From: Octopus vulgaris
Lineage: Eukaryota
Direction: 5' to 3'
Assembly (NCBI GenBank): GCA_951406725.2
Contig: OX597827.1
Span: 50,840,001 to 50,904,000, forward strand
Length of the DNA: 64,000 nt
The translations under genes were made by a program, and so were the position numbers. Shown one piece after another: positions 1 through 64,000 of the stretch; position 1 is the stretch's first letter, and each line of letters opens with the position of its first letter. The notes beneath the pieces were generated by a model, which did not search any database, had not been told where the DNA came from, and worked only from the letters and a program-made list of their open reading frames with translations.

Positions 1-112
1 GAATAAGTACTGGGCTTACAAAGAATAAGTCCTGGGGTCTATTTGTTCGACTAAAGGCGGTAATCCAGCATGGCCACAGTCAAATGACTGAAACAAGTGA
101 AAGAATGAAAGA
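1..112 (+). mobile_element. 3' end of octopus-type tRNA-derived SINE (family B, microsatellite-containing)
   Basis: gaataagtact...ggggtc...gactaaaggcgg...cagcatggcc...agtcaaatgactgaaacaagt matches the 3' ends of copies at 9.4k, 23.2k, 37.9k and 44.0k. Confidence 0.85.
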
Positions 113-141
113 GTATATATGTATGTATGTATATATGTATG

Positions 142-222
<81 letters not shown>

Positions 223-420
223 ATATAGTTATAGATATATATGTGCGTATTTATAATGTTTATTCTTGTATATATATATGCATATATATATGTGTGTGTG
301 TATGTGTGTACAATACACTCACATACACATATGTACATACACTCCACGAGTTTGTTTTTCACGAAAGTCTCTGAGAGAGAGAGAGAAAGAGAGAGAGACA
401 GAGAGAGAGACAGAGAGAGA
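113..420. repeat. Compound (TA)n/(TATG)n/(GA)n microsatellite
   Basis: Directly visible; source of spurious YIYI/ERER ORFs. Confidence 0.95.
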
Positions 421-886
421 GGATGCTTGTGAGTGCATGTGCGTGTAACAGTAAAGAAACAGTGAATAACTGGAGTTTTTCTTGAATAATCATCCAATCA
501 AAGTGATATCCACTAATCTCAGTTTTCTCCCCACCTTTAATGAATTCTGAAGCCTGGTGTTGTCATTGTGTAAAATGAAAATGAAGTGAAAGAAATGTGA
601 CTGGTGTTTCTTACAGATATTCATCACGGCAACAAACTGAAATAGTTGTAAGAAAATACTGATAATCACTAGACTTATGCAGCTGACACTACTCTATCAT
701 TAATACTTCAGTGAAACCAACCTGTTTGCTAAACCTATTTATCTATATAGTGATTAGCCCATCTATTCAACCATCTGGCGTGTATTTATTTTACCAGCCT
801 CTATCCGTCTTCCATCTACCCAAGTTACCGTCTTACCATATAGTCAGCAAGTTATTCTCGTGCAAGCCATCTCATTAGTTTTACTG

Positions 887-1517
887 TGTATCGTGACCAC
901 GTCGATTGCAGCTACATGTCGGGAGAGAGAAAAGTTCGAACATAGGCTAACATAGAAATCACACTGGAAGAATAACAGTGCAGCGAAAATTACCATGAGA
1001 TGCTGAACGACAGATAGGCGAAGAGAGAGAGAGAGAAAGAAGAGATAAACTGTCAGGAAGGAAGAACAGAACGTCTAGCCAGAACGAGGTATGACTGTAT
1101 TAAGCGATGTTCTACAGCGAGCCTTGTTCCTCGGTGGAACGGTATAGCAACTGAAGGACCGATCACCACATACGCTTCCATACACCACACCAATACTCAT
1201 AGATAACTTCACTTTACATGGACCTCTTTCCTGGCTAATGCATGACTGCATATAGGAAGTAAACGTGAGAGGCTGGTGTATACAGGCAGACTGTTGCAGT
1301 GTTTATCGAGCATCTAAGAATTGTTGGAGAAGGCACGAAGGAAGTAGGATTAAAACAAAAACTGAAAGAGACAGAGATTTCTCTATTAAGGTATTTCTTC
1401 TGTTCGATAGTTTGCACAGGCTTTTAGCGAGATTGTCCCAGCTGTAATATAGAATTAAATTTATATCAGCACCTCAACTCTATACGCCGCCGAATCGTAC
1501 GTAGACAGGCTACTACA
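887..1517 (-). mobile_element. Possible solo LTR
   Basis: TGTA...TACA termini, raised GC, TATA-like and AATACA-like signals on the minus strand; no clean TSD found. Confidence 0.35.
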
Positions 1518-1890
1518 GTTGTTTTCGCTCTGGAAAAAGACAGGGAGGGATATATATACATATTCAGGTCGTTGTCATAGGTGAAAAACACTGGCCCACT
1601 CTGAGAAACCTATCAGTGTTTATAGGAATTGTTACATTGGTGTATATACAGACGGAGACACGGATAAATTCAGTGATGGAGCTACCGACTGTCAGCCAGT
1701 CGGGGCTACTTCTGACAACAAAAACGAACAAAATCGGTAAGAATCTCTTCTCATTTTCAAATCCAATATTCTATTTCATAAAATTTAATAAATTTTCGAC
1801 ATTTACTGCAACTTCGATGTCTGTTCTTCTCTATTTTGAATGGAAGCGTAATAGCTGTTATTTAACTGTCCCAGGACCTTAAACTGGCGC

Positions 1891-1980
<90 letters not shown>

Positions 1981-2060
1981 CACACATACACGCACACACA
2001 CACACACACACACACATACACACACACATACACACACATACACACACATGTACACATGCA
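1891..2060. repeat. (GATA)n + (CA)n microsatellite
   Basis: Directly visible. Confidence 0.95.
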
Positions 2061-2560
2061 CAGTGATACATACAGATTACTATACATACATTGACAGGTG
2101 GTTGGTCGTGATCAGGAAGAGAGCTGAAATAAATAAAGAAAATGACAAGTGGGTGTTAACGTAAATGGATGGGTGGGAGATGAAGCGAATGAATGGCCGA
2201 TTGGGTCTAATTATTAACTTTTATTTTGTTCACAAATATTTTGTTATTTTTTTTCTTGCTGGTTCAAATTTATACCACATTTATATCTATATTTTCCTTT
2301 AATGGCTTTTTTGGCACCAGTCGAGGCCCGGGTTGTCATTATTGTAAGCAAAATCCATTGATAAAAGGAACGGGCCATTTTAATTAAGTTCCGTTTCCAC
2401 AGATAATTAATTTCATCTGTCTGTTTTTCTACTGACTTCATTAATTACTATACTCGTACACCAGGATTAAACAGTTCAATTATGACTGATTGAAGCTGAA
2501 ATTTCATGTACAATTATGTCTTTATATGGGCCGGTCTTATAAATGTTCATAAATATAGTG

Positions 2561-2612
<52 letters not shown>

Positions 2613-2818
2613 AAACAGACACATGCAGACACTCACACATGCATATGAAAAAGTGAGAACGATATATAAGAATGACCACCTGGTGGAACACTATACAAAA
2701 CTACAGGCAATTATGTGCACGCTTATACACGACCATACGGACAAATACACACGTATTAAATCATTCAAACTCACACAGAACACAGTCCTACAGTTCACCT
2801 ACGCACATATACATATAC

Positions 2819-2893
<75 letters not shown>

Positions 2894-3000
2894 TGTGTTT
2901 GATTGCAGAAGAAAGAAAAGGAGCACTCAATACATTTCTCAAGGTTTATATGTATTGTTAGCAGCACAAGATTCACTCGTTCGCTACACGCCACGTGCGG

Positions 3001-3145
3001 GGGCGATCCTTCGGTATTGGTATACAATGTGTCGGTATGAGGAGACGACGTCATTCACACTCTTTTTCAGACTAGCCTCTTTATCTGTCATGGGAGAAGG
3101 TTGTGAGGGTGAATGACGTCGTCAACCAATACCGAAAGATTGCCC
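3001..3145. repeat. Nested GC-rich inverted repeat (long hairpin with asymmetric bulge)
   Basis: gggcgatccttcggtattggt (3001-3021) pairs with accaataccgaaagattgccc (3125-3145); gacgacgtcattcac (3044-3058) pairs with gtgaatgacgtcgtc (3109-3123). Confidence 0.8.
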
Positions 3146-3794
3146 GGACGTCGAGGGTATTCAGGCATCTCTAAAAACAAAGAATAACATTCTATATGCT
3201 ATAGATTTTATTGTTGATCCAAGGCTGGATCAAAGGCTCGGCATGCCGTCGCTGGTTTTACCTTTGTTGATTGAAGGCCTGCACGTCCACACCGGCCATC
3301 TGTGAGTTGCGGTTCTACCGGCATGTAGGTGAAATTTTAATGCAGAACGCAAAAAACTGATACCAGGAGGCATTCAAAGCCCCAAAAATTTCACCACACC
3401 ATCTATTTCAACTTGTACTTTATTTTATCGATCCCGAAAATTACCCTGGTGAGTGAGTTTACAATCAGAGCGCAAATAATCGAAATTAATACCGCAAGGT
3501 ATTCTGTCCAATCTCGTAACGATCCTATCAAATCGAGGTTTTTGCGTGCTGTATGTATGCATGTACAGGGGCAGAGAGAGGGAAAGCATATATGTAGGAA
3601 CATAGGAATTGATCAAACATACTTTTGGACTATACACATAAGCACACATTACACACGCGCACACACACGGCACTCAAGAACAAACTATAAGCACACTACA
3701 TCGTTTAACCGAAACAGTTGTATACACACACAGACACACACACACCATCCGATGAGTTGGACGAGTTTTACGCGTCCACGAAACTTAAACATGT

Positions 3795-4023
3795 GGAGCT
3801 GAGCTGGCAGAAACGTTAGCACCTCGGGCGAAATGCGTAGTCGTATTTCGTCTGCCGTTAGGTTCTGAGTTCAAATTCCGCCGAGGTCCACTCTGCCTTT
3901 CATCCTTTCGGGGTCGATAAATTAAGTACCAGTTCATTGGGGTCGATGTAATCGACTTAATCCGTTTGTCTGTCCTTGTTTGTCCCCTCTGTGTTTAGCC
4001 CACTGTGGGCAATAAAGAAATAA
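3795..4023 (+). mobile_element. tRNA-derived SINE family A (Nin/Deu-like core)
   Basis: A-box-like gagctggcagaaacgttagc, B-box-like gagttcaaattcc, core gcctttcatcctttcggggtcgataaattaagtacc; several copies in the window. Confidence 0.85.
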
Positions 4024-4895
4024 TTATTAAGTGTGTGAGGGTGTGTGTCTGTGTGTATGTGTGTGTCTGCACGAAGTCCCTGATTTATACTACTGCGTCG
4101 CATCACGAGTAGATGTCAGTTTCTATACCTTCGGATCGACCCACTCCCTTGTGAGTGAAACTCGGCAGATAGTCGAGGGGACTGAATCAGTTATTCAAAT
4201 ATCCAGACCCTGTCATCTCATGTGACACACAGATTCCGCATGAGGATTATTTAATGGACAAACAATTCAGCTGATCGAAAAAAAAGGAAAACACATCGAC
4301 TACCGACAGAGAAGCATCCATGTATGTATGCATGTATGTATGTATGTATGTGTGTATGTATGTATGTATGTATGTATGTATGTATGTATGCATGTATGTA
4401 TGTGTGTATGTATGAATGTATGAATGTGTGTACGAACGTATGTATGTATATATGCATGCATGTAAGTATGTATACATGTATGTTTATTTATGTGCGTGTC
4501 TGTATATAAATATAAATTTATGTACATGTATATACGAGTCCAGTGCGTGTACACATGCAATATATATATATATATTAATAAATAAAACGTATGCATATAT
4601 ATATACATATATGTACGTACCTACCTCTACATGTATATATACACGCATATATAAGTACAGGACACCAAAAAAACGTCGAACACAATGAGAAACGAAAACA
4701 TAGACATAAACCCAAGGAACTGGACATTTTTTTAAACAACAAAAAAATAGAGTACAGGACAATTAACACAAAGAAAAAACCCCTTCTTCAGTCGCCATGG
4801 TTTCATCTACTCTATAATATTTTTTAGGGAATAAAAATTCCGGCATAACAGAGGTTCAAATTATTCTCAATGAAGAAATATATTTTAATTTAGAG

Positions 4896-5007
4896 ATAGT
4901 AGACCCCTACATATCACCAAATAAAAAGAATTTTCATTTTTATTTTTTAAAATATTTTATTTAAAATAGAAATAAGAATTCTTTTTATTTGGTGAGATGT
5001 AGGGGTC

Positions 5008-5013
<6 letters not shown>
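4896..5013. repeat. 37-bp-arm fold-back palindrome abutting (TA)n
   Basis: atagtagacccctacatatcaccaaataaaaagaatt ... aattctttttatttggtgagatgtaggggtctactat (one mismatch). Confidence 0.85.
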
Positions 5014-5048
<35 letters not shown>

Positions 5049-5079
5049 TTTTAAAACAAAATATATGAAGGGGGGAAGA

Positions 5080-5126
<47 letters not shown>

Positions 5127-5468
5127 TGTAAACTTAGCATTACTTGCTAAGTAATTAAACTGCGTTTTCTTCTGCTGTCCCAAAGGAAGCGAGATATTCT
5201 CCCCAGAGTTGAAAGAATCGAAACGTTATGGCGTGTTCTGAATGACCAGACAACTGTGTGTGCGCGCGTGTGTGTATGTGTGTGTGTGGGTGTGTGTGTG
5301 TGTTTGGTTTGTATGAATGCCAGTGTATGTACCTACCTATATATGTGTGCATCTATGTAAGTATGTATGTATGTATCTATGTATGTATGTATGTGTCTGT
5401 ATATGCCTGTGTGAATGTACGTACATATATATACATAAATGTATACATACATATATATATATATATAC

Positions 5469-5505
<37 letters not shown>

Positions 5506-5755
5506 CAGAGAGAGAGAGAGAGATATTTATATATACACATTCCAGTTTCTCCTCCCTTCACTGCCTTATTCCCAAGGAAGACAATCTTCACAACGTTATT
5601 ATATTTAACTTTCCATTTCTCTGTGAAAGAAGCTAAAAACTTTTTTGATGAACTTATTTGTCACATCTTGTAATTTGTCTTTTTTTGTGTGTAACTATTT
5701 TCTTTTAGCTCTTCGTCATATATCAACATACTCCCGCACACACACACACACATAT

Positions 5756-5845
<90 letters not shown>

Positions 5846-5847
<2 letters not shown>

Positions 5848-5930
5848 TTATTTTATAGAAGGAGCTTCTACAGGACTAGAACTGTTTCATTCAAAAGAAA
5901 TCATCAGGAAGCTCCTTCTATAAAATAAAT
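5846..5930 (-). ncRNA. Type I hammerhead ribozyme motif with intact core, within a (TA)n-embedded mini-element
   Basis: Minus strand: 23-bp perfect helix I - CUGAUGA - u uuc uuuu gaa u - GAAA - cag uucuaguc cug - UA - helix I; GUA cleavage triplet. Confidence 0.85.
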
Positions 5931-5994
5931 TAATTTACTCTGCTATGTATTGAGTACCTTATTTACTGTGGTTAACCCCGACTCAACCCGAGAC

Positions 5995-6075
<81 letters not shown>

Positions 6076-6294
6076 ACAATTGAGGGTAAAATTAATTAAT
6101 TAATCAATTTCACCAAGTGTTCAGTATGTAAAAGGACCATTTAAGGCGAATTCAAAATATTACATTATATAATTAGGGCTTAGTAAAATAAAGAGAGAAA
6201 TTTTCTGAGAGAAATTTTCTTTAAGTAGTAGAAATGCTAAGAAAATTTTTTTGGGCTGCTATTTCTACTAAGTTCAGTATGTGGGAAAGTAATT

Positions 6295-6335
<41 letters not shown>

Positions 6336-6367
6336 AATATATATATATACACATATCTGTATATCTG

Positions 6368-6412
<45 letters not shown>

Positions 6413-6425
6413 GTATATCTGTATA

Positions 6426-6516
<91 letters not shown>

Positions 6517-6882
6517 GTTGCTGTGTGTTTGTATGTGTGTGTGTGTGTGCGTTGTATGTATGTGATGGTATAAGGCGAGGAACAAAAGCAAAATACCCAA
6601 AAATGGCAGAAATATTTTACAATCAAAAACCTTAGAGTTGATTAGAGGCGCGCGCACGCACACACACTCACAGACACACACACACACAAGCATACATACA
6701 CATACATAAACATACACACACTCACACAAACATACACACACACACTCACACAAACATACACACACACACATATCTACATATATACACACATATACGCATA
6801 TGTGAATATATATACACATACATTTACATACATATGTTAATTATGTCCTTCTATATACGTTTATGTATACAGGCCTCATTCG

Positions 6883-7094
6883 AAAAGAGATGACAAAGGA
6901 ATAAGCGATTACCTTATGAACTCCATCTTAGCCTCAAGAATGGAGTTCAAATAGCACTTCATATTTGAGACTCCTATGAAGTTATAAAGTGTTACTCAGT
7001 CACTCAACTATGAGAAAACTGCATCTAATACCGGAAACAGCTGTAAGCCTATACTGTTCACAAGATAATCGCTTATTCTTCTGTCATCTCTTTT
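6883..7094 (+). mobile_element. PLE-type mini-element: 39-bp inverted arms enclosing a variant hammerhead-like motif
   Basis: Arms 6883-6921/7056-7094 (35/39 match); agact-CCTATGA...GAAA-cagctg-TA-agcct with palindromic helix III. Confidence 0.5.
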
Positions 7095-8821
7095 TCTTCT
7101 TACCACTCTGTACTAATACCTTTGCAGAATTTTTTTTTTAATCACATACATACACCTGAAACAGTAAAGATTTTGTGTAACGATAGTATGATAACGGATA
7201 GTTGATACACAATAGGATGGAATGTCGGCGTCGTTATCAGTTTGCAAGGATTGGTTCTTCGTTGATTGCCATTATGTAAAGATGAAAGAGCAGTGATTGG
7301 AGTTGTGAAGAAAATATTTACTTGTTACCGTTACATTTACCGGGCAGATGATAAAATCCTAGAGCAGGCGAAGTAAAATAGTTAATTTCGACCTTTATGT
7401 TCTTATTGTAGTACTAAACCATAGAGAGAGATATGGTAATGTGCAGAGAAGAGAAAGTGAGTTTGGGAAAGTGAGAGAGTGTGGGACGAAGCAACTGCTC
7501 CGTTGATAAGTAACCATAGTTGTTCTCTTTGTGCCCTTTTCTTTAGAGACGGCGTTTGTTTAGCCTGTCAGCCAGACTCCGTTCTCACTGAATTGTCACC
7601 AAACTGATTTTTGCTTGTGGTTCTTGTTTTTATAACTATCCAGAAGGATAGACATATCGTTGAGAACAATGGATTTAGTTGGTGGTCTTGCTTTCATGGT
7701 TCTAGCTTTTGGTGAAATAGAAGAGGTTCGAAAGGTCAAGTGGTGAAGACATTATTTCGGCCTAGCTAAAGCATCTGGAAAATGTAAAACTGCTGTTACA
7801 GAAAAAACCATTGTTCCACCGTGAGAAAAGTTCTGTTGAAGTGTTAATTTAAATTTGGCTATAGTGGATCGAATCCAGTTCATGTCTGCAATGATTCCCT
7901 AAACACCTGTACCTCTTTGTTACTCACTTATATTTTATTCACCTATCCTGGAATCTACGCTCCGTAAATATTTTACACAGTATTTTTAATATCAATAGCT
8001 AAGAGGACATGAATAGCTAAGAGAGGATTTCTTCATTCAGCTGATTATCTGCAGACACTGCAAGAATATCGCGTGGCCGGCACTTATGCACCAAGGCTGA
8101 AATACACTTAATATTGTTGACCACTCAGACCTAACAAGGTGTCTCAATTTAAGTGCCTAATTCAACTGAATCTTGTGTTTTATATTTATATATATTAATA
8201 GTTATCGCCAAGCTAATATGGCAGTCCATAAATATAGGACGAAAGCTGCTGTTGATTAGCTCCAAGAGGCCATCGCCTCTACCTAGCTATATGACACACG
8301 AACCTGTATCCATTATAACCTTCGAACAGGGGAGCTCAGCCGCTTCCCCTTGCTGGTCAGGCATCAGCTGCCGAAACATTATCACCTGCTCTTTATGAGG
8401 ATCCTTCCTCTGAAGGGCCGTATATACAGTATTTATTTTTACTTGTTTCAGCCCGAGAGGTACTGCCATACATGAGCGCCGTCATTAACCTTGCTACACT
8501 TTTAATACTTGAAACCTCCTTTGATATGTGACATTTAGTGAATGAGGGAGTTTGACGTTGTTGACCTCAAGGTAGGTTCGTCCAAAACTCTTGAGGGGGA
8601 AATCCAGTTTTGTTTTGAAAATACCTACATCCATGCCATGTAAGTTTCACAATCTTTTAAAGAAGATATTGAAAAGCTGTGGGTCCTTGATACCCAACCT
8701 ATTGCAGTATCTGATCCTGTATCCTGACGGCAATGCTGGAATCTTTGGTAGTATGTATAAGAAGTTAGCTTCCTAATCACACGACTCCGGATTCAGCGCT
8801 ATGCAGTGGGGCTGAATCCGG

Positions 8822-8968
8822 AACCATCATTTACTTGTTTCAGTCATTTGACTGCGGTCATACTGAAGCATTGCCATGAAGCATTTTTGGTTAATAGAAT
8901 CGACCCTAGTACTTATTTTTGGAGTCTGGTACTTATTCTATTGATCTCTTTTACCAGCCGCTAAGTTA
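8822..8968 (-). mobile_element. SINE family B, 3' fragment
   Basis: ttacttgtttcagtcatttgactgcgg...tacttattctat is the reverse complement of the family B tail. Confidence 0.75.
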
Positions 8969-8982
8969 TATATATATATACA

Positions 8983-9170
8983 TAATTGGTTTCATGCTAC
9001 TTAATAAAATGAAGTAGCATGAAACGATTGTACTACTCTACCTTGGATATACTTGTTGTTTATTTTGATTATAATCACCCCATTTGATTTATATGGGTAA
9101 TACCATACAAAATTCTGGTGCCTTTAACTTAAGTACCATATTCATCTGAATCTAAATTTTGCTGAACTTA
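8983..9170 (+). mobile_element. (TA)n-embedded PLE-type mini-element with hammerhead 3' half; second copy at 62487-62670
   Basis: Reverse complement matches 62487-62605 (agttcagcaaaatttagattca...gattataatcaaa); hairpin atgctactt/aagtagcat followed by GAAA-cgattg-TA. Confidence 0.6.
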
Positions 9171-9248
9171 TATATATATATATATATAAATATATATATA
9201 ATATAATATAATATAATATATATATACATACATACACACACAGAGATA

Positions 9249-9290
<42 letters not shown>

Positions 9291-9295
9291 CATAT

Positions 9296-9352
<57 letters not shown>

Positions 9353-9377
9353 CATATATATGTATGTATGTATATGT

Positions 9378-9748
9378 AGGCGCAAGCGTAGCTGTGTGAT
9401 AAGAAGCTAACTTCCCAACCACATGGTTCCGGGTTCAGTCCCTCCTCTTCTAGAGTATCAGGCCGACCAAAGCTTTGTGAGTGAATATGGTAGACGAAAA
9501 GTGAACGAAGCTCGTCGTGTGTGTATGTTTGTGTGTGCATGCGTGCGCGTGTGTGTATCGGTGTCTGTGTTAGTCCCCCCCCCTACCATTGCTTGACAAC
9601 TGATGTTGATATGTTTACGTGCCCGTAACTTAGCGGTTCTGCAAAAGTGGCCGATAGAATAAGTACTGGGGGCGATTTCTTCAGCTAAAAAACCCTTTAT
9701 GGCGGTGCTCTAGCATGGCCGCACTCAAAAAGACTGAAACAAGTAGAA
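9378..9748 (+). mobile_element. SINE family B, near full length
   Basis: ggcgcaagcgtagctgtgtg head, ggttccgggttcagtccc B-box-like motif, central (GT)n, family 3' tail. Confidence 0.85.
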
Positions 9749-9785
9749 TATATATATGTGCACACACACACAGTATAAAAAGAAA

Positions 9786-10090
9786 GGTAGGTAGGTAGTT
9801 AGGTCGGTCAGTCGATCGGTCGGTCGGTCGGTCGGTCGGTCGGTCGGTAGGTCGGTCGGTAGGTCGGTAGGTAGGTAGGTAGGTAGGTAGGTAGGTAGGT
9901 AGGTAGGTAGGTAGGTAGGTAGGTAGGTCGGTAAGTCGATCGGTCGGTCGGTCGGTCGGTCGGTCGGTTGGTCGGTCGGACGGTCGGTCGGTCGGTCGGT
10001 CGGTCGGTCGGTAGGTAGGTAGGTAGGTAGGTAGGTAGGTAGGTAGGTAGGTAGGTAGGTAGGTAGGTAGGTTGGTAGGTAGATAGGTAG
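9786..10090. repeat. Alternating (GGTA)n/(GGTC)n compound microsatellite
   Basis: Directly visible; the block pattern including gtcgatcgg occurs twice. Confidence 0.95.
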
Positions 10091-10534
10091 GGATAGTAAT
10101 ATGGGGTTGTGAAGAAAACGTCATGTATCACGGAGAAGACCGTCTGTTAATAGAATACTGTCGAATGATGGGGTAAAGTAAAAGTGAATGTGAAAGAAGG
10201 AATCTGGGACTGGTGAATTTTTTAATCTGGTCTATTTATAGCTCCCTCATCATTTATTGAATTTCTTCAGCTAAAGCTGTTTAGGGATCAGTGGGTGGAG
10301 GTGAGTTTGAAAATGTCTATGAACTGACTGTGAAAGTAACGCACGTGAAATAGTGAAATACTCACTGCAAGAATTCCCTTCAATCGATCTCTTCTCAAAC
10401 ATATAAACAAGGGACTCTCATACACTCGTATTTAAACACACAGACACAAGAGAATATATTTTGGGAATTACTTTCATCCAGACATAGCTACACACATACT
10501 CAAATTCAAATCCACGTGTACATTTACATGCAAG

Positions 10535-11194
10535 TGATCATGTTAAATTTCTTCCGACCACTTGAAGTATTTCAAATTTTCGCAAGATTTTTCCAAATTT
10601 TCTACTGTGATTTAACTTCTATATTATTAACGTCTAGAAAAAAAAATTAATGCAATTTTCGTCATCAGCATGCAAAACATTTTTGGGGTCTTTTCGGTTT
10701 GAACGGCAGTTTTTTCTAGCGGTGTCATATGAGATTGTCACACATAATTATGACCCTAGTATCGATCTATTGCATTTCAATCTCTTTTAGGGTTAGGGTT
10801 AGTTAGGGTTAGCTAGGGTTAGGGTTAGGGTTAGTGGTGGGGGGAAGGGTATCTTTTTTTCTTCACAAATGTAAATAAACCCAATCTGTTTCTTAAACGA
10901 GGGACATATTCATACGGCACAGAATAGACGTCACTGATTGGTTGAAATTGCAGAAATTGAAGAAAAAAACAACAAATATCTTACAAACTATAGAAATTTC
11001 TGAATAAAGCCAAGAGAAAAAGATGTTTTATAAACATATTCTACCAGTATACGAAGTTTAAAATTTTTTAACTACCTAAAAATTATGTTAAAAACTGCCG
11101 TTCAAACCGAAAAGATCCCTTCTTTTTTTTTTTTCAAATAACGTGGAGAAAATTTGAAATATATCAAGTTGTTGGAAGAAATTTCACAAGATCC
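10535..11194. mobile_element. Older MITE with ~48-bp TIRs, hosting the nested TTAGGG MITE
   Basis: gatcatgttaaatttcttccgaccacttgaagtatttcaaattttc vs gaaaatttgaaatatatcaagttgttggaagaaatttcacaagatc; flanks catgcaag/catactag (6/8 TSD-like). Confidence 0.65.
10686..11118 (+). mobile_element. Merlin-like MITE copy 1 with internal TTAGGG array
   Basis: TIR gggtcttttcggtttgaacggcagttttt / aaaaactgccgttcaaaccgaaaagatcc; TTAGGG array at 10787-10834; TSD degenerate. Confidence 0.9.
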
Positions 11195-11547
11195 CATACT
11201 AGATTCAGAACCACATTCATTCATTTATTCTCATACTCAACTTTGTTTATAGCTGCATCTGACGAATCTACACAAATATACATTGCGAACTTCCACGGAA
11301 TGATAACGGAGTTTATGAAATTATAATTGGGTGCCCCTCTTGCATTTTTTAAGGTCATTCGCGACACTATAATGTGAAGTGACAGCAAGTTGGATTCTAA
11401 ACCTAGTTTGAAATTCAAACTTTATTGGTATTAACAGACAAACAAATGGACAGATTGATGAATGGATGGATGGATGGATTTGGGTAGGTGGGTGAGTTAG
11501 GCAATATAAGCAGAATATCATTGTTAATGTAGAATATTAACATTATG

Positions 11548-11765
11548 TAGCGGGCTGGCAGAATCGTTGGCCCACCGGACAAAATGCTTAGCGGCATTTC
11601 GACTGTTCCTACGTTCTGAGTTCAAATTCCACCGAAGTCGACTTTACCTTTCATCCTTTCCGGGTCGATAAATTAAGTACAAGTTGTGCACTGGGGAGCG
11701 AAATAATCGACTTAGCCCCTCTCCGAAATCGCTGACCTTGGGCCAAAATTTGAAATCAGTATTAG
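11548..11765 (+). mobile_element. SINE family A
   Basis: gggctggcagaatcgttg...gagttcaaattcc...cctttcatcctttcc.ggtcgataaattaagtac. Confidence 0.85.
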
Positions 11766-12211
11766 ATAGCATATAACGCCAAAGTTAACTTTGCGTTTTC
11801 GGCCTGGAAACGATAATGCAAGGTACCAGTCAATTATTGGAGTCGATTAAATCTGTGGTAGCACTGTCGATAGTAAGATTTAAAATCGTTAAAGTTCCTT
11901 TCGTGCCGAAGTTGATTCTTTGTTCCCCTTTCATCCCTCCAGAGATCGATAACTTAAGATCCAGTAATATTATTACTTAGATTTCATGAACAATAAATTC
12001 CCTCTTCTTACAAAATAGTTCCACGTTAGGGAAAATAAGGAAATCTTTTTCCATACAAATATGTACAAACACATGCATACATACATGCATGCATGCTCGC
12101 ACGCACACACACACACACACACATGCTCACACGCACACACACACACGTATATATATATATAGATAGATATATAGATAGATATATGTATGTATGTATATAC
12201 GTATGTATGTA

Positions 12212-12280
<69 letters not shown>

Positions 12281-12286
12281 TATATA

Positions 12287-14466
12287 CACCAAACTTTGCC
12301 TCTAACTCTAAATGCAGCCTAATAAACCCGGCGAAGTCTGAGATTGGACGGCTTATAAGGAAGATCAGTAACAGTGTTAGAAACGCCTCTGACCTCGCCC
12401 TATGGCGCAAAACCAACGAGGTCATTACATGGTTTAAAGCCAATAGCGGTAGCCGTAGAGCTAGGTTTATCGAATTTGATGTAGTGGATTTCTACCCATC
12501 TATACCAAGGGAGCTCCTGTTAAAGCACTAGACTTTGTTGGGGCCTACGCTGAAGTCAGCAACGAGGACATACACATTATCTTGCACGCCAGATGAACCC
12601 TACTCTTCAGTAAGGGGACAGCTTGGGCCAAACGAACTGACCCAGTGGGCTCCTTCGACGTGGCAATGGGTGCCTTCGATAGTGCTGACGTATGTGATCT
12701 AGTCGGTCTCTTCATCCTAGATATACTAAAAAAGAAATTCCTTTCAACTAGCTTCGGCTTCTACAGAGATGAAATGTTAGCTAACGGTCACACACTAGAT
12801 AGGCTCAGAAAGGACCTCACAATTTACATGAGCTCCTTTGGATTGAAGGTCACAATAGAGACCAACCTGAAATCGATAAAATTCTTGACGTGACCCTGGA
12901 CCTGGAATCTGGTATATATAGGTCCTTTAGGAAACCAAATGAGAAGCCATAGTGTTCAGGAACCTGGTTAAGGGCGTCAGCAGGAAAATTTCCAGCTTAT
13001 CTTCAAGCAAAAACGATTTCTGATGCTGCTGCCCCGCACTGCAATCGAGCACTGGATGCCAGCGGTTTCAAGGATAGCATTCAAGGATAGCCAGACCCCA
13101 TCCCCACCAAGAGAAAGTGCCAACGGAATGTGCTGTGGCTCACGCTGCCCGTCTCTTTAAACATTAAGACCAGAGTAGGTGAGATTTTCCTTAGTTTAGT
13201 TGATAAACACTTCCCCCGTCCTAATAGATTCAACAAAATATTTAATTGACACACCCAGAGAATACCCTTCAGTTGTGCACCTAGTGTAAAAAAGATTTTG
13301 GTAGGTAGGCCTACGCCCGAGTGAGAAGCAGGATGCTTATGCAGGGGTAGCACAACTTGTCTGCTGAACGGCCACTGTAACACGGAGACAGTTTATGCGA
13401 AGGAGGAGTAACAGGCATAGGACCCAATGGGTCCTATGGGTAACCGAGCGTGCCAAAGTATGTGGGGACAACGGAAGGTCCCTTCAGAACCCGCTTTAAC
13501 AACTAAAAGTCCTCTTTCAACATCCTAAAGAGACGTAACACCACAACCCAAGCCAAGCACATTTGGTCCTTGAAAGAAAGCGTCACAGAATATAGCATAA
13601 AATGGAAGATCCTGGAGAAATGCAAACCGTACTTCATTGGCAGCAGGAAGTGCAGGTTATGTCTGACGGAGAAGAGAGCAATTATAAAGGGCATCCAACG
13701 CCCGGATATTTACCTGAATAGCAGAAGTGAAGTGCTTAACCCTTGTCCTCATGAAAAGAAGTACATCCTATCATACCTGTGAGTCCCACCATGACTATAA
13801 CCACAGGATCCCGGCCTCGACCTTCCACCAATATCCTCGGGCCCCGCAAGGAGTTTGATCAGAGCACACACCAATGCACCCATCTACACACACACACACC
13901 CCTACAAGGCGGACACCCCACAAAATAGTCTGTCTCCCACGCCCTTAACATATGCCCCTTCACACACTCTGTACCCTCACACGTATATAGGCCACACACA
14001 CAGACATTACACAGCGCATGCTAACGTATCCCCCACGACCTTAACCAATACAAAAAGAAAATAAACCAACGAACACAAGTATATACCTACACCCCTTGGA
14101 AAAAATTATACGTATGACACCATTACACATATCACACGCCTTATCCTCACAGAAGCACCACACTTAATAACGCACACTTACCCTACAAACACTTCAAAAT
14201 AACTCTCACCAGCCTTGCAGCGTACCAAGACATAACACCTAACCTAATCTATTCTGGCCCTTTTTCACAGCAGCCGCAAACCGGATGTGTTAATCCACCT
14301 CCGACAATAGAGTGCAGTCGCCATATTTCCTTCCACATCGGCTAACTCTGATGAGCATAAGGTTATATAATCGGGTTGTTATCTAACACTCCATTGTATT
14401 CCTTGCACGAAACCGATTGGTAAGATCAGCCGTAATGGATATATTATACTGTACATTTCGGATAAT
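12287..14466 (+). mobile_element. Decayed 5'-truncated Penelope-like retroelement, Naiad-type (RT + GIY-YIG)
   Basis: Fragments LINPAKSEIG, FIEFDVVDFYPSI, FDVAMGAFDSADVCDLVGLFIL, GFYRD, CLCRGSTTCLLNGHC, KYVGTTEGPFRTRF, CRLCLTEK...LNSRSEVLNPCPH; frameshifts and stops; microsatellite flanks; hammerhead at 3' end. Confidence 0.88.
14341..14430 (+). ncRNA. Type I hammerhead motif in the PLE 3' repeat
   Basis: gctaact-CTGATGA-gcataagg...ccttgcac-GAAA-cc gatt gg-TA-agatcagc. Confidence 0.7.
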
Positions 14467-14501
<35 letters not shown>

Positions 14502-15178
14502 AATACATACATAAACACACATATATATGCAGGCATATATATATAATATACACACATATACACAAAAATGAGATAAACTAAATTTTAAATCAACCAAGTA
14601 TGCATATTAAAATAAAATATATGTATGGTTTCGATATTCTGTTCTTTTTACTTTCCTTTGATCAAAATTGTTTCTAGGATATAAACACGTTCAAAAAATA
14701 CGTGTTCCCATCGTCAACAGAACCGTTACAATACACTGACGTAAAGCAAAACTGGCTATTTTAAACGAAGTCGTAAAGAAATTTAAGTGGAACACCCGTC
14801 TAGTGTTATATACTCTACAAGAAACTTTCCACCAATTTCGGTATAAAATCTTCAACCATATCAATTCGACCCATATCAAAGTTTTCATCAAACACATCGA
14901 AAATGTATTTCAATTTGAAGTCCACGAAAAAACAGGTAAAGTCTAGAATGATAATATAATATAATATACAATATTAATGATATATATATAATATACAATA
15001 TAAAGAGGACAGATTAATCGAAATATGCATACACCACCAATTTTTCTACACTCTTAGTTCTACATACGGATTAGCAGACAGGGATTGTAATTCAGACTGC
15101 CAATACATTCTTCATATTTCTGTTAATATACCTTCACGACTCAGCGACATTTATTCGCTAGAAACATATTATAAAGGT

Positions 15179-15550
15179 ACTTGTACTTGTACTTGTGGCG
15201 ACATTCACCCTGGACGGGTTGAGTCGGCTTCTTCTACTCACGGAAGAAGTTTCGTGGGAATATGTGGATTTCACAAGCGGTTCCCAACAATCCCGCATGT
15301 GGAGACATCCTGTTTGCCGCAGATTGTCCACAGACGCAGGGACAGAACGACCGAGGAGCCGCTGGTTGCCGAAGCAGACACTCCGAAGATTTTCACCAGT
15401 CTGCCGGCTTGTGGCCCTAATACCACTCGGTGTCAGACCAATCCGCCTTGGGTGGCCCTACCAGGAACCGAAGTTCCCGGCGGCATAGCTCTGACACTAC
15501 CCGTTGCCAGCGTCCCCACCACGGGGAGGAGGGGATAGACTTTGGGGACG
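15179..15550 (-). mobile_element. Complete non-autonomous RTE-derived short retroposon
   Basis: 14-bp TSD catattataaaggt at 15165-15178 and 15551-15564; (ACAAGT)3 tail; RTE 5'UTR-like motif gagctatgcc...ggtagggccaccca; no tRNA head, no coding remnant recognised. Confidence 0.85.
15497..15549 (-). ncRNA. Candidate minimal HDV-like ribozyme at the element's 5' end
   Basis: Minus strand: P1 GUCCCCA/UGGGGAC, J1/2 aagu, P2 CUAUCC/GGGUAG, P3/L3 cc-uccuccccgu-gg, short linker gcuggcaac containing a candidate catalytic C. Confidence 0.6.
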
Positions 15551-16016
15551 CATATTATAAAGGTGCTAACATTATTCCAATTTAAATTTCCACTATGATA
15601 ATATGAAGGTGCACATGTTTAAATCTAATGCCATATGCTAACCTCAACTGCACGCACACACCCCACTGGCCTCTCCAAACGTAACTATGAATGGTATGCA
15701 TTTAACTTTTCCTCTTTCCCACCAAGTCACTCTATTCTCCACGAAAGCAATGGAAGTTATCTGCTAACTTATTCTTCACAGAGAAGGAGTCCTTAGAGAA
15801 TTAGCAGGTGATGTTCGACTTTGAGTAGGGGTGGGGCATAATAAGTAACCGGGCTAAAATGAGTAATTTCTGATTTTTTCGCTATTTCTTGTTTTCCCGC
15901 TAAATCATTTTAATCAGTTTTAAATCATTACATTGCAAGTATAGCATCGTCATTTTGCATTGTCTCACCATCTTTAGGAGTAAAAATTTGTAAGCATTGT
16001 TATTGCTGTGGAGGTT

Positions 16017-16386
16017 TGTTTGTTTGTTTGTTTGTTGATTGAAACGGTCTTCGTCCCATTAGTGGGAGAAGTCCGAAACGTGGTCCTTTGCTATTCGTAA
16101 GACCCGCAGAAGAGAAAGAAGGTCAACCCCGACACCGAGAGCATCGACGGATGGATGAATGCCCATCCAGGCTCAGTGGTTGCATAGGAAGTCGGAGACG
16201 AGAAACAGGAAGAAAGAGTGAGAGAAAGTTGGAGCGAAAGAGTACAACAGGGGTCACCACCACCTCCTGCCTGAGCCTCGTGGAGCTTTTGGGTATTTTC
16301 GCTCAATAAACAGATAAAACGCCCGGTCTGGGAATCGAAACCGTGGTCGGAGGATCGCGAGTCCGCTGCCCTAACCACTGGGCCAC
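16017..16386 (-). mobile_element. tRNA-derived SINE family C
   Basis: Head gtggcccagtggttagggcagcggactcgc...ggtttcgattccc (A/B boxes), (AAAC)n tail, TSD tgctgt(g/t)gaggtt at 16004-16016/16387-16399. Confidence 0.88.
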
Positions 16387-17139
16387 TGCTGTTGAGGTTG
16401 AAATTTTTTTCAACTTAGACCTGATTGTAATTGAGATTGCTAATAAAATATCTGGATAAGTTTCGGTGTTTAACAATCAATATTCTTTTCTCTTTTGAAT
16501 TCCATACTTATGTCTAATTTGATAATATTCAAAATCGATGTCTGAAATGGGGCAAAATGGGTAATGACAAATTTCAATAACTTGTTCTCTATCTGTATGG
16601 TTCGTAAATACATCGGGAAAAGAGCCACTCCAAAAGATCATGAGAAAGCTATAAAAAATACTTTATGATGATTTTTTTTTTTATTTGATAGAGTTTCGTT
16701 AATTTCATATTAGGTGCTATTTTTCCATGATCCTCTTTCATTTGACCAAGATATTTCAAAAGCTATTTTTTCTGCTTTTTTTTTTTTTTTTCGATTTCTG
16801 ATCTTTCTGATGTCTCGGAATGAATATTGATGTCTATGAGTCTGTTTTCATATGCAATTCTGAAGATCTGAAGCGGCAGATTTACCTTATCTTGGCTTAC
16901 AAATTTTGGCCTAGCTAATTTATATGCTCAAAGAGAACGGTGATCATATCATGTTATAATGATTTTAATGCATTTAGAGAAGGTCACTTGCTTAGCTGAT
17001 ATAGTTTTACTAAGGGAGAGAATATTTATAAAAAATATATTTTGTCTCAAAGCCAAAGATAAATAAGGAAAGTTTCTATACAGAAAGTTTTTAAAAAGAA
17101 CTTCATATTTCGGGTACAAAGGTCCATCTTCAGTAAAAA

Positions 17140-17510
17140 AGCATTGCAGCCATGCTGGAGCACCGCTTTAAAGAGTTTTAGCCTAATAAATCGACCCCAG
17201 GACCTCTTTTTAATCTGGCATTTATTTTATCGGGCTCTTTTAGTCCAACCGCTAGATTACGGGTAACGTAAACATATCCACATTGTTTGTCAAACTGTGG
17301 AAGGAGACAAACACAGACATAAAGATACACACACATGAATATATACATATACATACTACGGGCTTCTTTTAGTTTCCGTCTACCAAATCCACTCACAAGG
17401 CTTTGGTCGGCCCGAGTCTGTAGTAAAAGACATTCACCCAAGTGCCATGCAGTGGAACTGAACCCGGAGCCATGTGGTTGGTAAGCAATCTTTTTACCAC
17501 ACAGCCATGC
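17140..17510 (-). mobile_element. SINE family B
   Basis: Reverse complement of the family B head, central microsatellite and tail. Confidence 0.85.
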
Positions 17511-17529
17511 ATACGTCTATTTTCACATA

Positions 17530-18300
17530 GCTTTCATTTTAAACTACTTGGCGTTTAGGTGAGTGGCAGCAGCAACTCTCCAGCTTTTGGTCGTCGTCGT
17601 TGTGATGTATTTTCACGTAGTGGTAGTAATGGCAGACGGTGTTGGTTGCGTATGCTGTTAATCACAGTCGCTGTTATGTTTTCATAGGAGCCACAGACCC
17701 ATCTCTGATCGACTATTAATTTTCGGGTGCATCAATATAGCTTCTATGGAGGCATCTATCTCTTTGGTTGTGTTGCTGCATTTGGCAAAGTGTTTGTGGA
17801 ACGAAGACGCGTCAGTAGTGAGGAGGTCCTTCATTCGGACGTGGAGTGATCGGTCTGTGTTACCGATGTAATAGTTGTAGGATTTGGAGACCGTATCTGG
17901 TATACTACGTATGTACTACGAACGTAGGGCAATTCGCCAGCGTCCAGGACTGTTGCTCACTGGCTGGTACGTGATCACCTCTTTGATAGGCTTTTATGTA
18001 GCGATGGTCGCGAATCGGCCAGTAGGATGTCGAGTCCTTCCCTGTGGATGGCCTGTAAATGGCGGAGGTGGTCCTCTCATTAAAGTGAGTAATCTTCAAG
18101 AAGCAAGTACTAGATAGATCCCTATTGTCACATTTATTTGGCTTGTGTTCACGTATGGAGTTAACAATGGACGTTGACTATCCGTTGATCTCAAGTCCCT
18201 TTAGGAATTGAGTAACGTTTGTGTTTCTTGTGTATCCGAGTGATCTCGTTATGTACGTAGCCGATCTTAGCCCTGAAGGAGAGAACCGATTTGTAATTGA
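17530..18300 (-). mobile_element. Decayed PLE 3' fragment (GIY-YIG region)
   Basis: Reverse complement aligns with 18447-18860; encodes a remnant like YYIGNTDRSLHVRMKD. Confidence 0.65.
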
Positions 18301-18446
18301 CAAAGAGGTCCCGACAGGCTGACTTTCGCGACACAAACATGTGCCTGCATCCATCCAGCCATACATACATACATACATACATACATACATACATACATAC
18401 ATACATACATACATACATACATACATACATACATACATACATACAT

Positions 18447-18940
18447 CAGACACGGTACTCCAAATGTTACGACTATAACATTGATAGTACTGTCCGACCA
18501 CTCCACGTCCGAATGAAGGAGCACTTCACTATCGAGGCGTCGTCTTTCTACAAACACTTAACGAATGCAGCAACACTACCAAAGGGATAACGCTTCCATA
18601 CTAGCATCGGAGAGGAGCGCATGAAATCTTCGTATCAAAAAAGTTATATTGATCCACCGCCTCAACTCGAATACTAATAGTCGATCGGAGATGGGCCGGT
18701 GGCTCCTGTGAATACATCACAACGACTAACTACGACAAACATACGCCACTAACACCATCTTCCACCACCTCCATCACCACGTGAAAATCCTTACAACAAC
18801 CACGACTAACAGTTGGAGAGTTCTTGCTTCTAACCCAAACGTCGAGCAGTTTAGAATAACGAAATCTATGTAAATACACATACCTTTGACTGCTTTTTTC
18901 TGAAGATATGCCTTTGCGCCTAAAATATAGAAGTTTGTTT
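18447..18940 (+). mobile_element. Decayed PLE 3' fragment (GIY-YIG) with degenerate hammerhead
   Basis: SKCYDYNIDSTVRPLHVRMKEHF...SSFYKHL; CTGAAGA at ~18900 with decayed downstream half. Confidence 0.7.
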
Positions 18941-19316
18941 TTTTTTTTAACTTTCTGCGTCGTTAGAAGCTTTCTTATTTCTCTTCTTCATTTTCTACTT
19001 CTGTACTACAATGCTTCCTGTGAACTACAACGCTCTTAGATATATAATGCAATGTATCTTAAATATCTCTCAGCCGATATTATCAATCTGTTTTGTACTT
19101 GAGAGTTTGGGAAAACCAGTTTCAGCACTCATCTGTAAAGCTGGTATGAAAAGTATGGTGCGAGCTCTTTGCCACAAAAGATCAGAAAGTATCATATCTA
19201 GTTAGTGGGTGCCGAAGAACCAGGAACGCGAAACGTCCTGTTGTATTTATTGCCTCTGCATAAGCATCCTTCTCCTGTTTCAAGTATGTACCTACTCACT
19301 AAAATTTTATATATAT

Positions 19317-20576
<1,260 letters not shown>

Positions 20577-20586
20577 TAATAAATAA

Positions 20587-20637
<51 letters not shown>

Positions 20638-20751
20638 TCAAATTTTCCCCAAGAACTTAGTTCAATTCGAAAACTCCACTAGAATGGACGAAAGCGCTAA
20701 TATATGATATATGATATATGAGATATATAATGTATAAAAACATAAAAAATT

Positions 20752-21063
20752 TGGAGTCCTCGGCACTATGCAGTGGCGTCCAGTTCTAGTATTTGTGTAA
20801 CTATCGATGCCAAAGTTTGGGACAAGTCCTTCCAGAATCTTCCAGATGTATATTATGGTATATCTTTCTCGTCTACGCTCTAAGGAATAGAGTCTTAATC
20901 TCTTGAGTTTTTCCCAATAGCTTATAAGCTGCATAGAGGCTATCTTCTTCATATAGCTTTGTTGGATTGCCTCAAGTTCTGAGATTAATTTGACACTGGC
21001 TGGTGATCATAGCCGAGAGCAATAGTCAAAGTACCTTAGGACAAGTGTCCTCCAGAGGACCAT
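20752..21063 (-). mobile_element. CR1/L2-group LINE ORF2 C-terminal fragment
   Basis: SYWEKLKRLRLYSLERRRERYTIIYIWKILEGLVPN, preceded by an FDYCS-like motif. Confidence 0.8.
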
Positions 21064-21119
21064 CACTTTTATTTAAATATTTATTTAAATATTTTTTTAT
21101 TTAGATATTTTCTTATTTA

Positions 21120-22340
21120 AAAAAATAAACCTAAAAATAGAAACGGACATATTTTACAAAATCAAGACACCAAACAATATCTACTCTTTGATTCATGCCA
21201 CCCAAGACACACTAAAACAAACATCCCCTTCAACCTTTCATGAAGGATATGTACAATAGTGTCAGAACAAAATACCAGAAACTTTAGACTGCAAGAACTC
21301 AAAAACACCCTAATTGACAGACACTACTCAGTTCAACTCATAGAGGATGGAATTGGACGTGCAACACAAAACGACATAGAAGCCTTAAGAAAAGTTCAAC
21401 ACAGCAACACACCTTCCCCGAAAATACTGCCGTACATATCCACATACAAACTCAGAAACAAAGAAGCCTTCACCATCATCACTCAGAATTTACCAATGCT
21501 ACATAAGGACCCCAAATTAAAGGAAATTCTGCACATACATAAAATCATTAAAAGCTAGAAACAAGCGAAATCCCTAAAATAGATCCTCACAAATGTAAAA
21601 TAATTTTCTAAAATAACGGATGCGAAAGCAAAAAAATGTGGTAGACCAAATTGTGCAACGTGCCCAAACCTTCTAGAAGGATCAGAATTCCTCTTCAAAG
21701 AGGAACAAAATTCAAAATCAAATCTGATTTTACTTGTGTTTCAGAAAACCTGATTTATGTCATAAGATGCTCGGGCTGCCACCAAAACTACATAGGGTCC
21801 ACGGGATTATCGCAAAGACGCAGAAGCACTCTGCATCGACAGCAGATTGCATTCCCAGAATACAGAATAATACCCTTTAGTGAACATATTGAGAAATGCG
21901 CAAAGCAACTACAACCACAATTTTAAATCTTTCCATTCTATCAATCTGCCATTGGAACACCAACACAAATTAGATTAAATAAGGAAACCTTCTTCATTGA
22001 AAAATATAAGCCAAAACTTAACCATTTCTAACATTTTTAAATAAGGAAACTCACCTCATTGAAAAAAATATAAAGCAAAACCTAACCACTTGTGACATTC
22101 TATTCCTTCTAAACCAAATCATGTTTAATTAGTCATTCCCAACATGTTTGATTATCTTCCTTATACCGGAAAAAATCCCTGATTATTTCACAACATAACG
22201 AAAACATGACATGATATAGGTAAATGAATTTGAGGAGTTTGAAAAGAAAATACGAAACCGTTATTTCTCCAAAAACTATGTAACTATACGCAAAATTTTC
22301 TAACATTTTTTCTAACATAACGACTTAAATATATTCTTTA
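21120..22340 (+). mobile_element. Decayed PLE (Neptune-like): RT thumb + zinc motif + GIY-YIG
   Basis: YLLFDSCHPRHTKTNIPFNL; CGRPNCATC; FTCVSENLIYVIRCSGCHQNYIGSTG; KYKPKLN stop; degenerate hammerhead at ~22226-22267. Confidence 0.85.
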
Positions 22341-22379
22341 ACGATATAAATATATATATATAGAAGAAGTTGATATATA

Positions 22380-22450
<71 letters not shown>

Positions 22451-22461
22451 GTATATATGTA

Positions 22462-22528
<67 letters not shown>

Positions 22529-22694
22529 GTATGTATTGGAAGATCTGGAGATGATGTACAGGTATTATATATTAGAAGAAATGAGGTACTCAGAAAATCG
22601 GATGGTTTATATTTACAGATATTTATTTGTATATTACATTTTATGTATATATCATATCACTTAGATCATTAACGCTTTTTGGTACTTATGGGAG

Positions 22695-22885
22695 CAACTG
22701 TCTTCGAAGACTCATATTGTCATTCAATGCTCGAAATAAGATGTAGATAAGGAGTGATGAAGGGTCGTTCCTTATGTTACTTGTCTTTTTTCCATTTGCT
22801 TCTCTCGTCGTTTGCGTAGTGAACTCATTTGTTTTCGTACTTCATGTTGTTTACTGTTGGTGACATCCTGTACACATATATGCAT
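22695..22885 (+). repeat. Short dispersed repeat, second copy at 62265-62445
   Basis: aactgtcttcgaa.actc...tgatgaagggtc.ttcctt...aactcatttgttttcg...catgttgtttactgttg.tgac.tcctgtac shared by both copies. Confidence 0.75.
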
Positions 22886-22994
22886 ATGTGTATAAATATA
22901 TATGTATGTATGTGTGTGTTTGTATATATATACACATATACATGTATATATTTATATATATATACATATATTTATACACATATACATATATTTA

Positions 22995-23047
<53 letters not shown>

Positions 23048-23123
23048 TTAGTGTCTTCTACTGTAGTTTCGGCCGCCCAAGGTGGTACGTCTTGGGCAAT
23101 GTGTGTGTGTGTGTGTGTGTGTC

Positions 23124-23171
<48 letters not shown>

Positions 23172-23177
<6 letters not shown>

Positions 23178-23372
23178 TCCCCCCAACATCGCTTGATAAC
23201 CGATGCTGGTGTATTTACACCCCTGTTTACCTAGCGGTTCGGCAAAAAATACCGATAGAATAAGTACTAGGCTTACAAAGAATAAGTCCTGGAGTCGATT
23301 TGCTCGATTAAAGGCGATGCTCCGGTATGGCCGCAGTCAAATCACTGAAACAAGTAAAAGAGTAAAAGAGAG
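23172..23372 (+). mobile_element. SINE family B, 3' half
   Basis: gtttgtccccc...cgatgctggtgt...gaataagtactaggcttacaaag...ctgaaacaagtaaaagag. Confidence 0.85.
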
Positions 23373-23403
<31 letters not shown>

Positions 23404-23601
23404 GCACACATACATACCGACACCCAGAATGGAAACACGGTCTTTTATATTTATACTGTATATGTATGTTTGTGCATGCCTTAGTGTTTGTCCCCGACAC
23501 TGCATGGCAACAGATGTTGGGTTATTTATATACCTTAACATAGTGATATGGCGAAAGACATTAAAAGTATAAGCTCTGGGGCTTCACTACTGAAACAAGC
23601 A

Positions 23602-23632
<31 letters not shown>

Positions 23633-23637
23633 GTGTG

Positions 23638-23683
<46 letters not shown>

Positions 23684-23708
23684 TTGTATATATATATATA
23701 TGTATTTG

Positions 23709-23759
<51 letters not shown>

Positions 23760-23767
23760 GATATATA

Positions 23768-23857
<90 letters not shown>

Positions 23858-23984
23858 ATATAAATATATATGAATATAAAAATATCAAATGAAAGTATGT
23901 TTATATATTTATGTTTGTTGTTATGTTTGTTGTTATGTTTTCTCGGAGATGTGTATTCATATCTTTCTCTTTCTCTTTCTCTCT

Positions 23985-24023
<39 letters not shown>

Positions 24024-24142
24024 TCTCTCTAAATATATATCATATATACTTAGGAAGACATACCGAAACACACAATTGGGCGGGCATCCGTGCGCCGACA
24101 CAAATACACACACAAACACACACACGCACACACAGACACACA

Positions 24143-24193
<51 letters not shown>

Positions 24194-24844
24194 AGACACA
24201 TACACATATAGTTGTTTAGTGAAACAGTGGTGGCGTAGGGATGAGTGACTGGTTTTTATATTTGAACACCTAAATTTTAATGATGTGAATATGTTACCTG
24301 TTTCTCTCCTTCGTATCAATCATAAATATAGAACTACTTTATGTATACTATAGTGGATGAATACTCTCTGTGCTATCCTCTAGTTGTTTACGTAAAGAAA
24401 TAATTACCTGCTCTACCACACTTTATTGCATTTCACTAGCGTTCTTTACCTTTGCTCTCTCTCCTCACCTTTTCTATCTTTAAACTGACCTTTATTATTG
24501 ATTAGTCACCTATCTTCTACTTCCTACCATAGATTCCTTTCACTTCACTTATTAGTGTTGCTTAATTATACCTATTCTTATTAGTGTTGTTGTTTGTTGC
24601 CTTTCTGCCTATCTATCTATATAGAGGAACATACAAACATATTTCGCTTTAATTGAGTTTCCGATATGGTCGTAGAAATATCCCACATACGTATGTATGT
24701 ATGTATGTATGTATGTATGTATGTATGTATGTATGTATGTATGTACTGTTTTATTTTTCAAACTTCTCACAATAAAGCAAGAGCCTGTTTTTTTAAAATA
24801 GGAACAAGGCTCTTTCATTGGCATTTAAACTCCAACTAGATAGT

Positions 24845-24881
<37 letters not shown>

Positions 24882-25084
24882 TTCATTTTATTTTTGACCA
24901 ATTTCACACCAATGGAGAATGAGTCGGTTTGTCGCTTAGAATCAGATCTCTTTCATTGGACATCAACCAGGATTGTCCTGCATATATATATTCGTATGCA
25001 CGTGTATATGCATGCATGTGCACATTTATGCCCATACAAATAAATACGTATACATATGTGTGTATAATGTGTACATTGTGACCG

Positions 25085-26230
25085 GTTGTTAGTATATACT
25101 GAATTTCACGAATGTTTCACTTATTTTTATAGTACCTTTAACAGCTTGTAGGTGGAATCTTCTGATAAGACGTTTTCTTTCTGGTTTCATTAATCCAAGA
25201 TTCTTAAGGTTGGTACTCACAGATCCAAGTACTCCAACTGGTAAAAATCTAAAGTTATTGTCCGGGTGACCTACCTGTAGATCTCTCATCAATTCGGCAT
25301 GGATGTTCTCTTTTTCACAGGGCAATTGATTTCATATACTATGCATAGCTTTTTTTCCCCTTGTCCCAGATCATTATGTGTTGGCTCTTGTACTAGCATT
25401 TTATTGAAGTCTTAACAGGAACGATATTCTTTCGAAATATATGTTGTTATGCACTCCACATCACAGCTTTTTATATTTGCCGGGATTATATTTTCAATAG
25501 ATTTCATCATGTAGTTTCTCATAAGCAGGTAATACTATAAAGACGTTTTGGACAGATACCCAATGTTAATTTCACAAAACCTACATCTAGAGTACCAATA
25601 TCACTATCCTTTTTGTGCATCGGGTATTTTGTGGTTGTTTTCTACTACTGTATTGTAAAAGTATATCCTTCAAAGTAAGAGCTAATATCCCGATTGTTAA
25701 TACAAGAATACCATTCTGGTTACCAATGTTGTTATCACTTTGAAACCTCTTGGAAATATAACCATGCATGACCGTTTGCTGGTATGTATGCAGTTTCTCA
25801 TCTGGTGGCTTAGTGCAGTAGAGTTGTGCAATATCTTTGGGTATATACCCTCGGTCATCGATCAGAAAATACTTTTTAATAAGTGCCTTTCAATTCCCTT
25901 GGTTCTACCGGCTTCACGCATGTAAACTCCATCCAAAATTGAGTTTCGACGTTTGGTTTTTAGTAGATATTGTTGAAAGGATATAAAACGACAGTCAAAG
26001 TTTTGATCGATGCTAGGCCTCTGCCATTTCAGTTTCAGTAAAGGCATTCAGGATCACTGTTGATAAGCAATTTTTGAGCTTTTTCATCAAAAGACTGCAT
26101 CTCATTTAGCATCCAACTGAATAGTCCATATGTTGATATGAGCTCTGGTACGGCAGACACATTGTTAGCTATTGAGTTGTTGCACGCGGAACATGCAAAT
26201 GTAGAGAGATAGACATGTGTACGTAGAAGC
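25085..26230 (-). mobile_element. Highly decayed restriction-like-endonuclease (R4/NeSL-group) non-LTR fragment
   Basis: C-terminal-like ...FRFLPVGVLGSVSTNLKNLGL...LQAVKGTIKISETFVKF; upstream only patchy similarity. Confidence 0.5.
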
Positions 26231-26268
26231 ATACTCTTCGGAGTGAGAGCTTATTTATCGATTGCCAA

Positions 26269-26355
26269 CACTAGCGTAGCACTTTTGGGCCTACTGTAGG
26301 CAATGTGTGTTTTTTGTGGGGTCCGGAGGCGGCACACACTCTAGCTACGCTAGTG
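26269..26355. mobile_element. 87-bp hAT-like MITE
   Basis: Perfect 12-bp TIR cactagcgtagc/gctacgctagtg; 8-bp flanks attgccaa/gttgtcag differ only by transitions. Confidence 0.55.
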
Positions 26356-26996
26356 GTTGTCAGTTCACAATGCACTACTTTGTTTATGCTACTGTCACTT
26401 GGAAGCCCTCTGACATAAAAGTGATAAATGACTCTCTCTTAACGGAGCGTATACATGCACGTGCCGATACACATACCTATATCCATGTGTAGGTATACAT
26501 GCTTACGTAAATGCATAGATGTGTGTACATACTTATGTGAATACGTGTACATAAATGTATGTATATACGATAGTGCTTTTTAATATAGATATATACATTA
26601 TGTTTATTCTTTATATGTTGGATATTCCTTCAAAACATGTCAGTTATTTTTTTTTATTGATAGAATATATGATAAGCAATAAGTGTTATTTGGTACACTT
26701 TAAAATAGAAGTAAGGATAAACAAAAATAGACAATGTCATACACTTGAAATAGTATATGAGAGAAATGAAGTAAAAAAAAAACACTAACTTCAAAATATG
26801 CAATTATAAATATTTGAGTAGATGTGATTTTGAAATCTACATTTTGTTTTTGAGATATATATTAAGAAAGGATAAAAACAAAATTACTTCAACATAAGAA
26901 CCGTTTTAACAATTCATTCTGCTTTTTCCCACTTTTTCACTCCGAGCCATTGTTTTCCCAAGTTATTTTCTCCTTGATTAGGTTGAAAGAAATTCT

Positions 26997-27037
<41 letters not shown>

Positions 27038-28029
27038 TCTCGTTCTCTCTCTCTCTCTCTCTTTCTCTTTCTCTCTTTCTCTCTCTCTTCCTTCCTTATA
27101 GGGTGATAACACATATCTGGATTTTCCCACAGTTTTTGATAAGCCATTTCTGGCAAATTAAGAAGATTTTTCTCACTCTCTTAAGAGAATAGTATATGAT
27201 ATTAAATGACTATGCAGTAGTGAGGGTCTGTGTAAGAAGTAATGAATGAGCTTGAGATTATTTCTCCAGAAGGAGTGTTTGGTTTGTGCTAATTAATTGA
27301 TTGGAACTGACGGAAGACAATGATACAAATTTATATATTTATTTTATATTGCTTTTTTGTGAACATAAGCGACGTTGATTAAATGTTTCCAACAGGTCAG
27401 TCATTTCCAACGATAGGGATCACAATGAAGGGTTTGTGTTTTCAGTAGCCTTTACGAAGAGAAATATTATTTTACTACTGAAATCTCTGCCGAAGGATTC
27501 TATTAAATTTGCAGTTAATCATTAAAGTTTTCATTATATAAAACACTTTAAACGAGATTATTGTTATAATAATCGTTAGCATAATCTTCATTGGTAAAAG
27601 AAAGTAACTACTTTTATATAGAAGCTCTATGTTTTGGGAAAATAGTGATAATAGAGATAAGAATTGTTTAGAGAATAAATAACACAAACCATTCACACGA
27701 AAACACTAACTTCACTATTGTTTTTCATGAGATAGTATCCCTGACCAATTCTATTTTTCTACACAATCAAGTCTACTTTTTTGTACCTTTATTATTCTTC
27801 TATTAATTATTTTGCAAATTTGAGTTAGTCCATACTTCGCTTATGAGGTCATTAAAAGACCAAAGCATGCACCAATTTATCTCCAGTAATTGCTGAAAAA
27901 GCTAAAATCTCGTTAAGTCAATGACAAATATATATTTTTTCCTAACTGTAAGATTATTTCTAAGTTTTTTTGGTTTTTTTGTGTGGTGGTGGTATGCTGG
28001 CTACATAAATAGTTGTCACTAACTTTTAA

Positions 28030-28215
28030 AGATTGGTTTCAAATTCTGGTGCAAGGCCAGCAATTTCGGGGGAGGAGGTAAAGTCGATTATATCAACCCC
28101 AGTGTTTGACTTATTTTATAAGGGATAAAGAGCAAAGTCGACTCCGGCGGCATTTGAACTCAGAACGTAAAATCGGGAGAAATGCCTTCAAGCATTTTCT
28201 TCGGTGTGTTAACGA
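28030..28215 (-). mobile_element. SINE family A (degenerate)
   Basis: aagtcgactccggcggcatttgaactcagaacgtaa is the reverse complement of the family A head. Confidence 0.75.
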
Positions 28216-28750
28216 TTAAAATACATAAGTATTGAGATAAAACAAGAGAGAAGTGCAAAGTGGGGTTAAAGTTCGGTTGATCAAGATATAGAATATGGTG
28301 CAGTAGTAGAGGGTAGTGGTGAGGGTGTAACAAAAGCAACTCTGAATCATTGGTGCTGACACGATAACAGTAAGTTAGTTAATAATGCATTGATGAGTAA
28401 ATGTTTGAATAGAGGAGATAAACGATACCGATTGAACAAATGTGTCAGTCCCTAGATGTCAATAGTTAATTGTTAATTATAGTTAATTAATGACAATAAC
28501 GAAATTAAGGAAAATAATCCTATAGTAAACATGAGCGAGATTTAATGACAAACTAGGAAGGGGAGGATAATGAGGACTGAAATGAAGTGAGATAATTAGT
28601 GGTGACTACAGTGGATTGGATAAGAAAATGAAAACGAAGAAAATGACCTGACCAGGAACAATACTGAAGGTTTAAGGGGTGGGAGTAGAAAGTTAGAATA
28701 ATGATGAAATTGAGAAATTAACGTAAAATAAGAGACAGAAAAATAATGTA

Positions 28751-29179
28751 GAACCTTTTCGGTTTGAACGGCAGTTTTTAACATAATTTCTAGGTAACTA
28801 AAAAAATTTTAAACTTCGTGTACTGGTAGAATGTGTTTATAAAACATCTTTTTCTCTTGGCTTTATTGAGAAAATTCTATGGTTTGTAAGATATTTGTTG
28901 TTGTGTTTTTTCTTCAATTTCTGCAATTTCAACCAATCAGTGACGTCTATTGAAGTAAAAAAAACATTCTGTGCCGTATGAATATGTCCCTCGTTTAAGA
29001 AACAGATTGGGTTTATTTACATTTCTGAAGAGAAAAAGATACCCTTCCCCCCACCCCTAACCCTAACCCTAACCCTAAAACATTGAAATGCAATAGATCG
29101 ATAATAGGGTCATAATTATGGGTGACAATTTCATATGACACCGCTAGAAACAAAACTGCCGTTCAAACCGAAAAGATCC
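28751..29179 (-). mobile_element. Merlin-like MITE copy 2
   Basis: Same TIRs; perfect 8-bp TSD ataatgta (28743-28750/29180-29187); (CCCTAA)4. Confidence 0.92.
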
Positions 29180-30033
29180 ATAATGTAAATTAAAAGGCGA
29201 TTCTAATAATTGAAAAAGAAAGGTAATTGTATTTTATTCTCTATGAAACAAGATGGCTACAATCATACTGGATATCAGCGATGTTACTAATTTAAACATG
29301 AGATGCTAAATCACGGAGTGTTCAGAAACAAAGAAATAACTGCAGTATTTCAAACACATTCTGAATCTTTCAGAAAAGGAGAGTTTCTACAGATTTATTA
29401 GTAAGGTCATTGTTTATGTTATTTGGTTAAAATCTTTACACAAACATCGCCTTGGTTTGCTGCTTTTACCTGCTAAATATGGCTAGGATAATTAGTGTCA
29501 GGTTGAATGTGTATTGGTATTCTCTGTGTTCTTCAAACCAGAAATATGTGAAAATTTTGAAGAAAAAGGGAAAAAAAAAACCGGCTGAAAAATCTATTAA
29601 TAAACAAACCTTTAGAATAAGAGAAATGTATTGAAAGGAAAAACGAAACAGAAAATAAGAAGTGTGTTCATATGTGTGTATTTGCGAATGTATCTCAGTG
29701 TATACATATATCTATGTGTGTAGGTGTGTGTGAATGTTCCTCAGTCTTCGTGAAATATATGTTTCTTGGTTTTCGTATGCATATCAATATAAGTGCACAA
29801 CTATGTATATCAGTATGTCCTTGTCTGTGTACTTTTCGTTTTGTATCTCTTGCTTGCCTATATGTAAATGGTATGTGTTTAAGATTCTATTACGGTGTGC
29901 TTATCATTGGCTTAAGCTGTCCCACATATCACTTTAACGTCATTCAAAATGTTTTACACATTTCTATAGGTGTTGTTGTTATTGTGAACTTGTACTTAGT
30001 AACACACAAGGATTTTCAAATATATGCGCGCTA

Positions 30034-30081
<48 letters not shown>

Positions 30082-30085
<4 letters not shown>

Positions 30086-30234
30086 AGAGTTTACGAAAAA
30101 AACAAAAGACGAAGACAGGTGGTGTACAAAACAAACAGATGTATTAGTATAACGCTCAGGAATACAAAAAGTCTTTTACGTTTCGAGCCTACGCTCTTCT
30201 ACAGAAAGGGACACAGAAAAAACAAGGAGAGAAA
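30082..30234 (-). mobile_element. (TA)n-embedded PLE-type mini-element with minimal variant hammerhead (30171-30212)
   Basis: Minus: cttt-CTGTAGA-a gagc gtag gctc-GAAA-cg-TA-aaag; near-identical copy at 38819-38999. Confidence 0.7.
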
Positions 30235-30238
30235 TATA

Positions 30239-30274
<36 letters not shown>

Positions 30275-30312
30275 TGTATGTACGTACGTATGTATGTACG
30301 TACGTATGTATG

Positions 30313-30362
<50 letters not shown>

Positions 30363-30388
30363 AATATATATATATGTGTGTGTGTGTG

Positions 30389-30429
<41 letters not shown>

Positions 30430-30435
30430 TACATA

Positions 30436-30471
<36 letters not shown>

Positions 30472-30584
30472 TGTATGTATACTCACACACATACACAGAT
30501 ATACGTACAATTGTTTGTATGCATGTATATATATATGCATATATTTTCTGTTATTGTTATTTTTAATGTTCGATTATTCGATTT

Positions 30585-30654
<70 letters not shown>

Positions 30655-30658
<4 letters not shown>

Positions 30659-30840
30659 GTAAATGTAATATGTGACAATTATTCGGTAGCCGTGATAAAA
30701 GTCCGAGTTTCGAATATCGGGGCGGAAACCCACGCCGGCATCTCTTCAGTTATCGGGCAATCGGAAAAAATGGTATGACATCCGAAACTCGGAGGTTTAT
30801 CATGGCTACCGAATAATGGTCGCATATCATATTTACAGAT
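30655..30840 (-). mobile_element. Fold-back mini-element (~64-bp arms) with hammerhead at 30694-30754
   Basis: Arms 30655-30718/30777-30840; minus: gataa-CTGAAGA-gatgccgg...ccgatattc-GAAA-ctcgga(c)TT-ttatc. Confidence 0.7.
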
Positions 30841-30895
30841 AAATTCCTCTATTTACATAATATCGAGGTCTCCTTCATCCTTTTGCTGTCTTGAC

Positions 30896-30949
<54 letters not shown>

Positions 30950-31022
30950 GCAGAGATACTCCGAAAGCAACTGAAGTGGCAGTACTGACAGACCCTTAAA
31001 TTTCCCACGTATATGTGTGTGC

Positions 31023-31072
<50 letters not shown>

Positions 31073-32324
31073 AAAACATACATAAGAATAGTGGTGAAAC
31101 ATTCCCAACAAAATTGCGTCAAAATCAAACATAACATGCCTGATATTTTCATTTGGAACAGAAAAAAAATCATGTGTAGTCGTAGAGGTAAGCTATCCTA
31201 AGGCTGGTGTTAACTAAAATCAGTACGATTGGTAAAAGTAAGGACAACTGCTTCGAAACCTCCAAGCATCTATATGCTTATAACAAGTTCACATTTACAC
31301 CAATAATTATTGCTGCCTATGTTTATGAATGCTTAAGGAATAATCAGGAAAGTCTCGACTTTGAAGTCAAAGTAACCAGCTAACACACACTTGACAGAGA
31401 TGTAAGCGGAAGAGTAAAATTATGCAAGACTTTTCAAAATGTAACATTTACTGATTTTGTTATTGAAATTCCAGTGATGGAGCTTTGTTTCTTTGTTTTA
31501 AAAAAGAAAACAGCTTCTTCTTTGTGGGAGGAATTCAAACATACATAAATATTTTGTATTTACTGTGCCGTGAATTGGTAACGTTTATAACTAGCTGTCT
31601 ACAATCAACTAACTAGCTATTAGATTAAAAGATGCCATCATTATTTCTATAACAGATCTGTCAGAATACATTTGTTCATTGGTTTATATTGTTATCGTTA
31701 TTTTAACAATACCTGTAATATATAAACAGTAATTTCGTAAAAATCTGTTGTTCAATTTCCGGTACATTATATTTTTGCCCTAGTTTTACTTTTCAATATT
31801 TCTTCACCAGCCCTGCTTTTCACTCTATAATTATGTAAAACAAAAAAGAAAACATTGATTTAATGATTGTTATTATTTCCACGAAAAAATTTCAAGTTGA
31901 ACTGACAAGAAATATATATTTCAGAATCTAGTTTGTTTGTTTGTTTTTTTATATATTTGACATATAAGATATATATGTTAATCAATCGATTCTTCACAAT
32001 CTTCATGAAACCAAAGATACTTAATGTGGGTGACATAAAATGTATGCAGTTGATTAAGTGAATGTTATGTGAAACTAAAAGCGACGAGTGAATTATTGCT
32101 CGCACAAGGGAGATAAGATGCTAAGTAAACTCTAAATTACAAAGTAATCAATGTGGCCTTAGATTATTAGTTTCCATTTCTTGCCTTTCGAAACTGTTAT
32201 TGTTTAGTCGTAGTCTACTCTAACGTAGTTGATAGATCATGCCAAGCATTCAAACTATGTCTATTCGCAGTTTAAGGACAATGTACGACTACTGTATCTA
32301 ATTCGGTGCTTCTCAGTCTTTTGT

Positions 32325-32860
32325 ATCTATCTATCCGCTCAGTCGAAGTCGACACTCGGTCACTCGTTGGATCAGTGTCCTCCAGTCAGTTCTATCCTGG
32401 GCCGCTTCTTTCAGATTGGCTATGTCCATTCCGGTATCCCTCTTGATGGTGTCAAGCCAGCGGGTTCTTGGTCGGCCTCTTCCTCTCTTGCCACTGACCA
32501 TTCCGAGCATGATGTCCTTCTCCAGGGATTTTCTCCTCATAATATGACCGAAATATGCCAATCTACGCTTGGTGGTCCCAGCTTCTAGCGACATTTTCGG
32601 CCTGATCTGCTTAAGAACTTCTCCATTGGTGAGCCTCGCTGTTCACGGAATCCGTAAAAGTCTTCTCCAATACCAAAGCTCGAATGCATTAATTCTCTTC
32701 TGGTCATGATGTTAGTGTTTTTGTTGGTATTGGCTGAGTAATTCTAGTGGAATACCATCAGTACCTGGGGCTTTTCGGTTGGCCAGCTGTTTCATTGCCC
32801 ATACCACCTCATCCTCCAGGATGTCTGGCTCTAGTTCCAGTTCCAGTTGCTTCTCTTCTG
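32325..32860 (-). mobile_element. RTE (BovB-like) LINE remnant with internal deletion
   Basis: PDILEDEVVWAMKQLANRKAPGTDGIPLE joined to RINAFELWYWRRLLRI and LAYFGHIMRRKSLEKDIMLGMVSGKRGRGRPRTRWLD...AAQDRTDWR; (AGAT)n tail. Confidence 0.88.
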
Positions 32861-34253
32861 CCTGTTCATTGTGATACAATGGAAATCAAGCAAAACAATT
32901 ACTGGCACATTTCGTATTAACTGTTTTCTAAAATATTTAAAGTTGAGTATTCAGAGACAAAAAGTTACAAAATTTGTTTGCCTTGTCTTATCAATTATAC
33001 TTGCGTATTCCAGAAACAGACGATCAAGCATTTTAAAGCTTTAGATTATAATTTTTTTTTAATCTGCGGCATACCAGTGCACGGTGATGCTCTGATTGCA
33101 AACCATCAACTGAATGCGTCTTGCGCTTATATAATACGGTAGGGCACAATTTAAAGGAAATTTGCTGCAGATAAACGATCACAGAGAAGCTTCCTCATTA
33201 GCTCGTTGTCTGCCAATATTTGCAAGTTTGTGAAATAGGAGCATTAGAGTAGCACTGTTTTTTACCATCCATATATTTTCTTTTACTTGCTTAATTAGAA
33301 GAGGACTGGTAGCGCCTCCGAAGTAAGGATGAGAAAGGAAAAAAAAAAAGTATCTTCAAACTGGAGATTTTGTCTTAATATTTACAACTGAGTAGTCACT
33401 CAGCTAAAGGCAGATAGGGATCAGATGGTGATGCAAAACTGGGTCACCAATTTGGACGATTACCAGAAGAGAATGGTTCCCTCCGACTTGACGTCCAGAC
33501 ATTTTCTGTCAACCAAATTTCATTATCAAAGCTTCGATCGACCATTTTATGTTTTCATCAATCGTTCAAGTATTTCTGGATAAAAATAGAAAAGTATTAT
33601 AAGTAGTGTACCGACGCACTTTCTCAAATTTGCATTGTGTAGTTTTACAAAACCAACTTTAACAAAAGTACTCAACTTGTATTTTCTGTCCCGAAGGACA
33701 TCGTCCGGTCTTTTATGTTTCCATCTTCTGAATAGTTTAATTGCTGAAAACTTTAGTATATGTAATTCCATTTTCTTAAAATTCTTCAGTAGACAAAACT
33801 TGAGTGATTTCTAGTATTCCACAGGGCATTCATTCCAAACAGTTACTATAGAAGTATCTCCATACATTTGAGATACTAAAATATACCCGGATATAAACGT
33901 TTCTAGTGATTATAGTAAGGGAAATTAAAGAAACATCTTATTTTAGGAAAAAGTATTCGAAACCATGTTTGGATATTTGGGTGTGGGTTAAAGTTAACTA
34001 TAGAAAATTACGGCGAGGACTACAATTAAAAACTAGATTAGTTGTTGAGTTTAGTGTTTCAGTTTACTCGGTGGGCGTGTTGTCAATCCCTGTGCAAGTG
34101 GAAATCACTCATGTTGAACAAGTGCCATCACAAGTTAGAAAATAGCTAATGTATTGGGTATGGATAACTAAATGAGAACAATTGCCTTTGCAGATGGGAT
34201 AAAAGACTCGGTTCAAAATCCTCCAAAACTTTACCGAGTACGAGACACACAGG

Positions 34254-34295
34254 TACCTAAAGAAGGTTGGAGGATATAACGGCCGAAATATTGTG
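34254..34295 (+). ncRNA. Decayed minimal hammerhead motif (PLE terminal repeat remnant)
   Basis: tac-CTAAAGA-a ggttg...cggcc-GAAA-tatt-gtg; core G5 mutated. Confidence 0.45.
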
Positions 34296-35669
34296 ACTAT
34301 AACAACCTAGATGGGGATACAAGCCTGAATTTATTAGAATATAATAATTACTTAAGTACATTGGATAATTGTAGTGAGAGGGGTAATCTATGATGTGTCT
34401 GTTTATACAGCTGCTTTTATGAAGAGCTTTATTAAATCGGATACACCGATTTGCACAAATGATACATTCTTGGTGGCTAGTTTTATTACCAAATTACTGC
34501 CATGTTAGTAGTGTTCCTTTTGTTATAACATTCACAATTAATTTATTGATTGAAGCCAACACTGCATGTGAAAATTAAATTCAACCATATACCCTGGACT
34601 GTCGTTAACGATTGTTTTTTATACAGTCATATCGTAGATAGGAAAAATTTTCTTAGAAACTAGTTCTATAAATTATTACACTCTAGCTTTACACTCTGGC
34701 GCGGAATAAGTCGAGAGACGAACCGCGCCAAATGCCAACCAATCAGAGCAGTGGACACAACAGAGTTAAATTAGCCAAAGATGGCTCTAATCTCAAACGA
34801 GATCATTCTTATTGTGTCTCTCAAAGAGTGGGGATATCAATATCGCTACACCACCATCATCTTAACGTCGTCAACATCATCTCTACGTACACAACTCAAC
34901 AAGCAACTCGCCCTAGTTCCAATACTTCACTGTTCGTAAATTACTTCACCATGTATCAACTGCGAATATACAACCTGCGAGAACTCCTGTACCAAGTGAC
35001 CCAGGGTACCGCATTACAACTACAACTTCGTACGACATGTCCCGCAACCGGTTCAGTATCTTGGCCGCTACTTCTTAATACAGTATTTCAATTACCGTGT
35101 GCAACTGACTACGAGCTGGTATTTCTCATTCTTGTGTCTATGAATATTCGTCTAACTTCTCGGTATAGACTCTTTCACTGTCTCCTTCATTGCTATTCAT
35201 ACATCCATGACTATGCACACATACACTTTGTTCTCATGACGGCCTGTCTATTATTCTGTCTATTATTCTGTATACATGACGCACTCACAGACACACATGT
35301 TAACATATCAATAAATTTTCTCTTAACTATTCTACTCGATTGTGTCTCCCTTTTCTCTCTGGCACATAAATGTATTATTCATTTTCTTCTTTATTATATC
35401 GACCGTGTGATGTGCAAATGAGACTCATTCTCGTTACCTCTCATCGCCCGGTCCTTACAAACTATTTAGATATTGAAGTCATTATAATCCTCACGCAGAA
35501 TCAGTTTGACATTGTGATATAAGGTTGGGACCCATAATTACAAGCACTGTCTGTCAATTGAACTGCTCAAAATTTCCAGCGATTTAGTTTCATTTAGACT
35601 TCAGTCTACCCAAGACTATGATACAAAACAGTACACTCAGATACTACACAGTGGGAGCGAGTAAGGAGC

Positions 35670-36270
35670 CTCATGACTGCAAAGCGAAGTTCTTACAACT
35701 GAAGGCTTCCTTAAGAGATGCTTGCATCATCTCTCCTGACACATGGGAGGGCATAGCTATTGATCGTAGCAGGTGGAGAAGGATTGTGCACGAGGGGACA
35801 GCTACTTTGGAGAAATCTCGAGTTGCGCATGAGAAAGTGAGGAGGGATGTCAGGAAGGGCATCGCTGTTACACTTCCAGATGGGAAGGGTCTTCCTATGA
35901 TACTGACATGCAGTGTCTGTGCAAGACCCTGCCTCAGTAAAGCTAGACTCAAGTGTCATCTTCGTAGTCATAAAGCGAGACAAATGAGTAACAACCTGGC
36001 AACTGGTGGTGGTGCTACACGCTATACTAATCATATCTGTCAAGCATGTGGAAGAGTGTAATTCGGCAGGAGTACTTAAACGACATGCAAAGGTACATGA
36101 AGCCCAGTTACAACTACAACCGGTGAATACCGGTAAAGGTTTTAGCTGCCAATTCTGTACAAGACATTGTAGATCTTTAGCTGGGCTAAAAAGTCACATT
36201 CGATCACAGCACCAATAACAGTTAAGCTTCGTGCAATGGCCATACTCGATAACGAGGCAGCCATCATCAT
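35670..36270 (+). mobile_element. RTE LINE 3' end with three C2H2-like zinc fingers
   Basis: LKASL...WEGIAIDRSRWRRIVHEG; CSVC..LKCHLRSH, CQAC..LKRHAKVH (2-nt frameshift), CQFC..GLKSHIRSQH; 3' hairpin region and (CAT)n tail. Confidence 0.82.
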
Positions 36271-36329
36271 GTATGTATGTATGTATGTATGTATGTATGT
36301 ATGTATGTATGTATGTATGTATGTATGTA

Positions 36330-36360
<31 letters not shown>

Positions 36361-37321
36361 ATGTATGTATGTATGTATGTATGTATGTATGTATGCGAAT
36401 ACATGTTTGGAAAATGGCTTTGGCCTTCTAACGCATATATGAATACATGAGCGAGTGAATATGATATATAATATACTTAGTTTAACAGTCAGTCAAGGGT
36501 GTATGTCATGTATATACGTTGTTGGTGTTTAATAAAAAAAAAAACATAATCCTATGGTTAAAGGTGTTTCAGAAAAGTGCGTTCCACCATTTTAAATATC
36601 CAGAACTGCATTATCCAATATGCTTTTTCCTTTGTAAGACGTCGGGGTTTGATATGAGGGTAATTTGAGTGCTATTTCTAGCAGATGAAGCGACTACGCA
36701 GAAGCTGCGTCTCTGTGGGTTTCAGCGCATGCCTATATGTTTGATAATATTGTTGTATTTAACTACTAAATGAGGTAGCTGAAGTGAATATCATCTTGTA
36801 ATTAGCCCTTACTCATGTGTAAACAAATCTTATGTATTTATATGGAAATAAATGTATCATCTACATGAGAGAACTTCTAGTTATTTAGAACAGTTATTCT
36901 ATCGTTAAGTTGATTCCCGACTATTTCAATAAATGTTATCTCATTTTAAAAGGAAATTTACTATTTGTTTATCGGAGAAGAAGAGAACATATTAAAAAAA
37001 TATATAAACGAAACGGGGAAAAGAAATTTGTTAGGAAAAAATAAACTAATTCTTGCTTAAGATTGAGAAAAATTGGAAAGTTCAGGTGAATTCATATTGC
37101 CTTAAACAATAGCTGAACAAATTTAATCTAAAAACAGATTTATAGAAAAATATTTCTTACAAACAGTGTCTCCAAATATATACTTATCTGCATGTGGTAA
37201 ATATAGTCATGCGACTATATTTTCTGGGTCATAGGAGTATGTGTATATAGATAGGTATCTCTGTGAGAATATTATAACATGAATTACTTGAGTGTGTGTA
37301 AGTGTGAGTTAGTGTGCAAGC

Positions 37322-37362
<41 letters not shown>

Positions 37363-37427
37363 TGACAGTGTGTGCGTGAGTGAGTGTGCAAGCACATATA
37401 TATATACATATATATACATATATATAC

Positions 37428-37475
<48 letters not shown>

Positions 37476-37515
37476 ATGGGTATAAGTAAGTATTTCATTT
37501 ATTCCTTTGCCGCAT

Positions 37516-37553
37516 TTATCACTGATGAATTAACTCTGAAATCGGGTCCGATA
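37516..37553 (+). ncRNA. Degenerate minimal hammerhead motif
   Basis: tatca-CTGATGA-attaactct-GAAA-tcggg-TC-cgata next to a (TA)n tract; helices II and III weak. Confidence 0.45.
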
Positions 37554-37894
37554 TGGTAATAACGGAATTTTTCTAGAAATTTCTGTCGGCTTTCTTCGAG
37601 ACACGTACTTACAGTGATATATTTCTTTATTGCCCTCAAGGGGCTAAACATATATTATATGGTTATTGACGAAGTGTCTATTTTCGGCATATTTGACATT
37701 AGAAAATATTTTTCTTTTGCCCTTGTTTATAAGTTGTTTATATATATATATATTATAAATTCGCTTAGAGTAACGTTAAGGGTATGCAAATAAAACTCCA
37801 ATTTCATTATGCCAGCTACCGTCTAATGATACTGACTAGTGAGTCAGTTTTTCGGGGTTATGTCATGGTTCTATCCTACCAAGTACACACAAAA

Positions 37895-38113
37895 AGTGGC
37901 TGTGTGGTAAGAAGCTTGCTTCCCAACTTCATGGTTCCGGGTTCAGACCCACTGCGTGGCACCTTGGGCATGTGTTTTCTACTTATCCTCATCTTGTTTG
38001 TTGTGCTTTGTACTGTAGCCTCGGATCGACCAAAGTTTTGTGAGTGGATTTGGCAGACGGAAACCGAAAGAATCCTGCCGTGTGTGTGTACGTGTGTGTG
38101 TGTGTATACGTGC

Positions 38114-38145
<32 letters not shown>

Positions 38146-38349
38146 GTACCCCAGCTATCGCTTGACAACCGATGCTGGTGTGTTTATGTCCCCGTAATTT
38201 AGCAGTTCGACAAAAAGACTGATAGAGTAAGTTTTAGGCTTACAAAGTATAAGTCCAGAGGTCGATTTCTTCGACTAAAGCCCTTTAAGGTGGTGCTCCA
38301 GTATTGCCACAGTCAAATAATTGAAACAAGTAAGAAGGTAAAAGAGTAA
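37895..38349 (+). mobile_element. SINE family B, with its 3' ~100 bp repeated at 38460-38560
   Basis: gtggctgtgtggtaagaagcttgcttccc...ggttccgggttcag head; family tail present twice. Confidence 0.85.
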
Positions 38350-38784
38350 GACACTCTCCATAACGATCATGAAATTTCAGGACTCCAGAACACTGTTTAT
38401 TGACGAACAAATACTTTAAGAAGGAATTGTTATGCAAAACTGATATGTCCAGTGGACAAAGTATAAGTCCAAAGGTCGATTTCTTCGACTAAAACCCTTT
38501 AAGGTGATGCTCCAGCATCACCGCAGTCAAATGACTGAAACAAGTAAGAGGGTAAAAGATCGTATTACAGATAAAGTAAATATGTGGCAGCATACATCTC
38601 TAAACAGCCGTATTAGCATACATACAATCAACGTATAAGATACACCCACAAAATATTGAGTTTTTATTTCTAACGTGTGTTCTTAGTACGCCAGCGCTAA
38701 GATGAACGTAAACATTTTATATCATTTACTGAATGGGCAAGGAATGATCTTGGATGGAACTACAAAACGCCTCTCTCTCTCTCT

Positions 38785-38818
<34 letters not shown>

Positions 38819-38822
<4 letters not shown>

Positions 38823-38999
38823 GGAGTTTACGAAAAAAACAAAAGACGTAGACAGGTGGTGTACAAAACAAACAGATGTATAACGCTCAGGAATAGAAAA
38901 AGTATTTTACGTTTCGAGCCTACGCTCTTCTACAGAAAGGGACACAGAAAAAACAAGGAGAGAAACAAGGAGAGAAAAATATATAGTCCCTACTCCTTA
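38819..38999 (-). mobile_element. Second copy of the (TA)n-embedded mini-element, variant hammerhead at 38902-38943
   Basis: Near-identical to 30082-30234, including the CTGTAGA core. Confidence 0.7.
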
Positions 39000-39489
39000 A
39001 ATATATATATATATATATATATATGCAGTATAACATACTGTATGCCCTACTCCCAATTATCAACCAACTTGCAGCAAATTGCAGCAACCAACTCATCAAC
39101 AAATTGCAACAACAGCGTGTCCATGTAGTGAATACAACCACACAGACAATATTCGATCGCACTATATACACAAAGGTCGACTGAGAAACAATATAGTGAC
39201 TGCCTGAGAGGCAGATATATTACAGGCATATGACGCAAATGCGTGGAAGCATAAATGTATAAAATACATGCAAACATATTCACATAGACACATATACACC
39301 ATAGCCAAGCGCAACCACAATGGAAACAACCAACATTATAAACTCTGAATGATTAATCTCTTTTGTATACGTTTCCGTTTTTTTTTTTATATAAGTTCGT
39401 GATTGCTTGACATCTCACCGTAATTTTAAAACATTCATACCACATACTCTCACCATCTAAATTGTAAAGTTGCAATCTATTATTCAAAC

Positions 39490-39538
39490 GCCGATTGAAT
39501 GAGTGCGAACTTATTCGCACGAGACCGATGGCATCAGC
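39490..39538 (+). ncRNA. Decayed hammerhead motif related to the Naiad-type one
   Basis: gccga-TTGAATGA-gtgcgaa ctta ttcgcac-GAGA-cc gat gg-CA-tcagc; perfect 7-bp helix II, core mutated. Confidence 0.55.
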
Positions 39539-39890
39539 CTACTGATTTCTGTTGATATATGCGTGTGTCAAACAGAAATGTTATTCGTGCTTGTGTGCGT
39601 ATTACAGATAAAGTAACTATGTGGCAGCATACATCTATAAACAGCCGTATTAGCATACATACAATCAACGTATAAGATACATACACCCACAAATATTGAG
39701 TTTTTCTTCCTAACGTGAAGAACTGAAGTTAAAGAAAGGTAACAAGATCAACAGTTAATGACATGCGATTTTGATAGTTCTTAGGTTCTCATCACTTCCG
39801 TTGTAGCACTCCCTTGTTTAGTCATAAATAATTTATCAATTGTTTTCTTAGAAAATATTGTAGTATGAACATGCCAATAAAACAATTGGC

Positions 39891-40310
39891 GGATCTTTTC
39901 GGTTTGACCGGCAGTTTTTTTTTAATAATTTCCACATAACTAAACAATTTTAAACTTCGTATACTGGTAGAATGTGTTTATAAAACATCTTTTTCTCTTG
40001 ACTTTATTGAGAAAATTCTATTGTTTGAAAGATATTTGTTGTTGCTTTTTCTTCAATTTCTGCAACTTCAACCAATCAATGACGTCTATTGGGGTAAAAA
40101 CATTCTGTGCCGTATGAATATGTCCCTCGTTTAAGAAACAGATTGGGTTTATTTACATTTATGAAGAAAAAAAGATGCCCTCCCCCCCATCCCTAACCCT
40201 AACCCTAAAACAGATTGAAATGCAATAGATCGATACTAGGGTCATAATTATGGGTGACAATTTCATATGACACCGATAGAAAAAAACTGCCGTTCAAACG
40301 GAAAAGATCC
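39891..40310 (-). mobile_element. Merlin-like MITE copy 3
   Basis: TIRs ggatcttttcggtttga.cggcag; TSD caattggc/caattagc; (CCCTAA)3. Confidence 0.92.
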
Positions 40311-40911
40311 CAATTAGCTTTACACCTGAACTAAATATGCTTACATATAACCAAACGCGTTAACCCATACTATGTAGTAAGTTTGTAATATTTTTTTCCC
40401 CAAAGGGCTGCCATAGCAGAATAGGTAGAGTACCAAATAAGTTGTTTGTGTTTTTGATTTCAAATACTTTCAAGCCTTACTTAGCTTTTCTGTGGAATCG
40501 ATGAAAAGGTACCCGTAATAAAATGAGAACTGTTTCAATTACAACAACCTTATCTATTAAATACGTAACCTTCCTTATACCAACATAAGATATCAATATT
40601 CTTTCTAAATGTTTTCTTTTAGAAATATCTTGTTCAGTTCAGACGCTGCCATCATACCACAAAACGAATGGTTATACGCTTCTATGTTCAAAATATTTCT
40701 CTACAGGACTGTAATTGCTCAAAATATCCTTCTTCGCTGTGGATTTCAATAAACTGTATACAATACGTAACATCAAAAACATCATTTGAAAACCAGAATT
40801 ATGGCAAAATTTCTCCTACAGTCTAAGAAAATTATTATTTAATCGTAATCATATGCCCATAAGCAAAATCCTTATTTACACACACGCAAACGTGCGCATG
40901 TATATATAAAT

Positions 40912-41070
<159 letters not shown>

Positions 41071-41465
41071 ATTTAGAACTTAAGTTATTTGATCTATACA
41101 TATATTTCCATGAACGTCCATTTCAATATTTGCAGCTGGTGGAAAAAAATATTTCTTTGAATTTTAAATAAAATTAAAATGTTTTGGAAAGTTTTATGAT
41201 TTTATTGATCAGAGAAATATTGTTGTGTGACATCAAATTTAACATTGTTGAACAAAACGTTTAGAAGATAGATTTGTTTACTTGGACGTCGAAACCTGAA
41301 TGATTTTACCAAATTTAAATTAACACTATTTTTTTTTTTTTTTTAGTATAAGATTTCAATTCGATAAATTCATCAAATCTACATGTCTTCTGCTATGAAA
41401 TTCATAATCTTTATTGATGAAATAATCTGTGTAAAAATGTATAAATATATCCATTCATTTATATA

Positions 41466-41550
<85 letters not shown>

Positions 41551-43358
41551 CATACATACATACATACATACATACATACATACATACATACATACATACA
41601 TACATACACGCATGTAAATATGGAAACTATTCGTCTAGATATAGCCAGATTTATGCGTTTTTTGATAGCATCAATACATCTATTTAACAGCATCTTTACT
41701 TCTTTATATAGATGGTTTGATACATCATGCATGTAAGTAGGTGAGATCTATGCAAATGTACACATATAGAAATTAAGATACAAGAGACACGTACTTACAT
41801 GCACAGAAGACGTACGTGCATGCATGCATGCATACATACATACATACATACATACATACATACATACATACATACATTACAGTAAAACAGGGAAGGATTT
41901 TATAGGCTTATGAATTTTCTCCTCTTAATCGGAAATTGTTAATACGTAATTTAGAAGATTTTCCGGAGATCTCATCGTCTGGAGAAACCGATAAAAACAA
42001 ATACTGGCATGATATTGCTATTTATATTTTATATAGACTCAGTAGCTTTTAAATATAATGGTAGAGTACAACGGAGAGCAAACTATACGAAGAGAAAGTA
42101 GAGGTAATATCGACATAATTGCGTATATGTCTTGATTTTTTTGATCTTTGATTATAACGATTTTATAGTGATAAGCTAAGATTACCAGTGAGTCGCCGTT
42201 AAGAGGAAATCTTTTGTGCCCACACCAGTTACTGTATGTGATTGATGTTTGGTGGTGGGCCAGTGCCAAACAAATATCTCTTCCCAATAGGAATCCGTTA
42301 AAGTGAGCAAGTATTTCTTCCTGAGTGTAGGCATGATCTAATGACCTTTCCTAACTCTCTCTTTGAATCATGAGATGTCATACACACTCATATGTCTGTT
42401 TAGTCGCTTGGCGCTGAAAACCTCCATTTGTTTACTTCCACGTCCAACTGAGCTACATTAGAGTAGATTCTATTTCGGTTATCCTTTTTTTTTTTTTTGT
42501 AAATTTACATACTTTTCTTTAATTCTACGTTTTCCAGTTGATACTTCGCTCAACATAACAGACTTTCGGCGTCTTACGATTAAGAAGTATTTTTAATTAT
42601 TTGTATCCCAATGCTTGACAATTTTCATTCATTTTTAAGAATATATCGTCGACTTTTACATATTAAAAAAAGAAAAAGAAAGAAATTCATTTTCTCAACT
42701 TGCATTTTTTGCTGTGGAATGGCACTAGGCAGTCAGTCGAACGATTTCTTCCGCACCACATATCCAGCACTCCATTTACATTCTGCTTTCACTGATTAAG
42801 GACCATTTTGCACACTCAAATTGCTGTGGGGAATTACAACCGTGTTTTGTGGTCTGCTACCACAACAGCTCCTTTATAGGATCTAGTTAGCTCAAGACAT
42901 CATCAGGAGGAACCACGTCCGGTTTCGGCCCCTAAATATGACTGTCTAGGCTTGTCATTTCTCTACTTCCCACTTGTTCGGTGTTGGTTAGAGCTTGCTA
43001 TTGCAACAAGCCTTCCCTTCATCTCCCCAGGTGGTGTTCAATTTGTAGTAATAGTTATATTATGTCGATGATCTTTGTCTAGCCTATCAATCAAACCGTG
43101 CTATTGTAATTTGTTGTCATTTATTCTGGAGAGTGGAGTCTTTGAGTGATCATAGCCTTTTTTTTATGTCTTTTAAGGCTGGTTTGAACATTGTAGCGAT
43201 GTTGCTGAGAAAGCTCTCGACTTTGTTTCTTGTTACTCGCTTGTCACAAATGTTGATTCTACCTGACAATCTCAGCTTTACTTCTCTTTTGTTGAAATTA
43301 ATCTTTGGTTCAAAAATCCCCATTATACACCAAAGTGATTCAATTGAACGGAAATACC

Positions 43359-43587
43359 TATTTCTTTACTACCCACAAGGGGCTAAGCATAGAGTGGACA
43401 AACAAGGACAGACAAAGGGATTAAGTCGATTACAGCGACCCCAGTGCGTAACTGGTACTTAATTTATCGACCCCGAAAGGATGAAAGGCAAAGTCAACCT
43501 CGGCGAAATTTGAACTCACAATAGCGGCAGATGAAATACCGCTAAGCACTTCGCCCGGCGTGCTAACGATTCGTCCAGCTCGCCGCC
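43359..43587 (-). mobile_element. SINE family A, full length
   Basis: Reverse complement of 3795-4023, head ggcggcgagctgg. Confidence 0.88.
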
Positions 43588-43789
43588 TTAATGATAATAA
43601 AAATGGTGATGATGTTGGTGACGAACATTAACTTTCCTCAGTTTATGAAAGCCAAGAGTTTACCAGAAACTCTGGTGGTAACAACGAAAATGAAGCTGGA
43701 CCAATGGTTCATTTCGGATGCTGACTGATCTGACCACAGCTGTTACCCTAAGACAGCGTCAGCAGATAAAGGAGTAATGAGAAAGAAGT

Positions 43790-44015
43790 AGACCAGCGAA
43801 GAAAATAGGATAGTGATGCATTAGGAATTATCCCTAAAGATTTGAACAGACAGATAGGGGAAACAGGCATTGAAAAAAGAAAAAGACATAGTTTAGTGCA
43901 GCTCCAGAAAAACAGTGTTATTAGGGGACAGTTAGGATGTTGGGAAGTTTCTTGGCATCTAAGGTTACTTGTTGTAGCCCAATGTTAGAAATCTTTCTTT
44001 TCGTTTAATCTGTTA
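43790..44015 (+). mobile_element. Decayed R4/Dong-type 3' end
   Basis: LGIIPKDLNR...VQLQK(T)VLLGTVRML-like remnant matching the C-termini at 52.7k and 54.2k. Confidence 0.5.
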
Positions 44016-44024
44016 TGCATACTC

Positions 44025-44225
44025 TACTCTTTACTCTTTTACTCTTTGTTTCAGTCATTTGACTGCGGCCATGCTGGATCACCGCCTTTAGTCGAGTAAA
44101 TCGCCCCCAAGACTTATTGTTTGTAAGCCTAGTACTTATTCTGTCGGTCTCTTTTGCCGAGCCGCTAAGTTACAGAGACTTAAACACACCAGCATCGATT
44201 GTCAAGCGATGTTGGGGGGACAAAC

Positions 44226-44277
<52 letters not shown>

Positions 44278-44439
44278 GATGGGTTTCTTTCAGTTTCCGT
44301 CTACCAAATCCACTCACAAGGCTTTGGTCGACCCGAGGCTATAGTATAAGACACTTGCCTAAGGTGCTGCGCAATGGGACTGAAGCCGGAACCATGTGGT
44401 TGGTAAGCAAGCTACTTACCACACAGCCACTCCTACGCC
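44025..44439 (-). mobile_element. SINE family B, full length
   Basis: Reverse complement of the whole family B sequence with central (TA)n and (AGAGTAA) tail. Confidence 0.9.
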
Positions 44440-45114
44440 TATTGTTTTAAATAAGAATGATAATGATACAGAATAAATTCTAAGACTGCCGCCACATTAT
44501 TAAAAACTTTTCTGAAAATAAACCTTTAAAAAAACTGACCTTTATTTATTGATTGGAAACATTTTATAACAGTCTTCTAATCCTACAACTATTTCAAAAT
44601 GAAGATGCAAATGAATATCAGCTACGTGCTAATCTCCAACCCACTTGGCCCACACTTGCCTCTCTCTTCAAACATAACTATGAAAAGCATACATTTTACC
44701 TTTACTTCTTTCGTGTAAAGTCGCAGTATTCTCCACAGTGAAAGTAAATTAACTATTAACTTACTCTTCACGGATAGAGGGTCCTTAGGTGTTTAGAAGG
44801 TGTTGTTAGCTTTAGTTATAAACATGTACGTCGCCATATTATTAGTTTGACGTAGAGAGTGAATAAACAAGCGTGAGTTGTGAAAGGATGATAGCGAAAA
44901 ATTATTGATGATGGTTGCGGGAAATTCAAGAGTTTACGCATAATTATGTCTGAATTAAAAGAAATTTCGGATTGTTAGTTGCCGAAAAATCGATGGTGTA
45001 CTCATGTATATATATATATATATATATATAATAAAATATTAGGGAATAAATCCAAACTTACAGGGAAAAATCAGATTTAGGATTGAATCCAATTTTATAG
45101 TAAAATATTATATT

Positions 45115-45521
45115 ATATTAAATTAGAGATAAAACCACTATTAGGCAAATTAAACAATGAAAAACTTAAGCTAATACATAAAATTAATTAATTTATATTA
45201 TTTTAAATATATATCAAAATTATTAAAACTTTAATAAAAGATAATGAGTAAAACACTACGATCGTTTCATGGCTGTCCAATCCGTAATAATTCGAGTTAT
45301 GGTTACAGTCAATCACCTGAAGATTGACTGTAACCATAACTCGAATTATTACGAATTGGTCAGCCATGAAACGATCGTAGTGTTTTACTCATTATCTTTT
45401 ATTAAACTTTTAATACTTTTGATATATATTTAAAATAATATAAATTTATTAATTTTATGTATTGGCTTAAGTTTTTCATTGTTTGATTTGCCTAATAGTG
45501 GTTTTATCTCTAATTTAATAT
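45115..45521. repeat. ~200-bp-arm palindrome in (TA)n with a hammerhead at its centre (45314-45382, +)
   Basis: Arms meet at gtcaatc-acctgaa-gattgac; cac-CTGAAGA-ttgactgt...cagccat-GAAA-cgatcg-TA-gtg. Confidence 0.9.
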
Positions 45522-47479
45522 TATATATATATATATGGGTGCGTGTGTGTATGTATATGCATGTGCGCCTCGTGTATAAGTTCTCATTCCCAAAACCTTC
45601 CTATATTCTTCTGACCTACCGTTAACTACCTTCACATCTCAGCTGATAACCGTAATATTTTCATAACATAGCAATCAATATATGTATCACTTAAAAGAGA
45701 GAAAATAATTGGAAATTGTTAACCCTTTCTATCATTTTACAGATGAAGAACTCTGACACATGCGGGCATCACATCTATTCACGTGCGCATGCATTTATGT
45801 TAAACATAGATCAACATTTCGTAGTGCTGGACACAACAGATGGTAATTAAAAGAGGTAGTTATGGGAACCTTGCCAATACGCCAACGGCTTGCTCGCTAT
45901 GTGATGCCTTTCGAACGATTGTTATAGTTTCTGTAAGCTATCAATCAATACATCTATTTACCAATCTAGCCATATATTCTTTACACTGGTTAGCGTATTT
46001 ATTTCTTGTTTTCTGCAACCGATAGTTGGTCTTGAAAGTTAGCATTGATTCCAAACGATATCAAGACAAGAATCTATGCAACTAAAAAATTCATACTATT
46101 CGACTAAAACATTCATATTTATACGTATCCGGATTAATTTGCATATGGCCAATTTTTTCTATGTTTATCTGTAAAATGCTCAAGTAAATGGAAATCAAAA
46201 ACATTAATTTTTTTTTTTTTTTGGTCGGGGTTATCAACGAAACTCTTCTGTTACTTCTATTATTTATTAAGCACACTAAAATTTGTTGGTTCAACGAATC
46301 ATTAACCCATGTTCCTAATTCACACCGATTACGTCTTTAAAATCACACCAAATACACCCAAATGCTCTCTGCTGTACTGCAAATGTATTGTGCAGAACTC
46401 TTGAACACACGTGAGTGTGGAAGATGCGTTGCTATTGTAAATACCACAAAGAAATTTCAAGATTAACCTACAATAAAGGAACATCAAAACACCAAGCTTT
46501 CTTTTAAAACGACGTGCATCCTGGGCAAAAGTGAAAGCTTGCTTTATTTCAGGAGGGAACATTGTGGAACTGTCATTTGCACCTGATAATGGAAGTTGAG
46601 CTCCTCACTGACCAACAGTCAGCCGTTTTCAAGTATAATTAATATCAAAATCGTTCTGACAGTGACCATCTTTTTTTTTTATAGGTATAAATTACGTTAT
46701 CCAGAGTCTTGTCCCTTTTTAATGAAATAGGATCTGATATGAAGATTTGACTGCAATTTCAAGTAATTTGTGCGACCGCGTAGAATTTCCGTCCTTGGTT
46801 CACTTTATATATGGTTTTAGATTTTGGCACAATTTGAAAAGATTTTCATTAGGGAAAAAACGTAGGGAGGGTCCTCCTAAAATGCAATGCTAATTTAATC
46901 TACAACTTTTATAGTAAAACCCCAAGTATTCATGAGAAAAATTATTTAAACGGTACCTTCAATAATGTCGTTTTTTCCCCTTGCTCACAGAATATTCTTT
47001 ATATTAGTTACATATTCCTAGATATATGTCTGTGTGCTTGAGTTGTGTCCACGTGAGAGCTTTTGAACATGTGTAGGATTCGAGGAAATACTATTTAGAA
47101 AAGTAGGATATTGCCGTCACAAAAGCTCCAATCAAATTCATTTTCACTCATTCTGCAACCTTGTGACCGTGAGCTTATTCATGCTTGTGTGTTTGCGTGT
47201 GTGTATGTGTGTGTATGTGTGTGAGTGTGTGTGTGAGCATGTGAGAGAGAGAGAGAGAGATAGGGAGAGAGAGGGAGAGAGAGAGAGTGTGTTGGTGTGT
47301 ACGTAAGTGTTTTGTGTATTTTTTTGTGTGTGCTTTTGTATCTATGGTAATGTGTTGTGGTTGTGTGACATTTAATTATTCTTTATTTACTTGACTGAAA
47401 TTAATCTTATCTCAGTGAAAGGGTTGCATAACTACCAGACATCGACTGCTTGACTGATGTCTGTTATTGTCTGGTTTGC

Positions 47480-47508
47480 ATGCTGAAATGTCAAACCACA
47501 GTGAAAAG
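47480..47508 (+). CDS. Speculative upstream coding exon (MLKCQTTVK-R), phase-compatible with the exon at 49357
   Basis: ATG...AAG|gtatac donor gives phase 2, matching the next exon; no homology evidence. Confidence 0.2.
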
Positions 47509-48061
47509 GTATACTCAAGATAAGACTGGCTTTATGCTTATGTTTATTTATTTATTGTTCTTAATTAAATATGCTTCTGAGATGTTAACTTGTCATTCTT
47601 CAGCTTTATCATAACTGGTACCGACTGCAAGCAAGCTCCCCTTCTTCCATCAACACTTACAAGGTTACAATGACATCGCTGCTAATAAAAGATTGCCCTT
47701 ATATATATCTGTAAAGCTGACTTTTTAGTGATAACCTCATCTTATCAACATACTTTCGATGAACAGTGAACAACAATCGTATATAGTTTTATATAAATGA
47801 AAAAAAATATTTAATTATTTCAAGCATAAAAATAAATTCAGCCATTAAAATAAAAGAAAATAATGTTGATGGTTAACCAGTATAATTTTTGTCGAGTAAC
47901 AGAAGGTAACGACTAACGCATTTTCAGTGGATGTGCAGCCTTTACCGTAACATGCGAAAATGTTAGGAAGAAAATCAAGTATGCTTACTGAATCTACATT
48001 TTTTTTGGGTGGGGGGGTAGAATGCGGAATATTATTGCCAAGATAAGCTAACATGCGATAT

Positions 48062-48356
48062 TTTGTTGTTTGTTCCTTATCGAGCCATGCCTGGCTCATA
48101 AGGGCCGGTTTCCCGGTCTCTTGGCGTATAGGTTCCCCACCTAGACGGGACGCCGGTCCATCTCAGGTGAGCTGCAAGATGCAGGAGGAAAGAGTGATAG
48201 AAAGTTGTGGCGAAAGAGTCAGCAGAAGTTTCTGCCGGAGCCGCGTGGAGCTTAGGTGTTTCGCTCATAAACATACACATCGTCCGGTCTGAGATTCGAA
48301 CCCGCGATCCCTGACCGCGAGTCCGCTGCTCTAACCACTAGGCCATGTGCCTCCAC
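48062..48356 (-). mobile_element. tRNA-derived SINE sharing the family C head but with a different body
   Basis: tggcctagtggttagagcagcggactcgc...gggttcgaatctc; 11-bp TSD acatgcgatat at 48051-48061/48357-48367. Confidence 0.88.
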
Positions 48357-49356
48357 ACATGCGATATCATCTGCAATATAACTAGAAATCCATGCAGGTG
48401 AAAGCGTATTCAAAGTTTGAAGCATTAAACAGCGGGAGTATATTACATGGTGCTGATATCTCATGCTAGTTTGATTTAGCAACTGCCATATGAATTTGTT
48501 TCCTTTCGAGAATAGTTTGCATATGAAATCTGTAAGGGGAACCTCTAGTTGATCATTCGACCATCTAGAAAGAGCAGTCAAGTCTCACTCAAATCACCTT
48601 CTACTATCATTGGATAATATAGTTCTACATAACTCTAAAATGACGGGGTGGCTTGAATGCCTTTGTTATGTTCACTCAATACCGATTTGGGGCTTAAACA
48701 ACACGGATTAAGTGGGTTAAATTCTGATGTCAAAAAAATGTTACAAATTTATTAGTTTAAAACGTAAAATAAAATATGTCAACATTTTTCAAACTTTGAT
48801 ACATGGCATGCTGAAAATTTATAGTATCTTACTATCTTTGTAATTATATCAACTGTACAATCAATAGAAGCCATGAAAATCAGAATTTAAAACACTATGA
48901 AATATCATATATGTTACCTAGTTATTTTCATTGTATTTTTTTAAATTGCATTTTTTTTAATTTACCTTCAATACAAGAATATCGTCGAAGTCTCGTTGAA
49001 GCTAATTAGTAGACTCCTGTCTTAACTAAGTGTGGTTAGTTAAGGAATTGGTGCTTTCTAATTATACACGTGTGTGTATGTGTGTGTGCACGTGTGTGTG
49101 CACGTGTGTGTGCACGTGTGCGTGCGCGCGCATGTACTTCAGGTTTTAGATTTTATTTTTAATTTAAGTTTATTGAAGTACGGTCGATGATGACACAAAT
49201 TTTAAGAAAATAACTAATTCGAAATCATTATACCAAGAAATTTTATATGAATTGTAAGACATAAATATTTCCTTTCACTTAATAACGTTTGCATTTTTCA
49301 ACAACTTTCATGTAATAAATCATTTTCTTTAATTCTTTCTCCCTCTCTTCTTCCAG

Positions 49357-49405
49357 GAGTGCAAGTAATGAAGAAAATGAGCTTCTAAGTGCCGGTGCAA
49401 TAAAA
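49357..49405 (+). CDS. Isolated 49-nt internal coding exon of an unidentified host gene (xSASNEENELLSAGAIK)
   Basis: Long polypyrimidine tract ending ttccag, open frame (phase 2 in, phase 0 out), donor gtaggt; unique-sequence flanks. Confidence 0.65.
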
Positions 49406-50301
49406 GTAGGTTGTTTATTTAAATCTTCTATTGTGTGTGTGATATTTTCCTCTCAGATAATAGCTCATTAATGCAAGTATATGTATTGCACGTATTTAAT
49501 GTAATATATTATTGTATTGAAACTTTTAATTGTATATTTTTGTACGCAAATTTATTTGTGTGAGTGCATTCAATAACCATATCTGTATTTTAAGTAAATA
49601 TTTTTGGACCTTTATTCCACATCAACATAAACAATTAGACACACTAGCAGAGACAGCATTCCGAATGTTCAATCCTAGAAAAGGATTGCGGACTCTTCTC
49701 TAACATCGGCATAACACGAAATGAACCGAATCTTTTCGAGGTGTGTACAATTTGTATAATTAGCTACTTATTAGCTAAGACCAAAACCTTAACTGAAATA
49801 ATGTACCACAAATGTTGTTATATACTTTAGATTTACCTGTTGGGGTTACAGTTTTTCTCTTTTTTTTTTGCGGGTTGGAGATATATATATACATATGCAC
49901 TCCAACCTTCGGGGAATTTCGACTCAGTGACTGCCGTTGATTTTTGCTTTTATCTGTATCGATAAGCGAAGATCAATCACTACCAGTGTCAGAAACTATC
50001 AGTATGACGCTAACTGGTGTCACAAGAACCACCTGATCGATCAATGATATTTAGTATGCCTAAGGCATCCAACATTTCTTTCATCTGTTTTAATCTATGA
50101 AAACTGTTTATACTGAATCACCTAGCGCCAGGCAACCTGTTATCCTGTCTTTATCAGTCTCAAAGCATTTATTTTAGTTTTCTTCAAAACAGTTTTATTT
50201 TATTTCCAAATAATCTAATTCCATCTACTAAAAACTTTATTGAAAATTGTCATTCGATAAGCTTAGATGCTGAAATTCTTGACTATAGAACTTCAATTCA
50301 T

Positions 50302-50490
50302 TTCAAAAAAATTTTCTTCAAACATTTTAAGTATATTTTTATTAATTAATCTTGAAAGTCTGTGACAAAACAGTAACATACAAGGTTGAAGAATTCAAAA
50401 AATTTTTCTTCAAACATTTAAAGTATAGTTTAATTAATTAATCTTGAAAGTACAGGTGACAAAACAGTAACATACTAGGTTGAAGAATTC
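50302..50490 (+). repeat. Tandem duplication, ~94-bp unit x2
   Basis: ttcaaaaaa.ttttcttcaaacattt...gtgacaaaacagtaacatac.aggttgaagaattc occurs twice. Confidence 0.9.
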
Positions 50491-50703
50491 CGGTATCTTA
50501 TTCTGTATACTTGACTTGAAACCTACCCGAGACCGAGTTTACTTTCATTTTTTTTTCTTGAGTCAATAAAATTGGCAACTTCGATTAATATGCTACACCT
50601 CAAAACATTGTAAACTTATGTCAGGTAGAGATCATTATATACTCCTGGCGGTTTTTCATTTTTCTGCGAAACCGAATTTTAATCCTTACATTTCCATAAG
50701 TGA

Positions 50704-50945
50704 TGTTGTTGTTGTTGTTATTGTTGTTGTTGTTGTTGTTGTTGTTGTCCTCCAGCCACGTGGTCCAAGAAATTCTTCTTTCTAACGAAACTGGTGCCGC
50801 TGAATCACCGATCTTATCTCTGGCAACAGCGTGTGGCCCACCTTAACCAATAGCAGCCTATTTTCTAGTAGCCATCTTGGACTTCCTGTATTTCTCCATT
50901 CGGTAATCTTTGCCTGAATGAGCCAGGCTTCTGTTGGGAGTCCAC
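50704..50945 (-). mobile_element. Old RTE-like 3' end with (AAC)n tail; related copy at ~59990-60065
   Basis: ccaatagcagcc.atttt...gccat.ttggact.cct...tctccattc.gta shared with 59990-60065. Confidence 0.45.
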
Positions 50946-51058
50946 GAAACTTTAATTTGATTGAAGCAAATACTGTAAATGTGTTTTTAAATAATAATAT
51001 ATGTAACTCCTAGCTAAATGAGTTGAGTGCCATTTTCTTTCGCTTCACCATGCACTTG

Positions 51059-51172
<114 letters not shown>

Positions 51173-52229
51173 GTCAGACAGACTTTAACTAAGTATGAAT
51201 AATTCTGACTTACACCGAATAGAGGAACCAATTTGAATCTAACATAGTAATCGTTGAGTTGTCAACTCATGTACTCTCTTTCTCTCCCTCCCTCCATTTC
51301 CCTCTTTCTCACTCCTTTTTCTCCCTTTCTCTCTCTCTCTCTCTCTATCTCTATCTATCTCTCTCTATCTCTCTCTCTCTGAGTCAAATTTCAAAACTAT
51401 TTTGAAGAACACCAAAATACACATTGTTATGCAGAATTATGTAATAGTCATACTATTTCAAAGCACGAGTTTTCGTTTGGTTTTCGTTTGTTTTTGTTGT
51501 TGAACACAAATATGTCTTATATATAAACATTCTGTTTTAAACCAGCGATCACCTTCATGATTAGCTCAGTTTTTCGGTTAACAAAACCGTTCGGGAGAGT
51601 ATTTCGGGCATATATTGCTGCTTGTCATGTCAATTCTTCAGGGACTGTTTGGGTTTTCGTTGTTGCTATTGTTTTGCATTGAATGATTCTATATTTAGTT
51701 TGTTTGTAGTCTTCGCATTTTGCCCCAGATAATTTGTAAAATATGCACCATTTTTCATTGCTCCTCTATTATGTCATTTATACTTGTGTAATTATCTACA
51801 CTGGCATACACACACACACACACAGGGGATGGGTAAGAGGGCTGTGATGAGTTTTCCATCAGACTTTTTTCAGAGGCCACTTGCAACAAACAGTCCTAAC
51901 AGACACGTCAAAAGCAATTAACAGATGCTTTGTATAACAATATTGAAATAAGGTAACGTCTGTTTTCTTGTGCTGCATGTCAAATAGCGAAGAGAATTCC
52001 AGACGATTACAGAAACCAGATACACACTCCACACGATGTAAACAATTTACTGATCTCCACGCATGAAAATTATTTATTAAACCAAAAATATAAATCTCAG
52101 CTTGTTTATTCTAAACCCCGATGCTGAAAAACCTTGCAATTATCTGTTTTTCACATTTATCCCCATTTTTATGATTGATGCCATCATTTCTGAATAGATT
52201 ATATTGTTGGTAGTAGTGGAGTGGAAAAT

Positions 52230-52410
52230 TGCTAGTTTGTTGGACAAAATGCTTGGCGGTATTTATTCCGATTCTTTAACGTTCTCAGTTGCCCAGGTCG
52301 ACTTGGCCTTTCACTCCTTTCGGGGTTGATTAAATAAATTGCAATCAAATACTGAGGTCGATGTAATCGATTAAAAACTTCAGGCCGTGTCCTTGTACCT
52401 GTAGTAGAAA
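52230..52410 (+). mobile_element. SINE family A (degenerate)
   Basis: aaaatgcttggcggtattt...ggtcgacttggcctttcactcctttcggggttgat. Confidence 0.65.
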
Positions 52411-52421
52411 AGATTATTATT

Positions 52422-52471
<50 letters not shown>

Positions 52472-52475
52472 TATT

Positions 52476-52522
<47 letters not shown>

Positions 52523-52533
52523 TATTATTATTA

Positions 52534-53044
52534 CTTTTTTTTTCTTCTTTCAAATTTGCTTCCATTTCTTGCCGAGTGTCTTCCCGACTCCTAGGGCAAA
52601 GAAACTCATAGTATACATTGGTAGGCTATTAAACCAAACTCAGTAGTTCGTTCATTTTTTTTTTTTTTTTAAGGTTAAATTAAAATACATGAGCAGCAAC
52701 AGTTCTCACATCGACAATGCTCTTCTCAATACGTGTGATGTACCAGTTAAGACAATCTTTTGCACTTCTTGCAGGGATGGTAAGCCAGGGATCATTCTCA
52801 TATAATTTTCGGTTCCCTTCTTGATCATTCCTAGTGCTCCTACGATCACTGGTATTGTAACCGCCTTGAGATGACACATTTTCTCAATTTCAATGAGTAG
52901 GTCTTTATATTTTCTGAGCTTGTCAAACTCTTTCGCTGAGATATTATGATCACAGGGGATGCTCATGTCGATCAATAAGCAAACTTTATTGTTTTGGTCT
53001 TTCACAACAATATCTGGTTTATTGGCCTTGATAGTTCGGTCTGT
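52534..53044 (-). mobile_element. 5'-truncated R4/Dong-clade non-LTR element (PD..D endonuclease) inserted in (TAA)n
   Basis: TDRTIKANKPDIVVKD...LLIDMSIP...KYKDL...IPVIVGALG...VQKIVLTGTSHVLRRALSM; A-rich tail; TAA repeats on both sides. Confidence 0.9.
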
Positions 53045-53045
53045 A

Positions 53046-53760
<715 letters not shown>

Positions 53761-53914
53761 ACAAGTTAGAAGTAGCATAGCTAAGATATAGAAATTTATA
53801 AACAAAGTTTTAAAAAGCTCTAGTAGTCTACCTATAGTCACCCCATCGTAGGAATTTATCTAGGGAAAACCACATCATAGTTAAGTTATATATGTCTATA
53901 AACATTATTAAACA

Positions 53915-53974
<60 letters not shown>

Positions 53975-53979
53975 ATTAT

Positions 53980-54251
53980 ATGTTTGACTTTTGCTTTACA
54001 TTTGCACAAGCTGGCTCCAAGTCTCACCCAGAGACCTCAAGAGACAACAAGTTGGAAGTTCATGTTGGTGTTATGCCTAGGGTGCCATATATTTGGTTTT
54101 GTACTTAGTGTTGTACTAATGAATGCTTAAAAACCATACGAAAATGATGTTTACTTTAAAACTTGAGATTACATAGAAAGTATTTTGCGTAGGATATGAG
54201 CAGTTCCCATGAGCACTATCTTTTGAATTTCTGCCATTTTTGGGTTTCTTG

Positions 54252-54253
<2 letters not shown>
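53980..54253 (-). mobile_element. Short R4/Dong 3' end embedded in (TAA)n
   Basis: PKMAEIQKIVLMGTAHILRKILSM plus 3'UTR; ATT arrays on both sides. Confidence 0.85.
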
Positions 54254-54297
<44 letters not shown>

Positions 54298-54306
54298 TAC
54301 TATTAC

Positions 54307-54351
<45 letters not shown>

Positions 54352-54409
54352 CATTGTTATTATTATTATAATTATTATTATTATTATTTATTATTATTAT
54401 TACTATTGA

Positions 54410-55060
54410 TTTGAGATGTACATGAAGCGTCTCCTTTCTTCAACAAAAATTCTGTTCGTCTTCGAAATGAATCACAAAAATTTCCATGGTATTTGAGACT
54501 ACCTTGACAATGCGTGCAAATTCTAGTATTGCTATATTCTAGAAAATTTCTATATCAGTCAATTATAGTTAATCTGTATATGTTTTTAATGAAATTATTG
54601 TGTATCACACTAATTGTGCTAATTACAAACGGGATGAAAGACACATTCTCTGTTTGCCATAATGTTTTTAGTTTACCCGTTAGGCCGCTGTAACTCATTA
54701 GCTTTTGAAGCTCGCTTCTATGCAACATTGTAGTCATTTGCTATTGCTATGTCAATAATTAATACGCTGCTGTCATTTTTGTCGTAGAAAATGACGTCAT
54801 GCTTATGCGCTAACTGGAGAATCGTATGCTATATTTTTTCATATCGCCATTTTCTTGAAACATCAGTTCTTGCTTTCTATAGAGGTTTAATGGCTTGCAT
54901 GAAAGACAATGTTCTCATAACGAAGACCATTTCTCTTATGTACGAATAATTTCCAAAAAGTCCTTGGCATGGTAATTACTACCAGAAGATGAGCATTTAC
55001 TTGTTCAAACAACAAGAACTACTACTTCTTTAAATTCATGTGTTAGATGCTGGGTGCTAT
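54410..55060 (-). mobile_element. Old R4-type endonuclease-region remnant
   Basis: DVIFYDKNDSSVLIIDIAIAND...; LWQTENVSFIPFVISTISVI. Confidence 0.6.
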
Positions 55061-58000
55061 TCTGATATGTTATGGGTACAGCTCTTAACGTAATTCTGAA
55101 ACTGGATTAGCTTGACAGGATGTGACAAGGCTATGTCTTGCAATCGTAAAAAGGATAAGCACCAGGCCTAAAAGAGACATATAATGGTACTGCTATTTAG
55201 CGCAATTATCATAAATAGTGAACTGACTTCCTTTTCTAAAGTGAAACATAGCATTTGTCTTGACCTTTGAAACTCTAAATGTAACGAGATTTTGTTAAAT
55301 GTCTTGAATTTCATTATATGAGTTTGTATAAGGTCTTCCTCGTATTGATTCAAACTATTTTAAAATATCTTTATTGCCGGTGTAGTTCTGACAAAGTTTT
55401 TCTCATAACCTTAATTCGTTTAGATTAGATTATTTTCATGCTTAAACAGTATTTCAGTGCAAAATTACCAGCTTGGAGATATTCATGTACGCCCTTCTTT
55501 AAAATCAGTTTATATTTATTCAAGTTAAAGGAATGTCCTTAAAAGAAGTGTTATTAACATTGTTCTCTGTCTTGATTCCGGAAAATGTTATCAACCATTG
55601 CCTGCAATGAATCAATGAAGCTTTCCATTTGAAATTAAGCCAACTGAGTAAAATCCATTGTCTCAAGTGGAAATATTGTCAAACAGGAAGAATGAGTAAA
55701 GTTTGTATTTAATTGCAAGTAATTACTGATTCTTGGCTCTCAAGTTGCTATGTGAAGGCAAATTTGTTAAAGTAAATGAATGTCTTGTCATTTGATTAAT
55801 TAGCATGTTTTTGTTGTTTAGCCTTTGGTCAGCTCTAATCAACCAGATCTATGATGAAAGTCATTCCAATCATGACAATCTCATTTAATGTATAACAAGG
55901 ACCACGTGGAGCTGTGTGTTCTTGTTTCAGTAAACTGATTCTCCAGTTAGCGCATAAGCAAGACAGTAAGGTTTGATTTGTTGGAGATTTGGTTGAAAAT
56001 TCTAGTAGATTAAGTGACCATGCAGAGGTCTCCTTATAGACTCATTGTCAGTTTGTTTTCTCTGTTGTGTCCAAAACATACTCCATACAAACTAACACTT
56101 ACGTATGCACACACATATTTACAAATTTATATGTTTAGGATGCACGTAATATTTTAATTAGTTATCAGTTGAGTAGAACGGAACTCCAAGATGTTTTGGC
56201 TTTGGAGCACCTAACAATCCAGAGTGGTTCAAACTTGAACACAAGCAATAGCACAGAATGTATCTGTAAAGGGATGTCCAAGAGTCATGACCTGGATGTA
56301 GGCTGCTGCCTTAGAGTATAAGGAGATAGACACTGAAACCCTTGCTTAAGGAAGTATTCTTCCCTGAACACCTTCTGATGCTCAGTTCTCTAGAATTTCT
56401 TATTATCCAAACGATAGCCTCTATGTTAACTTGAAATTCTTGAAATGTGTTCATAACTATCAATGCATATATTTTTATATACATTGTATATAAAATGCTG
56501 ATAAAATATAGTTTTTTTTTTTCGGGGGTTATGAAGAGGTGTTATTGAGATATTAACTGACGTTTTTTTTTTTCTTTTTACTTCATGGTGAACGGCTTCA
56601 GCGGCCAACAAATTTCTTATGAATAGCCACAGTTCCATTATGAAGTAATCATCAAATCAAAAACCTCTACCATGCAGTCGAAATTAACGATTAACACCAG
56701 CGTATAATAGTATTCTAAATCAGGGATACAATCAAAGGAAGTTTATGTTCTAGCTCTGATAAAATACCAGCAAAACCTCTGCATTATTAACCCTTACAAA
56801 AATAGGTGATACTTGTAGTGGTAAAAATAAAATACCGCTGATAAGAATATTTGCCGATATTCTAAAAGAATAACTAGTAGAAACCAGCTTTGGAGAAGAA
56901 AATAAATCTTTTCGGATAATGTAGCCTTCCCGTGAACCCTAGAGACTTAATTAGCAAACGTATAAAACGTCACAACGCACCAAAATTGATCTAAAGCCTA
57001 CATGTAAAATCAATGATATCCACAGAAAATCGAAATGTAATTCAATATTCCTTACTCCGAAGACTATATTTATTACCTCCGAGCGAAAAACAAACTTTTT
57101 TAGCAAGAAACTTTGCTATCGATTATGCTTAGGCGCAGGCATAGCCGTTTACTTTAGAAGTTCGTTTCATAATCACATGATTTTGGATTCGATCACTACG
57201 CATTGCCTTGGACAACTGATTTTTAGCGTGATCGACTTAAGCCATTTTATTGAAATTTGATAGATGGGAACTGTGAAGATGGATTGTATCTGATGAGTAA
57301 GTTGAAGTTGTACGGGACCCTGTTGGATAGATTATGTACATCAGAAGCGGTTTTCTTTCTTCTTCTATACCAATCGCGGTGGCTTTACAAAGACTTTCTC
57401 CACTGATTTTTAAAAAATGTTCGAGTTAAATGGATGTTCATATACGTAATGTAGTCCGCTAAAAATGTGTTAATGAAATACAATTACCTCCGTAGCGAAT
57501 AATAAAATTAGCTTTAAGAATTAATTGTGGTCAAGAAAGAGAAGATAGATAACTCTGAAATGCATCAAATTTCAAAAAAAGTTTTTTTTAATTAGTAGCT
57601 GCTAAAATACAACATTGAAGTAAATATAAGATTGTTTCACCTAAGGCTCCGGAGTAAGAAGAATGAACTGTAACTACCATGACATACTTAACACAGTCGA
57701 TAATAGGTACCATATAACTAATGAAACATTTACATAAAACTACAGACCCATACTGGAAGAACCAAAAAAGTTACATTGTTGTTCAAACTACATATCCCTC
57801 GAATTACATATCCTTGAAATTACACCTTAGCATCTTAAAGAATGGAAAAAATACATTGAATAATATTGTTTGAGAGGAATAATGTCTGCGACAGGAAGAT
57901 ATGGTCATAGGTAGAGTGCTTCTGGTAATAGGCTGCTCGATCAGAGCTAACCTGGGGTTAAACAATAACAACGGTGCAACAAATCCTTGGAAATACTTAA

Positions 58001-58627
58001 TAACTGAACGATTTTCATTAGTAAAAAATGTTTTTCCAAGGTGAAAAAAAACTTTTTACCACGTAAGTCTCCGTCAGGTGGTTATAAAAACCCTCTTGGT
58101 AAATATTTAATTGAAGAACATGCTGTATATCTAAAACTCAAATATGTACGTTGTATAATTTCCTAGAAACAGATAACAGCTTATCTTAGGCAAATGATGG
58201 TTTCGTCATTTTTCAGTTGATCATTCTTGTCTCAAAACTTTAAAAGGTATCTGTTCAAGGAGTGACTTATTACATAACCCTTTTGTGACGAAAAGCGTCG
58301 TTTGTTATGATTTTCCAACAGGTCAATTTCTTGTTCACTGCATTTCTGGTAACAAAACCCTGACAAGATATTTTTTTATATAAACATAAACTCAAACTAC
58401 TATCGATAATGAAAAACCTAATCAGCAACATAATATGCCAGAGCATATCAACAATTACATATGACAAGGAAGTATTTAACCAAACAGCATCATTATGCTG
58501 TTTGGGAGTTTACAAAAACGGCAAGAAATTAATATATTAAAATGTCCATAGATATTTTGTTTCTATTTATAACCAAAAAAAAAGTAAATAGATAAATAAA
58601 TAAGATGACAAGAAAAGACTGATAACT

Positions 58628-58825
58628 GTTTCAAATTTTAGTGGAAGACCAGAAATTTCTTTAAGGATAATAAGAAAGTCGATTGCATCGACTGGTACTT
58701 ATTTTATCGATGCGAAAGGTTAAAAAGCAAACTTGAGAACGGCGGAGTTTGAATTGAGAACGAGAGACGAAACATCGCTAAGCGTGTTGTCCGTTGTGCT
58801 GGTGATTCCGCCGGTTCACCGCCTT
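58628..58825 (-). mobile_element. SINE family A (degenerate)
   Basis: ctggtacttattttatcga...ggcggagtttgaa. Confidence 0.6.
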
Positions 58826-59860
58826 CTGAAATTCATGATAGTAATGGTTATAAAACAGTGATAAACAAATACATAATGAATGCACCCCCCACAGTACTTC
58901 ACATATAATCGACCCACAAAACAGTTGTCGAGCTCGAATTATGGTTGTTATTGATGTCTCGTCTGTATGTGTGTGTATCTTTATGGCTTGTATAAACGTA
59001 AACTATAAATCCGTGGTGTTTCTGTGGATACAGTATGAGATACATGATTCAGCATGTATTCCAAACCCACGATTTATTTAAAATCAATCAGTAGTCTCAA
59101 CCAATATTGTTATTTTATTATGTGCATCTGCTGAATACACCTGTATCTAAAAAAAACACACAAATACATCATTAGCTGACCAAACTCTCAATTTTTATCT
59201 ATGTGGGCGTTAGTTCAGCTATCATGAGAACTGCATGTAGATTTATTTCATACGTAGTTAGATTCACAGAATATTGTTTTAATGACAATTAAAAGGTTTT
59301 TTCTTAGCTCGGCAAACGAATATCGTTACAAAGGCAAAGTAATGAAAGCTAAAGAAGCATCTTTAGGAATTAAAATATAATGAAGAAAAGAAAGAGAGAA
59401 GAGATAAGGAATATGGTAGTTAGAAGAGAAACCATTGAAGATTAGAATGAACGGTAGATAATGATACTGTAAAATGCTGTCAGTATAAATTTCTCATTTT
59501 CAGACATTTTCCCTATTTCAACTGTGATTACTTGTGTCATTTTTTAAAAACTCAGCATTCAAGATTTAGTTATATTTCTGCGTTACAGAACAGCGACCTA
59601 TTAGCACCTCAGTATTCTTATTCTCTTGTTATAATTTTTTCTTTTCTTTCGGTCATACTTAACGCTTTCTCGCCTCTTTTATTATTTTTGTGTTAACTGT
59701 TATATATTTCCCTCTCTCTCACTTACTCGCTCACCTTCTCTCTCTCTCTCTCTCTCTCTCTCGCAAAACTAGTATTTTTATGAAGCTCCTGCACACAAGA
59801 ATGTGAAAGGCATTGACTGCAGGATTTTATTACTAGTTTTCGTTACTGGTTTTACTACTG

Positions 59861-59935
<75 letters not shown>

Positions 59936-60114
59936 TACGAAGCGTTGTCGTTGAATTGTCAATCTTACTCTGACAACACCATGTGACTCGCCTTGACCAA
60001 TAGCAGCCAATTTTCCAGACGCCATTTTGGACTCCCTACGCCTCTCCATTCAGTATTCTGAGCCTAAAAGTCTAAGAAAATTTTAGTCGCATGAAGTTGA
60101 ATCAAATTGTTTTA

Positions 60115-60179
<65 letters not shown>

Positions 60180-60792
60180 GTTTATGTGTGTGTAAAGTAC
60201 AATATGCATCTAGTGCAATATAGAATAATAAAACATATAAATCCAATTGTAGAATTTAGTCAGCAACAATAGTTGAAGTTATAAATACTTTTTAATAACT
60301 CCACCTCTACAGAGAGGAAATAAAGGCAGGGAGGACAATTGATACTGATGCGATAATTTTAAAATGAAAACCAATTCTAAAAATTCTAAATATTAAAATT
60401 AAGTCATTAGTGTTATATTATTAATATTAATATTATAAGTATTTATACTAAATACGTTTGAACAATGTCTGTATTCAATGAGACAAGAAATTTTTTTGTT
60501 TATACTAAAATGAAGTTAGTGTTTGACACGTTTAGGAACAAAACTACATATAATATTTATTCTTTTGTTCAAATCTAAATATGAAAATGTCGTACTGCGA
60601 TTAATGATTCAGTGTTGATAAAAAATATGTAATTCTGGTAAATGAAAGTTATATTTCTTGCCTTGTCAGTTCATAAGGGAAAAAATCTATGAACATTCGG
60701 TCTGCTTTAGACTACGGTTATATTCTTTCAGTATGAGGAGGAGGAGGAAGAGCATGTATCGAAACGAACTATATATATATATATATATATAT

Positions 60793-60837
<45 letters not shown>

Positions 60838-60838
60838 G

Positions 60839-60883
<45 letters not shown>

Positions 60884-60909
60884 CATACATACATACATAC
60901 ATACATACA

Positions 60910-60991
<82 letters not shown>

Positions 60992-61449
60992 TCGCTGGCG
61001 GGATATAGTTATAGGTATGCACTGTTATTATATGATTAAGTATGATTTAGCCCAGAGTTGAGGTGAAGATAATGTTGGGTATTAGGATGTTGATTGAAGG
61101 TTAAATAATGGATAATAGCAAAGTGTTACTAACGTCTGCATAATTGGTCTCAACGAAAGCACTGATAGGATATACCAAGGGAAATTATGTGTAAGTAGTT
61201 TGAATGCCTAGAAAAAGTATAAGATTAAGAGTTGTTTGGGAATATTAAGTGGAATAGCGGAAAAGATATATAAAAGTGTTACAGAGATATTTTGAAGCTA
61301 ACACGATAGTAAAAGCAGAAAATATAGAATATAGAGATACAAAAAATTTGTACATAACAGTGATATGAAGTATAAAATATGAAAATAAAAGTATATGGTG
61401 ATCAAAATTATATATCAGGATAGAAACATTAAGAATAATAATTTCTAAC

Positions 61450-61504
<55 letters not shown>

Positions 61505-61507
<3 letters not shown>

Positions 61508-61715
61508 TTTCTAATTTAGACAAATACAACAATTTTAGAGGGGAGGGTGACAGTTGATTATATCGACCCCAGTACTTGAATAGTACTTTATTTTGTATCG
61601 ATCTAGAAAGAATGAAGGGAAAAGTCGACCTCGGTGGAATTTGATTTCAGAACGTAAAGAACCGGAAGAGATTCCGCTGTGCATCTTGTCCTAACGCACC
61701 AGCGATCCTGCCCTT
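61505..61715 (-). mobile_element. SINE family A
   Basis: atcgaccccagtact...gaatgaagggaaaagtcgacctcggtggaatttga. Confidence 0.75.
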
Positions 61716-61870
61716 GATGATGATGGTGATGATGATGATGGTGCTGGTGGTGGTGGTGGTAGTGGTGGTGGTGGTGGTGGTGGTGGTGGTGGCGGCGGCG
61801 GCGGTGAGGAGGAGGAGGAGGAGAAGGAGGGCGGGGAGGGGCGGTGGAGAGGCAGGAGGGGAGGAGGAGG
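61716..61870. repeat. Graded trinucleotide tract GAT>GGT>GGC>GGA
   Basis: Directly visible. Confidence 0.9.
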
Positions 61871-62262
61871 AATTTTCCAGAGAGACTCGTTGTCCCATTT
61901 AATATTTGAGTTATGCTTAATTCCTCTCAGCTTAGTATGAAGAAAGGCAAAGGCAGGGTATTAGTCTAGAAATAGTAATGGAAAAATTAACCATTTGCTC
62001 AGCAATGGATGATCTGAAGCTTTTTTAGTAACCACAAATAATAGATAGATTCCTTAATACAAACGGTAAGACTCTTCAGCAAAGTTATAGGTATGGAATT
62101 TGGCATAGGTAAGTGCATAATAGTCATTAAAAAGGGACAGGTAGTCAGCAGTGAAGGCATCTAATTATCGTATGGCCAGGCATTAAAATCACTGAAAGAA
62201 AGAGAAAGTTATAAGTATCTTGGAGTGTTAGAATCTGACAGAGTACTAACTATAGAAATGAG
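61870..62262 (+). mobile_element. R4/Dong-clade RT core fragment
   Basis: IFQRDSLS..F.LCLIPLS; KINHLL..MDDLKLF; FSKVIGMEFGIGKC; ESYKYLGVLE. Confidence 0.8.
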
Positions 62263-62486
62263 AGTAACTGTCTTCGAATACTCTTATTATCGTTGATTGC
62301 CTGAAATGGGGAGTAGATAGACAACCAGCAACTGATGAAGGGTCATTCCTTGTATTGTCTTTTTTCTCGTTATTTGCGTATTTAACTCATTTGTTTTCGC
62401 ATTTCATGTTGTTTACTGTTGTTGACTTCCTGTACCCATATATGCACACACACACACACACACACATGTATATACATATACATATA

Positions 62487-62669
62487 TAAGTTCAGCAAAA
62501 TTTAGATTCAAATGAATATGGTACTTAAGTCAGATGCACCAGAATTTTGTACGGTGTTATCCATAGAAATCCATGGGATGATTATAATCAAAGTAAGCAA
62601 CAAGAATAAAATAATGTAGCGTGAAACGATCGTACCATATTACCGAAGATATTCTTGTTGCTTACTTTG

Positions 62670-62670
<1 letters not shown>
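62487..62670. mobile_element. Mini-element related to 8983-9170 with a 22-bp fold-back around a hammerhead 3' half
   Basis: atcaaagtaagcaacaagaata/tattcttgttgcttactttgat arms; gtagcgt-GAAA-cgatcg-TA inside. Confidence 0.6.
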
Positions 62671-62722
<52 letters not shown>

Positions 62723-62763
62723 TACATACATACAGACAGACAGACAGACAGACAGACAGATAA

Positions 62764-62855
<92 letters not shown>

Positions 62856-62929
62856 CATTGTATTTGATGTTCTAAGACAACATCCATGCTAAGTCGTATA
62901 TACATAACATACATACATACATACATACA

Positions 62930-62962
<33 letters not shown>

Positions 62963-63592
62963 GCGTGTGTGTGTTCTATCTTAAAATGCTTGTTGTCTTT
63001 CTTAATTTCTATCGCCTCTAGAACTTGACTCTTCACCCATTCATATTGACCCTCCACCGTGTCACGAACAGCTCTGCCTCCATTTAATGTTTAATTAGAT
63101 TGGATTTCAGAATTGCCTCCTTTGTGTTTCTTGACCAAAATTAGTCATTAAAGCTAATTCTCTTCATTACGGACAGAATTTTAATTAATTAACTTTTTTG
63201 GCTCACTGCACTTAGTATGCTAACCTCCACTTAAATATTATAGATAATTCATCAGTAACTATACTGAATACCCTCGGCAAACCATCTAACATTGTCTTGT
63301 TTGTTAATGATGTTCACTTGTACACTTCACCTAATATTCGAGGCGATTCAGTAACAGTAGGCATTAATAGACGTCATATATATTGAAGGTGCATAACAGC
63401 ATTACGCTCGTATCTTGTAGTTAGAAATTTTCCTTTTCCTCTATTTCGTTTTTGAAAATTAGTGTCTTCTGAATTTTGCGCTCACAACCTAGATTTATCT
63501 TTCACCATTTCTGCTCGCTCCAAATCTATTACGACTTATCTTGAGTAAATATTGCCTCGCCTTCAAATGCATGTCCATCGAACACACATTGC

Positions 63593-63993
63593 GGATCTTT
63601 TCGGTTTGAACGGCAGTTTTTTCTAGTGGTGTCATATGAAATTGTCACCCATAATTATGACCCTAATATCGATCTCTTGCATTTCAATCTGTTTTAGGGT
63701 TAGGGTTAGGGGTGGGGGTAAGGGTATCTTTTTTTCTTCACAAATGTAAATAAACCCAATCTGTTTCTTAAACGAGGGACATATTCATACGGCACAGAAT
63801 GTTTTTTTTACCTCAATACACGCCAGTGATTGGTTGAAATTGCAGAAATTGAAGAAAAAAAACTATAGAATTTTCTCAATATAGCCAAGAGAAAAAGATA
63901 TTTTATAAACACATTCTACCAGTATACGAAGTTTGAAATTTTTTAGTTACCTAGAAATTATGTTAAAAACTGCCGTTCAAACCGAAAAGATCC
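63593..63993 (+). mobile_element. Merlin-like MITE copy 4
   Basis: TIR ggatcttttcggtttgaacggcagttttt/aaaaactgccgttcaaaccgaaaagatcc; TSD cacattgc / cacattg (window ends); (TTAGGG)3. Confidence 0.93.
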
Positions 63994-64000
63994 CACATTG

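Follow-up and report, generated by a model that had tools for sequence, protein, structure and literature searches.

Within the window (the whole 64,000-nt stretch of Octopus vulgaris DNA analyzed here), a GC-rich insert at 15179–15550, read on the minus strand, is flanked by perfect 14-bp direct repeats (15165–15178 and 15551–15564), which a preliminary description of the stretch had rightly interpreted as a target-site duplication (TSD). Comparison with the family consensus and with a related LINE resolves the insert into the parts below, those of the ribozyme domain being placed by a predicted fold.

15551–15564: TSD 5′ of the element, in which 15551 is the final minus-strand base and doubles as G1 of the family
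15165–15178: TSD on the 3′ side, a direct repeat
15179–15551, minus strand: whole bipartite non-autonomous retroposon copy (consensus comparison)
15399–15551, minus strand: predicted HDV-like ribozyme domain (consensus 1–157), whose final strand (P2 3′) is deleted here
15544–15551, minus strand: P1 5′ strand, 8 nt from G1, with predicted cleavage just 5′ of 15551
15531–15534, minus strand: P2 5′ strand, four C (fold model)
15518–15530, minus strand: P3 (2 bp and U·U) and a 7-nt L3 whose first base is U and whose sixth is G (fold model)
15508–15517, minus strand: P1 3′ strand (15517–15510) and P1.1 3′ strand (15509–15508) (fold model)
15405–15503, minus strand: long branched P4 domain (z about −3), including hairpins 15479–15462 (cUUCGg) and 15426–15411
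15399–15404, minus strand: predicted J4/2; 15403, consensus C149, is the candidate catalytic base (48/48 copies have C)
15398–15399, minus strand: site of the 7-nt deletion, at which the predicted P2 3′ strand is missing (consensus comparison)
15239–15398, minus strand: remaining RTE-type 5′UTR, to the junction at LINE reference ~461 (LINE homology)
15197–15238, minus strand: LINE 3′ tip, comprising the last codons EEADSTRPG with stop and the terminal stem-loop (LINE homology)
15179–15196, minus strand: tail of three ACAAGT units (sequence)

The copy differs from the family consensus by 10 substitutions and one 7-nt deletion (consensus about 153–160), and is hence not the complete element it had been taken for. 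The ACAAGT tail and the stem-loop at the element's terminus are present as originally claimed, and the cUUCGg-capped stem corresponds to hairpin 15462–15479. Cleavage had been predicted 1 nt from the TSD; the family 5′ end is instead G1 at 15551, with which the duplication ends and from which 26 of 50 distinct copies align, and the predicted cleavage site is better moved outward by one base. The claimed absence of Pol III A and B boxes holds, in that ARAGORN finds no tRNA and a scan with box motifs finds no B box at ≤1 mismatch and a single A-box-like site with 2 mismatches, at consensus 104; no tRNA-derived head with A and B boxes was found.

The insert belongs to a family of many dispersed copies in a microsatellite-rich genome of 2.8 Gb (about 30 large contigs). 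A family search of this genome returned 1657 candidates, 40 of which were scored, and an internal 20-mer has 416 exact genome matches (control, 0). The 30 top copies lie 1.7–5.0% from the family consensus; the 20-mer matches, taken with a non-CpG divergence of 2.3%, suggest a copy number between several hundred and roughly one thousand. Family members contain no ORF, end in a microsatellite tail, and occupy widespread insertion sites with duplications of 7–18 bp. Our set of 50 copies combines 30 from the first search with 20 new ones from a 3′-end search (ten duplicate loci were dropped); TSDs were detected in 28 of these, and the 5′ end lies no more than 9 nt from G1 in 40. None of the 50 shares upstream DNA, save for the family's own head repeats (see below) and unrelated repeats, so the proposed 5′ limit stands. 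Copies chosen by their 3′ end alone begin within 8 nt of the family 5′ end in 21 of 30 cases, and contig ends in two other sequencing runs pile up at G1 (42 and 41) and at G3 (18 and 17). The base preceding G1 is T in 20 of 28 copies, which would fit a base added at run-off. About 8 Mb of one contig (C6:120–128.3 Mb) hold 14 of the first 100 listed 20-mer matches.

The earlier claim of an RTE derivation is supported: the element consists of ~320 nt of 5′UTR joined to the 3′ tip of an RTE-type LINE in the same genome. A chance match in locus L050 led to this abundant LINE, and walking in the 5′ direction led to 3.5-kb copies with endonuclease (EN) and reverse transcriptase (RT) frames (there is an RVT_1 match; the endonuclease match is weak). 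The LINE 5′UTR (loci L150–L152 and L132) is 75–82% alike to element consensus 10–313, and the 3′ tip about 80% alike to consensus 328–374 (47 nt), with a common stem-loop and similar last codons; relatives of the LINE encode a single ORF of ~1030 aa with the C-terminus GSTHPG or GSTRPG, again like the last codons of the element. By its single EN–RT ORF of ~1030 aa, its length of 3.5 kb and its very short, repeat-bearing 3′ end (all features of the RTE clade), rather than by a tree, the partner LINE appears to be RTE-type. Its copies lie 1.2–5.8% from their own consensus, and LINE copies and element family are of similar age. A strict pattern search of the genome for a LINE bearing the exact tail of the element gave 0 matches in another context; the partner is therefore a relative and not a proven parent. 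The RTE sharing both ends that the preliminary description had envisaged was thus found as a related LINE and not as a near-identical parent, and the direct parent may be extinct or may have been missed.

Other observations concern the partner LINE and further LINE-like sequences. A second 5′ type of the partner (L150, oriented positions 3600–3800; L159, L173, L180, L184) has ~200 extra bases replacing the P1 5′ strand and J1/2; it shows a perfect 3-bp P3, no matching P2 and no Rfam match, and could contain a promoter or another ribozyme. Three loci (L157, L169 and L170) have one and the same foreign sequence upstream of the LINE 5′UTR piece and fused to it; this sequence looks like the 3′ end of some other retroelement in inverted orientation. 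RTE-like EN–RT pieces are also encoded on 39 contigs of prokaryote genomes (L290–L328), most likely animal DNA binned into those assemblies. Elsewhere in the window, 35588–36061 on the plus strand (continuing to ~36270) is a 3′ fragment from a different RTE-like LINE that is very abundant (8655 candidates) and has a zinc-finger-like C-terminus; this family was considered as the partner and rejected, its 3′ end being different. An open frame at 52706–53461 on the minus strand is interrupted by an ATT repeat, and its C-terminal part resembles, judged by a motif, the endonuclease end of an RLE-type LINE.

The head of the element had been described as HDV-like, a claim that is supported in the form of a predicted fold of ~157 nt with a long P4, in which P2 and the motif C-N-R-A would lie about 105 nt downstream. 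In consensus numbering, P1 pairs 1–8 with 35–42, P2 pairs 18–21 with 154–157 and P1.1 pairs 26–27 with 43–44; L3 spans 25–31, and a branched P4 (49–147; z about −3.0 and −2.3 in the two families) is followed by a J4/2 with C149. P1 pairs in both element and LINE despite their differing sequences (8 bp from G1 versus 6/7), and P1.1 is C-G plus A-U in both consensuses. P1 of the LINE and of distant relatives starts with C; HDV-like P1 usually starts with G1. In the element, P3 comprises 2 bp and a U·U, and the first U and sixth G of the 7-nt L3 occupy the positions of U20·G25. The candidate catalytic C149, followed by N-R-A, is found at the same place in the LINE (for the role of C75 in HDV, see PMC13635239). 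In the alignment, 94.8% of cells in the P4 helices are paired, and two double-sided changes distinguish element from LINE, the comparison being limited to these two lineages. Among 20,000 shuffles, 121 and 48 reproduced the complete distal module (closure of P4, C-N-R-A and P2 strand) for the two families, and P2 with C-N-R-A alone is non-significant in element and LINE (267 and 222 of 2000; 4632 and 1760 of 20,000). Counting against the fold are the 8-bp P1 and the U·U in P3 of the element, the P2 of element and LINE, which has 4 bp and is invariant, without covariation, and a local hairpin (144–156) that competes in the minimum-energy fold. In R2 ribozymes, P1 is typically 6–7 bp and P2 at least 5 bp (PMC3774820). 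With a strict fold descriptor, 766 kb of loci yielded 17 cores, of which some 13 fall in the two known families; shuffled sequence (1.5 Mb) yielded 5, and the window none. Motif searching in metagenome and viral contigs gave no match, and a short-gap motif occurs at 4 places in the genome, which resemble deleted copies.

Public contigs yielded 117 loci of related LINEs, 32 5′ regions of which were examined, providing six complete heads (by motif and nhmmer). These have a 7-nt P1 (7/7 pairs in five, 6/7 in one), a 3-bp P3 and the same L3 pattern, then a P4 of 82–102 nt, C-N-R-A and a P2 of 6–10 bp, different in sequence in each; their fold was matched by 4 to 116 of 2000 shuffles. P1.1 in all six is G-C plus U·U, as reported for CPEB3 (PMC4836649), and the strict descriptor missed these heads because it demanded a Watson–Crick pair where the U·U stands. 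MAFFT matches hairpin 144–156 of the element to a hairpin that follows the ribozyme in the distant relatives and does not bring J4/2 into register; positional homology of P2 with them is therefore insecure.

In the window copy, the 7-nt deletion covers the predicted P2 3′ strand, one P1.1 pair is lost to an A-to-C change at 15525 and one pair closing P4 to a C-to-G change at 15408. The initial suspicion of an inactive copy is thereby reinforced: on the predicted fold, the copy is likely dead because the P2 3′ strand is deleted and P1.1 changed, either of which would suffice. Deletions within consensus 151–164 affect 7 of 50 copies and have differing ends, with a small hairpin over the P2 3′ strand; five of the seven come from the set chosen with this deleted copy as query, the other set having 2 in 20. 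We considered the P2-deleted form as an amplified subfamily and rejected this, the exact junction occurring only twice in the genome.

A far smaller ribozyme had originally been proposed for this head, ~55 nt long and without P4, in which the C of ggCaac (C46) acts as catalyst and a 6-bp P2 closes right after it; we regard this as very improbable. Its P1, P3 and L3 can form, and six P2 pairs are indeed possible in the window copy, but P2, J4/2 and the catalytic C appear to have been mis-assigned. The P2 needs T at 15537, a private change seen in 3 of 43 copies; in a 20-row alignment (MAFFT register) it pairs in 57.5% of cells, with the 15–54 pair present in 1 of 20 rows, and by hand 3/6 pairs are kept in the LINE. 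The description of L3 as C-rich likewise traces to an A-to-C change that is private, being seen in 2 of 44 copies. C46 is unchanged in 45/45 copies but absent from the partner LINE, and in our reading P4 begins with it, as in genomic HDV. No family-conserved J4/2 and P2 stand directly behind P1.1, and the P4 that was thought to be essentially missing fits, in its long form, the element, the LINE and the six distant relatives, with P2 82–102 nt downstream in 6/6 of the latter. Rfam gave no match at gathering score in the 64-kb window; a sub-threshold hit to HDV-F-prausnitzii (15490–15551; 18 bits, cut-off 44, E 0.93) skips P4 in its weak alignment and in this respect speaks for the short form, as do the R2 ribozymes known to lack P4 (PMC3774820) and the second contig-end peak at G3, although a G3 peak is expected from CpG decay at C2–G3 together with a T2 sub-lineage. 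We give scarcely any credence to an alternative distal P2 (consensus 15–19 with 249–253, after C-A-A-A), by which the window copy could still cut: this is the best-scoring P2 for the element (5 Watson–Crick pairs) and is intact in the window copy, yet an equal helix arises in 1694 of 2000 shuffles, the pairing has no counterpart in the LINE, P4 would stretch to 204 nt, and the P1.1 of the window copy is broken regardless.

A junction pattern for repeated heads matched 13 times, in 12 loci whose head repeats measure 187 nt; with L029, this amounts to at least 13 insertions (L187–L199, L029). These insertions have two to four repeats and different flanks, sometimes with duplications around the whole array, and retain the internal folds. 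They are confined to four contigs (C28, C29, C30 and C34) making up 3.05% of the genome, and the array variants follow the contigs, G41A being on C28 and C2T mostly on C29, C30 and C34; the internal heads are often changed at the C2–G41 pair. The junction is also present in sequencing run X17. Local spread or gene conversion may account for the clustering by contig. Uncut head repeats imply either sometimes incomplete cleavage or another mode of spread for these copies: the internal folds may have been carried uncut, or the arrays may have spread by gene conversion.

The family, with its target duplications, common 5′ end, homology at both ends to a 3.5-kb single-ORF EN–RT element and conserved pairing, is in our judgment probably a bipartite passenger of an RTE-type LINE, likely copied by the LINE enzyme and with a 5′ end likely cut by an HDV-like ribozyme of ~157 nt; the window copy would be an inactive member. 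Pol II would transcribe a source copy, starting outside it or in a repeated head; the HDV-like fold would then cut 5′ of G1, the LINE protein would bind the 3′ stem-loop and tail and prime at a nick, and copying would run off at G1, often adding one base. Rather unlikely, to our mind, is that the same structure and ancestry conceal a weak or dead relic of a ribozyme, kept for binding of the LINE protein, with the 5′ end set by an internal Pol II start and G1 possibly a copy of the cap. The atypical P1, P2 and P3, the competing hairpin and the head repeats left uncut in at least 13 insertions and a second organism lend themselves to such a relic, as do the treatment of bipartite LINEs as Pol II transcripts whose 5′ ends are responsible for transcription (Kojima, 2018; PMC5786205) and the head of L1Tc, which is promoter and ribozyme at once (PMC4758252). 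Set against a relic are the survival of P1 and P1.1 pairing through sequence change between element and LINE, the pairing with each other of G1 and C42 (both extra relative to the LINE), the conservation of C-N-R-A at HDV spacing, the frequent alteration of internal array heads at C2–G41 and the rarity of the exact P2-deleted form.

On the preferred account, the family of ribozyme-headed LINE passengers would likely have its origin in a join at a favored site ~300 nt into the 5′UTR, where many LINE insertions break. Among 30 loci found by the LINE 5′UTR, 24 end at reference 441–488, none at 489–582, and 6 run further; score ranking of these loci could create the lower bound of the zone, not the upper. 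The junction of the element itself, at ~461, can be compared with this zone. Eighteen of the 24 broken loci are joined head to head with an inverted 3′ end, 4 are joined in line and 2 are neither, and enclosing duplications were found in 13 of the 18 inverted and 2 of the 4 in-line cases. Loci chosen by the 3′ end show an inverted piece in 5 of 30, two of these ending at 485 and 459. The joins are distributed as follows.

L160, L162–L168, L171, L173, L176–L179, L181–L184, L117, L120: inverted LINE joins, mostly inside one target duplication
L161, L169, L172, L180: in-line LINE joins, a 5′UTR piece ending at reference 441–488 followed by the 3′ end

We tentatively propose, at slightly less than even confidence, that priming or template jumping on the LINE favors a site ~300 nt into its 5′UTR, such that single insertions would often unite the ribozyme-defined 5′UTR piece with the 3′ end, inverted or in line; the in-line joins would be ready-made bipartite elements and this family one that took off. 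An abundant short 5′UTR RNA would explain the break-point zone equally well.

The element belongs to a known kind, the bipartite non-autonomous RTE LINEs, and is ordinary for its kind. Kojima (2018; PMC5786205) described bipartite non-autonomous RTEs, noted predicted 5′ ribozymes in RTE and left the cause open; the ORF-less examples (RTE-N2_Lch, MAR4_MD, WALLSI3, RTESINE1/2 and Bov-A) appear to differ from ours in family and host, and that paper gives neither a ribozyme fold nor a break-point hot spot. HDV-like ribozymes heading RTE LINEs and SINEs (Ruminski 2011, as cited in PMC5786205, PMC6765202 and PMC3774820) have, like the present fold, a nested double pseudoknot and a P1 that starts at the 5′ junction, and release from co-transcripts has been proposed for them; the predicted octopus ribozyme differs in its 8-bp P1, 4-bp P2, U·U in P3 and C-G/A-U P1.1. 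R2 SIDEs and trypanosome RIME/NARTc (PMC6765202, PMC5786205) are likewise short, internally deleted, ribozyme-headed LINE passengers, but of other clades, and SIDEs are rDNA-specific whereas the octopus family inserts widely. Twin priming of L1 (PMC2837659) also places an inverted 5′ piece and a 3′ end within one target duplication; in the partner LINE, by contrast, the inverted piece often runs from the RNA 5′ end to a narrow 5′UTR zone, with loss of the ORF. Searches of the literature, mostly at the level of titles and so no proof of absence, found descriptions neither of an octopus RTE-SINE with a ribozyme nor of RTE twin priming or 5′UTR inversion.

RTE-based gene-writing templates use both UTRs (PMC13708176), and such tools are concerned because inversions primed in the 5′UTR would drop the payload. 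The corrected fold would offer a precise, testable ribozyme prediction that comes with natural dead variants. The LINE break-point pattern bears on why only few LINE clades make bipartite passengers; if the proposed site is real, it would provide a mechanism, left open by Kojima (2018; PMC5786205), by which RTE-type LINEs so often spawn bipartite derivatives.
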